A stretch of DNA of 64,000 nucleotides from Halorussus marinus (GTDB lineage Archaea > Halobacteriota > Halobacteria > Halobacteriales > Haladaptataceae). A program made the translations under genes and the position numbers. Under the pieces are notes generated by a model that was not told the DNA's origin, did no database searches, and worked only from the letters and a program-made list of their open reading frames with translations. This document shows positions 1-64,000 of the stretch, piece by piece. Location of the stretch: contig NZ_SBIV01000003.1 in assembly GCF_004765795.1 (NCBI RefSeq), forward strand, positions 372,001 to 436,000, given 5' to 3'. The stretch's first letter is position 1; each line of letters starts with the position of its first letter.

Positions 1-273
1 TCTTCGAGAAAAGAATCGGTTAGAACGGCACTCAGGGCCGTATGGATAATACAAGTTTGATATAGAAATAATTCTCATAGGAATAGGGTTGGTATCTGAT
101 GAGGACAAAGGAATTTTACAAATGTCCAATTCTGGTCCTCGTGGGGTTGGAACATCAGAGCCATCCCCCGGGGTGTGATATAAACGTAACCCGGCGAGAT
201 GAGATAACGAAATTTGGCTATAGAAGGGGGCGAAGTGCCTCCGCCTTCCCGCCTGACTACGAGCTACTACTGT

Positions 274-948
274 CTAAGCTCCTTCTGAGTTCAATAAGTA
301 ATCTGGATAAAGGTCAGAAGCGAGATTGATGAGATTGTATTCAAGGGATTCAAGGTTCGTCTTAAAGTCATAGAAGGGGCCAGTATCGTCAACACACCAT
401 GCCTTAGTCCAGAAATAGACTGGTTCGCGTAATCGCCTCGTTCCAGACACAAAGAGTTCGTCAGCCCACTTCTGGTACTTTCCTTTTGGTCCTTTGTCTC
501 GACTAACGCTATCGTCCTTGTGATGGCTCAGCACTGCGGCACTGAGTTCACCAATATGATATGCATATCCGTCACCCCAACGAGCAAGCTTCGTATTGTT
601 AGTGCGGATATTTTCGAGATTAGCACTCAAGGTCTGCCCGTCTCGGCCATATTTCCCTGCTTTTCCGAGGTAGCGAGGCACAATACATTCTCCATCAAGA
701 GTGTACATTAGATAGATAAGTCCCTCATATGTATCGTCAGTATCTTTCCAGTCTTGTACGACTTTCCATCCTTCCGTTCGCAGTAACTCTTCCATTTGGC
801 GACTTCGGCGAAGAATAAGGCGGTTATCTCGCCCATACCGTTTTGTCTTTACTTCTCTTTCTTCTTTGGTCTCGAAAAGAGGGACTGGTTGTTCATTCTC
901 TACATTTTCTGCTAACCATTGGTCCCAGACTTCACGCTTTGTCGGCAT
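274..948 (-). CDS. GIY-YIG superfamily nuclease
   Basis: GLIYLM...YLGKA, ARW, YH, LEYNLI, LLN motifs in the canonical GIY-YIG order. Confidence 0.75.
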   Translation of the reverse strand: MPTKREVWDQWLAENVENEQPVPLFETKEEREVKTKRYGRDNRLILRRSRQMEELLRTEGWKVVQDWKDTDDTYEGLIYLMYTLDGECIVPRYLGKAGKYGRDGQTLSANLENIRTNNTKLARWGDGYAYHIGELSAAVLSHHKDDSVSRDKGPKGKYQKWADELFVSGTRRLREPVYFWTKAWCVDDTGPFYDFKTNLESLEYNLINLASDLYPDYLLNSEGA

Positions 949-1169
949 TGATAGTCAACAGTACCCTGAAAGAAAAGTTAGTCATATGTACTTTACCTTT
1001 CCCCCTTTTAGCCTGAATGAGAACTACTACAGTTGGGATAAAGGATTCGTCTTCGATTTTCCTCATCCCACACATATAATTAAACAATAATTATAACAAT
1101 TGAAGAAGTACATGGCTGTATAATCGAATTTCATTAAACCTATGTTAGAGCTTTGCAACAGTGATTCTT

Positions 1170-2465
1170 ATGAGAATCCTTTCCAAAGGCAGTGAATTGC
1201 CTTTTGTTCACGAATCAGTGGGTTGGGATGAGCATGAAAATTTCAAAGATTACGATGTTATTTTTATCAATTTAAAAACCCTAGAACAACATTCGGGGAA
1301 TTACGACCATCCCTACAACGAATCAGAAAATTCCCCAGTTGTCTTTGAAGGCTCCAATATTACGGAATTCGTTAAAACAGGGGGATATATGGTTGTATAC
1401 TTGCCTAATTCGCTAAAAGTAGAAATGGGAGGAACAACCACTAAGCAAAATCAGAATGGAGTGAGTCCAACTACCTTGTCTCCTCGCAGAAAACAGGGTA
1501 CAGAGGATGTTGAACCTTATAGTGAGTATGAACTGTTAGACTGGCTTCCGCTCTCATTAAGGATAAATACGAATGAATCAGGGGATTCCATAGGAGAGGT
1601 TGAGTCAGAGTGGGAGTGGTATTTTGGAAACCGGTTTAGCTGGGAGAAAACTGGTTTCAAATCTGATAGTAATAGCTACTCAATAAAATCAATTGCTGAG
1701 AATTCCTACTCAAAAAATATAGCTGGTAAAGCTTTGTACGATTATGGCTCATCAGAAGGCTATATCTCTCTAATACCCCCGGATGATGGGATTGCATATT
1801 CTGAATTCGTGAAAAATACTCTTCAAAAGGTATTTGATATAGATTTAAATATAGAAGGTCGTGCCCCACCGTCGTGGTTATCAGATTATACTGTTCCCAA
1901 TGAAGAGTGCATAGAAGAAGAGATTGAAGAAAAGAAAGAGCAAATAAATGAGTTACAAGAAGAATTAGAATCCATAACTAGATTCAAGGATTTATTGTAT
2001 GAGATAGGTGACCCACTCGAAGAAATCACGAGAGAGGCCTTGCGAAAAGTTGGATTCAAAGTTGAGGATGAAATTCCGGGAAAACGAGATGGTATTCTTC
2101 AAACTTCTAATACTAGTTTCGCTCTTGAAATAACGGGGACAACGGGAGGTGTAAAACTAAGCAAGTGTAGACAGTTGGATGAGTGGGTAGAAAATGTGAC
2201 TGCCGAATCCCCAGAAAAAGATGTGTCAGGTTTACTAATAGTGAACCCGGAAATGGATATCCCACCAGAAGAGCGCGATATCAGCATAGAGCCAAACGTA
2301 GAGAGTTACATGAAGCAAAGAGGGGATTACAAGATACTCACAACTATTGACCTGTATGGGCTTGTGAAGGATAGCATAGATGGTAATCTCGATAGAGAGG
2401 ATATCAGGGGGATTTTCTGTCAAGAGGATACATTGATTTCAACCCCTGAGAAAACAGACGACTAA
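1170..2465 (+). CDS. Coiled-coil plus C-terminal PD-(D/E)XK restriction-endonuclease-like protein
   Basis: Acidic coiled coil (EEEIEEKKEQINELQEELE), then LEEITREAL..GF..RDGIL..ALEITG..QLDEW; ATG 1170 preferred to GTG 1161. Confidence 0.6.
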   Translation: MRILSKGSELPFVHESVGWDEHENFKDYDVIFINLKTLEQHSGNYDHPYNESENSPVVFEGSNITEFVKTGGYMVVYLPNSLKVEMGGTTTKQNQNGVSPTTLSPRRKQGTEDVEPYSEYELLDWLPLSLRINTNESGDSIGEVESEWEWYFGNRFSWEKTGFKSDSNSYSIKSIAENSYSKNIAGKALYDYGSSEGYISLIPPDDGIAYSEFVKNTLQKVFDIDLNIEGRAPPSWLSDYTVPNEECIEEEIEEKKEQINELQEELESITRFKDLLYEIGDPLEEITREALRKVGFKVEDEIPGKRDGILQTSNTSFALEITGTTGGVKLSKCRQLDEWVENVTAESPEKDVSGLLIVNPEMDIPPEERDISIEPNVESYMKQRGDYKILTTIDLYGLVKDSIDGNLDREDIRGIFCQEDTLISTPEKTDD

Positions 2466-2526
2466 CATTTTGAGATAGCTAAAAAAGGAAGATGTTGTTA
2501 CACTATTTTTAGACTATTAGAAATGT

Positions 2527-3648
2527 TTATCCCATCCTATCAAGTGCATTTCGTCGGTCTTCAACTGGGGTCTGGTCGTACCTCATTGTCGTTTCGGGAC
2601 TCTTATGACGTAATTGAGCTTGGGCTGCAGACAAATCCTGTTCCTTGGTCATATATGTGCCAACAGAGTGTCTAATTGCGTACCAGCTCATTTTTCGGTT
2701 TTCAGTAGGAATATCTGCGATTTCACAGAGTCTCTGTAGTACGTAGATGAGTGACTGAGAGGTGTAGGAATTACCCTCTCTCGTTAACCAGAGAGCGTCT
2801 GTCTCCGCATATTCCTCATACATAGAGCGTTCCTCCAACCACTGCTCCAACGCCGTAGCAGTGCGCTCAGTAATTCCTACAATCCAGTTATCTCTGTTCT
2901 TCGAAGACTCCTCCTTCGGGATACGGAGTACAGAATTCTCAACATCAACCCACTGTACCGTAGCTCGTCCAACCTCTATCGGTCGTAAGCCAGCATCAAG
3001 ACTCGTCCACACCAAACTGGGGACCTTCCAGCCATTGGCACGGTTCCAATCAGACGGTGTTACCTCCGACTTTGGTTTCTCAAATCGCTGCGCCAAGTGC
3101 GCCTTCCAACTATCCCGTTCCTTTGGGGTAAGGCTATTGTACGCAGGGACAGAACCGTACTCAAGTGCCGCTTCTCGTATCTTCCTGCGTTCTTCAAGCG
3201 TCAGGTAGTCCCGCGCTTGCGTAGCTGACTGAGAGAAGGTATGTTCGGGTTCCCATTCAGCATCTTCTCCGAGTTCGTGCCTTTGCCACTTGAACAGCCT
3301 CTTCAGACACTTTTGGAAGCTTGCCTTGTGGCTGTTGCTGTAGTCCTCTTCGGAGTAAATCAGGTGTTGGATGTACTCGTCTGCATCCTCCGGCGTAACA
3401 CTCGTCGTATACCCTTCCTGCCTGTCCCAATGCCATCTGAAGAACTTGTCCGTCTTCTGGGCCACCTGCCTAACAGTTGCCGGAGCGTAGCCCTCAGCCT
3501 TGTCCGGGTTCTTTCCGAAGTGCAAAAGCCACCTTACGAGGTTAGTTTTGTACTCCTCGTAGTCCACAAACTGCCGGTCATTAAGGACTTCCCGCGTAGG
3601 TGCATTTACCACAGTTATTCCCTCTACCTTCGGAGCTTCCTCACTCAT
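2527..3648 (-). CDS. Tyrosine recombinase/integrase (haloarchaeal tRNA-targeting type)
   Basis: GLRPIE (R), SK, AIRH, LRH, MRY catalytic motifs; next to tRNA; start could be TTG 3675. Confidence 0.92.
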   Translation of the reverse strand: MSEEAPKVEGITVVNAPTREVLNDRQFVDYEEYKTNLVRWLLHFGKNPDKAEGYAPATVRQVAQKTDKFFRWHWDRQEGYTTSVTPEDADEYIQHLIYSEEDYSNSHKASFQKCLKRLFKWQRHELGEDAEWEPEHTFSQSATQARDYLTLEERRKIREAALEYGSVPAYNSLTPKERDSWKAHLAQRFEKPKSEVTPSDWNRANGWKVPSLVWTSLDAGLRPIEVGRATVQWVDVENSVLRIPKEESSKNRDNWIVGITERTATALEQWLEERSMYEEYAETDALWLTREGNSYTSQSLIYVLQRLCEIADIPTENRKMSWYAIRHSVGTYMTKEQDLSAAQAQLRHKSPETTMRYDQTPVEDRRNALDRMG

Positions 3649-3821
3649 GGCTACGCCCTCCGTCGATTCTCCCAACTATTGTTTGTAATGAGCCTGACCA
3701 CTTCCAAAACCGCGGTACTGCGTAGGGGTACGAAATTGAACCCACTACATTAGCTCTGGTTCCCATGTTTCGTTCACTTCCTACGGAACCAGAAAACTGC
3801 AAGACGTAACGCCGAAGGCGA

Positions 3822-3892
3822 TGCGCCGACCGGGAATTGAACCCGGGCTATGAGCTTGGGAAGCTCATGTCCTACCACTAGACCACCGGCGC
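3822..3892 (-). tRNA. tRNA-Gly (CCC)
   Basis: GCGCCGG acceptor stem, TGAGC-TTCCCAA-GCTCA anticodon arm, GGTTCAATTCC T arm. Confidence 0.97.
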
Positions 3893-4011
3893 TCACTCGA
3901 CACTTTCCGCCTACCGCCACTTCAACGTAGCGCTTCCGGACCGACCGTACGTTCGTCCAGAAATATCGCCTCGTCCGCGGCTTTTAGTCGTCGCCGCCCC
4001 TATCGGCGCCC

Positions 4012-4809
4012 ATGATCGACCTGCGATTCTCCGAATCGGAGCTCCAAGCCCGCCGCGATCACATCGTCCAGTTCGTCCGCGACACCGTCGACGCGGCCGG
4101 CACCGACCGGGCCGTCCTCGGGCTGTCGGGCGGCATCGACAGCACGCTCACCGCCCACCTCGCGGTCGAGGCGCTCGGCGCCGAGAACCTCCACGGGCTG
4201 GTCATGCCCGGGGCGGTCAGCCGCGACGACAACATGAGCGACGCCGAGTGGGTCGCCCGGGAGCTCGACGTCGCCTACGACGTGTTCGAGATCAACCCCA
4301 TCGTCGACGAGTTCCTCGACACCTACCCCGAGGCCGAGGGCGATCAGGTCGCGGTCGGCAACGCCCGGGCCCGGACCCGCGCGGTGCTCAACTACCTCGT
4401 CGCCAACCACGAGGACGCGGTCGTGCTCGGCACCGGCAACCGGAGCGAGGCGCTGGTGGGCTACTTCACCAAGTACGGCGACGGCGCGGTCGACTGCCAC
4501 CCGATCGGCAACCTCTACAAACAGCAGGTCCGCCAGCTCGCGAGCCACGTCGGCGTGCCCGACGAGCTCGTCGAGAAGCCCGCGACCGCCGGCCTCTGGG
4601 CGGGCCAGACCGACGAGGCCGAACTCGGCCTCGACTACGAGACCCTCGACGCCATCCTCGCGCTCCACGTCGACGGGCCGCTGTCGGAGGCGGCGCTCGT
4701 CCGCGAGATCGAGGGCGTGACCGAAGCGCAGGTCCGGACGGTCCGGGAGAAGTACGAGCGAAGCGCCCACAAGCGCCGGGTGCCGCCGTCGCCCGAGCCG
4801 CTCGACTGA
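4012..4809 (+). CDS. nadE: NH3-dependent NAD+ synthetase
   Basis: LGLSGGIDS, GTGNRSE, GYFTKYGDG motifs. Confidence 0.95.
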   Translation: MIDLRFSESELQARRDHIVQFVRDTVDAAGTDRAVLGLSGGIDSTLTAHLAVEALGAENLHGLVMPGAVSRDDNMSDAEWVARELDVAYDVFEINPIVDEFLDTYPEAEGDQVAVGNARARTRAVLNYLVANHEDAVVLGTGNRSEALVGYFTKYGDGAVDCHPIGNLYKQQVRQLASHVGVPDELVEKPATAGLWAGQTDEAELGLDYETLDAILALHVDGPLSEAALVREIEGVTEAQVRTVREKYERSAHKRRVPPSPEPLD

Positions 4810-4834
4810 CCCCGGCGCTCGTCCCGTCGGTCGA

Positions 4835-5458
4835 TCACTCGCCGCTCTCGGCCACGATGCGGATCGAATCGCCTTCTTCGAGGACGTAGCTCTCCGGGTC
4901 GACCGGCTCGCCGTCGACCTCGACGGCGACCGTCGCGTCCTCGCCGTCGCGGTAGGTGGTCCCGTCGTAGGTCACGCTCTCGTCGGTCACCTCGATGCCG
5001 AGCGACGCCATCGCCCACCCCAGCGTGACCTCCCGGGCGTGGCCGTGCCACCGCTGGCCGTTGCCGTTCTCGAAGTGGAAGGCGTCGGCCCGGAGCTGGA
5101 ACCGGTCGCGGCTGAAGTCGAGGCGCTCGCCGCCGATCTCGACCTGTATCTGGCCGTGGTAGTGGGCGCTCCCGATTCCGGTCGGCGTCGTCTCCGCGCT
5201 CGCCGCGTCCGCGCCGCCGGGAGCGCCCCCGCTCGCGCCCGAGAAAAACAGCAGGTACGCAAGCAGTCCGGCGATTACGACCGCCCCGATTGCGCCGGCG
5301 TAGGCCGCGACGCTGGGGCCCTCGTCGGAGTCGAGCCCGGCGACCCGGCGGACTTCGATCGCGCTGAGGTCGTCGCCGTGTTCGCTTTCGAGGTGTCTGA
5401 GATACGTCTCCTCGTCGTCGAACCCCTTCCCGCAGTGGTCACACTCCTCGACGCTCAT
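4835..5458 (-). CDS. C2H2 zinc-finger membrane-anchored protein
   Basis: CDHC...HLESEH, one TM helix, C-terminal domain with His residues. Confidence 0.7.
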   Translation of the reverse strand: MSVEECDHCGKGFDDEETYLRHLESEHGDDLSAIEVRRVAGLDSDEGPSVAAYAGAIGAVVIAGLLAYLLFFSGASGGAPGGADAASAETTPTGIGSAHYHGQIQVEIGGERLDFSRDRFQLRADAFHFENGNGQRWHGHAREVTLGWAMASLGIEVTDESVTYDGTTYRDGEDATVAVEVDGEPVDPESYVLEEGDSIRIVAESGE

Positions 5459-5564
5459 GCCCCAACGCTAGGCGTCCGGGCGTTTTAGTCTTCGTCTTAC
5501 GGACAGTTCGGGGGCGGAGAGCTCGACTCGTCTTCCGGCAGTCGGTCGCCGCGCCCGCCGACCG

Positions 5565-6257
5565 TCACCCCTCGGTTCCGGCGTCGGCGCGTCTGGCGGC
5601 GAGTCGGCCGAACGCCGCGGCCTCACGACGCCGCTGGTCGCTCGCGGGAGCGTCGTCGCGCACGCGCTCTTTGACGACGCCGACCGCCTCGGCGTCGTGG
5701 GCGGCCACCTCGTCGGCGACCGCGCGGGGTTCGTCGGTCACTCGCGAGACGAGCCCCATCCGGAGCGCCGCCTCGGCGTCGACGGTCCGCCCGGAGAGCG
5801 CGAGATCGAGCGCCTCGCCCTCCCCGACGATCCGCGGCAGGCGGACGGTTCCGCCCCACGCGCCGAACAGCCCGAGTGCGACGCCGGGCTCGGCGAACGT
5901 CGCCGCCGGGGTCGCGACCCGGATGTCGGCCGCGAGCGCGAGTTCGACCCCGCCGCCCCGGGCCGGGCCGTCGACGCCGGCGACGACGACGGCGTCGGCC
6001 GCCTCGATCGCGTCGGCGACGCGCTGGCCTCGTTGGGCGAACGCCTCGGCGGCCTCCCGATCGAGTCCCTCGACGACGTCGAGGTCCGCGCCGGCGCAGA
6101 ACGCCGACCCGGCTCCCCGGAGGTACACCACCGGTCGGTCGGCCCCGGTCACGGCGGCTTCGAGCGCGTCGAGCCCCTCTCTGGTGAGCGCGTTCCGGCG
6201 CTCGGGGCGGTCGACGGTGACGGTTCTGACCCGGTCTCCGTCCTCGATTCGGATCAC
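5565..6257 (-). CDS. Enoyl-CoA hydratase/isomerase family protein
   Basis: RPERRNAL, AFCAGADL, GGGVELALAADIR. Confidence 0.9.
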   Translation of the reverse strand: MIRIEDGDRVRTVTVDRPERRNALTREGLDALEAAVTGADRPVVYLRGAGSAFCAGADLDVVEGLDREAAEAFAQRGQRVADAIEAADAVVVAGVDGPARGGGVELALAADIRVATPAATFAEPGVALGLFGAWGGTVRLPRIVGEGEALDLALSGRTVDAEAALRMGLVSRVTDEPRAVADEVAAHDAEAVGVVKERVRDDAPASDQRRREAAAFGRLAARRADAGTEG

Positions 6258-6317
6258 GTTCGTCCCTCGGAGTCGGTTTCCAAAGGTCTTTGGCGGTGCC
6301 GTCGCTAGGATCGCCTA

Positions 6318-6986
6318 ATGGATGCGGCCGTCAGGGCACGAAAGGCGGGACGACGAGCGGTACGGGACGTCACGCCCGGTCCCCTCCGCGAACGAATTCA
6401 CTCGCTGCTGGACGACTCGGCGATGGTGCCGGGCGTGCTCACCCTCGCGTCTGCACGCGCCGTCGAGGCCGCCGACGCCGGCGCCAGCGGCGTCGAGGAC
6501 CGGGCCGCCGGCGTCCAGCTCATCTACGAGGGGCTCGGGCTCACGCGAGCGCTCGCCGACGAGTCGCCGTGGGACCGCGAGCCGCCCTACACCGACAGCA
6601 ACATCGACATCATCGCGGCCGACGTGATGGTCGCTCGGGGCTTCTCGTTGCTCGCGCACACCGAAGCCGCCGACAAGGCGGTCGAGACGGTCGAATCGTT
6701 CGGCCGCGACCAGACCGAGGGCCAACAGGGCCGCGAGTCGCCGCCCCACGCCCTGGAGGCCGACGTGTTCGAACTCGCGGTGCTCGCGGGGACGACCACG
6801 TTCGGCGTCGACCCCTCCGACTCGCTGCGGTCGTACGCCGGGGAACTGGCGGCCGCCGTCGGCGAGGACGGTCCGCAACCGCCCGAGACCCTCCCCGAGG
6901 AGGTCGCCAAGGCGATGGCCGACGTGCCGACCCCCCGGAAGTTCGACGGGGCCGACGAGGCCCACCCGTCGGCGACCGATCCCTAG
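6318..6986 (+). CDS. Conserved haloarchaeal protein with degenerate isoprenoid-synthase-like fold
   Basis: AAGVQLIYEG and IIAADVMVARGF resemble prenyltransferase helices but lack DDxxD. Confidence 0.6.
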   Translation: MDAAVRARKAGRRAVRDVTPGPLRERIHSLLDDSAMVPGVLTLASARAVEAADAGASGVEDRAAGVQLIYEGLGLTRALADESPWDREPPYTDSNIDIIAADVMVARGFSLLAHTEAADKAVETVESFGRDQTEGQQGRESPPHALEADVFELAVLAGTTTFGVDPSDSLRSYAGELAAAVGEDGPQPPETLPEEVAKAMADVPTPRKFDGADEAHPSATDP

Positions 6987-7041
6987 TGCGAATCGAAACG
7001 CCTAAAGAGGGTTCCGGGCTTATCGTAGAATGCGTTCGAGC

Positions 7042-7113
7042 GCCTGGGTAGCTTAGAGGTAAAGCGCGTCCTTGGTAAGGACGAGAGCCCGGGTTCAAAT
7101 CCCGGCCTAGGCT
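7042..7113 (+). tRNA. tRNA-Thr (GGT)
   Basis: CGTCC-TTGGTAA-GGACG anticodon arm, GGTTCAAATCC T arm, GCCTGGG/CCTAGGC acceptor stem. Confidence 0.97.
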
Positions 7114-7729
7114 TCTCCCGTTCTGGCGACGACCTCGTAGGCGCCCGTTGCTCTGGCTCTCAAACGATCCACGACACTAGCCGTGCTGAACGCAGGGCAC
7201 ATTTCAGTCCCTGCACCGTGCGGAAAACGCATTTAGTAGAACTCTGGCAAGATCGATCTGACCCGTCCCGAGACGCCGTCTATTCGACCAGACCGGTCGC
7301 CGCCCGTATTCACGGTGCTCTGGCGCTCACACGCCCGTTCTGCACAGCGAACTTCCGAGAGATCCGGATTATCGGCCCCGTCGAAACCCGATCGTAGGAA
7401 CATGTGTATCGTGACCTCGAGTAGGATCTGAGGATGGCGAACACCGCCGGTGTACGCCACCACTGTTCGGAACCGCCGTACTCCTCGTGAGCGGGGTCGT
7501 TCTCGTCCACGGCGCGGTCCGGTACGGGCGAGACTACGGACCGAACACCGGTTTCGTCCGACTCGAATTGCTCGTCGGTCTCGTCACCTGCGCGTTCGGT
7601 CTCTTGCCGGGGACCTCCTCGACGCGAGACGGGCCGGCTAGGTAGGGGCCCGACGAAGCCTGAGTATTACGATCTCGTCGAATCGGCATAACACAACGTA
7701 GTTATCGAAGACTCGTCAACCCGGGCCCC

Positions 7730-8941
7730 GTGAACGTTCCTTTCGGGATTTCTGGACGGAGAACCGTCCTCAAATACTACCTCTACAAGTCGACCAAAGC
7801 GGTCGAGTTTTACCGGCCGATCATGTACCTCTTTTTCCTGGCGCAGGGACTCAGCTTCACCCAGATCGCGATCCTGGAGGCGCTGTACAACGTGACGACG
7901 CTGGTCGGTGAGATTCCGACCGGCTACGTCGGTGACCGAATCGGCCGCCGGAACAGCCTGCTCGTCGGCACCGTACTGATCGCCGTCACGTTGCTGGGTA
8001 TCGGCCTCTCCGAGTCGTTCCTCGCGCTGGCGGTCCTCTACGTCTGCTGGTCGATGGGGTACAATTTCCGGTCGGGAAGCGAGGACGCGTGGCTCTACGA
8101 CACCCTCACCGACGACCTCTCGGAGAGCGAGTTCGCCCACGTTCGCGGGCGAGGCGAGTCTGCGTCCCTCGCCGTCGGCGCTGTCGCGGCGATCACTGGC
8201 GGGTACCTCGGAAGCATCGACCTCTCGTATCCGTGGTTCGTGGCCGCCGCCGTTACCGGACTCGGTGCCGTCGTTGTTCTCACCCTCGGCGAACCCGAGA
8301 GCTACAGGGAAACCGACGCCGACGACCTGAGCCTCCGCAGGACCGTTGGAATCGTCAGAGACGCCCTCTCGAGCCGGAATCTCCGATCGTTCATCCTCTA
8401 CTACTACGTCCTCTACGCGGCGGTCACGTACCTCGTGTTCGTCTTCGTTCAGCCGATCTTCGAGACGGTCGTCGTGAGCGTCGGCGTGTCAGAATCGCAG
8501 GTAGAGTCGCTTTTGGGGTGGTTTTACGCGGGGTACAGTCTCGTCGGAGCGGTGATCAGTTACTACACCGGCGCGATTAAGGAGACGATCGGCGTCCGGT
8601 CGTGGTTCCTGATACTGCCGTTCGTCGTCGGAACGGCCCTCGTCGGGATGTACTTCGTTCCGATCCTCGCACTCCCGACGTTCCTGGTCGCCCGTGGGCT
8701 CTCGGACGTGACGCGATCGTTCGCCGGCCAATACGTCAACGATCGTATCGAGACGCTCGGACGGGCGACCGTCCTCAGCTCGATGGCGATGGTCAGTGGC
8801 TTGGCGGTCGTTCCGTTCCAACTCGGGAGCGGTGTGATCTCCGATCGTGTGTCGCCGCTGTTCGCCTTGGCGGTCGCCGGAGGCGTCCTCGTCGTGGGGT
8901 CTGGCGCGATCCTCGTCTGGGAAATCCCGGTGTCTGAGTGA
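7730..8941 (+). CDS. MFS transporter
   Basis: About 12 hydrophobic segments; EIPTGYVGDRIGRRNSL motif A. Confidence 0.9.
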   Translation: MNVPFGISGRRTVLKYYLYKSTKAVEFYRPIMYLFFLAQGLSFTQIAILEALYNVTTLVGEIPTGYVGDRIGRRNSLLVGTVLIAVTLLGIGLSESFLALAVLYVCWSMGYNFRSGSEDAWLYDTLTDDLSESEFAHVRGRGESASLAVGAVAAITGGYLGSIDLSYPWFVAAAVTGLGAVVVLTLGEPESYRETDADDLSLRRTVGIVRDALSSRNLRSFILYYYVLYAAVTYLVFVFVQPIFETVVVSVGVSESQVESLLGWFYAGYSLVGAVISYYTGAIKETIGVRSWFLILPFVVGTALVGMYFVPILALPTFLVARGLSDVTRSFAGQYVNDRIETLGRATVLSSMAMVSGLAVVPFQLGSGVISDRVSPLFALAVAGGVLVVGSGAILVWEIPVSE

Positions 8942-9284
8942 ACGCTACGCTCTCTGGCCCGACGGCTCCGGAGTCTCGGTGGACGGTGAGCGTCCACTCG
9001 GAGCGTCCGATTTCGCCGAACGTTCACCACGAGTCGTCGCGATGCCGACTCTGCGCGCTGTCTTCGGTGTGTCGTTTCTCTCGGTCGCCGAGGTGGTCTC
9101 GAGCGCGACGAACGCGCATCCCGACCCGGCCCGATGGGCGTCCCGCGCGACCGAACACGCTCGCGCCCCGCCCGAGCGCCGCCGGTCGTGCTCGGCCTTC
9201 AAACGGCCCGTTCCGCGTAGCTATCACGCCAGCCCGCCGAGAAACCACCGTCTTTTTGCCGATCTGCGCGCTACGGATCGACGT

Positions 9285-10343
9285 ATGGCGGTGTCGACGA
9301 TCTTCGTCGTCGGCGTGATCGCGGCCGTCTTCGTCGGGGTGAACGTCGGCGGCTCTTCGACGGGCGTGGCGTTCGGACCGGCGACCGGGAGCGGGGTGCT
9401 GTCGATGCGCCGGGCCTCCGGGCTGATGGCCGTGTTCGTGGTGCTCGGCGGGTTTACGATCGGAACGAATGTCGTCGATACGCTCGGGACCGACTTCGTC
9501 CCCGCCCAGTACTTCACGCTCGGCGCGTCGATCGGTATCCTCCTGTTCATTGGCCTCGGTATCCTGCTCGGGAACGTGCTCAAGGTGTCGACCAGCACCA
9601 GCCAGACCGCGGTCGCGGCGGTCGTCGGGATGGGCGCGGCTCTCGGGGTGCTCGACTGGCGGACCGTCGGGGTCGTCGGCATGTGGTGGCTCCTCTCGAC
9701 GATCCTCGCGTTCTGGCTCTGTGCGTTCGTCGGGCGGTACTTCTACGACGCGGTCGTGGACGCCCTCGACCTCGAATCCGGCGACTCCGGCCGCCTCGCC
9801 GAATTCGCGGTGATCGCTATCGGGTGTTACATGGCGTTTTCGGCGGGCGCGTCCAACGTCGCCAACGCGGTCGCGCCGCTGGTCGGCTCGGGCGAGCTCG
9901 GCATGACGACCGGTGTCGCGATCGGCGGGGTGGCGATCGGCGTCGGCGCCTTCGCGCTCGGCCCCCGGACCATGGAGACGGTCGGCGAGGACATCACCGA
10001 CCTCTCGCTGGAGGCGTCGCTGATCGCCGAACTCATCGCGGCGTCGATCCTCACCGGGCTGAGCTGGGCCGGCATCCCGGCGAGCCTCGCGGTCGTGCTC
10101 ACCGCCTGCGTCATCGGGCTCGGCTGGGGCCGGGCGAGCCGCCGGGTCCCGATCCACGCGATGGTCGACCCCGACGGGCCGACCGACGAGGCGCGCTCGA
10201 CGTGGGCCGCCGATCAGCTCGACCTCTTCGATCCCGCGACCACCAAGCGGATCGTGACGACGTGGATCGCCACCCCGACGGCCGCGGGGCTGATCGCGTT
10301 CGTCACCTTCGAGCTCGCAGAGCAGTTCCGGCTCCTCTCGTGA
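9285..10343 (+). CDS. Inorganic phosphate transporter (PiT family)
   Basis: GASNVANAVAPL signature, very hydrophobic; start at MAVSTIFV. Confidence 0.85.
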   Translation: MAVSTIFVVGVIAAVFVGVNVGGSSTGVAFGPATGSGVLSMRRASGLMAVFVVLGGFTIGTNVVDTLGTDFVPAQYFTLGASIGILLFIGLGILLGNVLKVSTSTSQTAVAAVVGMGAALGVLDWRTVGVVGMWWLLSTILAFWLCAFVGRYFYDAVVDALDLESGDSGRLAEFAVIAIGCYMAFSAGASNVANAVAPLVGSGELGMTTGVAIGGVAIGVGAFALGPRTMETVGEDITDLSLEASLIAELIAASILTGLSWAGIPASLAVVLTACVIGLGWGRASRRVPIHAMVDPDGPTDEARSTWAADQLDLFDPATTKRIVTTWIATPTAAGLIAFVTFELAEQFRLLS

Positions 10344-10444
10344 GCGATCGACCGGAGGGGCGGCCGCGGCGTCGGCCGGTCGCGGGGGTCTCGGTCCGGT
10401 ACGAGTCAGGCTTTTGGCCGACAGCTTCGAACTATCGGACGACC

Positions 10445-10999
10445 ATGTCACTGGAGGCACTCAGCGGTCGCTTTCAGGGGCGACAGACCCAGTTTCACAT
10501 CGAACTGCTGTACGGACTGCTCTTCGTCGTCGGCTTCGGCTATCTCGTGTTTCGCGTCGACCCGCGCGTGGCGGCGTTCGAGGGCGGGCTCGTTGTCGGC
10601 TATCTGTTGCGGATCTGGGAGAAGATGTCCATCTACGAGCGGATCCTCGAAGAGCGGATCTCCCAGGAGGCCGAGCGGCAGGTCGAGTCCGAAGTCGAGG
10701 ATCAGGTGGCCGACGAAGTCACCACGCAGGTCGAATCGGAAGTGGCGACCCGAGTCGAAGATCGGGTCGACGAGGAGGTCGCGACCGAACTCGAAGCGCA
10801 GGTCGACGAGGAGGTCACCACGCAGGTCGAATCGGAAGTGGCGACGCAGGTCGAAGACCGGGTCGACGAGCGAGTCGAACGCGAGGTCGAGGAAGCGATC
10901 GAGGCCGAGATCGGGGATCTCGACGAGCAGATCGACGAGCGCGTGACCGAACAGCTCGACGACGACGAGGAGTCTCGTCCGGACGACTCGTCGGCCTGA
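10445..10999 (+). CDS. Membrane protein with acidic repetitive helical tail
   Basis: Two N-terminal TM segments followed by E/V/D/Q-rich repeats. Confidence 0.75.
   Translation: MSLEALSGRFQGRQTQFHIELLYGLLFVVGFGYLVFRVDPRVAAFEGGLVVGYLLRIWEKMSIYERILEERISQEAERQVESEVEDQVADEVTTQVESEVATRVEDRVDEEVATELEAQVDEEVTTQVESEVATQVEDRVDERVEREVEEAIEAEIGDLDEQIDERVTEQLDDDEESRPDDSSA
10718..10870 (+). repeat. Intragenic direct repeat, 96-nt period (VTTQVESEVAT.VEDRVDE)
   Basis: gtcaccacgcaggtcgaatcggaagtggcgac at 10718 and 10814. Confidence 0.85.
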
Positions 11000-11054
11000 T
11001 GTCAGGACGACGATGCCGATGGTGGTCGAGCGCCGCCGGTCGCCGCCCCTCGGA

Positions 11055-11894
11055 TTACCGTCGCTTCTCGCTCTCGGTTTCGTCGCCGTTCGTCGCTCGG
11101 CGCTCGCGGTAGTCCGGTAGCGCGTCGTCCTGCATCACGGCGGTCCGCCCGCCATCGACCAGTAGCGACTCGCCCGTGAGGAAGGCGGCGTCGTCGCTCG
11201 CGAGGAACGCGACCGCGCCCGCCACGTCGGCGGGCCGGCCGAGCCGACCGACCGGGTGGATCGATTCGAGGTGCTCGCGGTACGAAGCGTCCATCTGCTC
11301 GGTCGTCCGGTCGACCGCGACCCACCCGGGGTTGACGGTGTTGACCCGGACCGCCGGCCCGAAGTCGAGCGCCATCGCCCGGGTCATCCCGTTGATCCCG
11401 GCCTTCACGGCGTTGTACGGGAACATCTCTGGCATCGTCAGAAACGCGTGGTTCGACGAGACGTTGACGATGGCGCCCTCGTCCATCTGTTCGCGGGCGC
11501 GCTTCGCACACAGCCAGTAGGCCCGGAAGTCGGTTTCGAGCACCAGCTCCCAGTCGTCGATCGACGCCTCGGCCGCCCCGGTGTCGGTCTCGACGCCGGC
11601 GTTGTTCACGAGCACGTCGAGGCCGCCGTACTCCGCGGCGGTCGCCTCGACCAGCGCCGCGATGTCGTCGGGGTCGCGCATGTCCGCCCGGACGAACGTC
11701 GCCTCGCCGCCCGCCGCCTCGACGTCGGCGACGGTGGCCGCACCGTCGTCCTCGCTCCGGCCGGTGACGACCACGTTCGCGCCCTCGCGGGCGAACCGCT
11801 CGGCGACGCCCGCGCCGATGCCGCGGGTCGAGCCGGTGACGAGGACCGTCTCGCCCTCGAAGCGCCGGGGGCGGTCGGTGTCGGACACGGTCAC
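11055..11894 (-). CDS. SDR family oxidoreductase
   Basis: TGSTRGIG, NNAG, YNAVK; GTG start overlaps the dgoD stop (GTGA). Confidence 0.9.
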   Translation of the reverse strand: MTVSDTDRPRRFEGETVLVTGSTRGIGAGVAERFAREGANVVVTGRSEDDGAATVADVEAAGGEATFVRADMRDPDDIAALVEATAAEYGGLDVLVNNAGVETDTGAAEASIDDWELVLETDFRAYWLCAKRAREQMDEGAIVNVSSNHAFLTMPEMFPYNAVKAGINGMTRAMALDFGPAVRVNTVNPGWVAVDRTTEQMDASYREHLESIHPVGRLGRPADVAGAVAFLASDDAAFLTGESLLVDGGRTAVMQDDALPDYRERRATNGDETESEKRR

Positions 11895-13045
11895 CACTCC
11901 GCGATCCCGCCGTCCTCGTGGCGCCAGACGGGGTTGTGCCAGTCGACGTCGCCCGCGACCGCCCGGACGTGGTCCTCGTCGATCTCGACGCCGAGGCCCG
12001 GCCCGTCGGGCAGGTCGACGTAGCCGTCCTCGTAGTCGAACACCGACGGGTCCGAGAGGTACTCGAGTACGTCGCTGGTCTCGTTGTAGTGGATGTCGAG
12101 GCTCTGCTCTTGGATCAGGGCGTTGGGCGCGGTGGCGTCGACTTGGACGCAGGACGCCAGCGCGATCGGGCCGAGCGGACAGTGGGGCGCAAGCGCCACG
12201 TCGTAGGCCTCGGCCATGTCGGCGATCTTCTTGACCTCGGTGATGCCGCCGGCGTGGCTCAGATCCGGCTGGACCACGTCGACGCTCCCGTTCTCGAACA
12301 CCTGTTTGAAGTCCCACCGCGAGAACAGCCGCTCGCCGGTCGCGATCGGCGTCGTGGTGTGGGCGGCGATCTCGGGGAGCGCGTCGTTGTGTTCGGGGAG
12401 CACCGGCTCCTCGATGAACATCGGCCGGTGGGGTTCGAGCGCGGCCGCGAGCCGCTTTGCCATCGACTTGGCGACCCGGCCGTGGAAGTCGACGCCGACG
12501 TCGACCTCGTCGCCGACCGCCTCCCGGACCGCCCGCAGGCGATCGACCGCGGCGTCGACCGCGGCCGGCGAGTCGATCCGACGCATCTCGGGGGTCGCGT
12601 TCATCTTGAGCGCGCTGAACCCCGCCTCGACCTTCTCCCGGGCGGCCTCGGCGACGTTCTCGGGGCGGTCGCCGCCGACCCACTGATACACCCGGACTCG
12701 GTCGCGCGCCTTGCCGCCCAAAAGCTCGTAGACGGGCGCGCCGAACCGCTTGCCCTTGATGTCCCAGAGGGCCTGATCGACGCCAGCGATCGCCGACATC
12801 AGGACGGGGCCGCCCCGGTAGAACCCCCCGCGGTACATCGTCTGCCAGTGGTCCTCGATCCGGCCGGCCGGCTCCCCGAGGAGGTAGGTGTCGAGCAGTT
12901 CCTCGACGGCGGTCCGGACCGTGCGGGCCCGCCCTTCGACGACGGGTTCGCCCCAGCCGACCGTCCCGTCGCTCGTCTCCAGTCGGACGAACAGCCACCG
13001 CGGCGGGACCTCGTACAGTTCGTAGTCGACGATCCGGTCGGTCAC
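11891..13045 (-). CDS. dgoD: Galactonate/gluconate dehydratase (enolase superfamily)
   Basis: VPPRWLFVRLET, GWGEPVVEG, VDFHGR, FIEEP, PHCPLGP. Confidence 0.9.
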   Translation of the reverse strand: MTDRIVDYELYEVPPRWLFVRLETSDGTVGWGEPVVEGRARTVRTAVEELLDTYLLGEPAGRIEDHWQTMYRGGFYRGGPVLMSAIAGVDQALWDIKGKRFGAPVYELLGGKARDRVRVYQWVGGDRPENVAEAAREKVEAGFSALKMNATPEMRRIDSPAAVDAAVDRLRAVREAVGDEVDVGVDFHGRVAKSMAKRLAAALEPHRPMFIEEPVLPEHNDALPEIAAHTTTPIATGERLFSRWDFKQVFENGSVDVVQPDLSHAGGITEVKKIADMAEAYDVALAPHCPLGPIALASCVQVDATAPNALIQEQSLDIHYNETSDVLEYLSDPSVFDYEDGYVDLPDGPGLGVEIDEDHVRAVAGDVDWHNPVWRHEDGGIAEW

Positions 13046-13268
13046 GCCCGACCACCACGGGGACGGGACGGCGCGGGGACGCGACGCGGCGTCGGTTCTC
13101 GGAGTGTCATCGTCAGATACCGGGGAGCGACGCGGCGGCGGCTGATAAGGTTTGGCGTTCGGCTCACCGACCGAGAGCGGTCGGCGAGTCGGGACGAGAG
13201 ACGCTGATTCTCCACACGTCACCGAGGCCGGATCGGCGACGTCGGACGACGTGGCGAGTGTGGGGCGC

Positions 13269-14333
13269 TCACTGATCGGGTTCGGGGTCGAAGACGTCTG
13301 GCTTTTCCTCGCCTTCGGCCGCGATCACGGCCATACACCCCTTCCGGGCGACCCGGGTCAGCGAGTGGTCGACCAGCTTGACGCCGCCGGGGACCGGGAA
13401 GTCCATAGTCGCGACGGTCGCGGTGCCCGGCCGGACGGGCGTCGTCTCGATGTACTTCTGGGTCCGGGAGGTGAGCGATCCCTTCGGGTACAGCTCTTTC
13501 CACACGTTGCCGATGGGGTGGAAGCTACTGGTGAGGTTGGGGCCGCCGGTCACGAAGTACACCCGGGCGGTGTCGCCGGTCTCGACGGTCATCGGCCCGC
13601 GGCCGTCCGGGGTCAGCGCGTACTTCTCGCCGTTCATCAGGACGTAGCTGGGCTCCTCGCGGCGCATCGCCTCGGTGTCGAAGGCGTGGTGGCCGCTCTC
13701 GCCCGCGCGCTTGTCGGTGTAGAGCTCGTGCTGGCCGACGTAGAACTCGTGGTCGACCGCCGGCAGGCCGTCCTCGGGCTCGACCAGGATGATGCCGAAC
13801 ATCCCCGCCGAGATGTGGGTGTCCATGTTCGGCACCGCGCAGTGGTAGATGAACGCCCCGGGGTAGGTCGCCTTGAACCGCAGGCGAGCGCTCTCGCCCG
13901 GCGGGACGGTGGTGGCGTCGGCGCCCCCGCCCGGCCCGTAGCAGGCGTGGAAGTCCACGTTGTGGGGCATCGTGTTCTCCTCGGGGTTCTCGAAGGTGAG
14001 GTCGACGGTGTCGCCCCGCCGGACCCGGATCATCGGCCCCGGAATCTGGCCGTCGTACGTCATGTAGTCGAACGTGACCCCGTCTTCGATCTCGGCGGTC
14101 ACCTCCTCGGCCCGGAGGGTCCTCGAAACCGTCTTTGGCTCGCTTCGGTCGATGGGGTCGGGGATGTCGGTCGGGTCGGCCGCCACTCGGTCGGTCGTCG
14201 TCTTCGTCGTAGTCTGTTGTTGCATGGTCGTGTCCGTCGCGCTCGGAGCGGTTTCGCTAGCACACCCGGCGAGCGACGCCGCGCCGCCGAGGCCGATACC
14301 CTGCAGGACCGTCCGCCGATTGGTTCGAGGCAT
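13269..14333 (-). CDS. nirK: Copper-containing nitrite reductase, Tat lipoprotein
   Basis: RR signal plus LAGC lipobox; HNVDFH, YHCA, HISAGM, SSFHPIG, VDHS copper ligands. Confidence 0.95.
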   Translation of the reverse strand: MPRTNRRTVLQGIGLGGAASLAGCASETAPSATDTTMQQQTTTKTTTDRVAADPTDIPDPIDRSEPKTVSRTLRAEEVTAEIEDGVTFDYMTYDGQIPGPMIRVRRGDTVDLTFENPEENTMPHNVDFHACYGPGGGADATTVPPGESARLRFKATYPGAFIYHCAVPNMDTHISAGMFGIILVEPEDGLPAVDHEFYVGQHELYTDKRAGESGHHAFDTEAMRREEPSYVLMNGEKYALTPDGRGPMTVETGDTARVYFVTGGPNLTSSFHPIGNVWKELYPKGSLTSRTQKYIETTPVRPGTATVATMDFPVPGGVKLVDHSLTRVARKGCMAVIAAEGEEKPDVFDPEPDQ

Positions 14334-14413
14334 TGGGAGTCACCTTACACTTGCAGATAGCGACCGACCCACCTTCAACCGGGTCGGCGATTCTCGGTCG
14401 GACGGAACGCCGA

Positions 14414-14425
14414 CGAACACGTTCA
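14414..14425. promoter_or_regulatory. Imperfect CGAA-N4-TTCG operator upstream of nirK
   Basis: CGAACACGTTCA. Confidence 0.6.
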
Positions 14426-14498
14426 CCGGGTTCTCAGAGTTTGAGAACCGTCGGTCAGTCTCGACGCCGCCGGGCGAGACCGAAAGAAGTGTGGCCGG

Positions 14499-16787
14499 TC
14501 AGTCGTCGTCGAGCACGCCGCCGGCCGCGGCCGGCGTGTCGGCGGGCGCCTCGCTCGCCGATTCGCGGCGGACCCGAATCTTCTTGACCACGTCGTAGCC
14601 GAAGAGGGCGGTTCCGAGGATCACGAGCACGTCGCCGGGCATCCGGGCCCAGAACAGCAACTGAACGAGCTCGCCCTCGTAGAACGCCAGACTCCGGGCG
14701 GCGTCGTAGCTCTGCGTGAACGCCACTTCGAGCTGGAGAAATCCGACCGGGAGCAGGCTGATCCCGACCATCAGCGCGAGCCCGGCGTTCCACGTCCAGA
14801 ACGCCCACCGGAGGGTGCGCTCGCGCCACTTGGCCTCGGGCACCGCGATCCGGAGCATGTAGACGACCATCCCCAGCGCGAGCAGGCCGAACGCGCCGAA
14901 CATCGCGGCGTGGGCGTGGGCGACCGTGAGGTAGGTGCCGTGCTCGAAGTAGTTGATGAACGGGAGGTTGATGAAGAACCCGAGCACCCCCGCCCCGACG
15001 AAGTTCCAGATCCCGCTGGCGACGATGAACATGAACGGGAGCGTGTAGGGGAACGACTCGCCGCTGGCCGCCATCGCGCGGTACTGGCCCATCGCCTCGT
15101 AGAGGATGAACACCAGCGGGATGAGTTCGAGCGTCGAGAACGCGCTCCCGATCGGGATCCACATGTCGGGCTGGCCGACCCACCAGTAGTGGTGTGAGAC
15201 GCCGATGACGCCGGTCCCCATCACGAGCAGGGCTTGAACCATCACCGCCTTCTCGGCCGAGCGCCGATCGAGCAGGTTCATGCTGGTGAGGGTGACCCCG
15301 ACCAGCGCGACGATGAAGAACTCGAAGGCGCCCTCGACCCACATGTGGACGACCCACCACCGCCAGAACTCCGTGACGACGATGTTGGTCTGGGGCGTGT
15401 AGAGGAACCCCGCACAGAACAGCAGGGCGATCGACCCGCCCGCGTACAGGATCATGTGCGCGAGGCCGTACCGGGGCTCGCGGTCGAGCAGGGGCTTGAG
15501 CCCGCGGGCGGTCAGGACCGCCCACGCGAGGAAGCCGACGAGGATGCCGGCCTGCCAGAGCCGCCCGATCTCGAGGTATTCGAGCCCCTCGTTGCCGAGG
15601 ATCCACCAGAGCGCGCCGTCGAAGTACCCCTTCGAGCCGAGCCAGACCCCGGCGAGGCCCCCGACCACGACCACGACGAGCGCGCCAAGCAGGCCGTTGA
15701 CGTATCGGCCCTGATTCTTCGGCTCGCGGCCGGTCAGCAGCGGCGGGAGGAACAGCCCCGCCCCGAGCCACAGCGTGGCGATCCAGAGGATCCCGAGGTC
15801 GATGTGCCACGTCTTGGCGATGGCGAACGGGAGCATCGAGAGGAAGTCGATGCCGAGCAGTTCGCCGAGCCCGAAGAACGCGTCGCGCTCGATGTAGTAG
15901 TGGGCAAGCAGTCCGCCCAGCAGGACCTGCGCGAGAAACAGCCCCGCCCCGACCACGACGAACCGGAGCGCGGCGGCCTGTCCGGGGAAGAGGTTCACCT
16001 CGCTCGGCCGGGGCACCGTCACGCCCTCGGTGTCGGGCTCGGGGAGCTCGATCGACTTGTAGAGCCAGACGCCAAAGCCCGCCCCGGCGACCAGCAACAC
16101 CATCGCGACGACGCTCCAGGTCATCGCCGCGCCGGTGGCGTCGTTCCCGGCCGCGGGCTCGTAGGGCCACTCGTTGGTGTACGAGTGGTCGCCGGCCGGC
16201 CGATCGGTGTGGGAGAACCACGCGGTCCAGAGCGCGAAGTCCGCGAACTCCCGGGCCTCCTCCTCGCTCTCGATCATCCCCTCGGGGACGCCCCGCTCGG
16301 CGCTCCCCTCGTGGTAGCGCTCGACGTACGTCCCGCGGACCTGCTCGTGGGCGTACGCCTCGGCGGCCGAGTACTCGATCCGGTCGCCCGGCTCGCCGTC
16401 GCCGAGATCGCCCTCGACCGCCACGTCGACGGTCGCCCGCTGGTCCTCGGCGAGCGCGTCGTACGAGGCGTCGTACTGCTCGCGGGCGTAGTAGTCTCGC
16501 ATGTGCGCTACTTTCAGGTCGAGCGCGTCGGCGGTGTAGTCGGCGCCGTAGTACGCGCCGTTACCGAGGATCGACCCGTGGTTCATCATGCCGTTCGACT
16601 GGAAGGTCGTCTTGCCCGCCTGGACCTGCTCGGCGGTGACCACCGTCTCGCCGTCGGGACCGACGACTTCCTGGGGGATCGGCGGGGCCTCCTGATAGGA
16701 GTACCACGCGCCCACGCCCATCACCGCCAGGTTCAGGACGAACACGACTGCCAGAATCTTGGCGAGCGTGCTGCGTTTGACTCTCAT
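14499..16787 (-). CDS. norB: Quinol-dependent nitric oxide reductase (qNor)
   Basis: WWVVHMWVEGAFE, SHHYWW, AHAHAAMFG heme/Fe ligands; long qNor N-terminal domain. Confidence 0.95.
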   Translation of the reverse strand: MRVKRSTLAKILAVVFVLNLAVMGVGAWYSYQEAPPIPQEVVGPDGETVVTAEQVQAGKTTFQSNGMMNHGSILGNGAYYGADYTADALDLKVAHMRDYYAREQYDASYDALAEDQRATVDVAVEGDLGDGEPGDRIEYSAAEAYAHEQVRGTYVERYHEGSAERGVPEGMIESEEEAREFADFALWTAWFSHTDRPAGDHSYTNEWPYEPAAGNDATGAAMTWSVVAMVLLVAGAGFGVWLYKSIELPEPDTEGVTVPRPSEVNLFPGQAAALRFVVVGAGLFLAQVLLGGLLAHYYIERDAFFGLGELLGIDFLSMLPFAIAKTWHIDLGILWIATLWLGAGLFLPPLLTGREPKNQGRYVNGLLGALVVVVVGGLAGVWLGSKGYFDGALWWILGNEGLEYLEIGRLWQAGILVGFLAWAVLTARGLKPLLDREPRYGLAHMILYAGGSIALLFCAGFLYTPQTNIVVTEFWRWWVVHMWVEGAFEFFIVALVGVTLTSMNLLDRRSAEKAVMVQALLVMGTGVIGVSHHYWWVGQPDMWIPIGSAFSTLELIPLVFILYEAMGQYRAMAASGESFPYTLPFMFIVASGIWNFVGAGVLGFFINLPFINYFEHGTYLTVAHAHAAMFGAFGLLALGMVVYMLRIAVPEAKWRERTLRWAFWTWNAGLALMVGISLLPVGFLQLEVAFTQSYDAARSLAFYEGELVQLLFWARMPGDVLVILGTALFGYDVVKKIRVRRESASEAPADTPAAAGGVLDDD

Positions 16788-16854
16788 ACAGTTCGGGGTT
16801 GCCGTTCGGGGACCTTTTACCCGGAACGCGATTCCCGGCGGTTCGAAACCCGGC

Positions 16855-16866
16855 CGAACGCGTTCG
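16855..16866. promoter_or_regulatory. CGAA-N4-TTCG operator upstream of norB
   Basis: CGAACGCGTTCG. Confidence 0.75.
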
Positions 16867-17007
16867 GGCGCGTCGGGACACCGATGACCGGCGCCGCGAC
16901 TCCGGGCGGTCGTCGCGGGACGGCGGCCGGGCTGGTCGTCTCACATGCCGCGCGAAAAGTGAGGAGTGTACGTCTGCGCGCCCCGGTCGCGACCGCCGCT
17001 CTGGGGG

Positions 17008-17319
17008 TCAGTCGTCGTCGGCTCGCCGGGCCAGTACCAACAGCGCGGTGCTGTCTTGCTCGGCCTTCGGCGAGACCTCCTCTCGGCCGTCGAACCGGAG
17101 GAGATCGCCGGGTTCGAGCACGTTCGACTCGCCGTCGACTCGCACGTCGAGGCGTCCCGACACCGCGTGGACGACGATCTCCCGGTCGGGGTGGCGGTGG
17201 GCGGGCACCTCCTCGCCCGCCGCCAGCGACAGCCCCACCGTCTTGGGCTCGCTGGCGGGGAACGCGACTTCGCGGGGCGTCTCGGTCAGGTCGTCGAGGC
17301 TGGCGGTCTCGACCATCAC
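17008..17319 (-). CDS. Cupin domain protein
   Basis: PAHRHP...VSG...LEPGD cupin pattern. Confidence 0.8.
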   Translation of the reverse strand: MMVETASLDDLTETPREVAFPASEPKTVGLSLAAGEEVPAHRHPDREIVVHAVSGRLDVRVDGESNVLEPGDLLRFDGREEVSPKAEQDSTALLVLARRADDD

Positions 17320-17543
17320 TGCTTGGGGAACTTCGCCACGAATTTCTCGTCGTCCTCGCGATCGACCTCGTAGCCGTCGGCATCGAACGCCTCGACCTCC
17401 GCCCGCATCTCGTAGAACAGGGGCTTGGGCTCGTGGTCGTTGACGATCTCCAGCGTCTCGCCGGCGTCCATGTCCTCGAACGTCTGGTGGATCATCGGGT
17501 GGCGCTCCGGCGGCGGAATCTCGCGGACATCTAGGGTTGGCAT
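17316..17543 (-). CDS. DUF2249 (TusA-like) protein
   Basis: LDVREIPPPERHP...NDHEPKPL. Confidence 0.85.
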   Translation of the reverse strand: MPTLDVREIPPPERHPMIHQTFEDMDAGETLEIVNDHEPKPLFYEMRAEVEAFDADGYEVDREDDEKFVAKFPKQ

Positions 17544-17583
17544 GCGATCGAACGTTTGCCCACGTCGCTATTCGGGGTTCTCC

Positions 17584-17595
17584 CGAAGATGTTCG
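17584..17595. promoter_or_regulatory. CGAA-N4-TTCG operator
   Basis: CGAAGATGTTCG, 41 nt upstream of the 17543 start. Confidence 0.8.
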
Positions 17596-17598
17596 CCT

Positions 17599-17979
17599 CT
17601 ACTCCCCGGTCGGATCGAACTCGCCGGCCGCCAGCCCGCGCCGGACCGGCTCGTGTTCGGCGTCGGTCGGCGGCGGCGCGGTCACCAGCGTCGCCTCCAG
17701 GCGCCCGTCGGCGTCGGCGCGCACGCCCCTGTCTTCGCCGGCCGGGACGACCACCACCTCGCCCGGCCCGACCGCGTGCTCGTCGTCGCCGTCTCGGATC
17801 ACGCCGGCCCCGCGCCGAACCGTGATCGCCACGTCGCTGTCGGGCGCGTGAACCGGGATGAACTGGCCCGGCTCGAAGTAGCCGAGCACGACCTTCATCC
17901 GGTCGCTCCGGAACACCGATCGGGCCGAGAACTGTTCGTCGTTGTACTCGCGCTCGGCGTCGAAATCTGTCGCGACCAT
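17599..17979 (-). CDS. Cupin domain protein
   Basis: FEPGQFIPVHAP...VGPGEVVVVPAG. Confidence 0.85.
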   Translation of the reverse strand: MVATDFDAEREYNDEQFSARSVFRSDRMKVVLGYFEPGQFIPVHAPDSDVAITVRRGAGVIRDGDDEHAVGPGEVVVVPAGEDRGVRADADGRLEATLVTAPPPTDAEHEPVRRGLAAGEFDPTGE

Positions 17980-18017
17980 GTCCGGACGTGGGGCAGACGC
18001 GTCCGTCACCGGTTTCC

Positions 18018-18029
18018 CGAACAAGTTCG
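18018..18029. promoter_or_regulatory. CGAA-N4-TTCG operator
   Basis: CGAACAAGTTCG, 39 nt upstream of the 17979 start. Confidence 0.8.
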
Positions 18030-18054
18030 GCCAGTCCGGCGCACAGCCGGCCGA

Positions 18055-19401
18055 TCACCGCAGTCCGTCGTCGGGATCGCGCTCGGCGGCCTCAGCCGCG
18101 AGCACCTCGATCCGGAGCGCCTCGGGGCCGTGGCGCAGGACCACGCCGACGAGGTTGGCCGCGAAGAGCCCGAACCCGAGCGTCGCCGCGACCCCGCCCG
18201 CGAGCCCGGCGACTCCGATGCCGGTCGCGTCGCCGGCCACGAGGAGTCCGAGCCCGCCGAACGCGAGCCAGAAGTCGACCGCCGCGAGCCGGTCGTCGTA
18301 GAGGTCGTCGATCATCGGGACCGACTCCAGTCCCACCCGGTCGCTGTACCGCCGGAGCCAGACGACGAACGGCACGACGTGGTAAAGCGTCCCGAGCAGG
18401 ACGAACCCCACGACGCCGGCCAGCAGGAAGTGACCGACGCCCGGCGGGCCGAAGACGACCGCCGGATCGGTCGGGGCCGCGAGCCACGCGGGCGCGGTCG
18501 CGAGCGCCCACGCCGGGAGCGCGAGCGCGGCGACGCCGTACCGCGACAGCATCGGCGTGCGCTCGACGCGGGTCCGCGAGAGGGTGCGTGCGAGCACCGC
18601 CGAGAACGCGAGCACCCCGACCAGCACCAACACCGCGCCCGCGAGCCCGACCGCCGCCGCGTCGGTCCCGCGGCCGACCGCGAGCGCGAGGACCCCGACC
18701 GGGTAGGTCCACTCCTCGACCCGCCGGAGTCGCTGGTCGACGGCGTCGAGGTCCGTCTGGGTGAACATCGTCGCGAGCTGGTAGAGCGCGCCGATCACGG
18801 TGGTCAGGATCACGCCGAACGCCGCCAGCGTGGCGTGGGCCGCGACGATCCGCGTCCGGACCAGCCCGGCGGCTCCCAGCGTCGGCCGGACGAAGTCGAC
18901 CGCGAGCGCGAGCCCGAGCGCGGTCACGACGACCGCGTAGCCGAGCGTCTGAGCGAAGTGGCGCTCGGTCACGTCGAGCGACCGGACCGGCGGGAGGCTC
19001 CGGGCGACGTTGTAGGCGAACACCCAGAAGCCGACGAGCATCGCCCCGCCCGCGACCGGGAGCCACGCGAGCGCGCCGGCGACCAGCGCCGCCCCGAACC
19101 CCGCGAGTCCGGTCGCGACCAGCCCGAGCTGGGCGAGCGCGAGCCGCCGGGAGTGGAGGTCGACCCCCGACCACACCGGGACGAACTGGGTCATCGCGCC
19201 CATGATGGTGACACAGACCCACCCGATCAAAAGCAAGTGGACGTGGGCGAGCCCCGACAGCCCCCAGTGGGCGCCGGCCGCGCCGGCGACCCCGAGCGCG
19301 CTCCCCGCCAGCAGGAAGCCGACCCCGACCACGAAGTGGCCGAGGGGAACGACGAGCGGCGGGCCGCGCTCGGCGTCGATCCCGCCGGGAATCGCGGTCA
19401 T
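18055..19401 (-). CDS. Polytopic membrane protein with intramembrane His residues (heme-copper-oxidase/NnrS-like)
   Basis: About 12 TM segments; repeated H-x5-G motifs (AHVHLLLIGW, AHATLAAFG, GHFLLAG); ATGA overlap with the upstream gene. Confidence 0.7.
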   Translation of the reverse strand: MTAIPGGIDAERGPPLVVPLGHFVVGVGFLLAGSALGVAGAAGAHWGLSGLAHVHLLLIGWVCVTIMGAMTQFVPVWSGVDLHSRRLALAQLGLVATGLAGFGAALVAGALAWLPVAGGAMLVGFWVFAYNVARSLPPVRSLDVTERHFAQTLGYAVVVTALGLALAVDFVRPTLGAAGLVRTRIVAAHATLAAFGVILTTVIGALYQLATMFTQTDLDAVDQRLRRVEEWTYPVGVLALAVGRGTDAAAVGLAGAVLVLVGVLAFSAVLARTLSRTRVERTPMLSRYGVAALALPAWALATAPAWLAAPTDPAVVFGPPGVGHFLLAGVVGFVLLGTLYHVVPFVVWLRRYSDRVGLESVPMIDDLYDDRLAAVDFWLAFGGLGLLVAGDATGIGVAGLAGGVAATLGFGLFAANLVGVVLRHGPEALRIEVLAAEAAERDPDDGLR

Positions 19402-19610
19402 CGCGGGGTTATCTCCACGCGCCACTCGTCGGGCGCGAGCCGTTCGGTGTCGTGGTCGAACCCCCGCTCGTCGAGCACCGCGTAGAGGGGTTCGGGCTCG
19501 AAGCTGTTCACCACCACCAGCGTCTCGTCGTCGCCGAGGTCGGCGAGCGCCTCGGTGATCGCCCCGAACGGCTCGCCGCCGAGTTCGCGGGCGTCGAGGG
19601 TCCGCGTCAT
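19398..19610 (-). CDS. DUF2249 protein
   Basis: LDARELGGEPF...NSFEPEPLY. Confidence 0.85.
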   Translation of the reverse strand: MTRTLDARELGGEPFGAITEALADLGDDETLVVVNSFEPEPLYAVLDERGFDHDTERLAPDEWRVEITPR

Positions 19611-19648
19611 GTGTGTATGTCGGCGGGCCGTTTCGGTAGCGGTTCCCC

Positions 19649-19660
19649 CGAAGATGTTCG
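19649..19660. promoter_or_regulatory. CGAA-N4-TTCG operator
   Basis: CGAAGATGTTCG, 39 nt upstream of the 19610 start. Confidence 0.8.
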
Positions 19661-19695
19661 ACTCCCCCGGCCGACGACAGATTCGAGACGCGGTC

Positions 19696-20244
19696 TCAGG
19701 CCCGCGTGCGCCGCGGAGGCTCTGGCGTCGCGCGAACGTAGAGCGCGACGTTGAGCGCCACGCCGCCGAGGAACAGGCCCCAGTTGACCCACGGGTTGTT
19801 GTACCACACGAGGTCGATGCCGAGCGTCTGGGCGTACACCGGCCAGAACGGTTCGATCCCCTCCGAGATGTCCGGCGCCGAGAGGATGTCGGCGAAGACG
19901 TGGGCGACGCCCGCCACGAACACCATCACGACGCCGAGCGAGAGCGCGTCGTCGGCCGCCGCGTCCGAGAACCACGTCGACCCGCCGAGGACCTTTTTCA
20001 ACACGTACCCGACGATCGGACCGACGACCGCCGCCATGATCCCGACCGCCAGCACCGTGTGGAAGATCCCGTGGTGTTTGACCGTCCCGATCGTGTTCGC
20101 GAGCACGAGGTCGACGTCGGGTAGCATGCCGAACCAGAACCCGACGCCGACGAACGTCGCCGCGGTCTTGCGCGCGTCGATCACTAACCACGCGGGCGCG
20201 AGCCAGATGAGCGCCATACCGAGGTGTCCGAGTACGTCGACCAT
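19696..20244 (-). CDS. Membrane-bound metal-dependent hydrolase (YdjM-like)
   Basis: GH, LPDVD, HHGIFH, HVFAD motifs. Confidence 0.85.
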   Translation of the reverse strand: MVDVLGHLGMALIWLAPAWLVIDARKTAATFVGVGFWFGMLPDVDLVLANTIGTVKHHGIFHTVLAVGIMAAVVGPIVGYVLKKVLGGSTWFSDAAADDALSLGVVMVFVAGVAHVFADILSAPDISEGIEPFWPVYAQTLGIDLVWYNNPWVNWGLFLGGVALNVALYVRATPEPPRRTRA

Positions 20245-20330
20245 GAGACGAACCTCGACGCGTCTCCGTAAGTCGCTGGTGGCGGATCTCCTCGCGACGG
20301 CGGTCCTGCCGGGAGCCGACCGCCGCCCGA

Positions 20331-20888
20331 TCAGAACGGCGTCGCGGGATCGCCCTCGTCGTCGGTCCCGTCCCGGGGGTCGTCGTCGTGGAGCGACCCG
20401 TCCTCGCGGTAGCGGCGTTCGAGGCTCCGGAGCTTCTCGTTGATCCGGGCGCTGTCGTGGTGGAGCGGCGCGACCGCGACCGAGACGCGGTCGTACTCGT
20501 GGCGGTCGGCGAGGCCGTTCCACGCGCGAAACGACCCCACGGTGAGGCTGTCGCTCTGGGGACAGAACTCCGTGGTCGGGGTGAACTCCGCGAGCAACGT
20601 GGCCGGGTCGTCGGGCGCCTCGGCGTATCGGAACCCCGCGTCGGGGTGGCGGGTGTCGAGGTTCAGGCGCGCGAGGTTGTACCCGAACGTCGCGTCGTAC
20701 ACCCCCCGATCCTCGAATATCTCGCGGGTGAGCCGGTGGAACCCGACGTGGTCGTCGCCGGTAAGCACGTCGGCGCCGTCGAGGAACGGCCCCGGCTCGG
20801 GGATTGTCTCGGGGACGAACTCGTCGTACTCGTCGAAGGTCGCGTCGTCGGCGTCCGCCGACGCGAACGGGCGCGGAAATCCGACCAT
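20331..20888 (-). CDS. Conserved hypothetical protein (TTEFCP motif, possibly SufT/PaaD-like)
   Basis: Acidic haloarchaeal composition; operator 39 nt upstream. Confidence 0.7.
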   Translation of the reverse strand: MVGFPRPFASADADDATFDEYDEFVPETIPEPGPFLDGADVLTGDDHVGFHRLTREIFEDRGVYDATFGYNLARLNLDTRHPDAGFRYAEAPDDPATLLAEFTPTTEFCPQSDSLTVGSFRAWNGLADRHEYDRVSVAVAPLHHDSARINEKLRSLERRYREDGSLHDDDPRDGTDDEGDPATPF

Positions 20889-20926
20889 ACCCTATCGTTG
20901 GGTCGGCGCCGGGGTAGCCGTGGCCC

Positions 20927-20963
20927 CGAACGTGTTCGTCCGGCGCGCTCGCGAACGTGTTCG
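20927..20963. promoter_or_regulatory. Two CGAACGTGTTCG operators in a divergent promoter
   Basis: Identical copies at 20927-20938 and 20952-20963. Confidence 0.85.
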
Positions 20964-21042
20964 TGCGATTTTCACGGGCTGGGAATCGGAGCCAGCGGTA
21001 TTTATAGCCCATTCCAAAGTGCGAACACAGGTGACGACTCCG

Positions 21043-21558
21043 ATGGAACGAGACACATTCGACCGGCGGACCGTACTGAAGATGACTGCGGCGGGCGCGA
21101 CCGCGACCGCCCTCGCGGGCTGTTCGAGCGATAGCGGTTCGGGCGGCGGCGGTGGCGACGAGACCGAGAGCGACGGATCCGGCGACGAGTCGGGCGACGG
21201 CGGCTCGGACTCCTACGAGTTCGACGGCTGGTTCGACGACACGAGCAACTTCGACGGCGTCGTCGACGAGACCGGTTCCGACGAGGTCACCGTCGAAGTC
21301 GGCGTCGACGCCAACGGCGGCGCGTTCGGGTTCGGGCCCGCCGCGGTCGCGGTGTCGCCGGGGACCACCGTCGTCTGGGAGTGGACCGGGAAGGGAAGCT
21401 TCCACAACGTGGTCGCCGAGAACGGCGACTTCGAGAGCGAACAGACCGACGAGGAAGGGTTCACCTTCGAGCACACCTTCGAGAGCGCCGGCACGTACAA
21501 GTACATCTGCTCGCCCCACGAGACGATGGGAATGGTGGGCGCAATCGTCGTGGAGTAA
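21043..21558 (+). CDS. Halocyanin (blue copper lipoprotein)
   Basis: DRR Tat signal, LAGC lipobox, HNV and YICSPHETMGM copper site. Confidence 0.92.
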   Translation: MERDTFDRRTVLKMTAAGATATALAGCSSDSGSGGGGGDETESDGSGDESGDGGSDSYEFDGWFDDTSNFDGVVDETGSDEVTVEVGVDANGGAFGFGPAAVAVSPGTTVVWEWTGKGSFHNVVAENGDFESEQTDEEGFTFEHTFESAGTYKYICSPHETMGMVGAIVVE

Positions 21559-21564
21559 TCGCGG

Positions 21565-22653
21565 ATGTCCGAGTCAGCCAGCCGGTCGGGCGGTCCGCCG
21601 TCGCGAGTCGACACCGCGAGTCGGCCGTTCGTCCTCATCTGGGAGCTGACGCAGGCCTGCGATCTGACGTGCGAGCACTGCCGGGCCGACGCCCAGACCG
21701 ACCGCCACCCCGACGAGCTCTCGACCGCCGAGGGCAAGGCGCTGCTCGACGACGTCCGGGAGTTCGGCGAGGACCAACTGGTGGTGTTCTCCGGGGGCGA
21801 CCCCCTGAAGCGCGACGACGCCGTCGAACTCGTGGAGTACGGCACCGACGTCGGGCTCACGGTCACGATGACCCCGAGCGGGACCGCCTCGCTGTCGGCC
21901 GACGCCGTCTCGGACCTCGCGGACGCGGGCCTGCGCCGGATGGCGGTCAGCGTCGACGGCGCGACCGCCGAGAGCCACGACGCGTTCCGCGGCGAGGAGG
22001 GCAGTTACGAGGAGACGATGGAGGCCGCGCTGGCCGCCCGCGAGGCGGGACTGCCCCTGCAGATCAACACCACCGTCTGTCGCCAGACGATCTCGGATCT
22101 GCCGGACATCGCCGACCTCGTGGCGGACCTCGGCGCGGTGCTCTGGAGCGTCTTCTTCCTCGTGCCCGTCGGTCGCGGGGCGGCCCTCGATGCCGTCTCG
22201 CCCGAGCGGGCCGAGCGCGTGATGGAGTGGCTGGTCGAGGAAGGCGAGGAGTGGCCGTTCGGCGTCAAGACCACCGAGGCGCCCCACTACCGGCGGGTGT
22301 CGGTCCAGCAGACCGACGCCCCGCCACGCCGCCAGATGGGGATCACCGCGGGCGACGGCTTCGCGTTCGTGAGCCACCGCGGCGAAGTGTTCCCCTCGGG
22401 ATTCTTGCCCGAGTCGGCCGGCAACGTCCGCGAGCGGTCGGTCACCGACATCTATCGGAACGCCGACCTCTTCGCGTCGCTCCGGGACAAAGACGGGCTG
22501 AAGGGCAAGTGCGGGGCCTGCCAGTTCCGGAACGTCTGTGGCGGGAGTCGCTCGCGGGCCTACGCCGCCACCGGCGATCCGCTGGAGAGCGACCCGCTGT
22601 GTGCGTTCGTCCCGGACGGCTACGACGGACCGCTCCCGTGGGAGGGCGAGTGA
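21565..22653 (+). CDS. Radical SAM/SPASM protein (NirJ/AhbD-related)
   Basis: CDLTCEHC; C-terminal CGACQFRNVCGGSRSRA. Confidence 0.88.
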   Translation: MSESASRSGGPPSRVDTASRPFVLIWELTQACDLTCEHCRADAQTDRHPDELSTAEGKALLDDVREFGEDQLVVFSGGDPLKRDDAVELVEYGTDVGLTVTMTPSGTASLSADAVSDLADAGLRRMAVSVDGATAESHDAFRGEEGSYEETMEAALAAREAGLPLQINTTVCRQTISDLPDIADLVADLGAVLWSVFFLVPVGRGAALDAVSPERAERVMEWLVEEGEEWPFGVKTTEAPHYRRVSVQQTDAPPRRQMGITAGDGFAFVSHRGEVFPSGFLPESAGNVRERSVTDIYRNADLFASLRDKDGLKGKCGACQFRNVCGGSRSRAYAATGDPLESDPLCAFVPDGYDGPLPWEGE

Positions 22654-22669
22654 GATGGCGACGAACGGC

Positions 22670-22681
22670 CGAACGCGTTCG
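22670..22681. promoter_or_regulatory. CGAA-N4-TTCG operator
   Basis: CGAACGCGTTCG, 40 nt upstream of GTG 22721. Confidence 0.8.
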
Positions 22682-22720
22682 GGACAGGCGATTCGGGCGA
22701 CCGAAGCCAACCCCTCGACC

Positions 22721-23017
22721 GTGACCGACGCCGTCGAGCGCGATCCGACCGCCGAGTCCGACGCGGCCGACCGCGAGGCGTCGGACCCCGAGGCGGTCGC
22801 CGACCGGCTCAGAGAGCGCGGCGACAGCGTCCGGGAGCGCGAACTCGCCGCCGCGCTCGACCGGCTCGAAGCGGCCGGCGAGCTGTCGGCGGCCCAGCGG
22901 GACGCGGTCGACCGACTCTCCGCCCGGCTCGCCGACGCACTGGTCGAACAGTGGGCGTCGACCGTCGCGGCCGAGCGCGTCGACCCGTCGGTCGCGCGCG
23001 ACCTGCTCGAACCATGA
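22721..23017 (+). CDS. Stand-alone glutamyl-tRNA reductase dimerisation-domain-like protein
   Basis: LRERGDSVRERELAAALDRL...AVDRLSARLADAL resembles the HemA C-terminus; ATGA coupling to the next gene. Confidence 0.6.
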   Translation: MTDAVERDPTAESDAADREASDPEAVADRLRERGDSVRERELAAALDRLEAAGELSAAQRDAVDRLSARLADALVEQWASTVAAERVDPSVARDLLEP

Positions 23018-24309
23018 GGGTCGGGGTCGTCGGCGGCGGCGTCACCGGACTCGCGGCCCACCACTTCCTCCGCGAGCAGGGGGTCGACAGCGTCCTCTTC
23101 GAGGCCGACGACGAGCCCGGCGGCGTGATCCGGAGCCGGCGGGTCGACGGCCGGGTGCTCGATCTCGGCCCCCAGCGCACCAGACTCACCCCGAGCATCG
23201 CCGCGCTGGTCGAGTCGCTCGGGCTCGGCGACGAACTCCGGGAGGCCGACGACCTCCCGCTGTACGTCTACCGCGACGGTCGGCTCCGACTGGTTCCCCA
23301 GACGCCCCGGGAGGCGGTCGCGACCGACCTGCTGTCGTGGCGCGGGAAGCTCCGGGCGCTGTTCGAACCGCTCACCACCGCGGCGCGACCCGACGAGAGC
23401 GTCGAGGCGTACCTGACCCGGAAGTTCGGCTCGGAGGTCGCACGCTACTACTTCGGGCCGCTGTACGGCGGCCTCTACGGCACCCACCCCGACGAGATGC
23501 CGATGCGCCACTCGCTGTCGCGGGCGCTCGACTCGGCCGGCATCGAGGGAAGCGTCCTGACCTCGGTCGCCAAGAAGGTGCTCGAAGGCCGGGAGGCGCC
23601 GCCGATCGCGTCGTTCGACGGCGGGCTCCAGCGGCTCCCCGAGGCGCTGTACGCCGACAACGACGACACGGCGCACCTGAACACGCCCGTCGAGGCGATC
23701 GGGCGCGCCGGCGAGCGGTTCGTCCTCGAAACGCCGGACGGCGACGAGCGTTTCGACGAACTGGTCGTCACGACGCCCGCGGGCGTGACCGCCGGCCTCG
23801 TGGCGGAGTTCGCGCCCGAGGCGGCCGACGCCCTCCGGGAGTTCACCTACAATCCGCAGGCGGTCGTCCACCTCGCCGCGGACGCCGACCTGACCGGCGC
23901 CGGCTATCAGGTCCAGTACGACGAGGACCTCCGGACGCTCGGGACGACGTGGAACGACAGCCTGCTCGACCGCGAGGGGGTGTACACCTGCTATCTCGGC
24001 GGCGGGTACGACCCCGAGGTGGTCGAGTGGGACGACGATCGGCTCGGCTCCGTGGCGGCTCGGGAGTTCGAGGCGGTGACGGGCCACGGGGCCCGCGTCC
24101 TGTCGGTCCACCGGTGGGAGCTGGGCATGCCGGCCTACGACCGGAGCTGGGCGGCGTTAGACCGGCTCTCGACGCCGGTCGGCCTCCACCTCTGTACCAA
24201 CTACACCGCTCGGGCCGGGATTCCGGGCCGGATCCGGGAGGCAAAGAAGATCGCCGACCGGCTGGCCGACTGCGCCGAGTCGACGGCTACCCCTCCGCGT
24301 ACTGCTTGA
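23014..24309 (+). CDS. hemY: Protoporphyrinogen/coproporphyrinogen oxidase (HemY family)
   Basis: VVGGGVTGL FAD motif, GGVIRS, DLGP, SFDGGLQRL, RWELGMPAY. Confidence 0.88.
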   Translation: MRVGVVGGGVTGLAAHHFLREQGVDSVLFEADDEPGGVIRSRRVDGRVLDLGPQRTRLTPSIAALVESLGLGDELREADDLPLYVYRDGRLRLVPQTPREAVATDLLSWRGKLRALFEPLTTAARPDESVEAYLTRKFGSEVARYYFGPLYGGLYGTHPDEMPMRHSLSRALDSAGIEGSVLTSVAKKVLEGREAPPIASFDGGLQRLPEALYADNDDTAHLNTPVEAIGRAGERFVLETPDGDERFDELVVTTPAGVTAGLVAEFAPEAADALREFTYNPQAVVHLAADADLTGAGYQVQYDEDLRTLGTTWNDSLLDREGVYTCYLGGGYDPEVVEWDDDRLGSVAAREFEAVTGHGARVLSVHRWELGMPAYDRSWAALDRLSTPVGLHLCTNYTARAGIPGRIREAKKIADRLADCAESTATPPRTA

Positions 24310-24910
24310 TTATCTTCTCCTCGACGCGGTGGAGCGTCTCGCTCGCGGTCGACTTCGCCACGCCGGCCCGGTCGGCCAGCTCCGTCAGCGAGCACTCCCG
24401 CGGGGTGTCGTAGTAGCCGGCCTCGACCGCCGCGTCGAGCAGTTCGTGCTGGCGGTCGGTCAGCAGGCTCTCGGAGTCGACCATCTCGCGGATGTACTCG
24501 ACGTCGAAGCGCATCCCGAACGACTCCAGTTGGGTCGTGAACGCCGAGAGCCGGTCGCGCGAGGCGGTGAGCTCGACGGTCGCCTCGCCGTCCCGGATGG
24601 TGAACGGGAGTTCGAGCGGCATCGCCGACTCTCGGACGGTCAACAGCAAAAGCGGCGCGGTGGTCTCGAACTCGACCAGCGCGGTCCCCTCCGACACCTG
24701 GTGGAGGTCGAGGCTCACGATCTCGTCGTGGCGCTCGATGTCACCGACCACCGTGGGCAGGTCTGGCCCCGCCAGTTCGAGGAGCCCGACACCGGTGTCG
24801 TCGGCGGGGAACGCGGCCAGCACGCGGAAGTCTGTCTCGGGGTGGGCGGTCGATACCTCGTGGATCCAGACGCCGTCGGGGAGCGTGATGTGGAGCTTGG
24901 CGGTCGGCAT
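24287..24910 (-). CDS. Bat/HTH-10 family transcriptional activator
   Basis: LTDRQHELL.AAVEAGYYDTPR.CSLTELA...STASETLHRVE. Confidence 0.9.
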   Translation of the reverse strand: MPTAKLHITLPDGVWIHEVSTAHPETDFRVLAAFPADDTGVGLLELAGPDLPTVVGDIERHDEIVSLDLHQVSEGTALVEFETTAPLLLLTVRESAMPLELPFTIRDGEATVELTASRDRLSAFTTQLESFGMRFDVEYIREMVDSESLLTDRQHELLDAAVEAGYYDTPRECSLTELADRAGVAKSTASETLHRVEEKIIKQYAEG

Positions 24911-24950
24911 CGTACGTACCGTTCTCGGCCGACCGACCCGTAAGTGTTTC

Positions 24951-24984
24951 CGAACATGTTCGGCAACGTCGCCGAACGTGTTCG
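24951..24984. promoter_or_regulatory. Two CGAA-N4-TTCG operators between the regulator and a divergent DUF2249 gene
   Basis: CGAACATGTTCG at 24951 and CGAACGTGTTCG at 24973. Confidence 0.85.
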
Positions 24985-25022
24985 GGGAAAGCGTGGTGGG
25001 GCGCGCCCGCGAACGTCGAAAC

Positions 25023-25307
25023 ATGGCCTCGAAACCCACCGACACGGCGGCGCGAGCAGTCGACCGGGCCGGCGTTCCGACCGACCGGCCGCGTCGCACG
25101 CTCGACGTGCGCGCGGCCGGCCCGCCCAAGCCCCTCTCGGAGACGCTGGAGACGCTGGCCGACCTCGAAGAGGAGGCGGTGTTGATCCAGCGCAACGATC
25201 GGGCGCCCCAGCACCTCTATCCGAAGCTGACCGACAGGGGGTACGAGTACGAGACGATCGAGGGCGACGAGGAGGTGGTGACCGCCATCTGGCGGCCCGA
25301 CGCGTAG
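25023..25307 (+). CDS. DUF2249 protein
   Basis: LDVRAAGPPKPL...NDRAPQHLYPKL. Confidence 0.85.
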   Translation: MASKPTDTAARAVDRAGVPTDRPRRTLDVRAAGPPKPLSETLETLADLEEEAVLIQRNDRAPQHLYPKLTDRGYEYETIEGDEEVVTAIWRPDA

Positions 25308-25310
25308 CGA

Positions 25311-25739
25311 CTACTCGTCGATGTTGACGGTGAGCACCGGCACCGACGACAGCGTAACGACCTTCTGAGAGACGCTCCCGAGCATGTCGCGGGTCGGATC
25401 CGCGCCGTGGGTGCCCATCACCACGAGGTCGGCGTCGTTGTCGTCGGCGGCCGCGAGGATCTCGTCGGCGGGGTTGCCCTCTCGGACCGCGGTCGTGACG
25501 TCGACGCCGTCGGCTTCGAGCGCCGCCGCGGCCTCGCCGGTCGCGCGCTCGCCCTCGTTGCGGAGCTCTTCGCTGACCTCCGGCACGCGGTCTTCCGAGA
25601 GGGTGAGAAACGCGCGGTCGTCGACGACGTAGAGGACGTGGACTCGGGCGTCTCGCCGGGCGGCGATGTCGCTTGCGTGTTCGACGACGTTCTCCGTTGC
25701 TTCGCTCCCGTCGGTCGGGAGCAACACGGTGTCGTACAT
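25311..25739 (-). CDS. Universal stress protein
   Basis: YDTVLLPTDGS, DLVVMGTHG, LGSVSQKVV. Confidence 0.92.
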   Translation of the reverse strand: MYDTVLLPTDGSEATENVVEHASDIAARRDARVHVLYVVDDRAFLTLSEDRVPEVSEELRNEGERATGEAAAALEADGVDVTTAVREGNPADEILAAADDNDADLVVMGTHGADPTRDMLGSVSQKVVTLSSVPVLTVNIDE

Positions 25740-25950
25740 GTCTCTACTCGACAGTTGACGAGCGCCACGTAAATAAGACACCGTAATTCCCGCCGGGCGA
25801 AAACCCCCGTCTGACCGGAGTCTCGCCCGACGTTGCCATCGTTCCGATCGCGAAACGACGCTCGAAACGGTCGCAACGATCTGCAACAATCTCCCATTGC
25901 TTAGTCGCGGAGTTGACTAGGCCTAGTCGAATTTGGCCCTCTCAAAGACT

Positions 25951-26310
25951 ATGTCCGACACAACCGTGCTGGTCGTCGACGACGACCGACCGCTGGCAGA
26001 CGGCTTCACCGCTCACCTCTCGTCGCACTTCGAGGTACGAACCGCATACACCGGCGAGGCGGCGCTCGAGCGCCTCGACGAAGCGGTCGACGTGGTGCTT
26101 TTAGACCGGGGGTTGCCCGACACTCGCGGCGACGCGGTGCTCGAAGCGATCCGGGCGAGCGACGTCGACTGTCGAATCGCGATGGTCTCGGGCGAACAGC
26201 CGTCTGCGGACCTCGACTGCGACGCCTACCTCACCAAACCCCTCTCGGGGGTCGACGCGCTGTCGGCCACCGTGACCGAACTGGTCGACGGCTCGGACAC
26301 CTCGCGGTGA
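25951..26310 (+). CDS. Stand-alone response regulator receiver
   Basis: VLVVDDD, VVLLDRGLP, YLTKP. Confidence 0.88.
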   Translation: MSDTTVLVVDDDRPLADGFTAHLSSHFEVRTAYTGEAALERLDEAVDVVLLDRGLPDTRGDAVLEAIRASDVDCRIAMVSGEQPSADLDCDAYLTKPLSGVDALSATVTELVDGSDTSR

Positions 26311-26372
26311 GTCGGTCGGACCGGGCCGAATCTACACGAATCCTTTTGTTGCTGGTCGGAGTAGCCCTTTGC

Positions 26373-27050
26373 ATGCGATTTGTTATCGTGGGTGCCGGCC
26401 GCGTCGGTCTGCGGACCGCTCGCATCCTCCAGGAGGAAGGCCACGAGGTCACCGTGATCGAGAACGACGCCGAGAAGGCCGACCGTGCGCGCTCGGAGGG
26501 CTTTTTCGTCGTGGAGGGCGACGGCGCCGGCGAGGAGATGTTCGAACAGGCCGACCCCGAAAGCGCCGACGCGGTCGGGGCGCTGACCGGCGACCTCAAC
26601 GTCAACTTCGCGGCGTGCATGCTCGGCAAACACTACGGCTGTCGCACCGTGATGCGGATCGACGAGGACTACCGGGGCGACATCTACCACAAGTTCGCAG
26701 ACGACGTCGACGAGGTGGTCTACCCCGAGCGACTCGGCGCGGCCGGCGCGAAGACAGCCCTGCTCGGGGGCAACTTCAGCGTCATCGCCGACCTGACCGC
26801 GGCGCTCCAGTTGACGACGCTCACCGTCCCCGACGAGTCGCCGATCGTGGGCCGGCGGGTCACCTCGATCGACCTCCCCGAGGACGTCCGGATCTACGCC
26901 CACGGCCGCGCCCACGAGCGGATGACGATCCCGCTCCCCCAGACCACCGTCGAAGGCGGCGACAAACTGGCGGTGATCGCCGAGCGCGAGGCGGTGCCCG
27001 AGGCCCGTCGACTGCTACAGGGCGACGGCGCCGCGGCTTCCGAGTCGTGA
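26373..27050 (+). CDS. trkA: TrkA family K+ uptake regulatory (RCK) protein
   Basis: IVGAGRVG, VEGDG, TGDLNVN, TrkA-C domain. Confidence 0.88.
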   Translation: MRFVIVGAGRVGLRTARILQEEGHEVTVIENDAEKADRARSEGFFVVEGDGAGEEMFEQADPESADAVGALTGDLNVNFAACMLGKHYGCRTVMRIDEDYRGDIYHKFADDVDEVVYPERLGAAGAKTALLGGNFSVIADLTAALQLTTLTVPDESPIVGRRVTSIDLPEDVRIYAHGRAHERMTIPLPQTTVEGGDKLAVIAEREAVPEARRLLQGDGAAASES

Positions 27051-27371
27051 AAAACGTGGAGGAAATGGGCAGTGCGGGGTCGTGGCGGGCGATCGAGACG
27101 AGAACTTTCGTGGGAGGGTTGGTGACACAGTGGCGAGAGGCCAGCTCGCCGCCAGCGCCTCCGGCACCGTCGAGGTCGCCCGACCGGGAGACTGCTGCAC
27201 GCTTGCGCCCGAACCGCCGGGCGCGTCTCCTGCTATGGCGAGTTCGGACTTTGTTATGTGGACGCTGTCGCCGGCGTAGGCGGCGTCTGTCGCTCGACTC
27301 GCCGGTCTCAGCGCTCGCGTAGCCCTCGCGTAACTCGGTATTACGTGAGTCTAACGCGGAGTAGCGGACGC

Positions 27372-27460
27372 GAAAGGTGTGGGGAGAGGGTGTGGGGAGT
27401 GTGGTGTGCCGGGCGCGCGGGTGGGAGGATGGGGAGAGAGGCCGTCAGTGCGCGCCCGGT
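27372..27460 (-). ncRNA. Candidate small RNA (hairpin with C/U-rich loop)
   Basis: TTTTAAG box at 27488-27482, 10-bp stem 27409-18/27450-59, pyrimidine-rich tail, no ORF. Confidence 0.4.
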
Positions 27461-27562
27461 GGGGCGTGTGTCCGGCTCTGACTTAAAAGTGCGTCAGACG
27501 CACCGGACCGGCGGCGCGACCGGCACCGAACGCTTTTCAGTCGTCGGCGAGACTCCGCGTCC

Positions 27563-27859
27563 GTGGACGCGAACGTACTCGTCACCGGCGCGATCGGAGT
27601 CCTGCTGGTCGCGGCCGGCGCGGGCGTCGCTCGCGGTCGGCTCGACCTCCTGGCGAACTACCAGCCCGGCGCGGTCGACGACGAGCGTCGAGTCGCGCGG
27701 ATCGCCGGCGGGACGATCGTCGGCTACGGGGTCGCGACCGGACTGCTCGCGGTCCGGCTCCGGGCCGGCGGGAGCGCCGACGCCTGGTGGCTCGGGTGGA
27801 CGCTGGTGACGCTCGCCGTCGCGTTCGGCGTCGCGGCGGTCGCGTCGGGGCGAGCCTGA
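27563..27859 (+). CDS. Small membrane protein (DUF3784-like)
   Basis: Three TM segments; GRLDLLANY. Confidence 0.65.
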   Translation: MDANVLVTGAIGVLLVAAGAGVARGRLDLLANYQPGAVDDERRVARIAGGTIVGYGVATGLLAVRLRAGGSADAWWLGWTLVTLAVAFGVAAVASGRA

Positions 27860-27904
27860 CCGCCGGGCGCTCACTTTCAAGTCCGTCCCCGTCGTCGACC
27901 GGGT

Positions 27905-28771
27905 ATGCGAGGCACTGGCGTCCCGCTCGTCACGCCCTTCGACGGGGACGGCGAGCTCGACACCGAACGGCTCCGGGAACTGGTCGGGTGGATCGAGGAC
28001 CGCGGCGTCGACTTTCTGGTCCCGTGTGGCTCGAACAGCGAGGCGGAACTGATGGGCCTCGAGGAGCGCGCCCGCGTCACCGAGATCGTCGCCGAGGCGG
28101 CCGACGGCCCGGTGCTGGCGGGGACCGGCCACCCCGGCCTCCGGGAGACGCTCCGCCAGACCGAACTGGCGGCCGACGCGGGCGCGGACGCCGCGCTGGT
28201 CGTCACGCCGTTCTACTACGACCACGACGACGACGACCTCGAAGCCTACTACCGGGAGGTGGCCGACGAGAGCCCGATCCCGATCTACCTCTACAGCGTC
28301 CCGGTGTTCACCGGCGTCGCGCTGGCGCCCGAGGTGGTGGGTCGGCTGGCGAGCCACGACAACGTCGCCGGGATGAAAGATTCGAGCGGCGACCTCGGGG
28401 GCTTTCAGCGCACGCTCGCGCTCACCGCCGACGAGTCGTTCGACCTGCTGGAGGGGAGCGGCAACGTCTACGCGCACGCGCTGGCGTCGGGCGCCGACGG
28501 CGGCGTGCTCGGGCTCGCGAACATCGCGCCCGAACGCGCCACCGAGATCTACCGGCTCCACGTCGGCGGCGACGACGCGGCCGCCCGCCAGCTCAACGCC
28601 CGACTCTTAGAGCTCAACCGCACGGCCGCCATCGAGCACGGCGTCCCGGGGACGAAGGCGGCGATGCGCGAGCGGGGCGCGCCCGTGGGGTACGTCCGGC
28701 GGCCCCACACCGAACTCGGCGCGGCCGCCGAGGCCGAGATAGCCGAACTCGTCGGGGACGTGACGCCCTGA
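27905..28771 (+). CDS. Dihydrodipicolinate synthase family aldolase
   Basis: PLVTPF, GSNSE, VVTPFYY, GMKDSSGD. Confidence 0.9.
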   Translation: MRGTGVPLVTPFDGDGELDTERLRELVGWIEDRGVDFLVPCGSNSEAELMGLEERARVTEIVAEAADGPVLAGTGHPGLRETLRQTELAADAGADAALVVTPFYYDHDDDDLEAYYREVADESPIPIYLYSVPVFTGVALAPEVVGRLASHDNVAGMKDSSGDLGGFQRTLALTADESFDLLEGSGNVYAHALASGADGGVLGLANIAPERATEIYRLHVGGDDAAARQLNARLLELNRTAAIEHGVPGTKAAMRERGAPVGYVRRPHTELGAAAEAEIAELVGDVTP

Positions 28772-28859
28772 CCGGCCGATCCGATCGCGTGGGCCGCCCG
28801 CAGGGGAGCGCGGACGGCGAGGCCAACCATTAAGTCGGCGCTGTGATAACTGAAAGCGA

Positions 28860-29750
28860 ATGGCCGGCGAAAATGTCACCGAACCGTCGCCGCCGGGGGA
28901 CTCGCTGGAGGGGTGGCTCGACGCGCAGGCCGAGCAGTTGGGCGTGAGCCGCGAGGAACTGCTCGCCCGGCTCGGCACCGGGCCCGGAGGCGACACGGAG
29001 GAGCTCGGGGCGCTACGGCGCGAGCTCCTCGCGCGGTTGGTCGCAGACCACGAGGCGCTCGCGGCCGACCTCGACGACGTCCGGGCCGACGTCGAGGACG
29101 CCCGGTCGTCGTTCGACGAGAAGATCGACGACGTCCGCGACCGGGTGGTGCAGGTCAAGCGCGAGGCCGACGAGAAGGCCCCGACCGACCACGACCACCC
29201 CGACCTCGCGCCCGCGGCGGTCGCCGACAGGGCCGACGAGCTGGCGGCCGAACTCGACGACCTCGCCGCGACGGTCGCGGAGTTAGACGAGACGGTCGAG
29301 ACCGGCTTCGAGAACTACGAGGACGTCCTCGAATACCTCACCGAGGCGACCGACGACCTCGAAGCGAAGCTGACGACGCTCGCGGAGGTGACCGTCGATA
29401 TCCGCGATCGGACCGAGACGCTGGCGGCCCGCCACGCCGCCCGCGCGGCGGCCGACGAGCTCGCGACCCTCGCGAACCGGCGGGGCGTCCGGAGCGCCGA
29501 CTGTGGCCACTGCGACCAGACCGTCCACGTCGGACTGCTCGCGTCGCCGACCTGCCCCCACTGTGCGAGCACCTTCAGCGACGTCGAGCCGAAACAGGGG
29601 TTGTTCGGCTCGCCGACCCTCGTCGTCGGCGAACCGCCGGCGCTCGAAGGCGAGCGAGCCGACTGGGCCGTCGACGAGGTCGCGGCCGACGCGACCGACC
29701 ACGAGGCGGCGCTCGACGACATTCTCGACGATTCGGAGGCCGGCGAATGA
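28860..29750 (+). CDS. Coiled-coil protein with double CxxC zinc ribbon
   Basis: Long acidic heptads; CGHC...CPHC. Confidence 0.75.
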   Translation: MAGENVTEPSPPGDSLEGWLDAQAEQLGVSREELLARLGTGPGGDTEELGALRRELLARLVADHEALAADLDDVRADVEDARSSFDEKIDDVRDRVVQVKREADEKAPTDHDHPDLAPAAVADRADELAAELDDLAATVAELDETVETGFENYEDVLEYLTEATDDLEAKLTTLAEVTVDIRDRTETLAARHAARAAADELATLANRRGVRSADCGHCDQTVHVGLLASPTCPHCASTFSDVEPKQGLFGSPTLVVGEPPALEGERADWAVDEVAADATDHEAALDDILDDSEAGE

Positions 29751-30283
29751 GCGACCGCGACGCCGACGAGGACCGCCCGGAGGCGGCCGAGCGCGCCCCC
29801 GACGAGGCCGAAATCGCCGACCGATCCGCCGAGCCCCTCGGCGATCTCGCGGCCGACGTTCGGTCCCGGTCGGGCGACTCGCCCTCCCGGACCGGGCCGC
29901 TCGCCGACGTGGCGTCGGAGGTCGACGAGCGGCGGCGAAGCCGCGAGACCGACGCCGAGGGCCCGTTCGAGTCGGTCGACGTGGGCCAGATCGACGGCGA
30001 GGCTCTCTGGGAGCGACTGGCCGACGACGACGACGGCGACTTCGAGGTGGCCGCGTCGACGGCCGTCGCCGACGCCGAGTGGCTCGACGGCCGGGACGTC
30101 CGGACCGTCGAGAAGTCGACGTGTCACGGCTGTCCGTACTTCGCGGACCCGCCGACGGTCGCCTGCACCAACGAGGGCACCGACATCCTCGAGATGCCCG
30201 ACGTCGACCACTTCCGAGTCGCCGACTGTCCGATGGTCGTCGACGACGACGAGGTCGGCAGTATCGCGACCGACGCCGAGTGA
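29747..30283 (+). CDS. Conserved acidic protein with Cys-rich C-terminus
   Basis: ATGA overlap; CHGCPYF..PP.VAC...DCPMV. Confidence 0.75.
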   Translation: MSDRDADEDRPEAAERAPDEAEIADRSAEPLGDLAADVRSRSGDSPSRTGPLADVASEVDERRRSRETDAEGPFESVDVGQIDGEALWERLADDDDGDFEVAASTAVADAEWLDGRDVRTVEKSTCHGCPYFADPPTVACTNEGTDILEMPDVDHFRVADCPMVVDDDEVGSIATDAE

Positions 30284-30304
30284 CCCCGTCGCTACGCTCG
30301 ACGG

Positions 30305-30868
30305 TCACCCCTGCGTGCTGACGCCCGGCCCCGTCTTGATTCGGAGCCCCGGCACCTCGTTGGTCTCGACGCCGACGTACCCCTCCGGGCACTCGACGCG
30401 CCCGCCGACGATGAACGGCGTGCCGAGTTCGGCCGGCGACGCCTGTTCGTCGACGACGATCCGGAGTTCGACCATCTTCTCGGCCCGGACTTCCTTGCTG
30501 TCGGTCAGGAGCTCGCCGAACCCCTCGTTTTGCCACTCGATCACCAGCCCTTCCCAGAGGCCAAGCTCCTCGGGCGGCCAGTTCGAGAACGCACACTCGG
30601 CGACCGGCGGCATGTCCGGATCCGGCTCCATCCGGTCGGTGAGCAGGACGATCCGGCTGACGTAGTCGTCCGAGAGCGTCGCCGGCTCGTCGAAGGCCAT
30701 CCGCCGGGTCAGTCTGGACCGCGTCGGTTCGTCCTGTGCGCCCGCCGAGCCCGCCAGCCCCGCGATTCCGAGCAACGTCACCGCGCCCCGCCCCAGGAAC
30801 TCCCGTCGGTCGATGTCGGGTATCACGTCCCGGGTCACCACCGCCCCGTCCGTAAGCGTTGTCGCCAC
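30305..30868 (-). CDS. Tat-exported hypothetical protein
   Basis: DRREFL followed by a hydrophobic signal; true start may lie a few codons downstream. Confidence 0.65.
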   Translation of the reverse strand: MATTLTDGAVVTRDVIPDIDRREFLGRGAVTLLGIAGLAGSAGAQDEPTRSRLTRRMAFDEPATLSDDYVSRIVLLTDRMEPDPDMPPVAECAFSNWPPEELGLWEGLVIEWQNEGFGELLTDSKEVRAEKMVELRIVVDEQASPAELGTPFIVGGRVECPEGYVGVETNEVPGLRIKTGPGVSTQG

Positions 30869-31129
30869 CCCTCGGAAATCGGACTATCCCGTATTCTTCA
30901 TCCCGGCCGCGATCCCCTCGACCGTCAGCCGGAGAGTCCGCTCGGCCTCGGGAGAGCGGTCGTCCTCGCCGAGCAGTCGGACGTCTCGTCGGACGCTCTG
31001 GCGTGGAAGTCCACGCCACTACGCTCGCCAGGCTCGAACGTCCCTGCGCCGTCGCGGACGACGCCCGTCCCGGTTCGCCGCCCCGCGGCTGTCAACAGGG
31101 CTTAGTGGGTGTCGTCCCACGGGTCGACT

Positions 31130-31519
31130 ATGAGCGAGACCACACTCGTGTACGACGACGACTGCGGGTTCTGTACGTGGTGGGCGGACTTCTTCGAGCG
31201 CCGCTCGTCGTTCCGAATCGTCGGCTTCTCGGAACTGACCGACGGGGAGCGTTCGCGCCTGCCCGACGACTACGAGTCGTGTTCGCACCTGCTGGCAGAC
31301 GGCGCGGTGTACTCCTGTGGCGAGTCGCTCGAACAGGCGGTGGTCCGGTCGGAGGTCGGCGCGTCGGCTCGCCCGCTCGTCGAGTTCCTCCGGAACTTCG
31401 AGGACTACGAACGCGCCCGCGAGAACGTCTACCGATGGGTCGCCGACCACCGCTCGGAACTGGGCGCCGTGGTCTCGAAGACGCCCCCGGCGCGCGAGGG
31501 GTCCGGCGGCGACCCTTAG
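31130..31519 (+). CDS. DCC family thiol-disulfide oxidoreductase
   Basis: VYDDDCGFC, YRWVADHR. Confidence 0.88.
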   Translation: MSETTLVYDDDCGFCTWWADFFERRSSFRIVGFSELTDGERSRLPDDYESCSHLLADGAVYSCGESLEQAVVRSEVGASARPLVEFLRNFEDYERARENVYRWVADHRSELGAVVSKTPPAREGSGGDP

Positions 31520-31845
31520 CTGTAATCGCGCCAGCGGTGGCCACACTCCTGGCACTTGAAAAACCGCGTCGGCGGTTCGTCGGCCGAGCCGGTCTGCTTG
31601 ATGGTGTACCACGCCTTCTCGTGGCCACACTCGTCGCAGATCACGTCGTCGGCGGTCGGCTTCCCCTCGAAGTTGGCGTCCTCGGAGGTCTCGATCACGT
31701 CCGAGTCGCCCTGCTCTTCGGTGGTGACGAACTCGGCGGCCTTCTCCTCGTCTTTCGCGACGGTGTGCTGGCAGTCGTCGTCGGTACACACCATCTTCGA
31801 CCCCATCGACTTCATCATGGAGCCACATTCGTCGCAAAATTGCAT
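31516..31845 (-). CDS. tfs: Transcription factor S (RpoM/TFIIS-like)
   Basis: MQFCDECGSMM; QTGSADEPPTRFFKCQECGHRWR. Confidence 0.93.
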   Translation of the reverse strand: MQFCDECGSMMKSMGSKMVCTDDDCQHTVAKDEEKAAEFVTTEEQGDSDVIETSEDANFEGKPTADDVICDECGHEKAWYTIKQTGSADEPPTRFFKCQECGHRWRDYS

Positions 31846-31913
31846 GTCCGCAGGTAGTCGACGGCTCCCCATAAGCACCACGTTCGGGCGACTCCGATCG
31901 GCGTCGCCGGCGT

Positions 31914-32231
31914 TCAGGACGGCAACGGACACAGGCTCGCGGTCAGCACCGCGACCCGGTCGGTCTCGTTGCGCGCGCCGTGGACCGCACCCCGCTCGTG
32001 GAGCACGACGCCGGGCGCGTCGATCGACTCCTCGTCGTCGCCCCGGACGACCGTCACCGTCCCTTCGAGGACGTGGAAGACGTTCGTCGCGTCGGGGTGG
32101 TCGTGGGGCGTCAGTTCCGCGCCCGGTCCGAGCGCGAACGCCTTCACCAGTACGTCGTCGGTCACGACCACTTCGGCGTCGACGACCTCGCCCGCGTCGG
32201 GGTCGAGGTCCGGGTAGCTGTCGAGTCCCAT
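31914..32231 (-). CDS. Cupin domain protein
   Basis: PHDH...HVLEG...VHGARN. Confidence 0.85.
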   Translation of the reverse strand: MGLDSYPDLDPDAGEVVDAEVVVTDDVLVKAFALGPGAELTPHDHPDATNVFHVLEGTVTVVRGDDEESIDAPGVVLHERGAVHGARNETDRVAVLTASLCPLPS

Positions 32232-32617
32232 ATCGGGCGAGACGGCCGGCCGGCTCTTAAAGGTCGGTCCGAGCGGGAGGACGGGCGGCGGGCCGCGGCG
32301 AGCGCCGGGAGCGGGCGGCGCGGCGCCGCGGGCCCGACTGCGGTGCGTGCCTCTGTGAACGGCCGGGTCGCTCAGGGGTGGTGGGTCGGTCGCCGGCGGT
32401 GGCGACCGATGGCGGTGGACGTCGGGCCGGTGGGCGGTCCGGCCCGACCGGGATCGCTCGTCGTCGCGCCGGGAAGTGCGGTCGGACGCGGCCGAGAGCG
32501 GTGCGACGGCGGGTCGTGTGCGCCGCGACCGCAGTCGTCCGTTGGGGGCGTCGTCACTTCAACGGGGCCGACCGTCCACACAGTTCACGGGAGTAAACGG
32601 TTCTGAACGGTTCGGAA

Positions 32618-32830
32618 CTACTCCCGGTCGCCGACGAACCCCGTCGAGAACGCGATCCACGCCAGCGCGCTCACGAACAGGATCGGCGGGAGGATGGCGA
32701 ACCCCCACAGCGGGTCGACGCCCCACAGGAGCAACAACAGCACGTCCGCGAGCCCGAGCGCGAGAAACGGGAGGACCGCGAGCGCGGCCCGGGTGCGGTC
32801 GCGAGACCCCGACGGGAAGCGATTCTCCAT
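32618..32830 (-). CDS. Small two-TM membrane protein
   Basis: Hydrophobic hairpin, PLWGFAILPPILF. Confidence 0.7.
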   Translation of the reverse strand: MENRFPSGSRDRTRAALAVLPFLALGLADVLLLLLWGVDPLWGFAILPPILFVSALAWIAFSTGFVGDRE

Positions 32831-32910
32831 GCGGTGACGTGGGCGCTCCACCGACAAAAAGCGTCCGTTCGGGGAGCAGGACTTTCACCGACCACCCCGT
32901 AGCCTGCGAC

Positions 32911-33594
32911 ATGGCAACGACGACCGAACTTCGGAGCCCCGACGCGGCGGGGGTCTGGTGGCTGGATCTGGGAAGCGTCAACGCCTACCTCGTCGAGGAC
33001 GGCGACGATCTGGTGCTCGTGGACGCCGGGACGCCCCGCGACGCCGGTCCGCTCGCGCGCGCGATCCGGGACACCGGCCACGCAGTCGGGGAGATCGACC
33101 GCATTCTCGTCACCCACTACGACTTCGATCACGTCGGCGCGCTCGGGAAGTTGGGCCTCGACGTGCCGGTGTATCTCGGGCGCGAGGACGCCGCGGTGCT
33201 GGCCGGCCGGGACCGCCCCGACTGGCACAATCACAAGGGCCTGCTCCAGCGAGTCGTCCAGCCGTTCGTCGCCGCGCCGGGCGTCCCGATCCGGCCGGTG
33301 GCCGACGGCGACCAGATCGGGGGGTTCGAGGCCTACCACACGCCGGGCCACTCGCCGGGCCACGTCGTCTACGTCGGCGACCGGGTGGCGTTTCTCGGCG
33401 ATCTCGTCCGCGAGCGGGGCGGCGACCTCGAACCGTCGCCGTGGCTGATTAGCTACGACACCGTCGCGGTCCGCCGGAGCGTTCGCGCGCTCGCCGACCG
33501 CGTCCCTGACTTCGACGTGGCCGCGATGGGCCACGGCACGCCGATCCTCGCGGGCGGGAGCGACCGACTCCGAGAGCTGGCCGCGCGGCTGTAG
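32911..33594 (+). CDS. Metallo-beta-lactamase fold hydrolase
   Basis: THYDFDH, HTPGHSPGH, GD, GHG. Confidence 0.9.
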   Translation: MATTTELRSPDAAGVWWLDLGSVNAYLVEDGDDLVLVDAGTPRDAGPLARAIRDTGHAVGEIDRILVTHYDFDHVGALGKLGLDVPVYLGREDAAVLAGRDRPDWHNHKGLLQRVVQPFVAAPGVPIRPVADGDQIGGFEAYHTPGHSPGHVVYVGDRVAFLGDLVRERGGDLEPSPWLISYDTVAVRRSVRALADRVPDFDVAAMGHGTPILAGGSDRLRELAARL

Positions 33595-33619
33595 TCGGCG
33601 CCGAAAAACGCGCCGCCGG

Positions 33620-33940
33620 TCAGTCCGCCAGCTCCTCGGCCACGGCGTCGACCGAGAGCAGTCGCGGATCGACGATCAGGTCGGCCTGCCCGCGGGCGAA
33701 GTCGGGCAGGTCGTCCTCGGCGTAGACGACGATCCGGACGCCGTCGTTGAGGTCCCTCGCGACCGGAATCGCGGTCGCGCCGCTCGCTTGGGTCAACACC
33801 AGCGCGTCGGCGTCGGTGACGCCCGCCGATTCGAGGGCGGGCCGGGTGGCGACGTCTTCGATTCGAGTCACGTCGGCGCCCTCGGCGTCGAGGGCCTCGC
33901 CAAGTCCGTCGTCGTCGGGACCGACCACGATCGCCTTCAT
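33620..33940 (-). CDS. Small Rossmann/RCK-like conserved protein (pyrG-guaAb operon)
   Basis: MKAIVVGPD; 1-nt overlap with the guaAb stop. Confidence 0.75.
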   Translation of the reverse strand: MKAIVVGPDDDGLGEALDAEGADVTRIEDVATRPALESAGVTDADALVLTQASGATAIPVARDLNDGVRIVVYAEDDLPDFARGQADLIVDPRLLSVDAVAEELAD

Positions 33941-34857
33941 CACTCGTACTCGATGGTCGCGGGCGGTTTGTGGGTCACGTCGTAGACGACCCGCGCGACG
34001 TTCTCGTTCTCGCCGGTGATCCGGCTCTGGACCCGCTGGAGGGTCTCCCAGTCGAGTTCCTGTGCGCGGGCGGTCATCCCGTCGCGGCTCTCGACCGACC
34101 GGACCGCGACGACCCAGCCGTGGACCCGGTTGTCGCCCTTGACGCCGGTGGCCTTGCCGAGCACCGCGGCGAACGCCTGCCACGGGTCGTACTCCGCGAG
34201 CTCCTCCTCGACGACGTGGGTCGCCTCGCGGGCGACCTCGACCTTCTCGCGGGTGACCTCGCCGACGATCCGGACCGCGAGCCCGGGGCCGGGGAACGGC
34301 ATCCGCTCGGCGACGACCGACTCGAGGTCGAGCGCGCGGGCGACCTCCCGGACCTCGTCCTTGTAGAGGTCCCGGACCGGCTCGACGATGCCGTCGAAGT
34401 CGACGACGTCGGGGAGCCCGCCGACGTTGTGGTGGGACTTGATGTTGCCCTCGCTCTCGATCCGGTCGGGGTAGATCGTCCCCTGCACGAGCATGCTGGC
34501 GTCGGTCTCGCGGGCGACCGTCTCGAACTCCCGGATGAACTGCTCGCCGATGACTTTGCGCTTCTCCTCGGGATCGGTGACGCCCGCGAGCGCGTCGAGG
34601 AACCGGTCTTGGGCCTCGACGATCTCCAAGCTCTCCATGAACGAGAACGTCTCGCGGATCTGGTCGGTCTCGCCTTTCCGCATCAGGCCCGTGTCGACGT
34701 ACACCGGCGTGAGCTGATCGCCGATCGCCTCGTAGGCGAGCGCCGCCGCGACCGAGGAGTCGACCCCGCCCGACAGCGCGATGATGGCGTTCTCGTCGCC
34801 GACCTGTTCGCGAACCTCTGGGACCGCCTCGTCGATGAACTCGTCTGTGTCTACCAT
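33940..34857 (-). CDS. guaAb: GMP synthase subunit B (ATP pyrophosphatase)
   Basis: [33 protein letters not shown]. Confidence 0.96.
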
Positions 34858-36503
34858 TATGCTTCGACCTCCAGTCGCTCGTCAGTCGATTCGACGACCG
34901 CGTCGAGCAGCCCGACGAACGGCGGGCTCGCCCGGGTCGGCCGCGATCGGAACTCGGGGTGGAACTGCGTTCCGAGGAAGTACGGGTGATCGTCTAGCTC
35001 CAGGATCTCCATCCGGTTGCCCGACTCGCCCGAGAACACGAGGTCGGTGTCGGCGAAGTCCTCGAAGTACTCGGGGTTGACCTCGTAGCGGTGGCGGTGG
35101 CGCTCGGTACAGGCCTCGGCGCCGTACACGTCCGCGGCCAGCGTCCCGGGCGCGATCTCGGTCTCGTGGGCGCCCAGCCGCATCGTCCCGCCGAGGTCCT
35201 CGAGGTCGTACTGCTCGGGTAGCAGGTCGATGACCGGGTGGGGCGTCTCGGCGTCGATCTCCGCCGAGTGGGCGCCCTCCAGCCCGAGGACGTTACGGGC
35301 GTACTCGACGACCGCGAGCTGGAACCCCAGACACAGCCCGAGGAACGGCACGTCGTGTTCGCGGGCGTACCGGATGGCATCGATCTTGCCCGCGGTGCCC
35401 CGCGAGCCGAAGCCGCCGGGCACGACGACGCCGTCGGCCTCCCGGAGTCGCGCCTCGTCGTCGTCGGCCATCTTTTCGCTGTCGACCCACAGCACGTTCA
35501 CGTCGACGCCCCGTTCGAGGCCGGCGTGCTTCAGCGCCTCGTTGACCGAGAGGTAGGCGTCCTCGAGGTCGTACTTGCCCACCAGCGCGATGTCGACCTC
35601 GCCGCCGGTCTCCTGGGTCACCAGATCGCGCCACTGAGTGTCGCGCTCCTCGGCGGGGACGGCCTCGTCGGCGAGGCCGAACCGCTCCATCACGTACTCG
35701 TCGAGGCCCTCCTCCTCGACCATCAGCGGGACGTGGTAGATGTCCTCGACGTCGGGGTTCGAGAAGACGGCGTCGGTCGGCACGTCGCAGAAAAGCGCGA
35801 TCTTCTCTTTGGTCGAGGGGTCGAGTTCGTCCTCACAGCGCCCGACCAGAATGTCGGGCTGGAGGCCGATCGAGCGCAGTTCTTTCACCGAGTGCTGGGT
35901 CGGTTTGGTCTTTTGCTCGCCGTTTTTCGAGTACGGGACGAGCGTGACGTGGGTCAAAAGGAAGTCCTCCTCGTCTTCCTCGTGGGCGAACTGCCGGAGG
36001 GCTTCGAGGAACGGCATCCCCTCGATGTCGCCGACGGTGCCCCCGACCTCGACGATGCAGACGTCGTGGCCTTCGGCGGCTTCCCGGATCCGGCGCTTGA
36101 TGTCGTCGGTGACGTGGGGGATGATCTGGACGGTCTTGCCGAGGTAGTCGCCCGCCCGTTCTTTCTCGATGACGTGCTGGTAGGTCTTGCCCGTGGTGAC
36201 GTTGTGGTCGAACGTCATGTCGATGTCGAGGAACCGCTCGTAGTTCCCCAGATCGAGGTCGACCTCGCCGCCGTCCTTGAGGACGTACACCTCACCGTGC
36301 TGGTAGGGGTTCATCGTCCCCGCGTCGACGTTGAGATAGGGGTCGATCTTGACCGCGGTCACGTCGAACCCGGCGTTGGCGAGGAGTCGGCCCGTCGAGG
36401 CCGCCGTGATGCCCTTGCCCAGTCCGGACATGACGCCCCCGGTCACGAAGATGAACTTGTTCCCGAGAGAAGGGTCGTAGTCTGTTTCGGGTTCGGTCGG
36501 CAT
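34857..36503 (-). CDS. pyrG: CTP synthase
   Basis: [32 protein letters not shown]. Confidence 0.97.
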
Positions 36504-36617
36504 ACCGAGTGTCGGCGGGCGTCGTTCAAAACGATTTCGGAGCGCGAGCGCACGCCGTGAGCGTCTCCCACGGGCCTCGCCCACCGCGTCGGCGAACGCG
36601 GCTTTCCGGGGGCGTCG

Positions 36618-37232
36618 TCACCGCGTCGCCAGTCGTTCGACCAGAAACCCGCCGGCCGTCTCGGCGACCGTCTCGCGCTGGCCGACGAAGAAGTGGTCGG
36701 CGCTCAACTCTACGACCTCGAACCCCAGTTCGCGCGCGCGCTCGACCACCGGCGCCCAGTCGGCGGTGTCGTCGCGGGCGCCGTAAATCACCTGTACAGG
36801 CGCGTCGACGTCGTCGAGCGCCGCGGCGGCGTCGAGGTCGGCGGCGAGCCCCGATGCGGGCGCGAGCAGCGAGACGGCGTCGGGTCGGGCCTCGACGGTC
36901 GCGGCCGCCAGCGCCGCCACCGCGCCGCCGAAGCTGAAGCCGAACAGCCCGACCCGGTCGTACCGCTCTCGGGCCCACCGGTAGGCGTTGCGCGCGTCCT
37001 CGCGCTCGCCGTACCCCTCGTCCCAATCGCCGTAATCGAACCGCAGGCAGGCGATCCCACGGTCGACGAGGTGCTCGCTGACGGCCGTCAGTCGGTCGTC
37101 GCCGCGGTGGCCGCGGTGCTGGGGGTGGGGCGGACACGCGACCGTTACGGCGGCTTCGTCGTCGGATTCGGGCCGGTCCAGCGTCGCGCGCACGTCCCGG
37201 GCGCCGGGGAGCGGGAGGTCTTCGGAGTGCAC
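36618..37232 (-). CDS. Alpha/beta hydrolase
   Basis: CPPHPQ, GFSFGG nucleophile elbow, ADHFF. Confidence 0.85.
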   Translation of the reverse strand: MHSEDLPLPGARDVRATLDRPESDDEAAVTVACPPHPQHRGHRGDDRLTAVSEHLVDRGIACLRFDYGDWDEGYGEREDARNAYRWARERYDRVGLFGFSFGGAVAALAAATVEARPDAVSLLAPASGLAADLDAAAALDDVDAPVQVIYGARDDTADWAPVVERARELGFEVVELSADHFFVGQRETVAETAGGFLVERLATR

Positions 37233-37287
37233 GAGAGCCTGTTGGGGAGGTGAGGATTTTAAGGGTAAGGTCACGAAATGGTGGTGT

Positions 37288-38121
37288 ATGGGAGTACTCT
37301 CACGCATGTCGTACGTCGTCCGGTCGAAGGTGAACGCGTTGCTCAACCGGGCGGAGGACCCGTCGGAGACGCTCGATTACTCCTACGAGCAGATGCGCGA
37401 CGAGCTGCAGGACGTGAAACAGGGGATCGCGGACCTCACGACCCAGAAAAAGCGCCTCGAAATGCAGAAGCGAAAGCTCGAGGAGAACGTCGAGAAGCAC
37501 AACGATCAGGCCCGCCAGGCCGTCGAGGCCGACCGCGAGGACCTCGCGCGCCAGGCCCTAGAGAAGAAGAAGACGAAGATGAACCAGATCGAGGAACTGG
37601 AAGACCAGATCGCCGATCTCCAGAACACTCAGGACAACCTCGTCGACAAGAAAAACCAGCTCCAGAACCGCATCGAGGAGTTCAAGACCAAAAAGGAGAG
37701 CATGAAGGCCCGTTACGAGGCCGCGGAGGCCCAGACCCGCGTCTCGGAGGCGATGACCGGTGCGGGCGAGGAGATGGAAGACGTTGGCCGGGCCATCGAG
37801 CGCGCCGAGGGCCGCACCGAGGAGATGGAGGCCCGCGCGCAGGCGATGGACGAGCTTCAGGAGTCGGGGACCTTCGAGGACGCCCTCTCGGACAAGGACA
37901 GCCTCGACCGCGAACTCGAAGACGTTCGGACTTCCGGCGAGGTCGACGCCGAACTCGAGACCCTGAAGGCCGAGATGGGCAAGGGGTCGGTCGACACCGG
38001 GGACGCCGACGCGGAGCCGGAAGTCGACGCCGAGCCGGAAGTCGAGGCCGAGACCGAATCGGTCGCCGACGAGGACATCGAGGCCGAACTCGAAGAGATT
38101 CGCGACGACGAGGAGAACTAG
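37288..38121 (+). CDS. pspA: PspA/IM30 family protein
   Basis: AEDP.ETLD, REDLARQAL, long coiled coil. Confidence 0.92.
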   Translation: MGVLSRMSYVVRSKVNALLNRAEDPSETLDYSYEQMRDELQDVKQGIADLTTQKKRLEMQKRKLEENVEKHNDQARQAVEADREDLARQALEKKKTKMNQIEELEDQIADLQNTQDNLVDKKNQLQNRIEEFKTKKESMKARYEAAEAQTRVSEAMTGAGEEMEDVGRAIERAEGRTEEMEARAQAMDELQESGTFEDALSDKDSLDRELEDVRTSGEVDAELETLKAEMGKGSVDTGDADAEPEVDAEPEVEAETESVADEDIEAELEEIRDDEEN

Positions 38122-38131
38122 ATCGGAGCGG

Positions 38132-39418
38132 TCACGCCCGGCCGTGGGCGGCGAGTTCGACCGCGAGGTCGGGATCGGGAGCGGCCGTGATCCGGACGGT
38201 ATCGCCGTCGCGCTCGACGACGTAGTGGACGGCGGGCGCGTCGTCGCCGGTCGGCACCACGAGGGTCTCGTTCTCGCCCGGCGTCGCTCCGCGATCGTCG
38301 AGTAGCTCTCGCCACGCCGCCTCGAACTCGGCGGCCTCGTCGGGCGACTCCCAGACGCTCACCCAGTGGGTCGCGGTCGTGGCCGCCTCGGCGTAGTAGT
38401 ACATCCGGTCGTTCGCCAGTCCGTCGGCGGCCGCGGCGGCCGCGCCGAACGACCGGCCGTTGATCCTGAGCGCGTGTCGGAGCGCGAGCTCGCCGACCGT
38501 GTCGGTGTGGTACCGCGTCAGCGCCTCGAACTCCTGTGAGCTCGCCGGAGCCTCGGGGAGGGTCGCTCGCGGGACGGCCCCGTCGGGGTCGAGCAGTTCC
38601 GCGGTCGAGTTCGGCGGCGACCGGATCGCGGCCGACCGCTCGTCGGGCGCGGCGCCGATCGCTCGGTAGTACTCGTAGCCGTAGTAGTAGGGCGTGCCGC
38701 CGAGGCTGTTCGGCCATGCCGCCCGCGCCAGCGTCCGGTTGTAGTCGGCCGGCGAGTAGTCGCCGCCGTAGCGGGCGACGTACTCCTCGGTCGTCCACGT
38801 CGCGTCGCCCTCCACCAGCGACGTGGTGACGAGTCTGGCGTCGGTCGTCCACCGCGGGAACGTCGACCGGAACCCCTCCCGCGAGGGCGCCAACAGGTCC
38901 CGCTGGAACTGGAGCGCGTGGACGAACTCGTGGGCCAACACGACCTCCTGTGAGACGCCGTACGCCGCGAGGTCGGTCGCGTTCATGAGATAGATGTGGA
39001 CGCCGTCGCCGCGCTCGACGGCGTAGCCCAGCGGCATCCGGCGCTCGGTGGTCGCGTTCGAGTACAACTGGAGCGCGCGAGCACCGGCGGGTCGGATCTC
39101 GCCGAACTGATCGCGGACGTCGATCTCCGGGCCGGCGTCGTCGTCGTACTCGTGGAGCGTGATCGGCTCGGTCGCCGACAGCTCTCGGCGCGCTTCGACT
39201 CGCGTCAGCACCGCGGCTGGGTCGTAGTCCGGGTCGAACCCACCTTCGAGGACCACCGTCTCGTTCGGCTCGGTCGCGGTACCGTCTTGTGATATCTCCG
39301 CCAATTCGGCGGCTTGCTGTTCCCCCACTGCCGGCGGCGGGCCGCCCGCGGCCGGGGTCACGCCCGCGACCGCGAGCGCGACCGCCACCGCGAGGACGAC
39401 TCGCACGTCCCCTGCCAT
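38132..39418 (-). CDS. Secreted/surface protein with HExxH zincin motif
   Basis: Signal peptide; LAHEFVHALQ, LVEGDA. Confidence 0.75.
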   Translation of the reverse strand: MAGDVRVVLAVAVALAVAGVTPAAGGPPPAVGEQQAAELAEISQDGTATEPNETVVLEGGFDPDYDPAAVLTRVEARRELSATEPITLHEYDDDAGPEIDVRDQFGEIRPAGARALQLYSNATTERRMPLGYAVERGDGVHIYLMNATDLAAYGVSQEVVLAHEFVHALQFQRDLLAPSREGFRSTFPRWTTDARLVTTSLVEGDATWTTEEYVARYGGDYSPADYNRTLARAAWPNSLGGTPYYYGYEYYRAIGAAPDERSAAIRSPPNSTAELLDPDGAVPRATLPEAPASSQEFEALTRYHTDTVGELALRHALRINGRSFGAAAAAADGLANDRMYYYAEAATTATHWVSVWESPDEAAEFEAAWRELLDDRGATPGENETLVVPTGDDAPAVHYVVERDGDTVRITAAPDPDLAVELAAHGRA

Positions 39419-39472
39419 GGGGACACACACGCGACGGAGCGCCAAAAGAACCCCGGCGACCCACCGCCGTCG

Positions 39473-40729
39473 CTAGTAGTCCCGGCCCCACCGAACCGCG
39501 TTGTAGTTGTCGTCGAGTTCGGTATCGAGCGAGCTCTCGAAGGCGGCGACCAGCGACTCGGCGCTCCCGCGGTCGATGGCGGCCAGCTCGTCGGCCTTCG
39601 AGACGGCGCCCGGCGGACCGCGCCGGAGCGCGATCTCCCCGAGGATCTGGCGCTCGATCCGCTCGCGGGTCTCGGCGTCGGCGGTGAACGCGTAGGGGGC
39701 CTCGATCTTGAAGATCAGGTCCCGGCGGGGATCGTAGACCACGCAGAAGGTGACTCGGTACTGATCGGGGTCGAGGGACCGATCGAGGAGGCCCCGATCC
39801 GGGTCGCCGAAAAACGCGTCCATCCCCGCCCTCGAGACGAACCAGTTGGTCAGCGTCAGTTCGTCGGTGAGCCGCTCGAACTCGCCGCCGACGCGCTCGC
39901 GGCGTTCGAGCAACTGCGCGAACAGCCCCGCGTCGTGGGCCCACGGCACCGGGCCGAACTCGGTCCGGCGCTTCAGCGTCCGGACGATCGACTTCGAGGA
40001 GACGTTCTTGACGAAGCCCGCGAGCGGAACCTCCCGATCGACGAACGTCTCGACCAGTTCGACGTAGTTGTCGAGGATCCGACCGACGTGGGGCGACTCC
40101 TCGAACAGGTCGGTGAGCACCGAGCTCCGGTAGTACCACCGGAGGACGCCCTTGGGGTAGAGGGGCCCGTCGAGCAACAGGAACTCCGCGACCCGATCGG
40201 CGTGGTCGATCGCGTGGGTGCTCTCGGCCAGATAGAGCGCGAGGGCGTGAACCACGTCCTCCTCGTACTGGTTTCGGGGCAAATTCGTGTGGACGATCCG
40301 GCGCCGGCTCCCGTCGTCGTAGGGCTCCCACTCGGTCTCGAAGTCGGTGGAGGTGTCGTTGGAGTGGACGGCCTTCACCACCGTCCGGCGGTCGTGGAGG
40401 TCGAGGTCCGACGGCGTCGCGCTCATCGCGGCGTGAGCCACGTCGACCACCAGCCCGTTCTTGAACACCTTCGGGTTGAGCGTCCCGGCGTCCAGACCGT
40501 GGGTCGTCCCGAACGGCTCGGCTTCGAGCGCGACCTCCTCGGCGTTCACCCGCCGGCGCCGGAGCTCGGTGAGGGGCTCTATGATCGGGCCGTCGTCGCC
40601 GTACAGCGGGTCGAGGTACTCCCGCCAGACGGTCTCGGCCGACTCCCGGTGGTCAGCGTCCTCGGCGTCGTAGTCGATGCGGTCGGCCAACCCCGCGATG
40701 CCGTCGAAGTGCACCGGGTCGAGGGTCAT
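39473..40729 (-). CDS. nurA: NurA nuclease
   Basis: GLDAG, LLLDGPLYP, GFVK, KADELA. Confidence 0.85.
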   Translation of the reverse strand: MTLDPVHFDGIAGLADRIDYDAEDADHRESAETVWREYLDPLYGDDGPIIEPLTELRRRRVNAEEVALEAEPFGTTHGLDAGTLNPKVFKNGLVVDVAHAAMSATPSDLDLHDRRTVVKAVHSNDTSTDFETEWEPYDDGSRRRIVHTNLPRNQYEEDVVHALALYLAESTHAIDHADRVAEFLLLDGPLYPKGVLRWYYRSSVLTDLFEESPHVGRILDNYVELVETFVDREVPLAGFVKNVSSKSIVRTLKRRTEFGPVPWAHDAGLFAQLLERRERVGGEFERLTDELTLTNWFVSRAGMDAFFGDPDRGLLDRSLDPDQYRVTFCVVYDPRRDLIFKIEAPYAFTADAETRERIERQILGEIALRRGPPGAVSKADELAAIDRGSAESLVAAFESSLDTELDDNYNAVRWGRDY

Positions 40730-40789
40730 GCGAGTCACGTCCCGGCCGAGCGCGAAAAAGGGTGGGGTTCGGTCGGCGCGTCCGGAGGC

Positions 40790-41350
40790 TCACTCCTCGT
40801 CGGTCGGCACCACGGTCTTGCCCGTCTCCTCGGGGACCACTCGGCGGTCGGCGCCGACCCACTCTCGATCGAGCTCCCGGCCGTCGAACAGCCGGTCGAG
40901 GAACACCGCGAGTCCCGCGACCTCCGAGTGGGGTTGGTTGGTCACGCCGACGTTCCAGTCGGCGGCCTCGTACACGTCGAACGACACCTTCTGGGAGCCG
41001 ACGACCGTCAGGATCGGTTCGCCGACCCCGCCGTCGCCCCCGCGGTGGGCGCGCCGAATCGCGCCTTCGACGTCCTGTACGCGCTCGCCGTACATCGTGA
41101 GGTGGACGACTTTCCCGTCCCACTCGCGGAGGACCCGCCGGGGGCTCTCGGTGAGTTCGACCGCGAACGGGCCGCCGAACCGGTCGGTGATGTCCGCGAT
41201 CGTATCGACGGACTTGCTCGCGTCGCCCGCCAGAACGGCGCGGTCGGCGCCGAGCGCGCGGGCGGTCAGCCCGACGTGGGTCGTCATCCGCTCGTCGCGG
41301 CCCGGCCGGTGACCCAGCCGGAGGACCGCGACCTCGGGTTCGCCTTGCAT
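40790..41350 (-). CDS. trm56: tRNA (cytidine(56)-2'-O)-methyltransferase
   Basis: LRLGHRPGRDERMTTHVGLTARA, HLTMYG, NQPHSEVA. Confidence 0.95.
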   Translation of the reverse strand: MQGEPEVAVLRLGHRPGRDERMTTHVGLTARALGADRAVLAGDASKSVDTIADITDRFGGPFAVELTESPRRVLREWDGKVVHLTMYGERVQDVEGAIRRAHRGGDGGVGEPILTVVGSQKVSFDVYEAADWNVGVTNQPHSEVAGLAVFLDRLFDGRELDREWVGADRRVVPEETGKTVVPTDEE

Positions 41351-41440
41351 GGGCGCCCATCGGGGGCCGGCGGGTTAGGGGATTTCGGAACGCGGCGCGC
41401 GACCGGAAAGCACTTTGGCGCAACCGGTCCAAGTTCGGTC

Positions 41441-42379
41441 ATGCAACTCTCCGACAGGCGGGTCGTGATTACCGGCGGGGCCGGGCTCGTCGGCTCGCAC
41501 CTCGCCGCCGCGCTCGCGCCGGACAACGACGTGCTGGTCGCCGACGACCTCTCGAAGGGCGACGCCGATCGGGTGCCCGACGGCGCCGAACTCGTCGTGG
41601 CCGATATGACAGACTCCGACGACGTCGCCGAGGTAATCACCGACGACGTCGACATGGTCTTTCACTTCGCGGCCTACACCGACACCAACTACGACGACGA
41701 CCGCCGGCTGTTCGAGGAGAACGGCGCGATGACCTACAACGTCCTCGAACGCATGGACGAGGTCGGCGTCGACAGGATCGCGTTCACGTCCTCCTCGACC
41801 GTCTACGGCGAGGCCCCGATGCCGACGCCCGAGGACTACGCCCCGCTCGAACCCATCAGCATCTACGGGTCGAGCAAGCTCGCCGACGAGGGGCTGGTCT
41901 CGACGTACGCTCACTCGTACGGGATGCAGGCGTGGGTCTACCGGTTCGCCAACATCGTCGGACCCCACCAGCGGGGCAACGTCGTCCCCGACTTCATCGA
42001 GAAGCTCCTCGACGACCCCGAGCGCCTGACGATCCTCGGCGACGGCCGCCAGGAGAAGTCCTACCTCCACGTCGAGGAGTGTGTCGACGCGATGTGCCAC
42101 GTCGTCGAGCACGCCGACGAGCCTCTCAACATCTACAACCTCGGCACCCGGACCACCACCTCGGTCAACGCCATCGCCGACATCGTCGCCGACGAGATGG
42201 GGCTGGACCCCGACTACGAGTACACCGGCGGCGACCGCGGGTGGACCGGCGACGTGCCGAAGATGCGGCTCTCGATCGAGAAGCTCTCGGCGCTCGGGTG
42301 GACGCCGTCGACGTCGAGCGACGAGTCGGTCCGTCGGGCGGCCCGCCAGTTGCTCGCGGAGCTCCGCGAGCAATCCTAG
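41441..42379 (+). CDS. NAD-dependent epimerase/dehydratase
   Basis: TGGAGLVG, SSSTVYG, YGSSK. Confidence 0.92.
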   Translation: MQLSDRRVVITGGAGLVGSHLAAALAPDNDVLVADDLSKGDADRVPDGAELVVADMTDSDDVAEVITDDVDMVFHFAAYTDTNYDDDRRLFEENGAMTYNVLERMDEVGVDRIAFTSSSTVYGEAPMPTPEDYAPLEPISIYGSSKLADEGLVSTYAHSYGMQAWVYRFANIVGPHQRGNVVPDFIEKLLDDPERLTILGDGRQEKSYLHVEECVDAMCHVVEHADEPLNIYNLGTRTTTSVNAIADIVADEMGLDPDYEYTGGDRGWTGDVPKMRLSIEKLSALGWTPSTSSDESVRRAARQLLAELREQS

Positions 42380-42708
42380 GCGACAGAGAACTCGGCGCGG
42401 GCCTCGGCGTCGGTCCCGGTCGCGTTCAGTTGGGCGACCACCGCGTACGCGCCCGGGTCGGGGTCCTCCCACGCGTCCGAGAACTCTCGGCGCTCGCCGG
42501 CGGCGAGCGTCTCGGTGCGTAGCGCCTGCGTGAACAGTCGGCCGTCGCTCGCCCGCCAGCGCTCCTCGCCGTCCTCGAACACCGCGAAGTCGGCCGAGAG
42601 GCCGCTTCGGAACGTCAGTTCGACGGGCTCGCCCGCGTTCTCGACCTCGTAGTCGAACGCCACGCGGCCGTCTGCGACCGACGCGGTCACGGTGCTCCGT
42701 AGGGCCAT
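42376..42708 (-). CDS. BsuPI-like intracellular proteinase-inhibitor domain protein
   Basis: LTFRSG..DF.V....WR.SDGRLFTQA. Confidence 0.75.
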   Translation of the reverse strand: MALRSTVTASVADGRVAFDYEVENAGEPVELTFRSGLSADFAVFEDGEERWRASDGRLFTQALRTETLAAGERREFSDAWEDPDPGAYAVVAQLNATGTDAEARAEFSVA

Positions 42709-42820
42709 AGTTCGGCGTGGTGACCCCGGCGTGAAAACGCTTCCGTGCCGGCCCGCGGTCGGGTCGGCTGGCCCGCACCGAACGGCACGCCTTTTACTCG
42801 CCGAGCGCGTAGCCGGATTC

Positions 42821-43576
42821 GTGCAGATCGTGGGCTACGAGACCGAGCGCGAGGATCGCCGGCCGGCGTTGCTCGTCGCCGAAGACGGGCGCGTCCGGCG
42901 CGAGCCCCTACGACCCGGCGAGGACCTCGCCTACGCGCTGGGCGAGCGTCGGTGTGCGGGCGCGCTCGACGGCGCCGACCACTACCCGTGCGACCGCGAC
43001 GGGGCGCCGTACTGCGAGGCCCACACCTCGACGTGGGTCTGTGCCCGGTGTACCGGCACCTGTCTCAAAGACGAGATGGACTGCCACGAGGACCACGCCG
43101 TCTACCTCGCGGCGTTCGCGCCCGCGACGTTCAAGGTCGGCGTGACCCGCGAGTGGCGGCTCCGGACCCGGCTCCGCGAACAGGGGGCGGATCGGGCCGC
43201 CCACCTCCGGACGGTCTCGAACGGCCGGATCGCCCGCGAGATCGAGGCCCGGATCGCCGAGACCTACACCGATCGGGTGCGCGTCCCCGACAAGGTCGCC
43301 GGGCTCCACCGCGCGGTCGACGACCGGGCGTGGTCGGCGACGCTCGCGGAGTTCGACCACGAGGCGACGTTCGCGTTCGACTACGGCTTCGACCTCGACT
43401 CGGGCGCCGTCCCGGAGACGCTGGCGACCGGCACCGTGGTGGGCGTGCAGGGTCGAGTGCTCGTGTTGGCGCGGGGCGACACGACCTACGCGGTCGACAT
43501 GCGCGAACTGGTCGGCCACGCGGTCCGGCCGGAGGCCGACGATCGGGACCGCCAGTCGAGTCTGGAGGCGTTCTGA
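42821..43576 (+). CDS. DUF2797-like Cys-rich protein
   Basis: Cys clusters; HAVYLA..FKVGVT..RLREQGA. Confidence 0.75.
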   Translation: MQIVGYETEREDRRPALLVAEDGRVRREPLRPGEDLAYALGERRCAGALDGADHYPCDRDGAPYCEAHTSTWVCARCTGTCLKDEMDCHEDHAVYLAAFAPATFKVGVTREWRLRTRLREQGADRAAHLRTVSNGRIAREIEARIAETYTDRVRVPDKVAGLHRAVDDRAWSATLAEFDHEATFAFDYGFDLDSGAVPETLATGTVVGVQGRVLVLARGDTTYAVDMRELVGHAVRPEADDRDRQSSLEAF

Positions 43577-43631
43577 GCGGCCGCCCGGCCTCGCGCAAGC
43601 TTTAATCCGCCCCGCGAGCGAACTCGTAGCG

Positions 43632-44021
43632 ATGGTCGAAGACGCCGAGCCCGGCGATGTCGACACCGACGCCGACCCCGTCGAAGTGGGCGTCGAACTC
43701 CTCTCGAAGCTCGAACACCCCGAGCTCACGGTCGCGGAGGCGGTCGACCGGATCGAGACGGTGACGACCCATCCAGCGACCACGCGCGAGATTCTGGACG
43801 CCGCCGAGAAGCGCGGCGTCATCGAGCGCGAGGACGGCGTCGTGCGGCCGAGCGGCGGCGGCTACCTCAGCTTCCAGAGCGAAATCGTCACCAAGGAGGG
43901 GGAGTTCTCGTGTCGGCGCTGTGGCGCGAGCATCTCGACGGGCTACTTCATGAAGCTCGACGCCGCCGAACACGGCGCGTTCGGTCCCGAGTGCATCCGG
44001 AAGGTCACCGGCCGCGACTGA
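43632..44021 (+). CDS. Conserved haloarchaeal HTH/zinc-ribbon protein
   Basis: CRRCG...FGPECIRK. Confidence 0.75.
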   Translation: MVEDAEPGDVDTDADPVEVGVELLSKLEHPELTVAEAVDRIETVTTHPATTREILDAAEKRGVIEREDGVVRPSGGGYLSFQSEIVTKEGEFSCRRCGASISTGYFMKLDAAEHGAFGPECIRKVTGRD

Positions 44022-45237
44022 GCTCCTCGATGAGGGTTTCGAGGGTCCGTTGCTGTTCGGCCAGCAGTTCGTTCTGGCGCTCGACGGCCTCGGTGAGCGC
44101 CTCCAACTGCGCCGCGGTGTCGTCGGCTTCGAGCTCGGAGCTGGCGGGCTCGAACCCCGAGTCGGCGAACCCGTCGGCCGACTCACCGTTCGGGGCGTCG
44201 TCCCCGTCCCCGTCGGCGGCCGCGGCCGCATTGTCGGTCCCGGTCTGCGCGCCGTCGGTCCCGGTCGCGGCCGGTTCGTCGGCCGCCGGTGGCTCGTTGC
44301 TCGTGATCGGCTCGCCGGCCGCCACCGAGTCGGCGGCGCCCGACGCCTCGGGCCCGTCCGACGCGCCGCCCGACTGCTCGGCGGGCGCGGGCTCGGCGAC
44401 CGCCTCCCCGCCGTCGCCCGGTCGCTCGTCGGTGGTCACGCCCGCGTCGTCCTCGATGATCGCACCGTCGTCGTCGAGCTCCGGCGGGTTCGCCTCGATC
44501 GGGTCGACGCCGCCGGCGAGCGGATCGGCCGGTTCGTCGTCGGTCTCGGGGCTCGCCTCGGCGTCGGCGCCCGCCGCCGGGTCGGCGCGGTCCTCGGGGT
44601 CTGCGTGCTCGCGAGCGAACTCCTCGTACGAGCTCGCGCCGTGGTACTCCAGCAGCGCGCGCTCGATGCGTTCGCGCACTTCGCGGGTCTGGTCGCTCGG
44701 CGTCTTGATCCGCTGGGGCCGGCCCTCGCTCTCGACGATGATCTGGGAGGAGACGTTGCCCTCCTCGACGTCGAGCGCGGTCACGTCGCCGAAGTGATAC
44801 TCCTCGTAGTCCTCGTCCCAGACGGCCGCGCCGACGTGCTTGACGACGCGCTCGCTGGTGATCACGAGCGTGAGCTCGCTGAACTGGTAGGTCTGGGTGA
44901 CGGTCTCGTCGGCGCCCGTCACGCCCGCGGCGTTCAACACGCCCGCGAGTACCGGATGGAGCGCCTCGTAGAGTCGGCTGGTCGGCACCTTGAACCGCTG
45001 TTCGCCCTCGATGCCGAAGTCGAGGGTGATGGCCGACTTGCGCCGCCCCTCCGAGATCTCGATGCGCTCTGCGTCGTGGGGGTACTCTTCGACCGACTCG
45101 TCGCTGAGCAGCCCGTCGGCTCGATAGACGAGCGTTCGAGTCCGCGTCACGTAGAGTCCGTCCTCGCCGCCGAGCGGCACCTGGGCCGCGATCTGTTCGC
45201 CGTCGAGCTTCGACTGCACGATACCGGGAACGCTCAT
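44005..45237 (-). CDS. Conserved protein with PH-like repeats and acidic linker
   Basis: Two beta-rich repeats, acidic low-complexity linker, C-terminal coiled coil. Confidence 0.75.
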   Translation of the reverse strand: MSVPGIVQSKLDGEQIAAQVPLGGEDGLYVTRTRTLVYRADGLLSDESVEEYPHDAERIEISEGRRKSAITLDFGIEGEQRFKVPTSRLYEALHPVLAGVLNAAGVTGADETVTQTYQFSELTLVITSERVVKHVGAAVWDEDYEEYHFGDVTALDVEEGNVSSQIIVESEGRPQRIKTPSDQTREVRERIERALLEYHGASSYEEFAREHADPEDRADPAAGADAEASPETDDEPADPLAGGVDPIEANPPELDDDGAIIEDDAGVTTDERPGDGGEAVAEPAPAEQSGGASDGPEASGAADSVAAGEPITSNEPPAADEPAATGTDGAQTGTDNAAAAADGDGDDAPNGESADGFADSGFEPASSELEADDTAAQLEALTEAVERQNELLAEQQRTLETLIEELSRGR

Positions 45238-45380
45238 GCTCAGGTATGATTAGCCTCCCGGCTTAAATCCGCCGGGTGGCACGTCGGGTCGAACGCGCGC
45301 GCGAAATCACCGTGCCTCGCGGTGACGAATCCGGTCCAGATGAGAAGTTTAAAGAGTTCCTCTCGCCTACCTCGAACCGA

Positions 45381-45531
45381 GCCCGGGTGGCTTAGCTGGA
45401 CATAGCGCCGCACTCATAGGGTTCTGAGATTCGGTGCTCAGGCCTTGGAAGCCTCCCCATGTCCGCCGAGGACTGCCGAGCCTCGAACCTGGGACATGCG
45501 GAGATCGAGGGTTCGGAGCCCTCCCCGGGCA
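45381..45531 (+). tRNA. tRNA-Met (CAT, elongator) with 77-nt intron at 37/38 (45419-45495)
   Basis: CCGCA-CTCATA | intron | A-TGCGG; bulge-helix-bulge CTCA/TGGG with GGTTC/GAACC; GCCCGGG/CCCGGGC acceptor stem. Confidence 0.93.
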
Positions 45532-45645
45532 TAATTTCGTTCCTGTAGATGCCCAAAATAATCAGACAGCGAGGAGCACCCATCGTCAACCCCATTCCGC
45601 GATAGCTACCTCTGCTGAGACAGCGGAAGCCAGGGGGTGCCCCGC

Positions 45646-45789
45646 GTGAGCGAGCGCTGTCCCGTCTGCGGAACCCCCATCAAGTCCGGCGACTATCGCT
45701 GCGACGGGGAAATCAACGGCGCACGCTGCGGCAAGGATCTCACGACACTCGACGCGAGCGCTAGCCGGACCGAGGAGGGATGGGCGTGA
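45646..45789 (+). CDS. 47-aa CPxCG zinc-finger microprotein (not in ORF track)
   Basis: MSERCPVCGTPIKSGDYRCDGEINGARCGKDL...; GTGA overlaps at both ends. Confidence 0.7.
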   Translation: MSERCPVCGTPIKSGDYRCDGEINGARCGKDLTTLDASASRTEEGWA

Positions 45790-48700
45790 GCGACGTCCCG
45801 AATCTCGACTGGGCGGCGCTCATCTGGGAGACCCAGGGCTTCCTCGGCCTCGACACAGACGAACCTGTCCCGAAAGCAGAACTTAAAGAGACAGCTCTCG
45901 CGAACGGTTGGACCGAACGCGAGTTTAACGAAGCATTACGTTCGACCGACGACGTCGAAGCGGTCGGAGACAGCCTCGCCTCGAACCCCGACCTGCAGCT
46001 CGTCGCCGGCGACGACGAGACTGTCGACGAGCCGACCGCCGAGGAGGCCGCCGACGCGGCCGTGGGGGCCGACCGCTTGCGCGATCACGGCCACAACCGC
46101 GCGGGCGACCACGGAACGTGGGCCGACGCGGAGTTCGCGAGCCCCGAGTCGAACGTCTGGCCGGCCGAGCTGCTCGACCGCGAGCAGTGGATGGGCCACG
46201 TCGACAAGAAGCCGTTCGCGCCGTGGGGCGACCGAAATGCGCCCGCCGAGTGTAGCGAGGACGGCCACGACACCGCCGCGACCTGTGACTGTGACGCTCG
46301 CTGGAAGTGGGGCTACACCGACCACTACGTCGACGGTGAAACGGTCGCGATGGCCGAGGTCGACAACCGCCTCGACGGTCGGGCGTTCCTCCAGCAGCCC
46401 GACGACCCCTACGTCTACATCGACGGCGACGACGTCCGCGACGAGAACGGTGAAGTACACCCCGCGTTCGAGGCCATCCTCGAACACCTCGGGCTGACCT
46501 ACGCCGACGTCTCGACGAGCGGCGCCGGCGCGCACGCCATCTACCGTGGGGAGCTCCCCGACGGCGTGAAACAGGCGTCGTGGCAGATCGACGATGAGCC
46601 GTGGGGCGACAACGACGAACTCCCCTCCATCGAAGTGTATCCCGGCAAGCGCGTCTGCGTGATGACCGGCGAACACATCCCGGGGACGCCGACCGAAGTC
46701 CGCGAGTGGAACGACGACGTCCTCGACGCGCTCCTGGAGGCGAACGACGAGGTCGCCTCATCGCAGCGCGGAGATGTCTCGACTGCTCGCGACGACTACG
46801 ACCTCGACGACTACGAGCCCGCAGCGACATCGTCCGAGGAGACGACCGACGACATCCGAGACATCTTCGCGGCGATCGACCGCCTCGACGCCCGTCGGGT
46901 GGCCGAGCGCACAATCGTTCATGCTTGGAACGACACGGCGTCGACGAGCGACGGCAAGCGCGCGTTCGTCCCGACATGGGGGAAGAACAGCAACGGGACG
47001 GCAAACGTCGTCGACGACCAGATCTGGCAGGACACCGGCGACCGCGGCGGCTACGGTGGGCCCGTGGTGATGGCGCTCATCGACGCCGGCGAGATGCGGC
47101 CCGAGAACGCCTCACCCCGACAGGCTAGCGGCGAGCTCTGGTGGCGAGGTATCGAAAACCTCCGGGATCTCGGATTCGACATCCCAGAACTCGAGCGCTC
47201 GACCGCGAACACCAGCGGAGATACAAGCGACGATCGCCCGGCGCTCCTCGACGATGCCTTCGAGAGCGAGGACGACGTCGAGAGCCAGCCGGTGAGCTCG
47301 CTCCCGGTCGGCCAGCTCGAACACCTCTCCCACGAGGAACGCAAGCGCGCAGCGAAGAAGCGCGGACTCGACTGGCCGTCGACACGCGAAGCTCGTGACC
47401 AGTTGTTCGCGACCATCACTCAAGTCATGCGGAACGAGGACACCGCGGTCGTCGACGCGCCCACGTCGCTCGGGAAGAGCCACACCGTCGCGACGACCGC
47501 CTGGAACAGCAACCCCTCGCTCAACGGCGTCGCCGGTGGCGCGCCCGTCATCCACCTGCAGGCGACTCGCGACGCTCGCGACGAGGCCATCGAGGCCGCC
47601 CAAGGCGAGGACGACATCGACCACTTCGTCCTCCGGGCCCGCCACGAGGCCTGCACGGTCGCGGCCGGTGATTACGATCCGCCCGAGGACGACGAAGACA
47701 TCGACTACACCCCGATCACGATGGACGGAATGGCTGCCTCCGAGTGGATCAAGATGATGTGCGAGGGCCGCGGCCTGCCCTTCTCGCACGTCCACCGCCG
47801 CCTCGAAGACCACAACGACCAGGGCGCCGACCTCCCGTGCTGCTCGGGCCAGACCACCTACGACGAAGACGAGGGCGACTTCGACGAAACGCCCTCGGAG
47901 TGTCCCGCGATCCGGCAGTGGGAGACGTTCCGTAACAAACGCGAGGAGGGTCTCGACGTCGTCTTCGCGACCCACAACTTCGCCCACGTTCCCGGCCTCC
48001 GGATGGGCACGAACATCGTCATCGACGAAGAGCCCGACTTCGTCCAAGACATGGACAAACAGCGCGTCGAGGAGGCGGTCACCGCCTACCTGCAGGCGAT
48101 CGACGCGCCCGTCACGAACTGGGAGTCGTTCATCACCCTCGCCCGCCACGACGGCTACCAGGGCGACGCGGCCAACGAGCGCGACGCCCTCCAGGACGCC
48201 CTCGACCAGGAGCCGCCCGCCGAGCACTACTTCGAGGATCCGCGGGCCCACACGATGGCGCCGGCGCTCGCGAGAGCGATCTTCCACGCCGAAGACCGCG
48301 GGAATGGCCGCCGCGTCGGCAAAACCAGCTACGAGCCCCCGCGGCTCGACGCCCAAGTCAGCGACGAAGACGGCTGGAACCGCGAATGGGTCTCGGTCGT
48401 CCTCAGCGAGGACAACGAGCTCTGGACCGTCCGATGCGCGCCCGACTTCAGCCAGGCCCGGTCGGTCGTCGGGCTCGACGCCCACCCGGCGCGGCCGAAG
48501 TGGGCGGTCGACGTCCACCCGAACATCCACGTCAAGGAGGTGCTCGACCCCGAGGCCCGCCAGCTGTGGCGGCGGTTCGAGCGCGGTCTTCGTGTTGTCC
48601 AAGTCGGCACGGCGACCCGGCCGCTCGCGAGCGGCGAGTACTTCAACGAGGATCAGGTCCGCGCGCTCGTCGAACACCTCCAGGACGAGTACGGCCACCA

Positions 48701-49547
48701 GTTCCGGACCGCCATCACCACGAACGCCGTTGAGTCCCGTGTCCGCCAGCTGATGAAGGACGCCGGCTGCGTCGACCCCGAGACCATGCACTACGGCGAG
48801 GAGAAGAGCCGGAACGACTTCGCCCACGAGCGCGCCGGGCTCGTCAACGGCTGCATCGACCCGGGCGACCACTTCGTCCTCGATCTCCTCGCCGAGCTCG
48901 ATCTCGACGCCGAACCCGAGACCACTAGGGACGACGACGGCACCGAACACCGCGCCCACGGCCGTGGGTTCGTCGGCGAGGACGCCGAGGTCGCCAAAGA
49001 GATCCTGGCGTCAGTCCGGGAGAACCATACCGCGCAGGCCGCCGGCCGGTACGCTCGAGATCCGAGCGACCCCGACAGCCACGCCACCGTCTTCGTCCGG
49101 ACCGACGCCATGCCCGCCGGGTTCGCCGACGTCCAAGTCTCGGGCGTCGAATGGGTCTACACCGACACCCAGCGCGAGATCGTGGAGTCTCTCCGGGACG
49201 CGACCGGCACGGTCACCGCGGCGGATGTCGCTGACGAGGTCGGCTGCTCGAAAGAACACGTCCGGACGACGTTCACTCGCCTCGAGGAGCGCGACCTCCT
49301 GCAGGCGTTCGAGGGTGCAGGTCCGAACGGTGCGACACTCTACGCGGACGACGGTTGTCCGAACTCGGGGATGGTCGACGTCCAGCCCTCGACTACCAAC
49401 AGCAACGTATGGGAGTCCTATACGGCATCGTTGGCGATTCGCGACCCCGTCACGTCCGAGCGAGGCCCAGCTGACGAGTCGGCCACGTCGACGACGGCTC
49501 GAACGGAGGTGTGGGACTGGCAATCGGCCAGTGACCCGCCCAGTTAG
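45786..49547 (+). CDS. Viral replication protein: AEP primase-polymerase + SF2 (XPD/DinG-like) helicase + C-terminal HTH
   Basis: YIDGD, DVSTSGAGAH, IEVY..R...TG; DAPTSLGKS, VVFATHN, IVIDEEP, QAAGRYAR; TAADVADEVGCSKEHVR. Confidence 0.8.
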   Translation: MSDVPNLDWAALIWETQGFLGLDTDEPVPKAELKETALANGWTEREFNEALRSTDDVEAVGDSLASNPDLQLVAGDDETVDEPTAEEAADAAVGADRLRDHGHNRAGDHGTWADAEFASPESNVWPAELLDREQWMGHVDKKPFAPWGDRNAPAECSEDGHDTAATCDCDARWKWGYTDHYVDGETVAMAEVDNRLDGRAFLQQPDDPYVYIDGDDVRDENGEVHPAFEAILEHLGLTYADVSTSGAGAHAIYRGELPDGVKQASWQIDDEPWGDNDELPSIEVYPGKRVCVMTGEHIPGTPTEVREWNDDVLDALLEANDEVASSQRGDVSTARDDYDLDDYEPAATSSEETTDDIRDIFAAIDRLDARRVAERTIVHAWNDTASTSDGKRAFVPTWGKNSNGTANVVDDQIWQDTGDRGGYGGPVVMALIDAGEMRPENASPRQASGELWWRGIENLRDLGFDIPELERSTANTSGDTSDDRPALLDDAFESEDDVESQPVSSLPVGQLEHLSHEERKRAAKKRGLDWPSTREARDQLFATITQVMRNEDTAVVDAPTSLGKSHTVATTAWNSNPSLNGVAGGAPVIHLQATRDARDEAIEAAQGEDDIDHFVLRARHEACTVAAGDYDPPEDDEDIDYTPITMDGMAASEWIKMMCEGRGLPFSHVHRRLEDHNDQGADLPCCSGQTTYDEDEGDFDETPSECPAIRQWETFRNKREEGLDVVFATHNFAHVPGLRMGTNIVIDEEPDFVQDMDKQRVEEAVTAYLQAIDAPVTNWESFITLARHDGYQGDAANERDALQDALDQEPPAEHYFEDPRAHTMAPALARAIFHAEDRGNGRRVGKTSYEPPRLDAQVSDEDGWNREWVSVVLSEDNELWTVRCAPDFSQARSVVGLDAHPARPKWAVDVHPNIHVKEVLDPEARQLWRRFERGLRVVQVGTATRPLASGEYFNEDQVRALVEHLQDEYGHQFRTAITTNAVESRVRQLMKDAGCVDPETMHYGEEKSRNDFAHERAGLVNGCIDPGDHFVLDLLAELDLDAEPETTRDDDGTEHRAHGRGFVGEDAEVAKEILASVRENHTAQAAGRYARDPSDPDSHATVFVRTDAMPAGFADVQVSGVEWVYTDTQREIVESLRDATGTVTAADVADEVGCSKEHVRTTFTRLEERDLLQAFEGAGPNGATLYADDGCPNSGMVDVQPSTTNSNVWESYTASLAIRDPVTSERGPADESATSTTARTEVWDWQSASDPPS

Positions 49548-49607
49548 CGGCACGAATCCCGGACTGCTCGCCCCGAAGAGTAGCTGCAGGACTGTCCGAC
49601 TACATCC

Positions 49608-49886
49608 ATGACCTCGCTCAATATCGACTCCGACCGGGTTCGAGATCTCCCACCGAGCGCGAAGCTTGTCTACTTCATCCTGCAGGAGAACGCACCCCTC
49701 ACCCAAGCGGAGTTGATCGAGCGAACTGCCCTCCCCGGTCGGACAGTCCGAGACGCCTTAGAGCGTCTCGATGACGTTGGCGTGCTCGACGAGCGCCCCT
49801 ACGTCGACGATGCTCGGAAGAACCTCTACGAGCTCGCGCCAGGGTCCGAAAGAACCGGGGATAATTCCGGAACAGAATGGCACTAA
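49608..49886 (+). CDS. MarR-like winged-helix protein
   Basis: LPPSAKLVY..L...PLTQAELIERT.LP.RTVR.AL...DARK.LY. Confidence 0.85.
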   Translation: MTSLNIDSDRVRDLPPSAKLVYFILQENAPLTQAELIERTALPGRTVRDALERLDDVGVLDERPYVDDARKNLYELAPGSERTGDNSGTEWH

Positions 49887-50004
49887 TACCTTCTTGCCCT
49901 TTCTTTCTGACAACAGGACCGCCCGTCGCTCGGATGCTCGCGACTGCAGTTGTCGCGAGCGATGAAGGGGGACGAACCACAGCGACAGCTTTCCTCTTGA
50001 GACG

Positions 50005-50535
50005 ATGAAAGGCGCACACAAATTCAGCCCCAACAGCGGCGCACCACTCAGTCGCGACCGGCGGTATCCTGGAACGATCCCGCTGCGCGAAGCCCTCGAC
50101 GGAAGCGGCGAACTCTCGAACGGCAAACTCGTCTCCGACACCGCGACCGCACTCGCCCGCTACTTCAAGCGGATGCATCAGCGACGCCACACCCACGAGG
50201 ACGCCGAGCTCTACCAGGCGGCCGCGCTCGCGATCAAGCGACTCCGCGAGCACGACCCCTGGGACTGTTGGCTCTGGTATGCGCTCGCTGAGCGCCTCCA
50301 CCGTCGCGACGACGTCGACGCCGATGTCGCGTGGATGCTCGACCACGTCGAAGCCCGGTGTCCGCGCTGCGGGAGCCGACTCCAGTACGAACCGTCGGTC
50401 TCGGGCTACGCGAACGCGAAGTGCGCCTCGTCGTGTGGCGCCGGCCACACTGACCGCACCGTCGAGATCGTCGAGCGCGTCCTCGACCTCTACGCGGACA
50501 CGTTCGACGAGATCGACCGGATCACGCTCTTCTAA
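50005..50535 (+). CDS. Viral protein with C-terminal zinc ribbon
   Basis: CPRCG...CASSC. Confidence 0.7.
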   Translation: MKGAHKFSPNSGAPLSRDRRYPGTIPLREALDGSGELSNGKLVSDTATALARYFKRMHQRRHTHEDAELYQAAALAIKRLREHDPWDCWLWYALAERLHRRDDVDADVAWMLDHVEARCPRCGSRLQYEPSVSGYANAKCASSCGAGHTDRTVEIVERVLDLYADTFDEIDRITLF

Positions 50536-50924
50536 TGCTCGAAACAGTCCCCGACGGCCACACGCTCGCTCCCCACCACTACACGTGGGGCGCGCTGCTC
50601 GCGTTCTGGGCCGCGACCTACGCCTGGGACGCGATGACCGACCGCGAGCCAGTGGTCGTCACGCTCGGCCTCGCCGTCGGCCTGTTCTCGTTCGTCTCGA
50701 TCTGGCGATTCTACTCGGTCGCCGGCTCGATCGGATCGCTGCTCGGGATCGTCATCACGACGGCCGGCCTGCTGCGCTTCCGCCAGTACGCCACCCGGGT
50801 CGCGTTCGCAGCGGCCGTGATCGGCGTGCTCGCGATGGTCGACGACTGGACGTCGCACACGCTCGAAATCTGGACGCCGCTCGACTGGCTGTTCGAGGCC
50901 TACATCCTCGGCCTCATCACCTAA
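50535..50924 (+). CDS. Viral four-TM membrane protein
   Basis: PHHYTWG...VDDWTSH; TAATG overlap. Confidence 0.75.
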   Translation: MLETVPDGHTLAPHHYTWGALLAFWAATYAWDAMTDREPVVVTLGLAVGLFSFVSIWRFYSVAGSIGSLLGIVITTAGLLRFRQYATRVAFAAAVIGVLAMVDDWTSHTLEIWTPLDWLFEAYILGLIT

Positions 50925-50926
50925 CC

Positions 50927-51181
50927 ATGACACAACACACTGACGTTCCACGACTGATCCGCACAGTACTCGCCGGCATCATCATCCTCGGCCTCTTCGC
51001 ATCCTGGCTCGGGATGGAGTGGACCGGCCGCGAACCCGACTCGCTCATCCTGCTTGGCGCCGTCGCGATCGCGCTCGGCGCCGCCTACTACCTCTGGGAC
51101 GACGCGATGGGCGAGGGCGTCGCCGCAGTCGGCGACCTCCAGGGCAACGACAGCGACGACGGTGGGGAGTCCGGAGGGTGA
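50927..51181 (+). CDS. Viral two-TM membrane protein (holin-like topology)
   Basis: MTQHTDVPRLIRTVLAGIIILGLF...; acidic C-terminal tail. Confidence 0.7.
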   Translation: MTQHTDVPRLIRTVLAGIIILGLFASWLGMEWTGREPDSLILLGAVAIALGAAYYLWDDAMGEGVAAVGDLQGNDSDDGGESGG

Positions 51182-51507
51182 TGCATGCCATGGCCGCAGA
51201 ACCGACCCCATGCGATCGGCCGTGGTACTGCTCGGACAGGCTCGTCGACGACTGGAAGACCGTCCACCAGACGGGCGGTGATCTGAAGATGCTCAAGGGC
51301 CTGAAGATCATCCGGTCGATCGTCGTCAACATCGGCATCTCCGCCATCTCCATCCTCGGCCTGCGATACGGCGGCGACCCAACCGTCATCGTCCCGCTCG
51401 CGATCGCTGTCCTCGGCGCCTACAACGGTGTCGAGATCGCCGACTACCAAGCACTCGCCCAAGCGATCGTCGAGGTCAGTCAGGAGACCACCGCCGAGGA
51501 GGACTGA
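51181..51507 (+). CDS. Viral two-TM membrane protein
   Basis: RPWYC motif, then two hydrophobic helices; TGATG overlap (alternative start 51190). Confidence 0.7.
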   Translation: MHAMAAEPTPCDRPWYCSDRLVDDWKTVHQTGGDLKMLKGLKIIRSIVVNIGISAISILGLRYGGDPTVIVPLAIAVLGAYNGVEIADYQALAQAIVEVSQETTAEED

Positions 51508-51639
51508 TGGCGTGGACGTGTTCGAGCGGCGTCGCCGACGACTGCTCGGAAGGAGACCTTTTCGACCCGCCCCACCGGCAGGGCGACGCCGCGATCTGCG
51601 CGGCGTGCGCTCACGAACTCGGACTTTTGAGTGATTCCC

Positions 51640-52200
51640 ATGACTGAGGACCTGACCAGCATCGACGGCGTCGGATCCGCCATCGCCGACGAGCTCCGCG
51701 ACGCCGGCTACACCACCGCTGACGACGTCCGCGAAGCCACCGTCGACGAACTCGCCGACGTCCACCTGCTCGGGGAGGCCTCGGCCACCGCCATCCTCGA
51801 AGACGAGGACGACGTCCATGGCGGCCGGCCGTCGAAGTTCGAGCAGGTCAAAGACGATCTGCTGGAGGCGGCCGAGAGCTTCCTCAACCTCAAACAGGTC
51901 GCCAACAAAGGCGGTGTCTCACGGTCGACGCTCTACAAATACCTTGACGAGCACGAGGAGTTTTCGGACAGCTTTAAGCGCGCACGTGCGCGAGCCGCCG
52001 ACCAGCTCGTCCAGCGAGCGCTCGACCCCGAAGACGACATCGACACCACGTTCGCTCGATTTCTGCTCGAGCGGAGCTTCAAGTTCATCAAGACCGAGCG
52101 TCAAGAGGTCGATCTCAACGCCGATCATAGCTTCGACGCTAGCGAGGGCGTGACTGCCGAGTTCGTCAGTTACGAGGAGGCCGGCAATGGCAACAAGTAG
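51640..52200 (+). CDS. Putative terminase small subunit with N-terminal helix-hairpin-helix domain
   Basis: LTSIDGVGSAIADEL (HhH); GRPSKF, GVSRSTLYKYL..H.EFSD.FKRAR; FLLER; directly upstream of TerL. Confidence 0.8.
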   Translation: MTEDLTSIDGVGSAIADELRDAGYTTADDVREATVDELADVHLLGEASATAILEDEDDVHGGRPSKFEQVKDDLLEAAESFLNLKQVANKGGVSRSTLYKYLDEHEEFSDSFKRARARAADQLVQRALDPEDDIDTTFARFLLERSFKFIKTERQEVDLNADHSFDASEGVTAEFVSYEEAGNGNK

Positions 52201-53560
52201 CACACAGTCGGCGGGTCGCGAGCCGCTGCTCCCACGGCCACGGTTCACCACCCACGAGAAGCAGGTTGACGTCCTCACCTCGGACGCCCGGTACCGCGTC
52301 CTCAAGTGGGGGCGGCGCGCCGGGAAGAACATCTGCGCGGTGATGGATCTGGTCGAACTCGGCCGCGCGCCCTGGCTCTCCGACTGGGGGACTGACGACC
52401 CCGCGAACGCAGTATTTTGGTGGGTCGGCCCGAGCTACGACCAGGCGAAGAAGTACGGGTTCGAGCCGTTGAAGAGCGCGCTCCCCAACAGCTGGATCGA
52501 CGGTCAGCCTACGGAGTCTGAACCCTACGAGATCGACCTCGTCAATGGCATCACCTATGAGTTCCGGACGTTTGACCACCCGAAGACGCTGCAGGGGGCT
52601 GGCGTCGACCACGTCGTCATCGACGAGGCCGACTACATGCCGGACAACCTCTGGTATCAGGACCTCGACCCGATGCTCCTCGACTCTGGGGGCTCGGCGA
52701 TGTTCATCTCGAAGCCGGTTCGCCCGCGCTCGTATTTCCAGAAGTATTTCGACCTCGGGCAGTCCGCTGACTACCCCGAGTACTTTTCCAGCCATGCGAC
52801 GTCCGCCGACAACCCCTACCTCGCTGAAGATCCCGAAGACAAGCGAGGGACGATCCCCGAGCACGACTTCCAACGCGAGTACCTCGCCCAGCTCCCCGAC
52901 GACGGCGGCGAGGTATTCAAGAAACTCGGCGACCGGCTGTTCACCGCCACCTACCCGCTCAAGGGCGACATCGTCGAAGGAACCGGCGAGGCCAGACGTC
53001 CGGCAGAGAACTGCCGGCCGCCGTTCGCCGTCGGCGTCGACTTCGCCCGCCACCAGGACTACCGAGTGACGACCGTCCTCGACGCGACCGGCGAGATCGC
53101 GTACTTCTCACGCGACCAGAACGAGGGCTGGGACACCATCCAGGAGGACATCGAAGACGTCCACGCTGAGTACCCCGGCATCGTTCTTCCCGACGCCTCT
53201 CGCGACAACAAGATCGTCGCCGACCTCGCACAGGAAGGTGTCACACTTGACCCGGTCGGGATGTCGCCGAAGACGAAGAAGAGCCTGATCGACGACCTCG
53301 CGACCCGGATCGAGAACGAGGAGCTGACCGCCCCGAGCGTTCCCGAGCTCGACCAGCTCCGACTGGAGCTTCGCCAGCTGGAGCGCGACGTCACCGAGAC
53401 TGGCTACACCCGCTACCACGCGCCCGAGACAGGGCATGACGACTGCGTCGACTCACTGGCGCTGGCCGCCTCGGCGCTCGACCGGATTACCGCGGCCGCA
53501 CGCCGGCACGAGAAGCGTGACAGCGAAGATGACGACTCGACGGGAGTGAGCTACCTCTAA
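52187..53560 (+). CDS. Terminase large subunit
   Basis: GRRAGKN Walker A, VVIDEA, FQREYLA, VGVDFA, HDDCVDSLALA. Confidence 0.95.
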   Translation: MATSSTQSAGREPLLPRPRFTTHEKQVDVLTSDARYRVLKWGRRAGKNICAVMDLVELGRAPWLSDWGTDDPANAVFWWVGPSYDQAKKYGFEPLKSALPNSWIDGQPTESEPYEIDLVNGITYEFRTFDHPKTLQGAGVDHVVIDEADYMPDNLWYQDLDPMLLDSGGSAMFISKPVRPRSYFQKYFDLGQSADYPEYFSSHATSADNPYLAEDPEDKRGTIPEHDFQREYLAQLPDDGGEVFKKLGDRLFTATYPLKGDIVEGTGEARRPAENCRPPFAVGVDFARHQDYRVTTVLDATGEIAYFSRDQNEGWDTIQEDIEDVHAEYPGIVLPDASRDNKIVADLAQEGVTLDPVGMSPKTKKSLIDDLATRIENEELTAPSVPELDQLRLELRQLERDVTETGYTRYHAPETGHDDCVDSLALAASALDRITAAARRHEKRDSEDDDSTGVSYL

Positions 53561-53563
53561 ATC

Positions 53564-55435
53564 ATGACAGACGACACCCCAGACGACTCGGAGACGACGG
53601 TATCGCTCTCAGTGTCGACGCCCGGCAACAAGCGAGCGATGGAAAAAGCCGAGGAGACGACCCAGCTCGACGAACGCCGCATCGCCACCGACGTCGGCCG
53701 CGGCATCGTCCCGCCGTACAACCCCGAGACACTTGCTGCCTTCCAGGAGCTCAACGAAACCCATCAGGCGTGCCTCCGGAAGAAGGCGCGCTACGAGGTT
53801 GGCTACGGCTTCGACATCGTCCCCCATCCCAGCGCCGACGAACCCGACCCAGACGGTGAGGCCTACCAGACAGTCCACGACTTCTGGCATGGCTCGGACT
53901 CGCGCTGGCAGATCGGGCCCGAAGGCACCGCCGCTTCCACACCCGAGGAGGTACTCGAACTCTCCCGGCTCGACTATCACGGGATCGGCTGGGCCGCCCT
54001 CGAAGTCCTCGTCGAGGGCGACGGCACACCGATCGGGCTCGCACACGTCCCCGCGACGACCGTCCGCGTCCGCAAGACTACAACCACAGTCGAGAACGCC
54101 GACGGTGAGGAGCAGGAGGAGATCTTGAGCGGGCATGGCTACGTCCAGATCCGACAGGGCCGCCGCCGGTACTTCGGCGAGGCCGGCGACCGGTACGGTG
54201 ACGACCCGACGTTCGTCGACAAGGAGACCGGCGATGTCGCCAGCAGCGTCGACGCCCTCGAGAACGAACCGGCGAACGAGCTGATCTTCATCCCGAATCC
54301 GAGCCCGATCAGCCTCTACTACGGGATCCCCGACTGGGTCGCCGCGATGCGGACGATGGCCGCCGACGAGGCCGCCCAAGAATGGAACCACGACATCTTC
54401 GACAACCTCGGCATCCCCCACTACGCCATCAAAGTCACCGGCGGGAAGCTCACCGAGGAGTCGAAAGACCAACTCCGAGAACTCCAGCAGAACCTGAAAG
54501 GCGAGCCGTACCGGACGGCGATCCTCGAGGTTGACGAGTTCGAGCAACAGACCCCGCTGGAAGCCGAGGATGGGAGCGACGTCGAGATCGAGTTCGAGCC
54601 GTTGGGGGCGACGGACTCGAACGACATGGAGTTCCAGCAGTTCCGCGAGCGCAACGAGCACGAGATCGCGAAGGTCCACGAGGTCCCGCCGATCCTCATC
54701 AACGTCACGTCGACGTCGAACCGGTCGAACTCGGAGGCGCAGGTCCGGGAGTTCGCGGAGGACGTGATCGCGCCCGAGCAGGCGAAGTTCGAAGCCCGAC
54801 TGTACCGCATCCTCCACCAGACCGCGCTTGGCGTCGACGAGTGGACGGTCGACTTCGAGCTCCGGGGCGCCGATCGGCCCGCCGAGGAGGCGCGGACTGC
54901 CCGGACGAAGATCCAGGCGGTCCGTGGCGCGGTGCCGGTCAACCGGGCGTTGGAGATGATCGGCGAGGATCCGCTCCCCGACGATCATCCGGTCGATGGG
55001 GAGACGCTGGTCGCGAACGTCGGCAGCGAGTTCGACGACTCCACCGAGATGGGCGTGCAGTCGATGGGTCGGCCGGAGGCTGCGCCGCCGACAGAGAACA
55101 AGGTCGGCGAGCGCTCGGGGGTCACCGTCGAGCTCGACGACCCGCTCACGCCCGACGAGGCACGGGTCGACATGATGCAGTTCGAAAGCTCGAATCTCGT
55201 CGCCGGCCTCTACGACCGGCAGACGCGCGACCTCTACATCCGCTTCCACGGCGACCCGGTCGACCGGATCTACGTCTACCTCGACGTCCCCGAAGACACG
55301 TGGGCCGGCCTGAAGGACGCCGCCTCGCACGGCTCCTATCACCACGAGCACATCAAGTGGGACTTCGTCTACGAGGAGCTGACCGACACCAGCGGGTGGC
55401 CGCAGATTGGGGCCGCAGCGCCGACCGACGACTAG
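53564..55435 (+). CDS. Portal protein (PBSX/XkdE-like) with C-terminal KTSC domain
   Basis: PPYNP, YYGIPDW, DMEFQQFR..EIAKVHEVPP; residues ~537-605 SSNL..GLYD....LYIRF..Y.Y.DVP......L..A.S.GSY....I. Confidence 0.9.
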   Translation: MTDDTPDDSETTVSLSVSTPGNKRAMEKAEETTQLDERRIATDVGRGIVPPYNPETLAAFQELNETHQACLRKKARYEVGYGFDIVPHPSADEPDPDGEAYQTVHDFWHGSDSRWQIGPEGTAASTPEEVLELSRLDYHGIGWAALEVLVEGDGTPIGLAHVPATTVRVRKTTTTVENADGEEQEEILSGHGYVQIRQGRRRYFGEAGDRYGDDPTFVDKETGDVASSVDALENEPANELIFIPNPSPISLYYGIPDWVAAMRTMAADEAAQEWNHDIFDNLGIPHYAIKVTGGKLTEESKDQLRELQQNLKGEPYRTAILEVDEFEQQTPLEAEDGSDVEIEFEPLGATDSNDMEFQQFRERNEHEIAKVHEVPPILINVTSTSNRSNSEAQVREFAEDVIAPEQAKFEARLYRILHQTALGVDEWTVDFELRGADRPAEEARTARTKIQAVRGAVPVNRALEMIGEDPLPDDHPVDGETLVANVGSEFDDSTEMGVQSMGRPEAAPPTENKVGERSGVTVELDDPLTPDEARVDMMQFESSNLVAGLYDRQTRDLYIRFHGDPVDRIYVYLDVPEDTWAGLKDAASHGSYHHEHIKWDFVYEELTDTSGWPQIGAAAPTDD

Positions 55436-55511
55436 CCCGTGGACGCCGATGACCCAGGGGAGGTCCCGGCTCTCCTGTGCGAGGCACGACCGGGACGCAC
55501 GGATTCCATCG

Positions 55512-55622
55512 ATGACATCGAACAGTGACAAAGAGCGCGGCGAAAAGCGCGGCGTCCTCTCCTCCGGTCGTGCCAAAGACCTTGAGGACGCCGACGACGC
55601 CGCCAACGACGACGAGGACTGA
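55512..55622 (+). CDS. Possible 36-aa peptide upstream of the protease
   Basis: MTSNSDKERGEKRGVLSSGRAKDLEDADDAANDDED; stop 3 nt before the protease ATG. Confidence 0.45.
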   Translation: MTSNSDKERGEKRGVLSSGRAKDLEDADDAANDDED

Positions 55623-55625
55623 CAG

Positions 55626-56879
55626 ATGACCAGGCAGCGAAACGAACAGCACTACGAGAAACGCGTCGACTACGTCGCCAAAGACGAGGACGCCCAGACC
55701 GCGACGGGCGTCGTCATGGTGCCGTGGACGGTCGACCACCATGGCGACTGGGAGCGCCCCGAGACGATCGAGGCGTTTGCCGCCCAGTTCGAGGCGTTCA
55801 TGGACGTCGAGGAGGCCGACGGCGGCATCATGCACGCCGTCTGGCCCTCCGACTGGATGACGCTCGAACGGAACGAGGTGCTCGACGAGGCCGAGGAGAT
55901 CGGCGGCAAGACCGTCGACGCCGGCGCGTGGGTCCAGACGTGGGCCTACCACGACGACGAGCTCTGGAGCCTCGTCGCGGACGGCATCCTCGACGGCCAC
56001 TCCATCGGCGCGATCAACGTCGACTGGACGTACACCACTGACGACCCCGAGGAGCTCCCCGACGAGGTCTCCGTCCCAGACGCAGTCGATGTCGAGGAGT
56101 ACTGGGAGCTCACTGACGGCATCATGCAAGAAGTCAGCGCGGTCGACATCCCCGCGGTGCCTGACGCCCAGATCCTCTCGACGTCGAAAGCGCGGGCAGC
56201 GACCGCGGAGAAGCGGCTCGCCGACCACCTCGGCAACCGCGACGCCTTCATCGAGGAGGCGCTGGAGCGCGGCCACAGCGAGCAAGACGCCGAACGGCTG
56301 TGGGACGTGCTCGACCGCGGGATCAACGTCGAGGGCGCTGGCGAGCCCGGCGCCAAGAGCAAGCTGACGAGCGCCGCGACGGCGTTCCTCAACGCACTCA
56401 CCGGATCCGATGACGGCGACACAGGTGCGACGACGTCCGAGGCCTCGGGTGCTGGATCGACTGCCAAAGACGCCCCCGGCGGCGACACGCCGGCCGACGA
56501 CGATGGCGGCACAGAAGCCGCCGACGATTCTGACATGAGCAACGACGACGAGCCCCCGGAGTGGGCACAGGAACTCAAGGAACAGGTCGACGAACAGAGC
56601 AAGCGACTCGACGACGCCCTCGAGGCCGCCAGCGATGGCGGCGACGGCGAGAAGGACGCGTTCGCTGACGCTCCCGAGTGGGCGAAGGCGCTGAAGGAGG
56701 ACGTCGACAAGCAGGCCGAGCGCATCGACGCGATCTCGAAGCAGACCGGTGCGACCGAGAGCCAGCAGCTCGGCGGTGCCGAGAAGGGCGGCGACGGAGA
56801 CGGTGTCGACCGTCGGGCGGCGTTCTTCACGCCGGAGAGCAAGATGAGCGAGCTCGCAGGCAGCCAGGGAGGCCGATAG
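55626..56879 (+). CDS. Prohead protease (XkdF-like) fused to scaffold region
   Basis: GVVMVP..VDHHGD, GIMH, GHSIG, EVSAVDIPAVP; C-terminal PEWA coiled-coil repeats. Confidence 0.88.
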   Translation: MTRQRNEQHYEKRVDYVAKDEDAQTATGVVMVPWTVDHHGDWERPETIEAFAAQFEAFMDVEEADGGIMHAVWPSDWMTLERNEVLDEAEEIGGKTVDAGAWVQTWAYHDDELWSLVADGILDGHSIGAINVDWTYTTDDPEELPDEVSVPDAVDVEEYWELTDGIMQEVSAVDIPAVPDAQILSTSKARAATAEKRLADHLGNRDAFIEEALERGHSEQDAERLWDVLDRGINVEGAGEPGAKSKLTSAATAFLNALTGSDDGDTGATTSEASGAGSTAKDAPGGDTPADDDGGTEAADDSDMSNDDEPPEWAQELKEQVDEQSKRLDDALEAASDGGDGEKDAFADAPEWAKALKEDVDKQAERIDAISKQTGATESQQLGGAEKGGDGDGVDRRAAFFTPESKMSELAGSQGGR

Positions 56880-56882
56880 AAC

Positions 56883-57860
56883 ATGAGCATCCAGCAGAAC
56901 TACGGCGGTATGACCGGCGTGCGGAAGGGCAACGAGGAAGCGCTGAAGGACATCGCTCCCGCGGATCTCTCGGGCGGCGTGATGCCGCGGGACCTCTTCA
57001 ACGAGTGGTACCAGCGGATCCAGGACACCAGCCAGCTGATGGGCATGGTCCGGACCGAGGTCCTGCCGCGGCCGAAGATGGAGATCGCCCGGATCGGCGT
57101 CGGCGAACGCATGCGGCGCGGCGCCGGCACCGAGGAAGGCACCAGCAACGGCAGTGCGGAGGTGAACACGGACGGCATCAAGATGGACGCCGAGAAGGGC
57201 GTGCTCGACTGGGACCTCCCCCAGGAGACTGTCGAGGACACGATCGGGCAGGTCGACGAGATCGTGCTCGACAAGATGAGCAACCAGTGGGCGGTCGACA
57301 CCCAGGACCTCGGCATCAACGGCGACGAAGACGACGCGTCGGGTGGTGACAGTCAGGCGTTCCTCAGTCAGAACGACGGCTGGCTGAAGATCCTCAACGA
57401 GCGCACCGACACGAACACCTACGACCACGCCGGCGGCGCGATCGACACGTCGCTGTTCCACGAGGCGCGGGCAGCGCTGCCGAACAAGTTCAAGCGGTCG
57501 GCGGCGGTGAACGAGCCCGTCTACATGATGAACCTCTCCCAGATCGAGGAGTGGGAGTTCGACCTCACCCAGCGTGAGGACCCGCTCGGCGCTGCCGTCA
57601 TCTTCAGCGACGACGATCTGACGCCGTTCAACTACGACGTCTACGGGTTCGCCGGCTGGCCCCAGGGTACGGCGCTGTTCACCTACCCGGAGAACCTCAT
57701 CTACGGCGTCTGGCGGCAGACCGAGGTCGAGGTGCTCGATCAGACGGACAAGACCGCGGAGAACGACCTGTTCGCGCGCTACTTCATGCGGACCCGCGAC
57801 GACTTCCAGGTCGAGGACGAGGAGGGCGCGGTCCTCATCAACAACGTCGCGACCGCCTGA
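56883..57860 (+). CDS. Major capsid protein (HK97 fold)
   Basis: Position after the protease; LSGGVMP, IGVGER, DLGINGD, QNDGWLK, PENLIYG. Confidence 0.9.
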   Translation: MSIQQNYGGMTGVRKGNEEALKDIAPADLSGGVMPRDLFNEWYQRIQDTSQLMGMVRTEVLPRPKMEIARIGVGERMRRGAGTEEGTSNGSAEVNTDGIKMDAEKGVLDWDLPQETVEDTIGQVDEIVLDKMSNQWAVDTQDLGINGDEDDASGGDSQAFLSQNDGWLKILNERTDTNTYDHAGGAIDTSLFHEARAALPNKFKRSAAVNEPVYMMNLSQIEEWEFDLTQREDPLGAAVIFSDDDLTPFNYDVYGFAGWPQGTALFTYPENLIYGVWRQTEVEVLDQTDKTAENDLFARYFMRTRDDFQVEDEEGAVLINNVATA

Positions 57861-57871
57861 GGTGGCTCGCC

Positions 57872-58240
57872 ATGACACGAGTCACGTACACGGCTGACGG
57901 CGGCCACTACCGGGTCGGCGGCGTCGGCTTCGACCCCGGCGACACCAAGGACGTCGACGGCGAGCTCGCCGACTACCTCCGCGACCACGAGGACTTCGAC
58001 GTGGTCGAGGACGCCGCTGACGAAGTGGGCGAGACATCCGACCTCGGCGACGGTGCGGTAGAGGTCGAACCGCCGTTCGATCCATCCGACCAGACCGTCG
58101 ACGAACTCAGCGAACGCGTCGAGGACATCGACGATGTCGACCTCCTCGATGCACTCTACCACGCCGAGGACACGGGGAAGTCTCGGACAACGGCACTCGA
58201 GACCATCAGTTCGCGCTACTACGACGAGCTGGAGGGCTGA
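57872..58240 (+). CDS. Head-associated protein with C-terminal HeH/Rho-N-like helices
   Basis: FDPSDQTVDEL...AEDTGKSRTTALETI; follows the capsid gene. Confidence 0.65.
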   Translation: MTRVTYTADGGHYRVGGVGFDPGDTKDVDGELADYLRDHEDFDVVEDAADEVGETSDLGDGAVEVEPPFDPSDQTVDELSERVEDIDDVDLLDALYHAEDTGKSRTTALETISSRYYDELEG

Positions 58241-58243
58241 CCC

Positions 58244-58537
58244 ATGCCCACTGAAGAGGCGACGATCGACATCGAAACCGCTGGCAACGCCGTCAGCCTC
58301 CGGCTGCTCGGCGCCAACATCGTCGACATCCACATCCGCGGCGACGCTGCGGCGGACTACGAGGTCGACGTCCGGCAGAACGGCGGCGACTGGATCCAGG
58401 GTGTCCGGTCGGGCTACTCTGGGAGCGCGGACTACGACGACGTCGTCGAGACCGGCGCCGAGGAGATCCGCGTCCGCTGTTCGAGTGGAACCGGCACGGC
58501 TGGAGACATGGCGACGATCACGCTGCTGGCGAGCTGA
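58244..58537 (+). CDS. Small beta-rich virion protein (possible decoration protein)
   Basis: Alternating beta-strand pattern; position in head module. Confidence 0.6.
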   Translation: MPTEEATIDIETAGNAVSLRLLGANIVDIHIRGDAAADYEVDVRQNGGDWIQGVRSGYSGSADYDDVVETGAEEIRVRCSSGTGTAGDMATITLLAS

Positions 58538-58552
58538 CCGCGGTGATCTCTT

Positions 58553-59296
58553 ATGCCTAAAGGCTACTGCACGCTCGAGGACCTCCGCCGCGCGCTCCAG
58601 GAGGCAGAGCTCCCCGGCGACATCAGTCAGGACCAGCAGCTCGCCGTCGACGCGATCGCCGCCCAGACCGAGCCACTGGAGAAGAGTCTGAAGCGCCACT
58701 GGTACGCGCCGACCGGCGCCACCATCCTCGACGAGGCCTCGGCGATCGACATCCCGACCGCGTCGAAGACCAGAGACGACGAGGAAGACATCCCGACCAG
58801 TGGTGCGTTCATCGTCGACGAGAGCGGGCCGTCGCCGAAGACCTCGCAGGGATCGTACACGGCGATCGAGCTCGCACGCCGCGACGCCGAGTCCGTCTCC
58901 GAGCTGCTCGTCCGCACTGCGGATGGGAGCTTCGAGGACTGGACCGTCGAGTACGAGGGCGGGTCGTGGCCAGACGCGGTCGGCGACGACTACTACCTCC
59001 GCGTGAACAACGGCGGCTGGAGCCGGCTCTACCTCGACACGGACAACCTCCTCGAGGACGGCGAGGACGACGAGTACGTCCTGAAGTCGTTCGCGAACGC
59101 GGTGTACGTGTCCTACTCGTACGGCCACGAAGGGATCCCGCGGAACGTTCGCCGGGCGGTTGCGTTCCGTGCTGCGAGTGACTTCGTCGATGAGGCCGCG
59201 GTCCAGATCCCGGAGAACGCTCGGGTTCGGTCGGTCGAGTCGCTGGCTGAGGAGTTCGAGCGGAAGGCCGACGAGCTCCTGGAGGTCTACCAGTAA
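58553..59296 (+). CDS. Head-tail adaptor protein
   Basis: GYCTLEDL N-terminus; V.YSYGHEGIP.NVRRAVA C-terminus. Confidence 0.8.
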   Translation: MPKGYCTLEDLRRALQEAELPGDISQDQQLAVDAIAAQTEPLEKSLKRHWYAPTGATILDEASAIDIPTASKTRDDEEDIPTSGAFIVDESGPSPKTSQGSYTAIELARRDAESVSELLVRTADGSFEDWTVEYEGGSWPDAVGDDYYLRVNNGGWSRLYLDTDNLLEDGEDDEYVLKSFANAVYVSYSYGHEGIPRNVRRAVAFRAASDFVDEAAVQIPENARVRSVESLAEEFERKADELLEVYQ

Positions 59297-59300
59297 TGGC

Positions 59301-59543
59301 CTACAACGTTGTTTTCGGCTTGTCTTCGTCGTACACAACGATGTTCTGCACTTTCCAAGGAGGGAAGAAGTTTCGCCGTTCTTCCTCGTCGTTGGGGTCT
59401 CGACATTCCACCCAGCCGTTCTCAAGTAGCCGGATTTCCGAGAACTTCATCGTAGTGAATCCTTTCTCGGACTCTTCGAGTTCAAGCTCGACACTCACGC
59501 CGTGGTCTGCCTTCCGGATTACTCGGGGCATGTCTTCGGACAT
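59301..59543 (-). CDS. Antisense moron, 80-aa hypothetical protein
   Basis: AT-richer; TTTATC box ~26-31 nt upstream of ATG 59543. Confidence 0.65.
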   Translation of the reverse strand: MSEDMPRVIRKADHGVSVELELEESEKGFTTMKFSEIRLLENGWVECRDPNDEEERRNFFPPWKVQNIVVYDEDKPKTTL

Positions 59544-59591
59544 CACTGGAGAGGTGTCAGCCACCCCGGATAAATGTAGGGGCCTCAATAC

Positions 59592-60047
59592 ATGAATCTC
59601 GACAGCAGCTTCGAGGACGATCTCCGCGAGGCCGTCCTGGACGAGGCCGAACACGAACTCATAGGGCAATCGGACAACCTCGTCCATCAATTCGTCCAGG
59701 ACGTCCACGACCAGCTACGAGCGTACGGCAGCCAGTACGACTACAACGTCGAGCCGATCATCGAGAGCCTCGGCGAACCCCAAGTCGACCGCTCCGAGAA
59801 CTCGCTCTCGATCCGAGTCGGCTGGGAGCACGAGGCCTCGGTCTACTTCGAGTTCGGGACCAGCGACCACACCGTTGAGGGCGATCCCCTGCTCGTCTTC
59901 GAGTTCGACCCCGCCGAGTACCCCTACCTGGCCGAGATGTTCCCCGACGGAACCGCGTTCCTGCCACAGACCCATCCCAGCGGGCTGCCTGAGTCGCGGG
60001 CGGTTCGGGATGCACTCAACGAGCTCCGGAGGGAGATGCAGCGATGA
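59592..60047 (+). CDS. Neck/tail completion protein (HK97 gp10-like)
   Basis: ASVYFEFGT motif; RAVRDAL. Confidence 0.75.
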   Translation: MNLDSSFEDDLREAVLDEAEHELIGQSDNLVHQFVQDVHDQLRAYGSQYDYNVEPIIESLGEPQVDRSENSLSIRVGWEHEASVYFEFGTSDHTVEGDPLLVFEFDPAEYPYLAEMFPDGTAFLPQTHPSGLPESRAVRDALNELRREMQR

Positions 60048-60544
60048 GTAGTCCGGAAGTTGACTGGGTGCTCGCCCAGCTGGGCAGTGTCGTCGGCTCG
60101 CTGACCGTCCCGCTGCGCCGCGTCGATCGCGACGAGAGCACCATCCTCGACGGCGACATCCGGTCGCGGACCGAGGACCTCCAGCAAGCGAACTACGTCG
60201 GCGCCACGCTCGCGGACGTCGCGACCGAGCCGCGGGGCGCCGAGTACAACCTCTCCCGCGAGGCCGTGGTCGGCGTCCGCATCGAGGGCCTCAACCACAG
60301 CGAATGGGGCCACGTCGATCCGGACGGCAGCGAGGGCATCGTCTGGCAGAACGGTGACACCGGCCTCGTCGATCGGATCCGGAGCACCCTGCTCGCCGAG
60401 CGCACCTGGCCGGACGCCGGCGGGACCGACGTCTCGTACACGCATCTGGAGGTGGCGAACCAAGCGCCGCAGTCGGAGCTGTATGCGGACTACTACCGCT
60501 ACGATTTCGACGTCGTCTTTGACGGCTACGAGGACTTATCATGA
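60044..60544 (+). CDS. Putative tail terminator
   Basis: Position before the tube gene; ATGA overlap; C-terminal beta strand YYRYDFDVVF. Confidence 0.6.
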   Translation: MSSPEVDWVLAQLGSVVGSLTVPLRRVDRDESTILDGDIRSRTEDLQQANYVGATLADVATEPRGAEYNLSREAVVGVRIEGLNHSEWGHVDPDGSEGIVWQNGDTGLVDRIRSTLLAERTWPDAGGTDVSYTHLEVANQAPQSELYADYYRYDFDVVFDGYEDLS

Positions 60545-60590
60545 CCAGTACAGACCGCAGTATTCCACCTGACGATGGAGGTACCGACCG

Positions 60591-61508
60591 ATGACCGGCG
60601 CGGGCAGTGGCGAACTCATCTTCGGCCACGAGGACTCGTTCCTCGGCTCGCTCGTCGACAGCAACAGCGACGGCACGCCCGACCTCTTCGACTTTGGCCG
60701 GAACGCCGAGCTCACCGAACTTTCGCTGGACAACCAACTCCAGCGGCTCCGCGAAGCCGGCGAGGTCGAGGCGGCCGAGAGCATCAAGCAGAACTTCGAG
60801 GGCGCCGTCGGCGTCACCGCCGTCGTGTCTAGCGACACGTTCAACGAGGTTGAGAAGCTCGTGTTCAACGACGGCGGCACCGGCTTCACGCCCGGGCTCG
60901 CCGCGTCCGGCCGCGTGTTCACCAACGTCCAGTACCCGACAGGGACTGCCGAGCGCGAACTGCTCGGCGTCATCCCGATCGACTTCAGCATCGACTACGA
61001 ACAGGGCGGGATGGTCTCGTACAGCCTGACGATGGCGTACGCCGACGAGCAGCCCGGATCGTCAGTCGACCTGACCACGGCGACCCGAGTCAACGACGGG
61101 ACGTCGGCGCCATTCCACGGGTTCACCCTCACTATCGACGGAACGAGCATCGAGGACCTCCAGTCGTGCTCGCTGTCGATCAGCGAGATCGCGCGCTTCC
61201 AGCGCGGCACGGATCCGACGCCGCTCCGAGCCGTGATCGCGAACCCGTCGACGACGCTCGACGCGACCGCGACGTTCACGTCACCGTCGCGGCTGGAGCT
61301 AGCTCGCGGCGCGGCGAATGGCCCGCCGCCCGACCAGCTGGACAGCGTCACCGGCACGGTCGAAATCGCCGTCGAGGGCTCCACGGTCTCGACGTACGAT
61401 CTCCCGAAGCTGAAGCCGGATTCGTACAACTGGGATAGCGTGATCACGCCGGACGACACGACAGACAGCACGACGTTCCACGTCAACGGCGGGGTGACGG
61501 TCGCATGA
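60591..61508 (+). CDS. Tail tube (major tail) protein
   Basis: Beta-rich, acidic and Thr-rich; GGAGGT SD; precedes the chaperone; no sheath gene seen. Confidence 0.75.
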   Translation: MTGAGSGELIFGHEDSFLGSLVDSNSDGTPDLFDFGRNAELTELSLDNQLQRLREAGEVEAAESIKQNFEGAVGVTAVVSSDTFNEVEKLVFNDGGTGFTPGLAASGRVFTNVQYPTGTAERELLGVIPIDFSIDYEQGGMVSYSLTMAYADEQPGSSVDLTTATRVNDGTSAPFHGFTLTIDGTSIEDLQSCSLSISEIARFQRGTDPTPLRAVIANPSTTLDATATFTSPSRLELARGAANGPPPDQLDSVTGTVEIAVEGSTVSTYDLPKLKPDSYNWDSVITPDDTTDSTTFHVNGGVTVA

Positions 61509-62038
61509 CGTTCAACGAGACGCACTTCGACTTCGACGACGAGGTTGACCGCCTCGAGGATCGGATTCAGGAGCTCACCGAGGCGCTCGCGGACATCGAC
61601 GACGACAGCCCGCAGGCCCAGCAGTTGGCTTCCCAGAAGCAGGAACTCGCCGCCCAGAAGAAGGGCGTGCTGTGGGCGCGTGGCTTCCCCGAAGACGACG
61701 ACCGCGAGGGCGCGTTCGAGAGCGACGACTTCCCGATGTGGGACGAGGACGTCGACGGCGTCACGCTCGGCGCGGTCCGGGCGAACGTCTACGGCAACAT
61801 CCAGAACGACCTGGAGAGCGACCCGAACGCCGGCGGCGGTACGTCGGCCACGCTACTCGTCGCCGAAGGGACGGTCGAGGCACCATATATTGACGACAGC
61901 ATGACCGACGCACAGCACGCAGGCGTCGTCGGCCAGCTGCATCCGTTCTACCGGAAGTGGGCGGAGGCCCGCATCAGCGAACTCCTGGATCCCGAGGTGG
62001 GAAACGGGAGGTACTCCGCGACCTCGCCCGCGGAGTAG
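61505..62038 (+). CDS. Tail assembly chaperone (gpG equivalent)
   Basis: Between tube and tape measure genes; slippery site near the 3' end. Confidence 0.8.
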   Translation: MTFNETHFDFDDEVDRLEDRIQELTEALADIDDDSPQAQQLASQKQELAAQKKGVLWARGFPEDDDREGAFESDDFPMWDEDVDGVTLGAVRANVYGNIQNDLESDPNAGGGTSATLLVAEGTVEAPYIDDSMTDAQHAGVVGQLHPFYRKWAEARISELLDPEVGNGRYSATSPAE

Positions 62039-62069
62039 CGACCCGGGAGGACGTCTCGCGGCGCGAGGT
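61999..62069 (+). other. Programmed -1 ribosomal frameshift signal (G GGA AAC plus stem-loop/pseudoknot)
   Basis: Heptamer 61999-62005 in X XXY YYZ phase; 6-nt spacer; TACTCCGCG/CGCGGAGTA stem; loop ACCTCGC complementary to GCGAGGT at 62063-62069. Confidence 0.8.
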
Positions 62070-62217
62070 GTACCGGTACGCGAAGTCGGCGTACATCGAT
62101 CGTGGCGGTAGCCCCCGGGTCTTCGATGAGATGACGTGGGCGGAGATCGAGGACTGGATCGCGATCCACGACATCATGGACGCTCGGCAGTCGTTCGGCG
62201 GGGTCCCCGATGAGTAG
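62005..62217 (+). CDS. -1 frame extension of the tail chaperone (gpT equivalent)
   Basis: Open -1 frame with no good independent start; GSPRVFDEMTWAEIEDW resembles gpT-like segments. Confidence 0.75.
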   Translation, partial: REVLRDLARGVATREDVSRREVYRYAKSAYIDRGGSPRVFDEMTWAEIEDWIAIHDIMDARQSFGGVPDE

Positions 62218-62258
62218 CTGGCCCTAAATTTAAGCGGGCAGAGACAAACAGCCAAGCA

Positions 62259-62636
62259 ATGAGCCTCAGCAGGACCCTCCCCGCAGTTGCTCTTGTCTTG
62301 ATACTGCTCGTTGCAGGGTGTGCCGGGACGGGGACATCAGCGCCGGAAACGACAGAAACCGAAACCGTGGCTGAATTGCCGCTCCGGACGTGGAGCGTGA
62401 CTCAGGACACAACTGATAACGGTAGCACCATCGAAATATCGGGGATGGTCCTTAACACGGGCGAGGAGTCCGTCAGTGGGACGATGGAGGTCGCCCTGCT
62501 GAACGAATCGTCACCCGTGGCAACGCGGACGCTCGAGCTGGAAGACGTTTCACCGGAGGAGCAAGTCGAATTCTCGGTTGAATTCGACATCAACGCGACC
62601 GAAGTCGACGGCCGTCGCATCTCCTTCAGCAGATAA
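62259..62636 (+). CDS. Lipoprotein moron with Ig-like/FxLYD-like beta domain
   Basis: LVAGC lipobox; ISGMVLNTG; TTTAAG box at 62229-62234; lower GC. Confidence 0.75.
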   Translation: MSLSRTLPAVALVLILLVAGCAGTGTSAPETTETETVAELPLRTWSVTQDTTDNGSTIEISGMVLNTGEESVSGTMEVALLNESSPVATRTLELEDVSPEEQVEFSVEFDINATEVDGRRISFSR

Positions 62637-62647
62637 CCGCTATTCAT

Positions 62648-63880
62648 ATGACCGAATTCAGTACAGCAGCACTCCTTGAGGCAGAGGTATCGTCAGCCAG
62701 CCTTCGAGCGGCCCGTGACGACATCGAGTCCGAGCTCGAGAACGCTCTGACTGTCGACGTGAACGCCTCGGCCCAGCTCGCAAACGACGGGGGTGGCGAG
62801 CGGGCTTCGCGGGAGCGGGCGATGTCCCGTCAACTGCTCGACTCTCAGACTGAATCTCTCTCGGAGATCCAGGAGGATCTAGAGGAGCCGCCAGTACTCG
62901 ACGAGTGGGAGATCGAGCACGACCTCAGCCGGACTCGGAACGATTTGCTCCGGAACATGAATGATTCTATCGAGAAAGGCAACCTCTCCAGCCGGGGCGG
63001 AGGCGGTGGTAGCCTGCTGGGGTCGATCGGCGGCGTTCTATCGGTATCCTCACTTCTCGGATCCGTCAGTATCGGAGTTGGGTCGCTGATCGCTTCTCGG
63101 GCGAGTCTCGAAGCATCGGATCTGATCAAGGATGCAGTGTCAATCGGTGAGGGCGCAGTCATCGAAGAAGGAGCGGACATCAGTGCCGCCGCGTTGGTTG
63201 CAAGCGGAGCGACGATCGCCGCGTCTGCGCTTATCGAAAACCCGCTCGGACTACAGGTGAGCGATCTCATCGAGGACGCTGTTGAACTCGTGCCAAGCGA
63301 CCTCATCAGCGAGAAAGCCGACCCTCGCGGTGGGTCCGGCCCCACCAGCGATGGATCGGGGGCGATCGACCCGAGCACGATCGCCGGCGGAGCAGCCCTC
63401 GGCGCCGGCGGTGGGATCGCCGCCTGGCTCGCCAGACAGGGCGGCGCCAGCTCCCTGATCGGCGGCGCCGGCGCGGGCGGAGCCGCCGGCGTCGGCATGC
63501 CCATCCTCACTCCCGAGATGCTCCCCGAAGGGAGTGCGCTGCGGACGAACCCGCGGACGGGCGAGTCGGCGCCGCCGTCGATCCTCACCGAGCAGGGCCG
63601 CAAGGAGCGACTCGGCCCGATCGTCGACTTCATCACCGGCATCGCCGGCGGCGGCAGCGACGGCAAGGGCTCGACGTCCGGGTCGCAGGGATCGACGTCG
63701 TCGAACCAGGCCCGGGACCGCAAGCGGGCCCGTCAAGAGATTACGTACTCGCCGACGTTCAAGCTGGACACGACCGAGCTGGAGCGACGGCAGCGCCAGG
63801 AGCTCCGGAAGCTCGAGCGCCGCATCCAAGAGCTGGAGAACGGCCTTACAGGCGGCAGCGGCGGCCTTCCCGGCCGATAG
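62648..63880 (+). CDS. Short tape measure-like protein
   Basis: Position after the chaperone; helical N-terminus, A/G/S-rich middle, ITYSPTF plus coiled-coil C-terminus. Confidence 0.6.
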   Translation: MTEFSTAALLEAEVSSASLRAARDDIESELENALTVDVNASAQLANDGGGERASRERAMSRQLLDSQTESLSEIQEDLEEPPVLDEWEIEHDLSRTRNDLLRNMNDSIEKGNLSSRGGGGGSLLGSIGGVLSVSSLLGSVSIGVGSLIASRASLEASDLIKDAVSIGEGAVIEEGADISAAALVASGATIAASALIENPLGLQVSDLIEDAVELVPSDLISEKADPRGGSGPTSDGSGAIDPSTIAGGAALGAGGGIAAWLARQGGASSLIGGAGAGGAAGVGMPILTPEMLPEGSALRTNPRTGESAPPSILTEQGRKERLGPIVDFITGIAGGGSDGKGSTSGSQGSTSSNQARDRKRARQEITYSPTFKLDTTELERRQRQELRKLERRIQELENGLTGGSGGLPGR

Positions 63881-63928
63881 CTGGCCGTTCTAGCCACCCC
63901 GTGATTCCGTTTTCAGTACTAATCATCC

Positions 63929-64000
63929 ATGAGTAGCTACGACAAAGCCAAGCTGACACTCCCGCCGTGCGACCCCGCAAACTCGGGGAACGACGTCACT
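63929..64000 (+). CDS. Partial ORF, probable distal tail protein (truncated by window)
   Basis: ATG AGT AGC TAC... open to the window end; position after the tape measure gene. Confidence 0.45.
   Translation, partial: MSSYDKAKLTLPPCDPANSGNDVT

Follow-up and report, generated by a model that had tools for sequence, protein, structure and literature searches.

Does this haloarchaeal provirus produce a lengthened form of its tail assembly chaperone through a -1 ribosomal frameshift, and, if so, is the shift stimulated by an RNA pseudoknot? The window, that is, the whole stretch of 64,000 nt analysed here, lies on a contig of a 3.76-Mb genome (99.97% complete), and Haloarcula and Salinibaculum are among the relatives of this host genome. 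The terminase, portal, maturation protease and capsid genes are all located upstream of the chaperone gene. The latter is flanked upstream by a tail tube gene and downstream by a tape measure gene that is assigned by position only, with one inserted gene in between:

60591..61508, + strand: gene for the tail tube protein, 305 aa, immediately before the chaperone gene, which it overlaps by ATGA
61505..62038, + strand: tail assembly chaperone G, 177 aa, 0 frame, from its phrog_19457 match and fold matches
62005..62217, + strand: T domain, 70 aa, -1 frame, C-terminal part of the predicted 237-aa GT fusion
62259..62636, + strand: gene inserted between T and the tape measure candidate, 125 aa, lipoprotein-like signal (LLLVAGC)
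62648..63880, + strand: tape measure candidate, 410 aa, by position

The tube gene matches the Pfam family PF18906 (Phage_tube_2) with 27.7 bits, the cut-off being 27, and phrog_18409 with an E-value of 6e-60. The N-terminus of the 410-aa ORF resembles the ORF that directly follows T in relatives; this ORF matched no tape-measure family and has no clear similarity to BJ1 gp62 (E 0.28). The inserted gene has a faint CARDB match below the cut-off and is missing from the same place in loci L001, L002, L004, L005, L065, L072 and L073. An AT-rich, TATA-like stretch (62226-62234) precedes the insert, and other relatives carry different inserts at this position. A promoter and terminator scan based on a sigma-70 model was uninformative. 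Elsewhere in the window, the portal ORF (53564-55435) has a C-terminal extension (approximately residues 525-608) that matches separate PHROG families of unknown function, and a tyrosine integrase gene (2527-3675) adjoins a tRNA-Gly call (3822-3892) about 42 kb upstream of the virion module.

G matches phrog_19457 (E 2.6e-22), which it has in common with BJ1 gp61. Its AlphaFold model (mean pLDDT 83.8) contains an N-terminal helical hairpin. Compared with 48,161 chains, the model best matches YqbN (Z 6.1, rmsd 4.3, 98 aligned), which we take to be an XkdN-type chaperone, followed by the HK97 tail assembly chaperone (Z 5.7, rmsd 3.5, 87 aligned). The two matches head the list but are weak, with middling Z-scores, and they offer a fold lead to a tail chaperone. 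The tail chaperone of HCTV-1 ranks fourth for G in BFVD (E 0.083), a profile comparison of G with HCTV-1 G returned nothing (probability 0.1), TM-scores against the Atlas TAC clusters were 0.40-0.44, and a Pfam search of G found no TAC family match. Most likely, phrog_19457 represents a tail chaperone with a missing GT product.

Close to the end of G are the following two elements:

61999..62005, + strand: slippery heptamer G GGA AAC, -1 shift site, identical in 54/56 non-redundant copies
62006..62011, + strand: spacer, 6 nt, from the sequence

As an earlier note on this DNA had stated, the heptamer is in phase with the 177-aa ORF at 61505-62038 and is followed by a 6-nt spacer (GGGAGG). Its predicted products, of 177 aa and, by a -1 fusion with the junction EVGN-REVLRDL, of 237 aa, were also obtained here.

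The conservation of the heptamer was assessed in 93 fetched loci, the window's own copy and some duplicates among them. In 87/93, an in-phase X XXY YYZ heptamer occurs within the last 150 nt of G. The remaining six comprise partial matches in unrelated ORFs (L013, L069 and L070), loci without a profile match (L071 and L092), and L067 (G449), an apparent G homolog with no canonical heptamer near its end, which may use another site or have lost it. Dereplication at 85% left 56 loci, the window included; one of the loci, L035, had two candidate sites, the later of which was taken. These 56 carry G GGA AAC in 54 cases, G GGA AAT in one and A AAA AAC in one. GGA makes up 7% of the host's Gly codons, yet it is found at 55/56 shift sites, always after a G. 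In a crude set of host ORFs, the G GGA AAC form accounts for 22 of 1437 Gly-AAC pairs, with 22 occurrences observed against 31 expected, which is too weak to be taken as avoidance of the heptamer in host genes. The genome contains another provirus, distantly related (G000:C13:36784-37320; L059), in which G GGA AAC likewise occurs, together with a T of 61 aa. As judged from these loci, the near-invariant heptamer is strongly supported as a conserved signal. Gene context, fold leads and this heptamer together strongly support the earlier note's proposal of a -1 G/GT frameshift in a proviral tail chaperone, and we regard the predicted shift as very probably real.

The -1 frame encodes a T of 46-75 aa in 56/56 loci. 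An open -1 frame alone proves little, because the +1 frame is also open for 45 codons or more in 22/56; it is the protein-level conservation of T that counts, and this extends well beyond the G stop. The T domain of the window is matched at E<0.001 by 22/55 other T domains. Among the Atlas clusters that have a Pfam family, P2 GpE lies nearest to it (score 0.91), which offers a lead only to a relationship with the P2 GpE family. This conserved second ORF is often start-less: for a T of 30 aa or more, 28/56 loci have no ATG and 17/56 have no ATG, GTG or TTG start at all.

Downstream of the spacer, the window contains the elements of a possible structured stimulator:

62012..62037, + strand: stem-loop 1, 9-bp stem and 8-nt loop, candidate stimulator in this lineage, from the sequence and a recoding p of 0.005
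62022..62027, + strand: 5' arm of the proposed stem 2, in the loop of stem 1, from the sequence
62043..62061, + strand: possible third stem inside loop 3, -8.9 kcal/mol, paired in 25.0% of cells in close sequences
62063..62068, + strand: 3' arm of the proposed stem 2, not conserved, also paired in competing nested folds

The perfect 9-bp stem that the earlier note had described is present, with 62012-20 being the exact reverse complement of 62029-37. It reaches two bases into the TAG stop (62036-38) and encloses the loop ACCTCGCC. In the window, stem 1 exceeds chance expectation (p 0.01 by dinucleotide shuffle; p 0.005 by synonymous recoding of T), and the signal is weaker for the MFE of the whole region (p 0.053). 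Its register is poorly preserved: over 55 homologs, 231/469 cells are paired, and this pairing is carried by the central 3-4 pairs, which coincide with conserved Leu-Arg and Gly codons. RNAalifold predicted no pair and no consensus structure for 15 close sequences, and in L014, the sister of the window, stems of at least 4 bp are absent at spacers of 4-10. A search of Rfam gave three matches, all far below the gathering scores. The odds that the 9-bp hairpin contributes to shifting in this virus are perhaps even.

Family-wide, there is a modest excess of structure downstream of the heptamer, although kin are not independent and the figures therefore overstate its significance. Perfect stems that score -15 or lower at the right spacer are present in 8/56 loci (14%), a share reached by 0/78 control offsets, and the family MFE z against synonymous recoding is -0.51 +/- 0.17, compared with +0.10 to -0.22 for five controls. 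The number of loci with p<=0.05 for MFE (9/56) is close to that in controls (4-8), and in the MFE profile along the gene the mean z of -0.42 at +5 has its equal at -60 (-0.45). On the tree, the eight strong stems show a scattered distribution, with 7 changes against a shuffled mean of 7.7. Two other candidate signals were rejected. An upstream Shine-Dalgarno-like stimulator was found in 6/56 loci and in 0-8 across 15 control windows, and is not a conserved feature. The GGA bias at the Arg-Gly motif was discarded as pairing evidence because GGA is likewise frequent at the remaining Gly codons of the overlap (48/93).

The earlier note went further and proposed an H-type pseudoknot downstream of the heptamer, with a possible third stem, as the stimulator. 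In the full form of this model, a three-stem knot 6 nt downstream would be the working stimulator in this virus, and other lineages would use independently evolved structures. Its geometrical part stands, with one correction. Positions 62021-27 are exactly complementary to 62063-69, as had been claimed, and a third stem is present (62043-49 with 62055-61, with one G.G mismatch). Classical H-type geometry does not allow a loop 1 of 0 nt, which is what all 7 stem-2 pairs would leave, and stem 2 was thus scored as 6 bp. With stem 2 trimmed in this way, the slippery site, the canonical spacer and the two crossing stems form a feasible H-type arrangement of stem 1 (9 bp), loop 1 (1 nt), stem 2 (6 bp, 62022-27/62063-68), loop 2 (1 nt) and loop 3 (25 nt). 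By an approximation that includes a penalty term, the knot, stem 3 included, comes to an energy of -29.1 and the best nested fold over its span to -29.2, and the whole knot is unusual against synonymous recoding (p about 0.006). At several positions, for example 62013/62036 and 62024/62066, a base specific to the window completes a pair that relatives leave mismatched. Among the sampled provirus positions with as strong a stem 1 (n=43), an equally strong stem 2 exists only at this site.

Against this, the significance of the knot comes from stem 1. Given stem 1, the p-value of stem 2 is 0.16 by base shuffle and 0.39 by synonymous recoding; it is unremarkable under recoding because it pairs Leu CTC with Glu GAG, common codons that are reverse-complementary. 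When the context is extended to 62130, a nested fold is ahead by ~11 kcal/mol in the same approximate scoring, and the stem-2 arm is also taken up by other nested folds, either in local pairing or in a long rod formed in place of stem 1. Covariation in related proviruses, the check that the earlier note had suggested, revealed neither a compensatory stem-2 change nor a consensus fold. Of the stem-2 cells in 14 distinct close sequences, 34.5% are paired, a value inside the 28.9-45.2% given by slid controls of the whole structure; over 55 homologs, 111/318 cells are paired, which falls within the 33-48% of slid controls. The covariation score of 0.040 compares with 0.033 after shuffling, and 125/500 shuffles scored as high. 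In the 5' arm of stem 2, the -1 frame reads Asp-Leu-Ala and the 0 frame Thr-Ser-Pro, and coding in two frames may be the explanation for the conservation of this arm.

Homologs are only about 55-75% alike, so that the knot could be a recent gain. Very close relatives were sought by an exact-pattern scan of viral contigs (0 hits), a T-domain scan of viral contigs (none) and a DNA search of 401 genomes, in which nothing was closer than about 70%. Contigs covering the site in runs X1 and X2 had 77 differences in 1384 nt and 32 in 274 nt; a search of sequencing runs listed no RNA run that carries it. Across the family, knot scores of -10 or lower are found in 9/56 loci against a control mean of 3.2, a number reached by 1/37 controls, and the combined stem-2 p over 12 sequences with a strong stem 1 is 0.01 by a base shuffle whose null ignores codon complementarity. 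L015 has a knot with the same loop lengths (loop 1 of 1 nt, loop 3 of 25 nt) that is formed via CGAGG in a shifted register. A strong predicted stem with 8-10 bp of loop-to-downstream pairing was observed in L038 (-22.7), L066 (-19.6) and other BJ1-like loci. This pairing may be a by-product of Asp GAC and Val GTC codons, and it is absent from L042, L084 and L089. Overall, the proposed stimulator is geometrically possible and nearly isoenergetic with nested folds in its own span, but it is neither conserved nor marked by compensatory change. We consider a functional pseudoknot in this virus unlikely. The same low probability applies to the full form of the model, and to a version of it in which this lineage recently evolved a three-stem H-type pseudoknot of coronavirus-like layout that stimulates the -1 shift on haloarchaeal ribosomes, and in which hairpins or knots arose repeatedly and independently next to the fixed family heptamer, where they tune the G:GT ratio.

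Alternatively, T might be translated as a small protein of its own, either from GTG 62068 or through termination-reinitiation, in which case the fusion would be unneeded. The G stop overlaps a T-frame GTG or ATG (GTGA/ATGA) in 22/56 loci (e.g. L001, L015 and L065), termination-reinitiation at such overlaps has been demonstrated in H. volcanii, as reported in the available portion of PMC6728339, and an Atlas entry has T called from residue 22. In the window, however, the stop is 30 nt from the GTG and there is no overlap. Moreover, no usable start is present in 17/56 loci, the Leu...Gly motif lies upstream of any start in 44/56 T frames, and both this motif and the invariant heptamer would be left unexplained. 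We find a separate T highly improbable as a replacement for the fusion, though it could coexist with shifting in some lineages: reinitiation at the GTGA/ATGA overlap may add free T there, but not in the window. Least credible of all, and largely refuted by codon-level conservation, is the reading in which requirements of the protein preserve the Gly-Asn heptamer and T has no function; it could appeal to the open alternative frames that are common in GC-rich DNA, as seen above for the +1 frame, but not to the near-exclusive use of a rare Gly codon at the shift site or to a T that is conserved as a protein well past the G stop.

The best explanation, to which we assign a probability of roughly 0.75, is that the locus is a lambda-type G/GT tail assembly chaperone gene in a siphovirus-like provirus related to the Graaviviridae (BJ1 and CGphi46), with a shift that is driven by the slippery site and possibly tuned by the hairpin, and for which the knot is probably not required. 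The sequence anatomy, the conservation and the gene context are direct observations; the occurrence of shifting, its rate and any role of the hairpin we infer as follows. The majority of ribosomes would stop at TAG 62036 and yield the 177-aa G. A minority would slip by -1 on G GGA AAC, where tRNA-Gly and tRNA-Asn would re-pair on GGG AAA, adding the 70-aa T domain to give the 237-aa GT. By analogy with lambda, G would coat the tape measure protein and GT would recruit the tail tube protein. The lineage-specific 9-bp hairpin, 6 nt downstream, may raise shift efficiency, while the loop-to-downstream pairing, which is close in energy to several other folds, is probably not required. Both CTT and TTT anticodons are represented among the tRNA-Lys genes of the host, and, purely as an idea, this could explain the fixed A AAC in place of the A AAG of E. 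coli-type sites.

A frameshift in this gene is expected biology that is already annotated in other haloviruses. What the family adds is about 56 natural variants around one heptamer, with downstream regions that range from unstructured to strongly folded, as a panel for archaeal -1 stimulators, together with a corrected annotation of BJ1, CGphi46 and many proviruses. If the pseudoknot works, it would extend this class of stimulator to the Archaea as a pseudoknot-driven archaeal recoding signal. The novelty that the earlier note claimed was framed too strongly, given that the heptamer has already been published for HCTV-1 and that bacterial ribosomes are known to respond to pseudoknot stimulators, for both -1 and +1 shifts, according to the accessible sections of PMC5009743.

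Several archaeal precedents exist in the parts of the literature available. The -1 shift in the tail chaperones of HVTV-1, HCTV-1, HCTV-2 and HCTV-5 has been published (PMC5009743, PMC8211752), with G GGA AAC as the heptamer of HCTV-1 (PMC5009743), and the HCTV-1 record KC292029 gives the chaperone as a joined CDS. The heptamer of Hardycor1 is G GGA AAT (excerpts of PMC7911831). These five viruses resemble the window's provirus in having a haloarchaeal host, a chaperone gene between the tube gene and the tape measure gene, the latter a candidate by position in the window, and a -1 shift, predicted in the window, but they belong to a different virus group; HCTV-1 has the same heptamer, but by the same scoring only a stem of -7.4 and no knot. 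From the portions of the respective papers at hand, a +1 shift has been proposed for HF1-group viruses (PMC7230728), a stem-loop beside a predicted haloarchaeal -1 site for plasmid pLT53-7 (PMC5974055), and a -1 shift has been predicted in the capsid gene of a methanogen virus (PMC11375127). The available text of a 2021 review counts one archaeal case studied experimentally by then (PMC8211752). Our literature search, which covered some sources in part, found no experimental archaeal frameshift pseudoknot and no H. volcanii frameshift reporter.

The candidate knot shares its layout with known H-type pseudoknots (IBV, MMTV and the SARS-type three-stem form; the bacterial IS3 family and phages A2 and PSA), namely a 6-nt spacer, a long stem 1, a 6-bp stem 2, one base at the helix junction and a possible stem 3. 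IBV and the others have been demonstrated experimentally, whereas the window's candidate is without covariation and competes with nested folds; for IBV, 11 bp are needed in stem 1, as stated in the accessible part of PMC5009743. Lambda gpG/gpGT and its HK97 and P2 counterparts likewise combine a short G with a -1 fused GT, and the fold of G gives a lead to the HK97 chaperone; the window differs from them in its archaeal ribosome and in the N-terminal helical hairpin on G. In lambda, it is G that binds to the tape measure, and T brings in the tube protein (PMC5009743, in the sections available). The second slip codon also differs: the A AAC of the window is eukaryote-like, whereas G GGA AAG is shift-prone in E. 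coli according to the same sections (PMC5009743).

The closest isolated viruses to the window's provirus are CGphi46 and BJ1, Halorubrum viruses of the Graaviviridae. No paper was found that treats BJ1, CGphi46 and frameshifting together, and the main text of a paper on Graaviviridae-related proviruses, as far as it was available, names the chaperone without the word 'frameshift' (PMC11705971). The records of both viruses annotate neither the frameshift nor T. The two share with the window a homologous G (28% identity, same PHROG) and the same gene order. Their hairpin also starts about 6 nt downstream, but it is longer than that of the window and unrelated in sequence. In BJ1 after gp61 (L073) and in CGphi46 after HALG_00051 (L072), G GGA AAC is followed by a -1 frame T of 59 aa.
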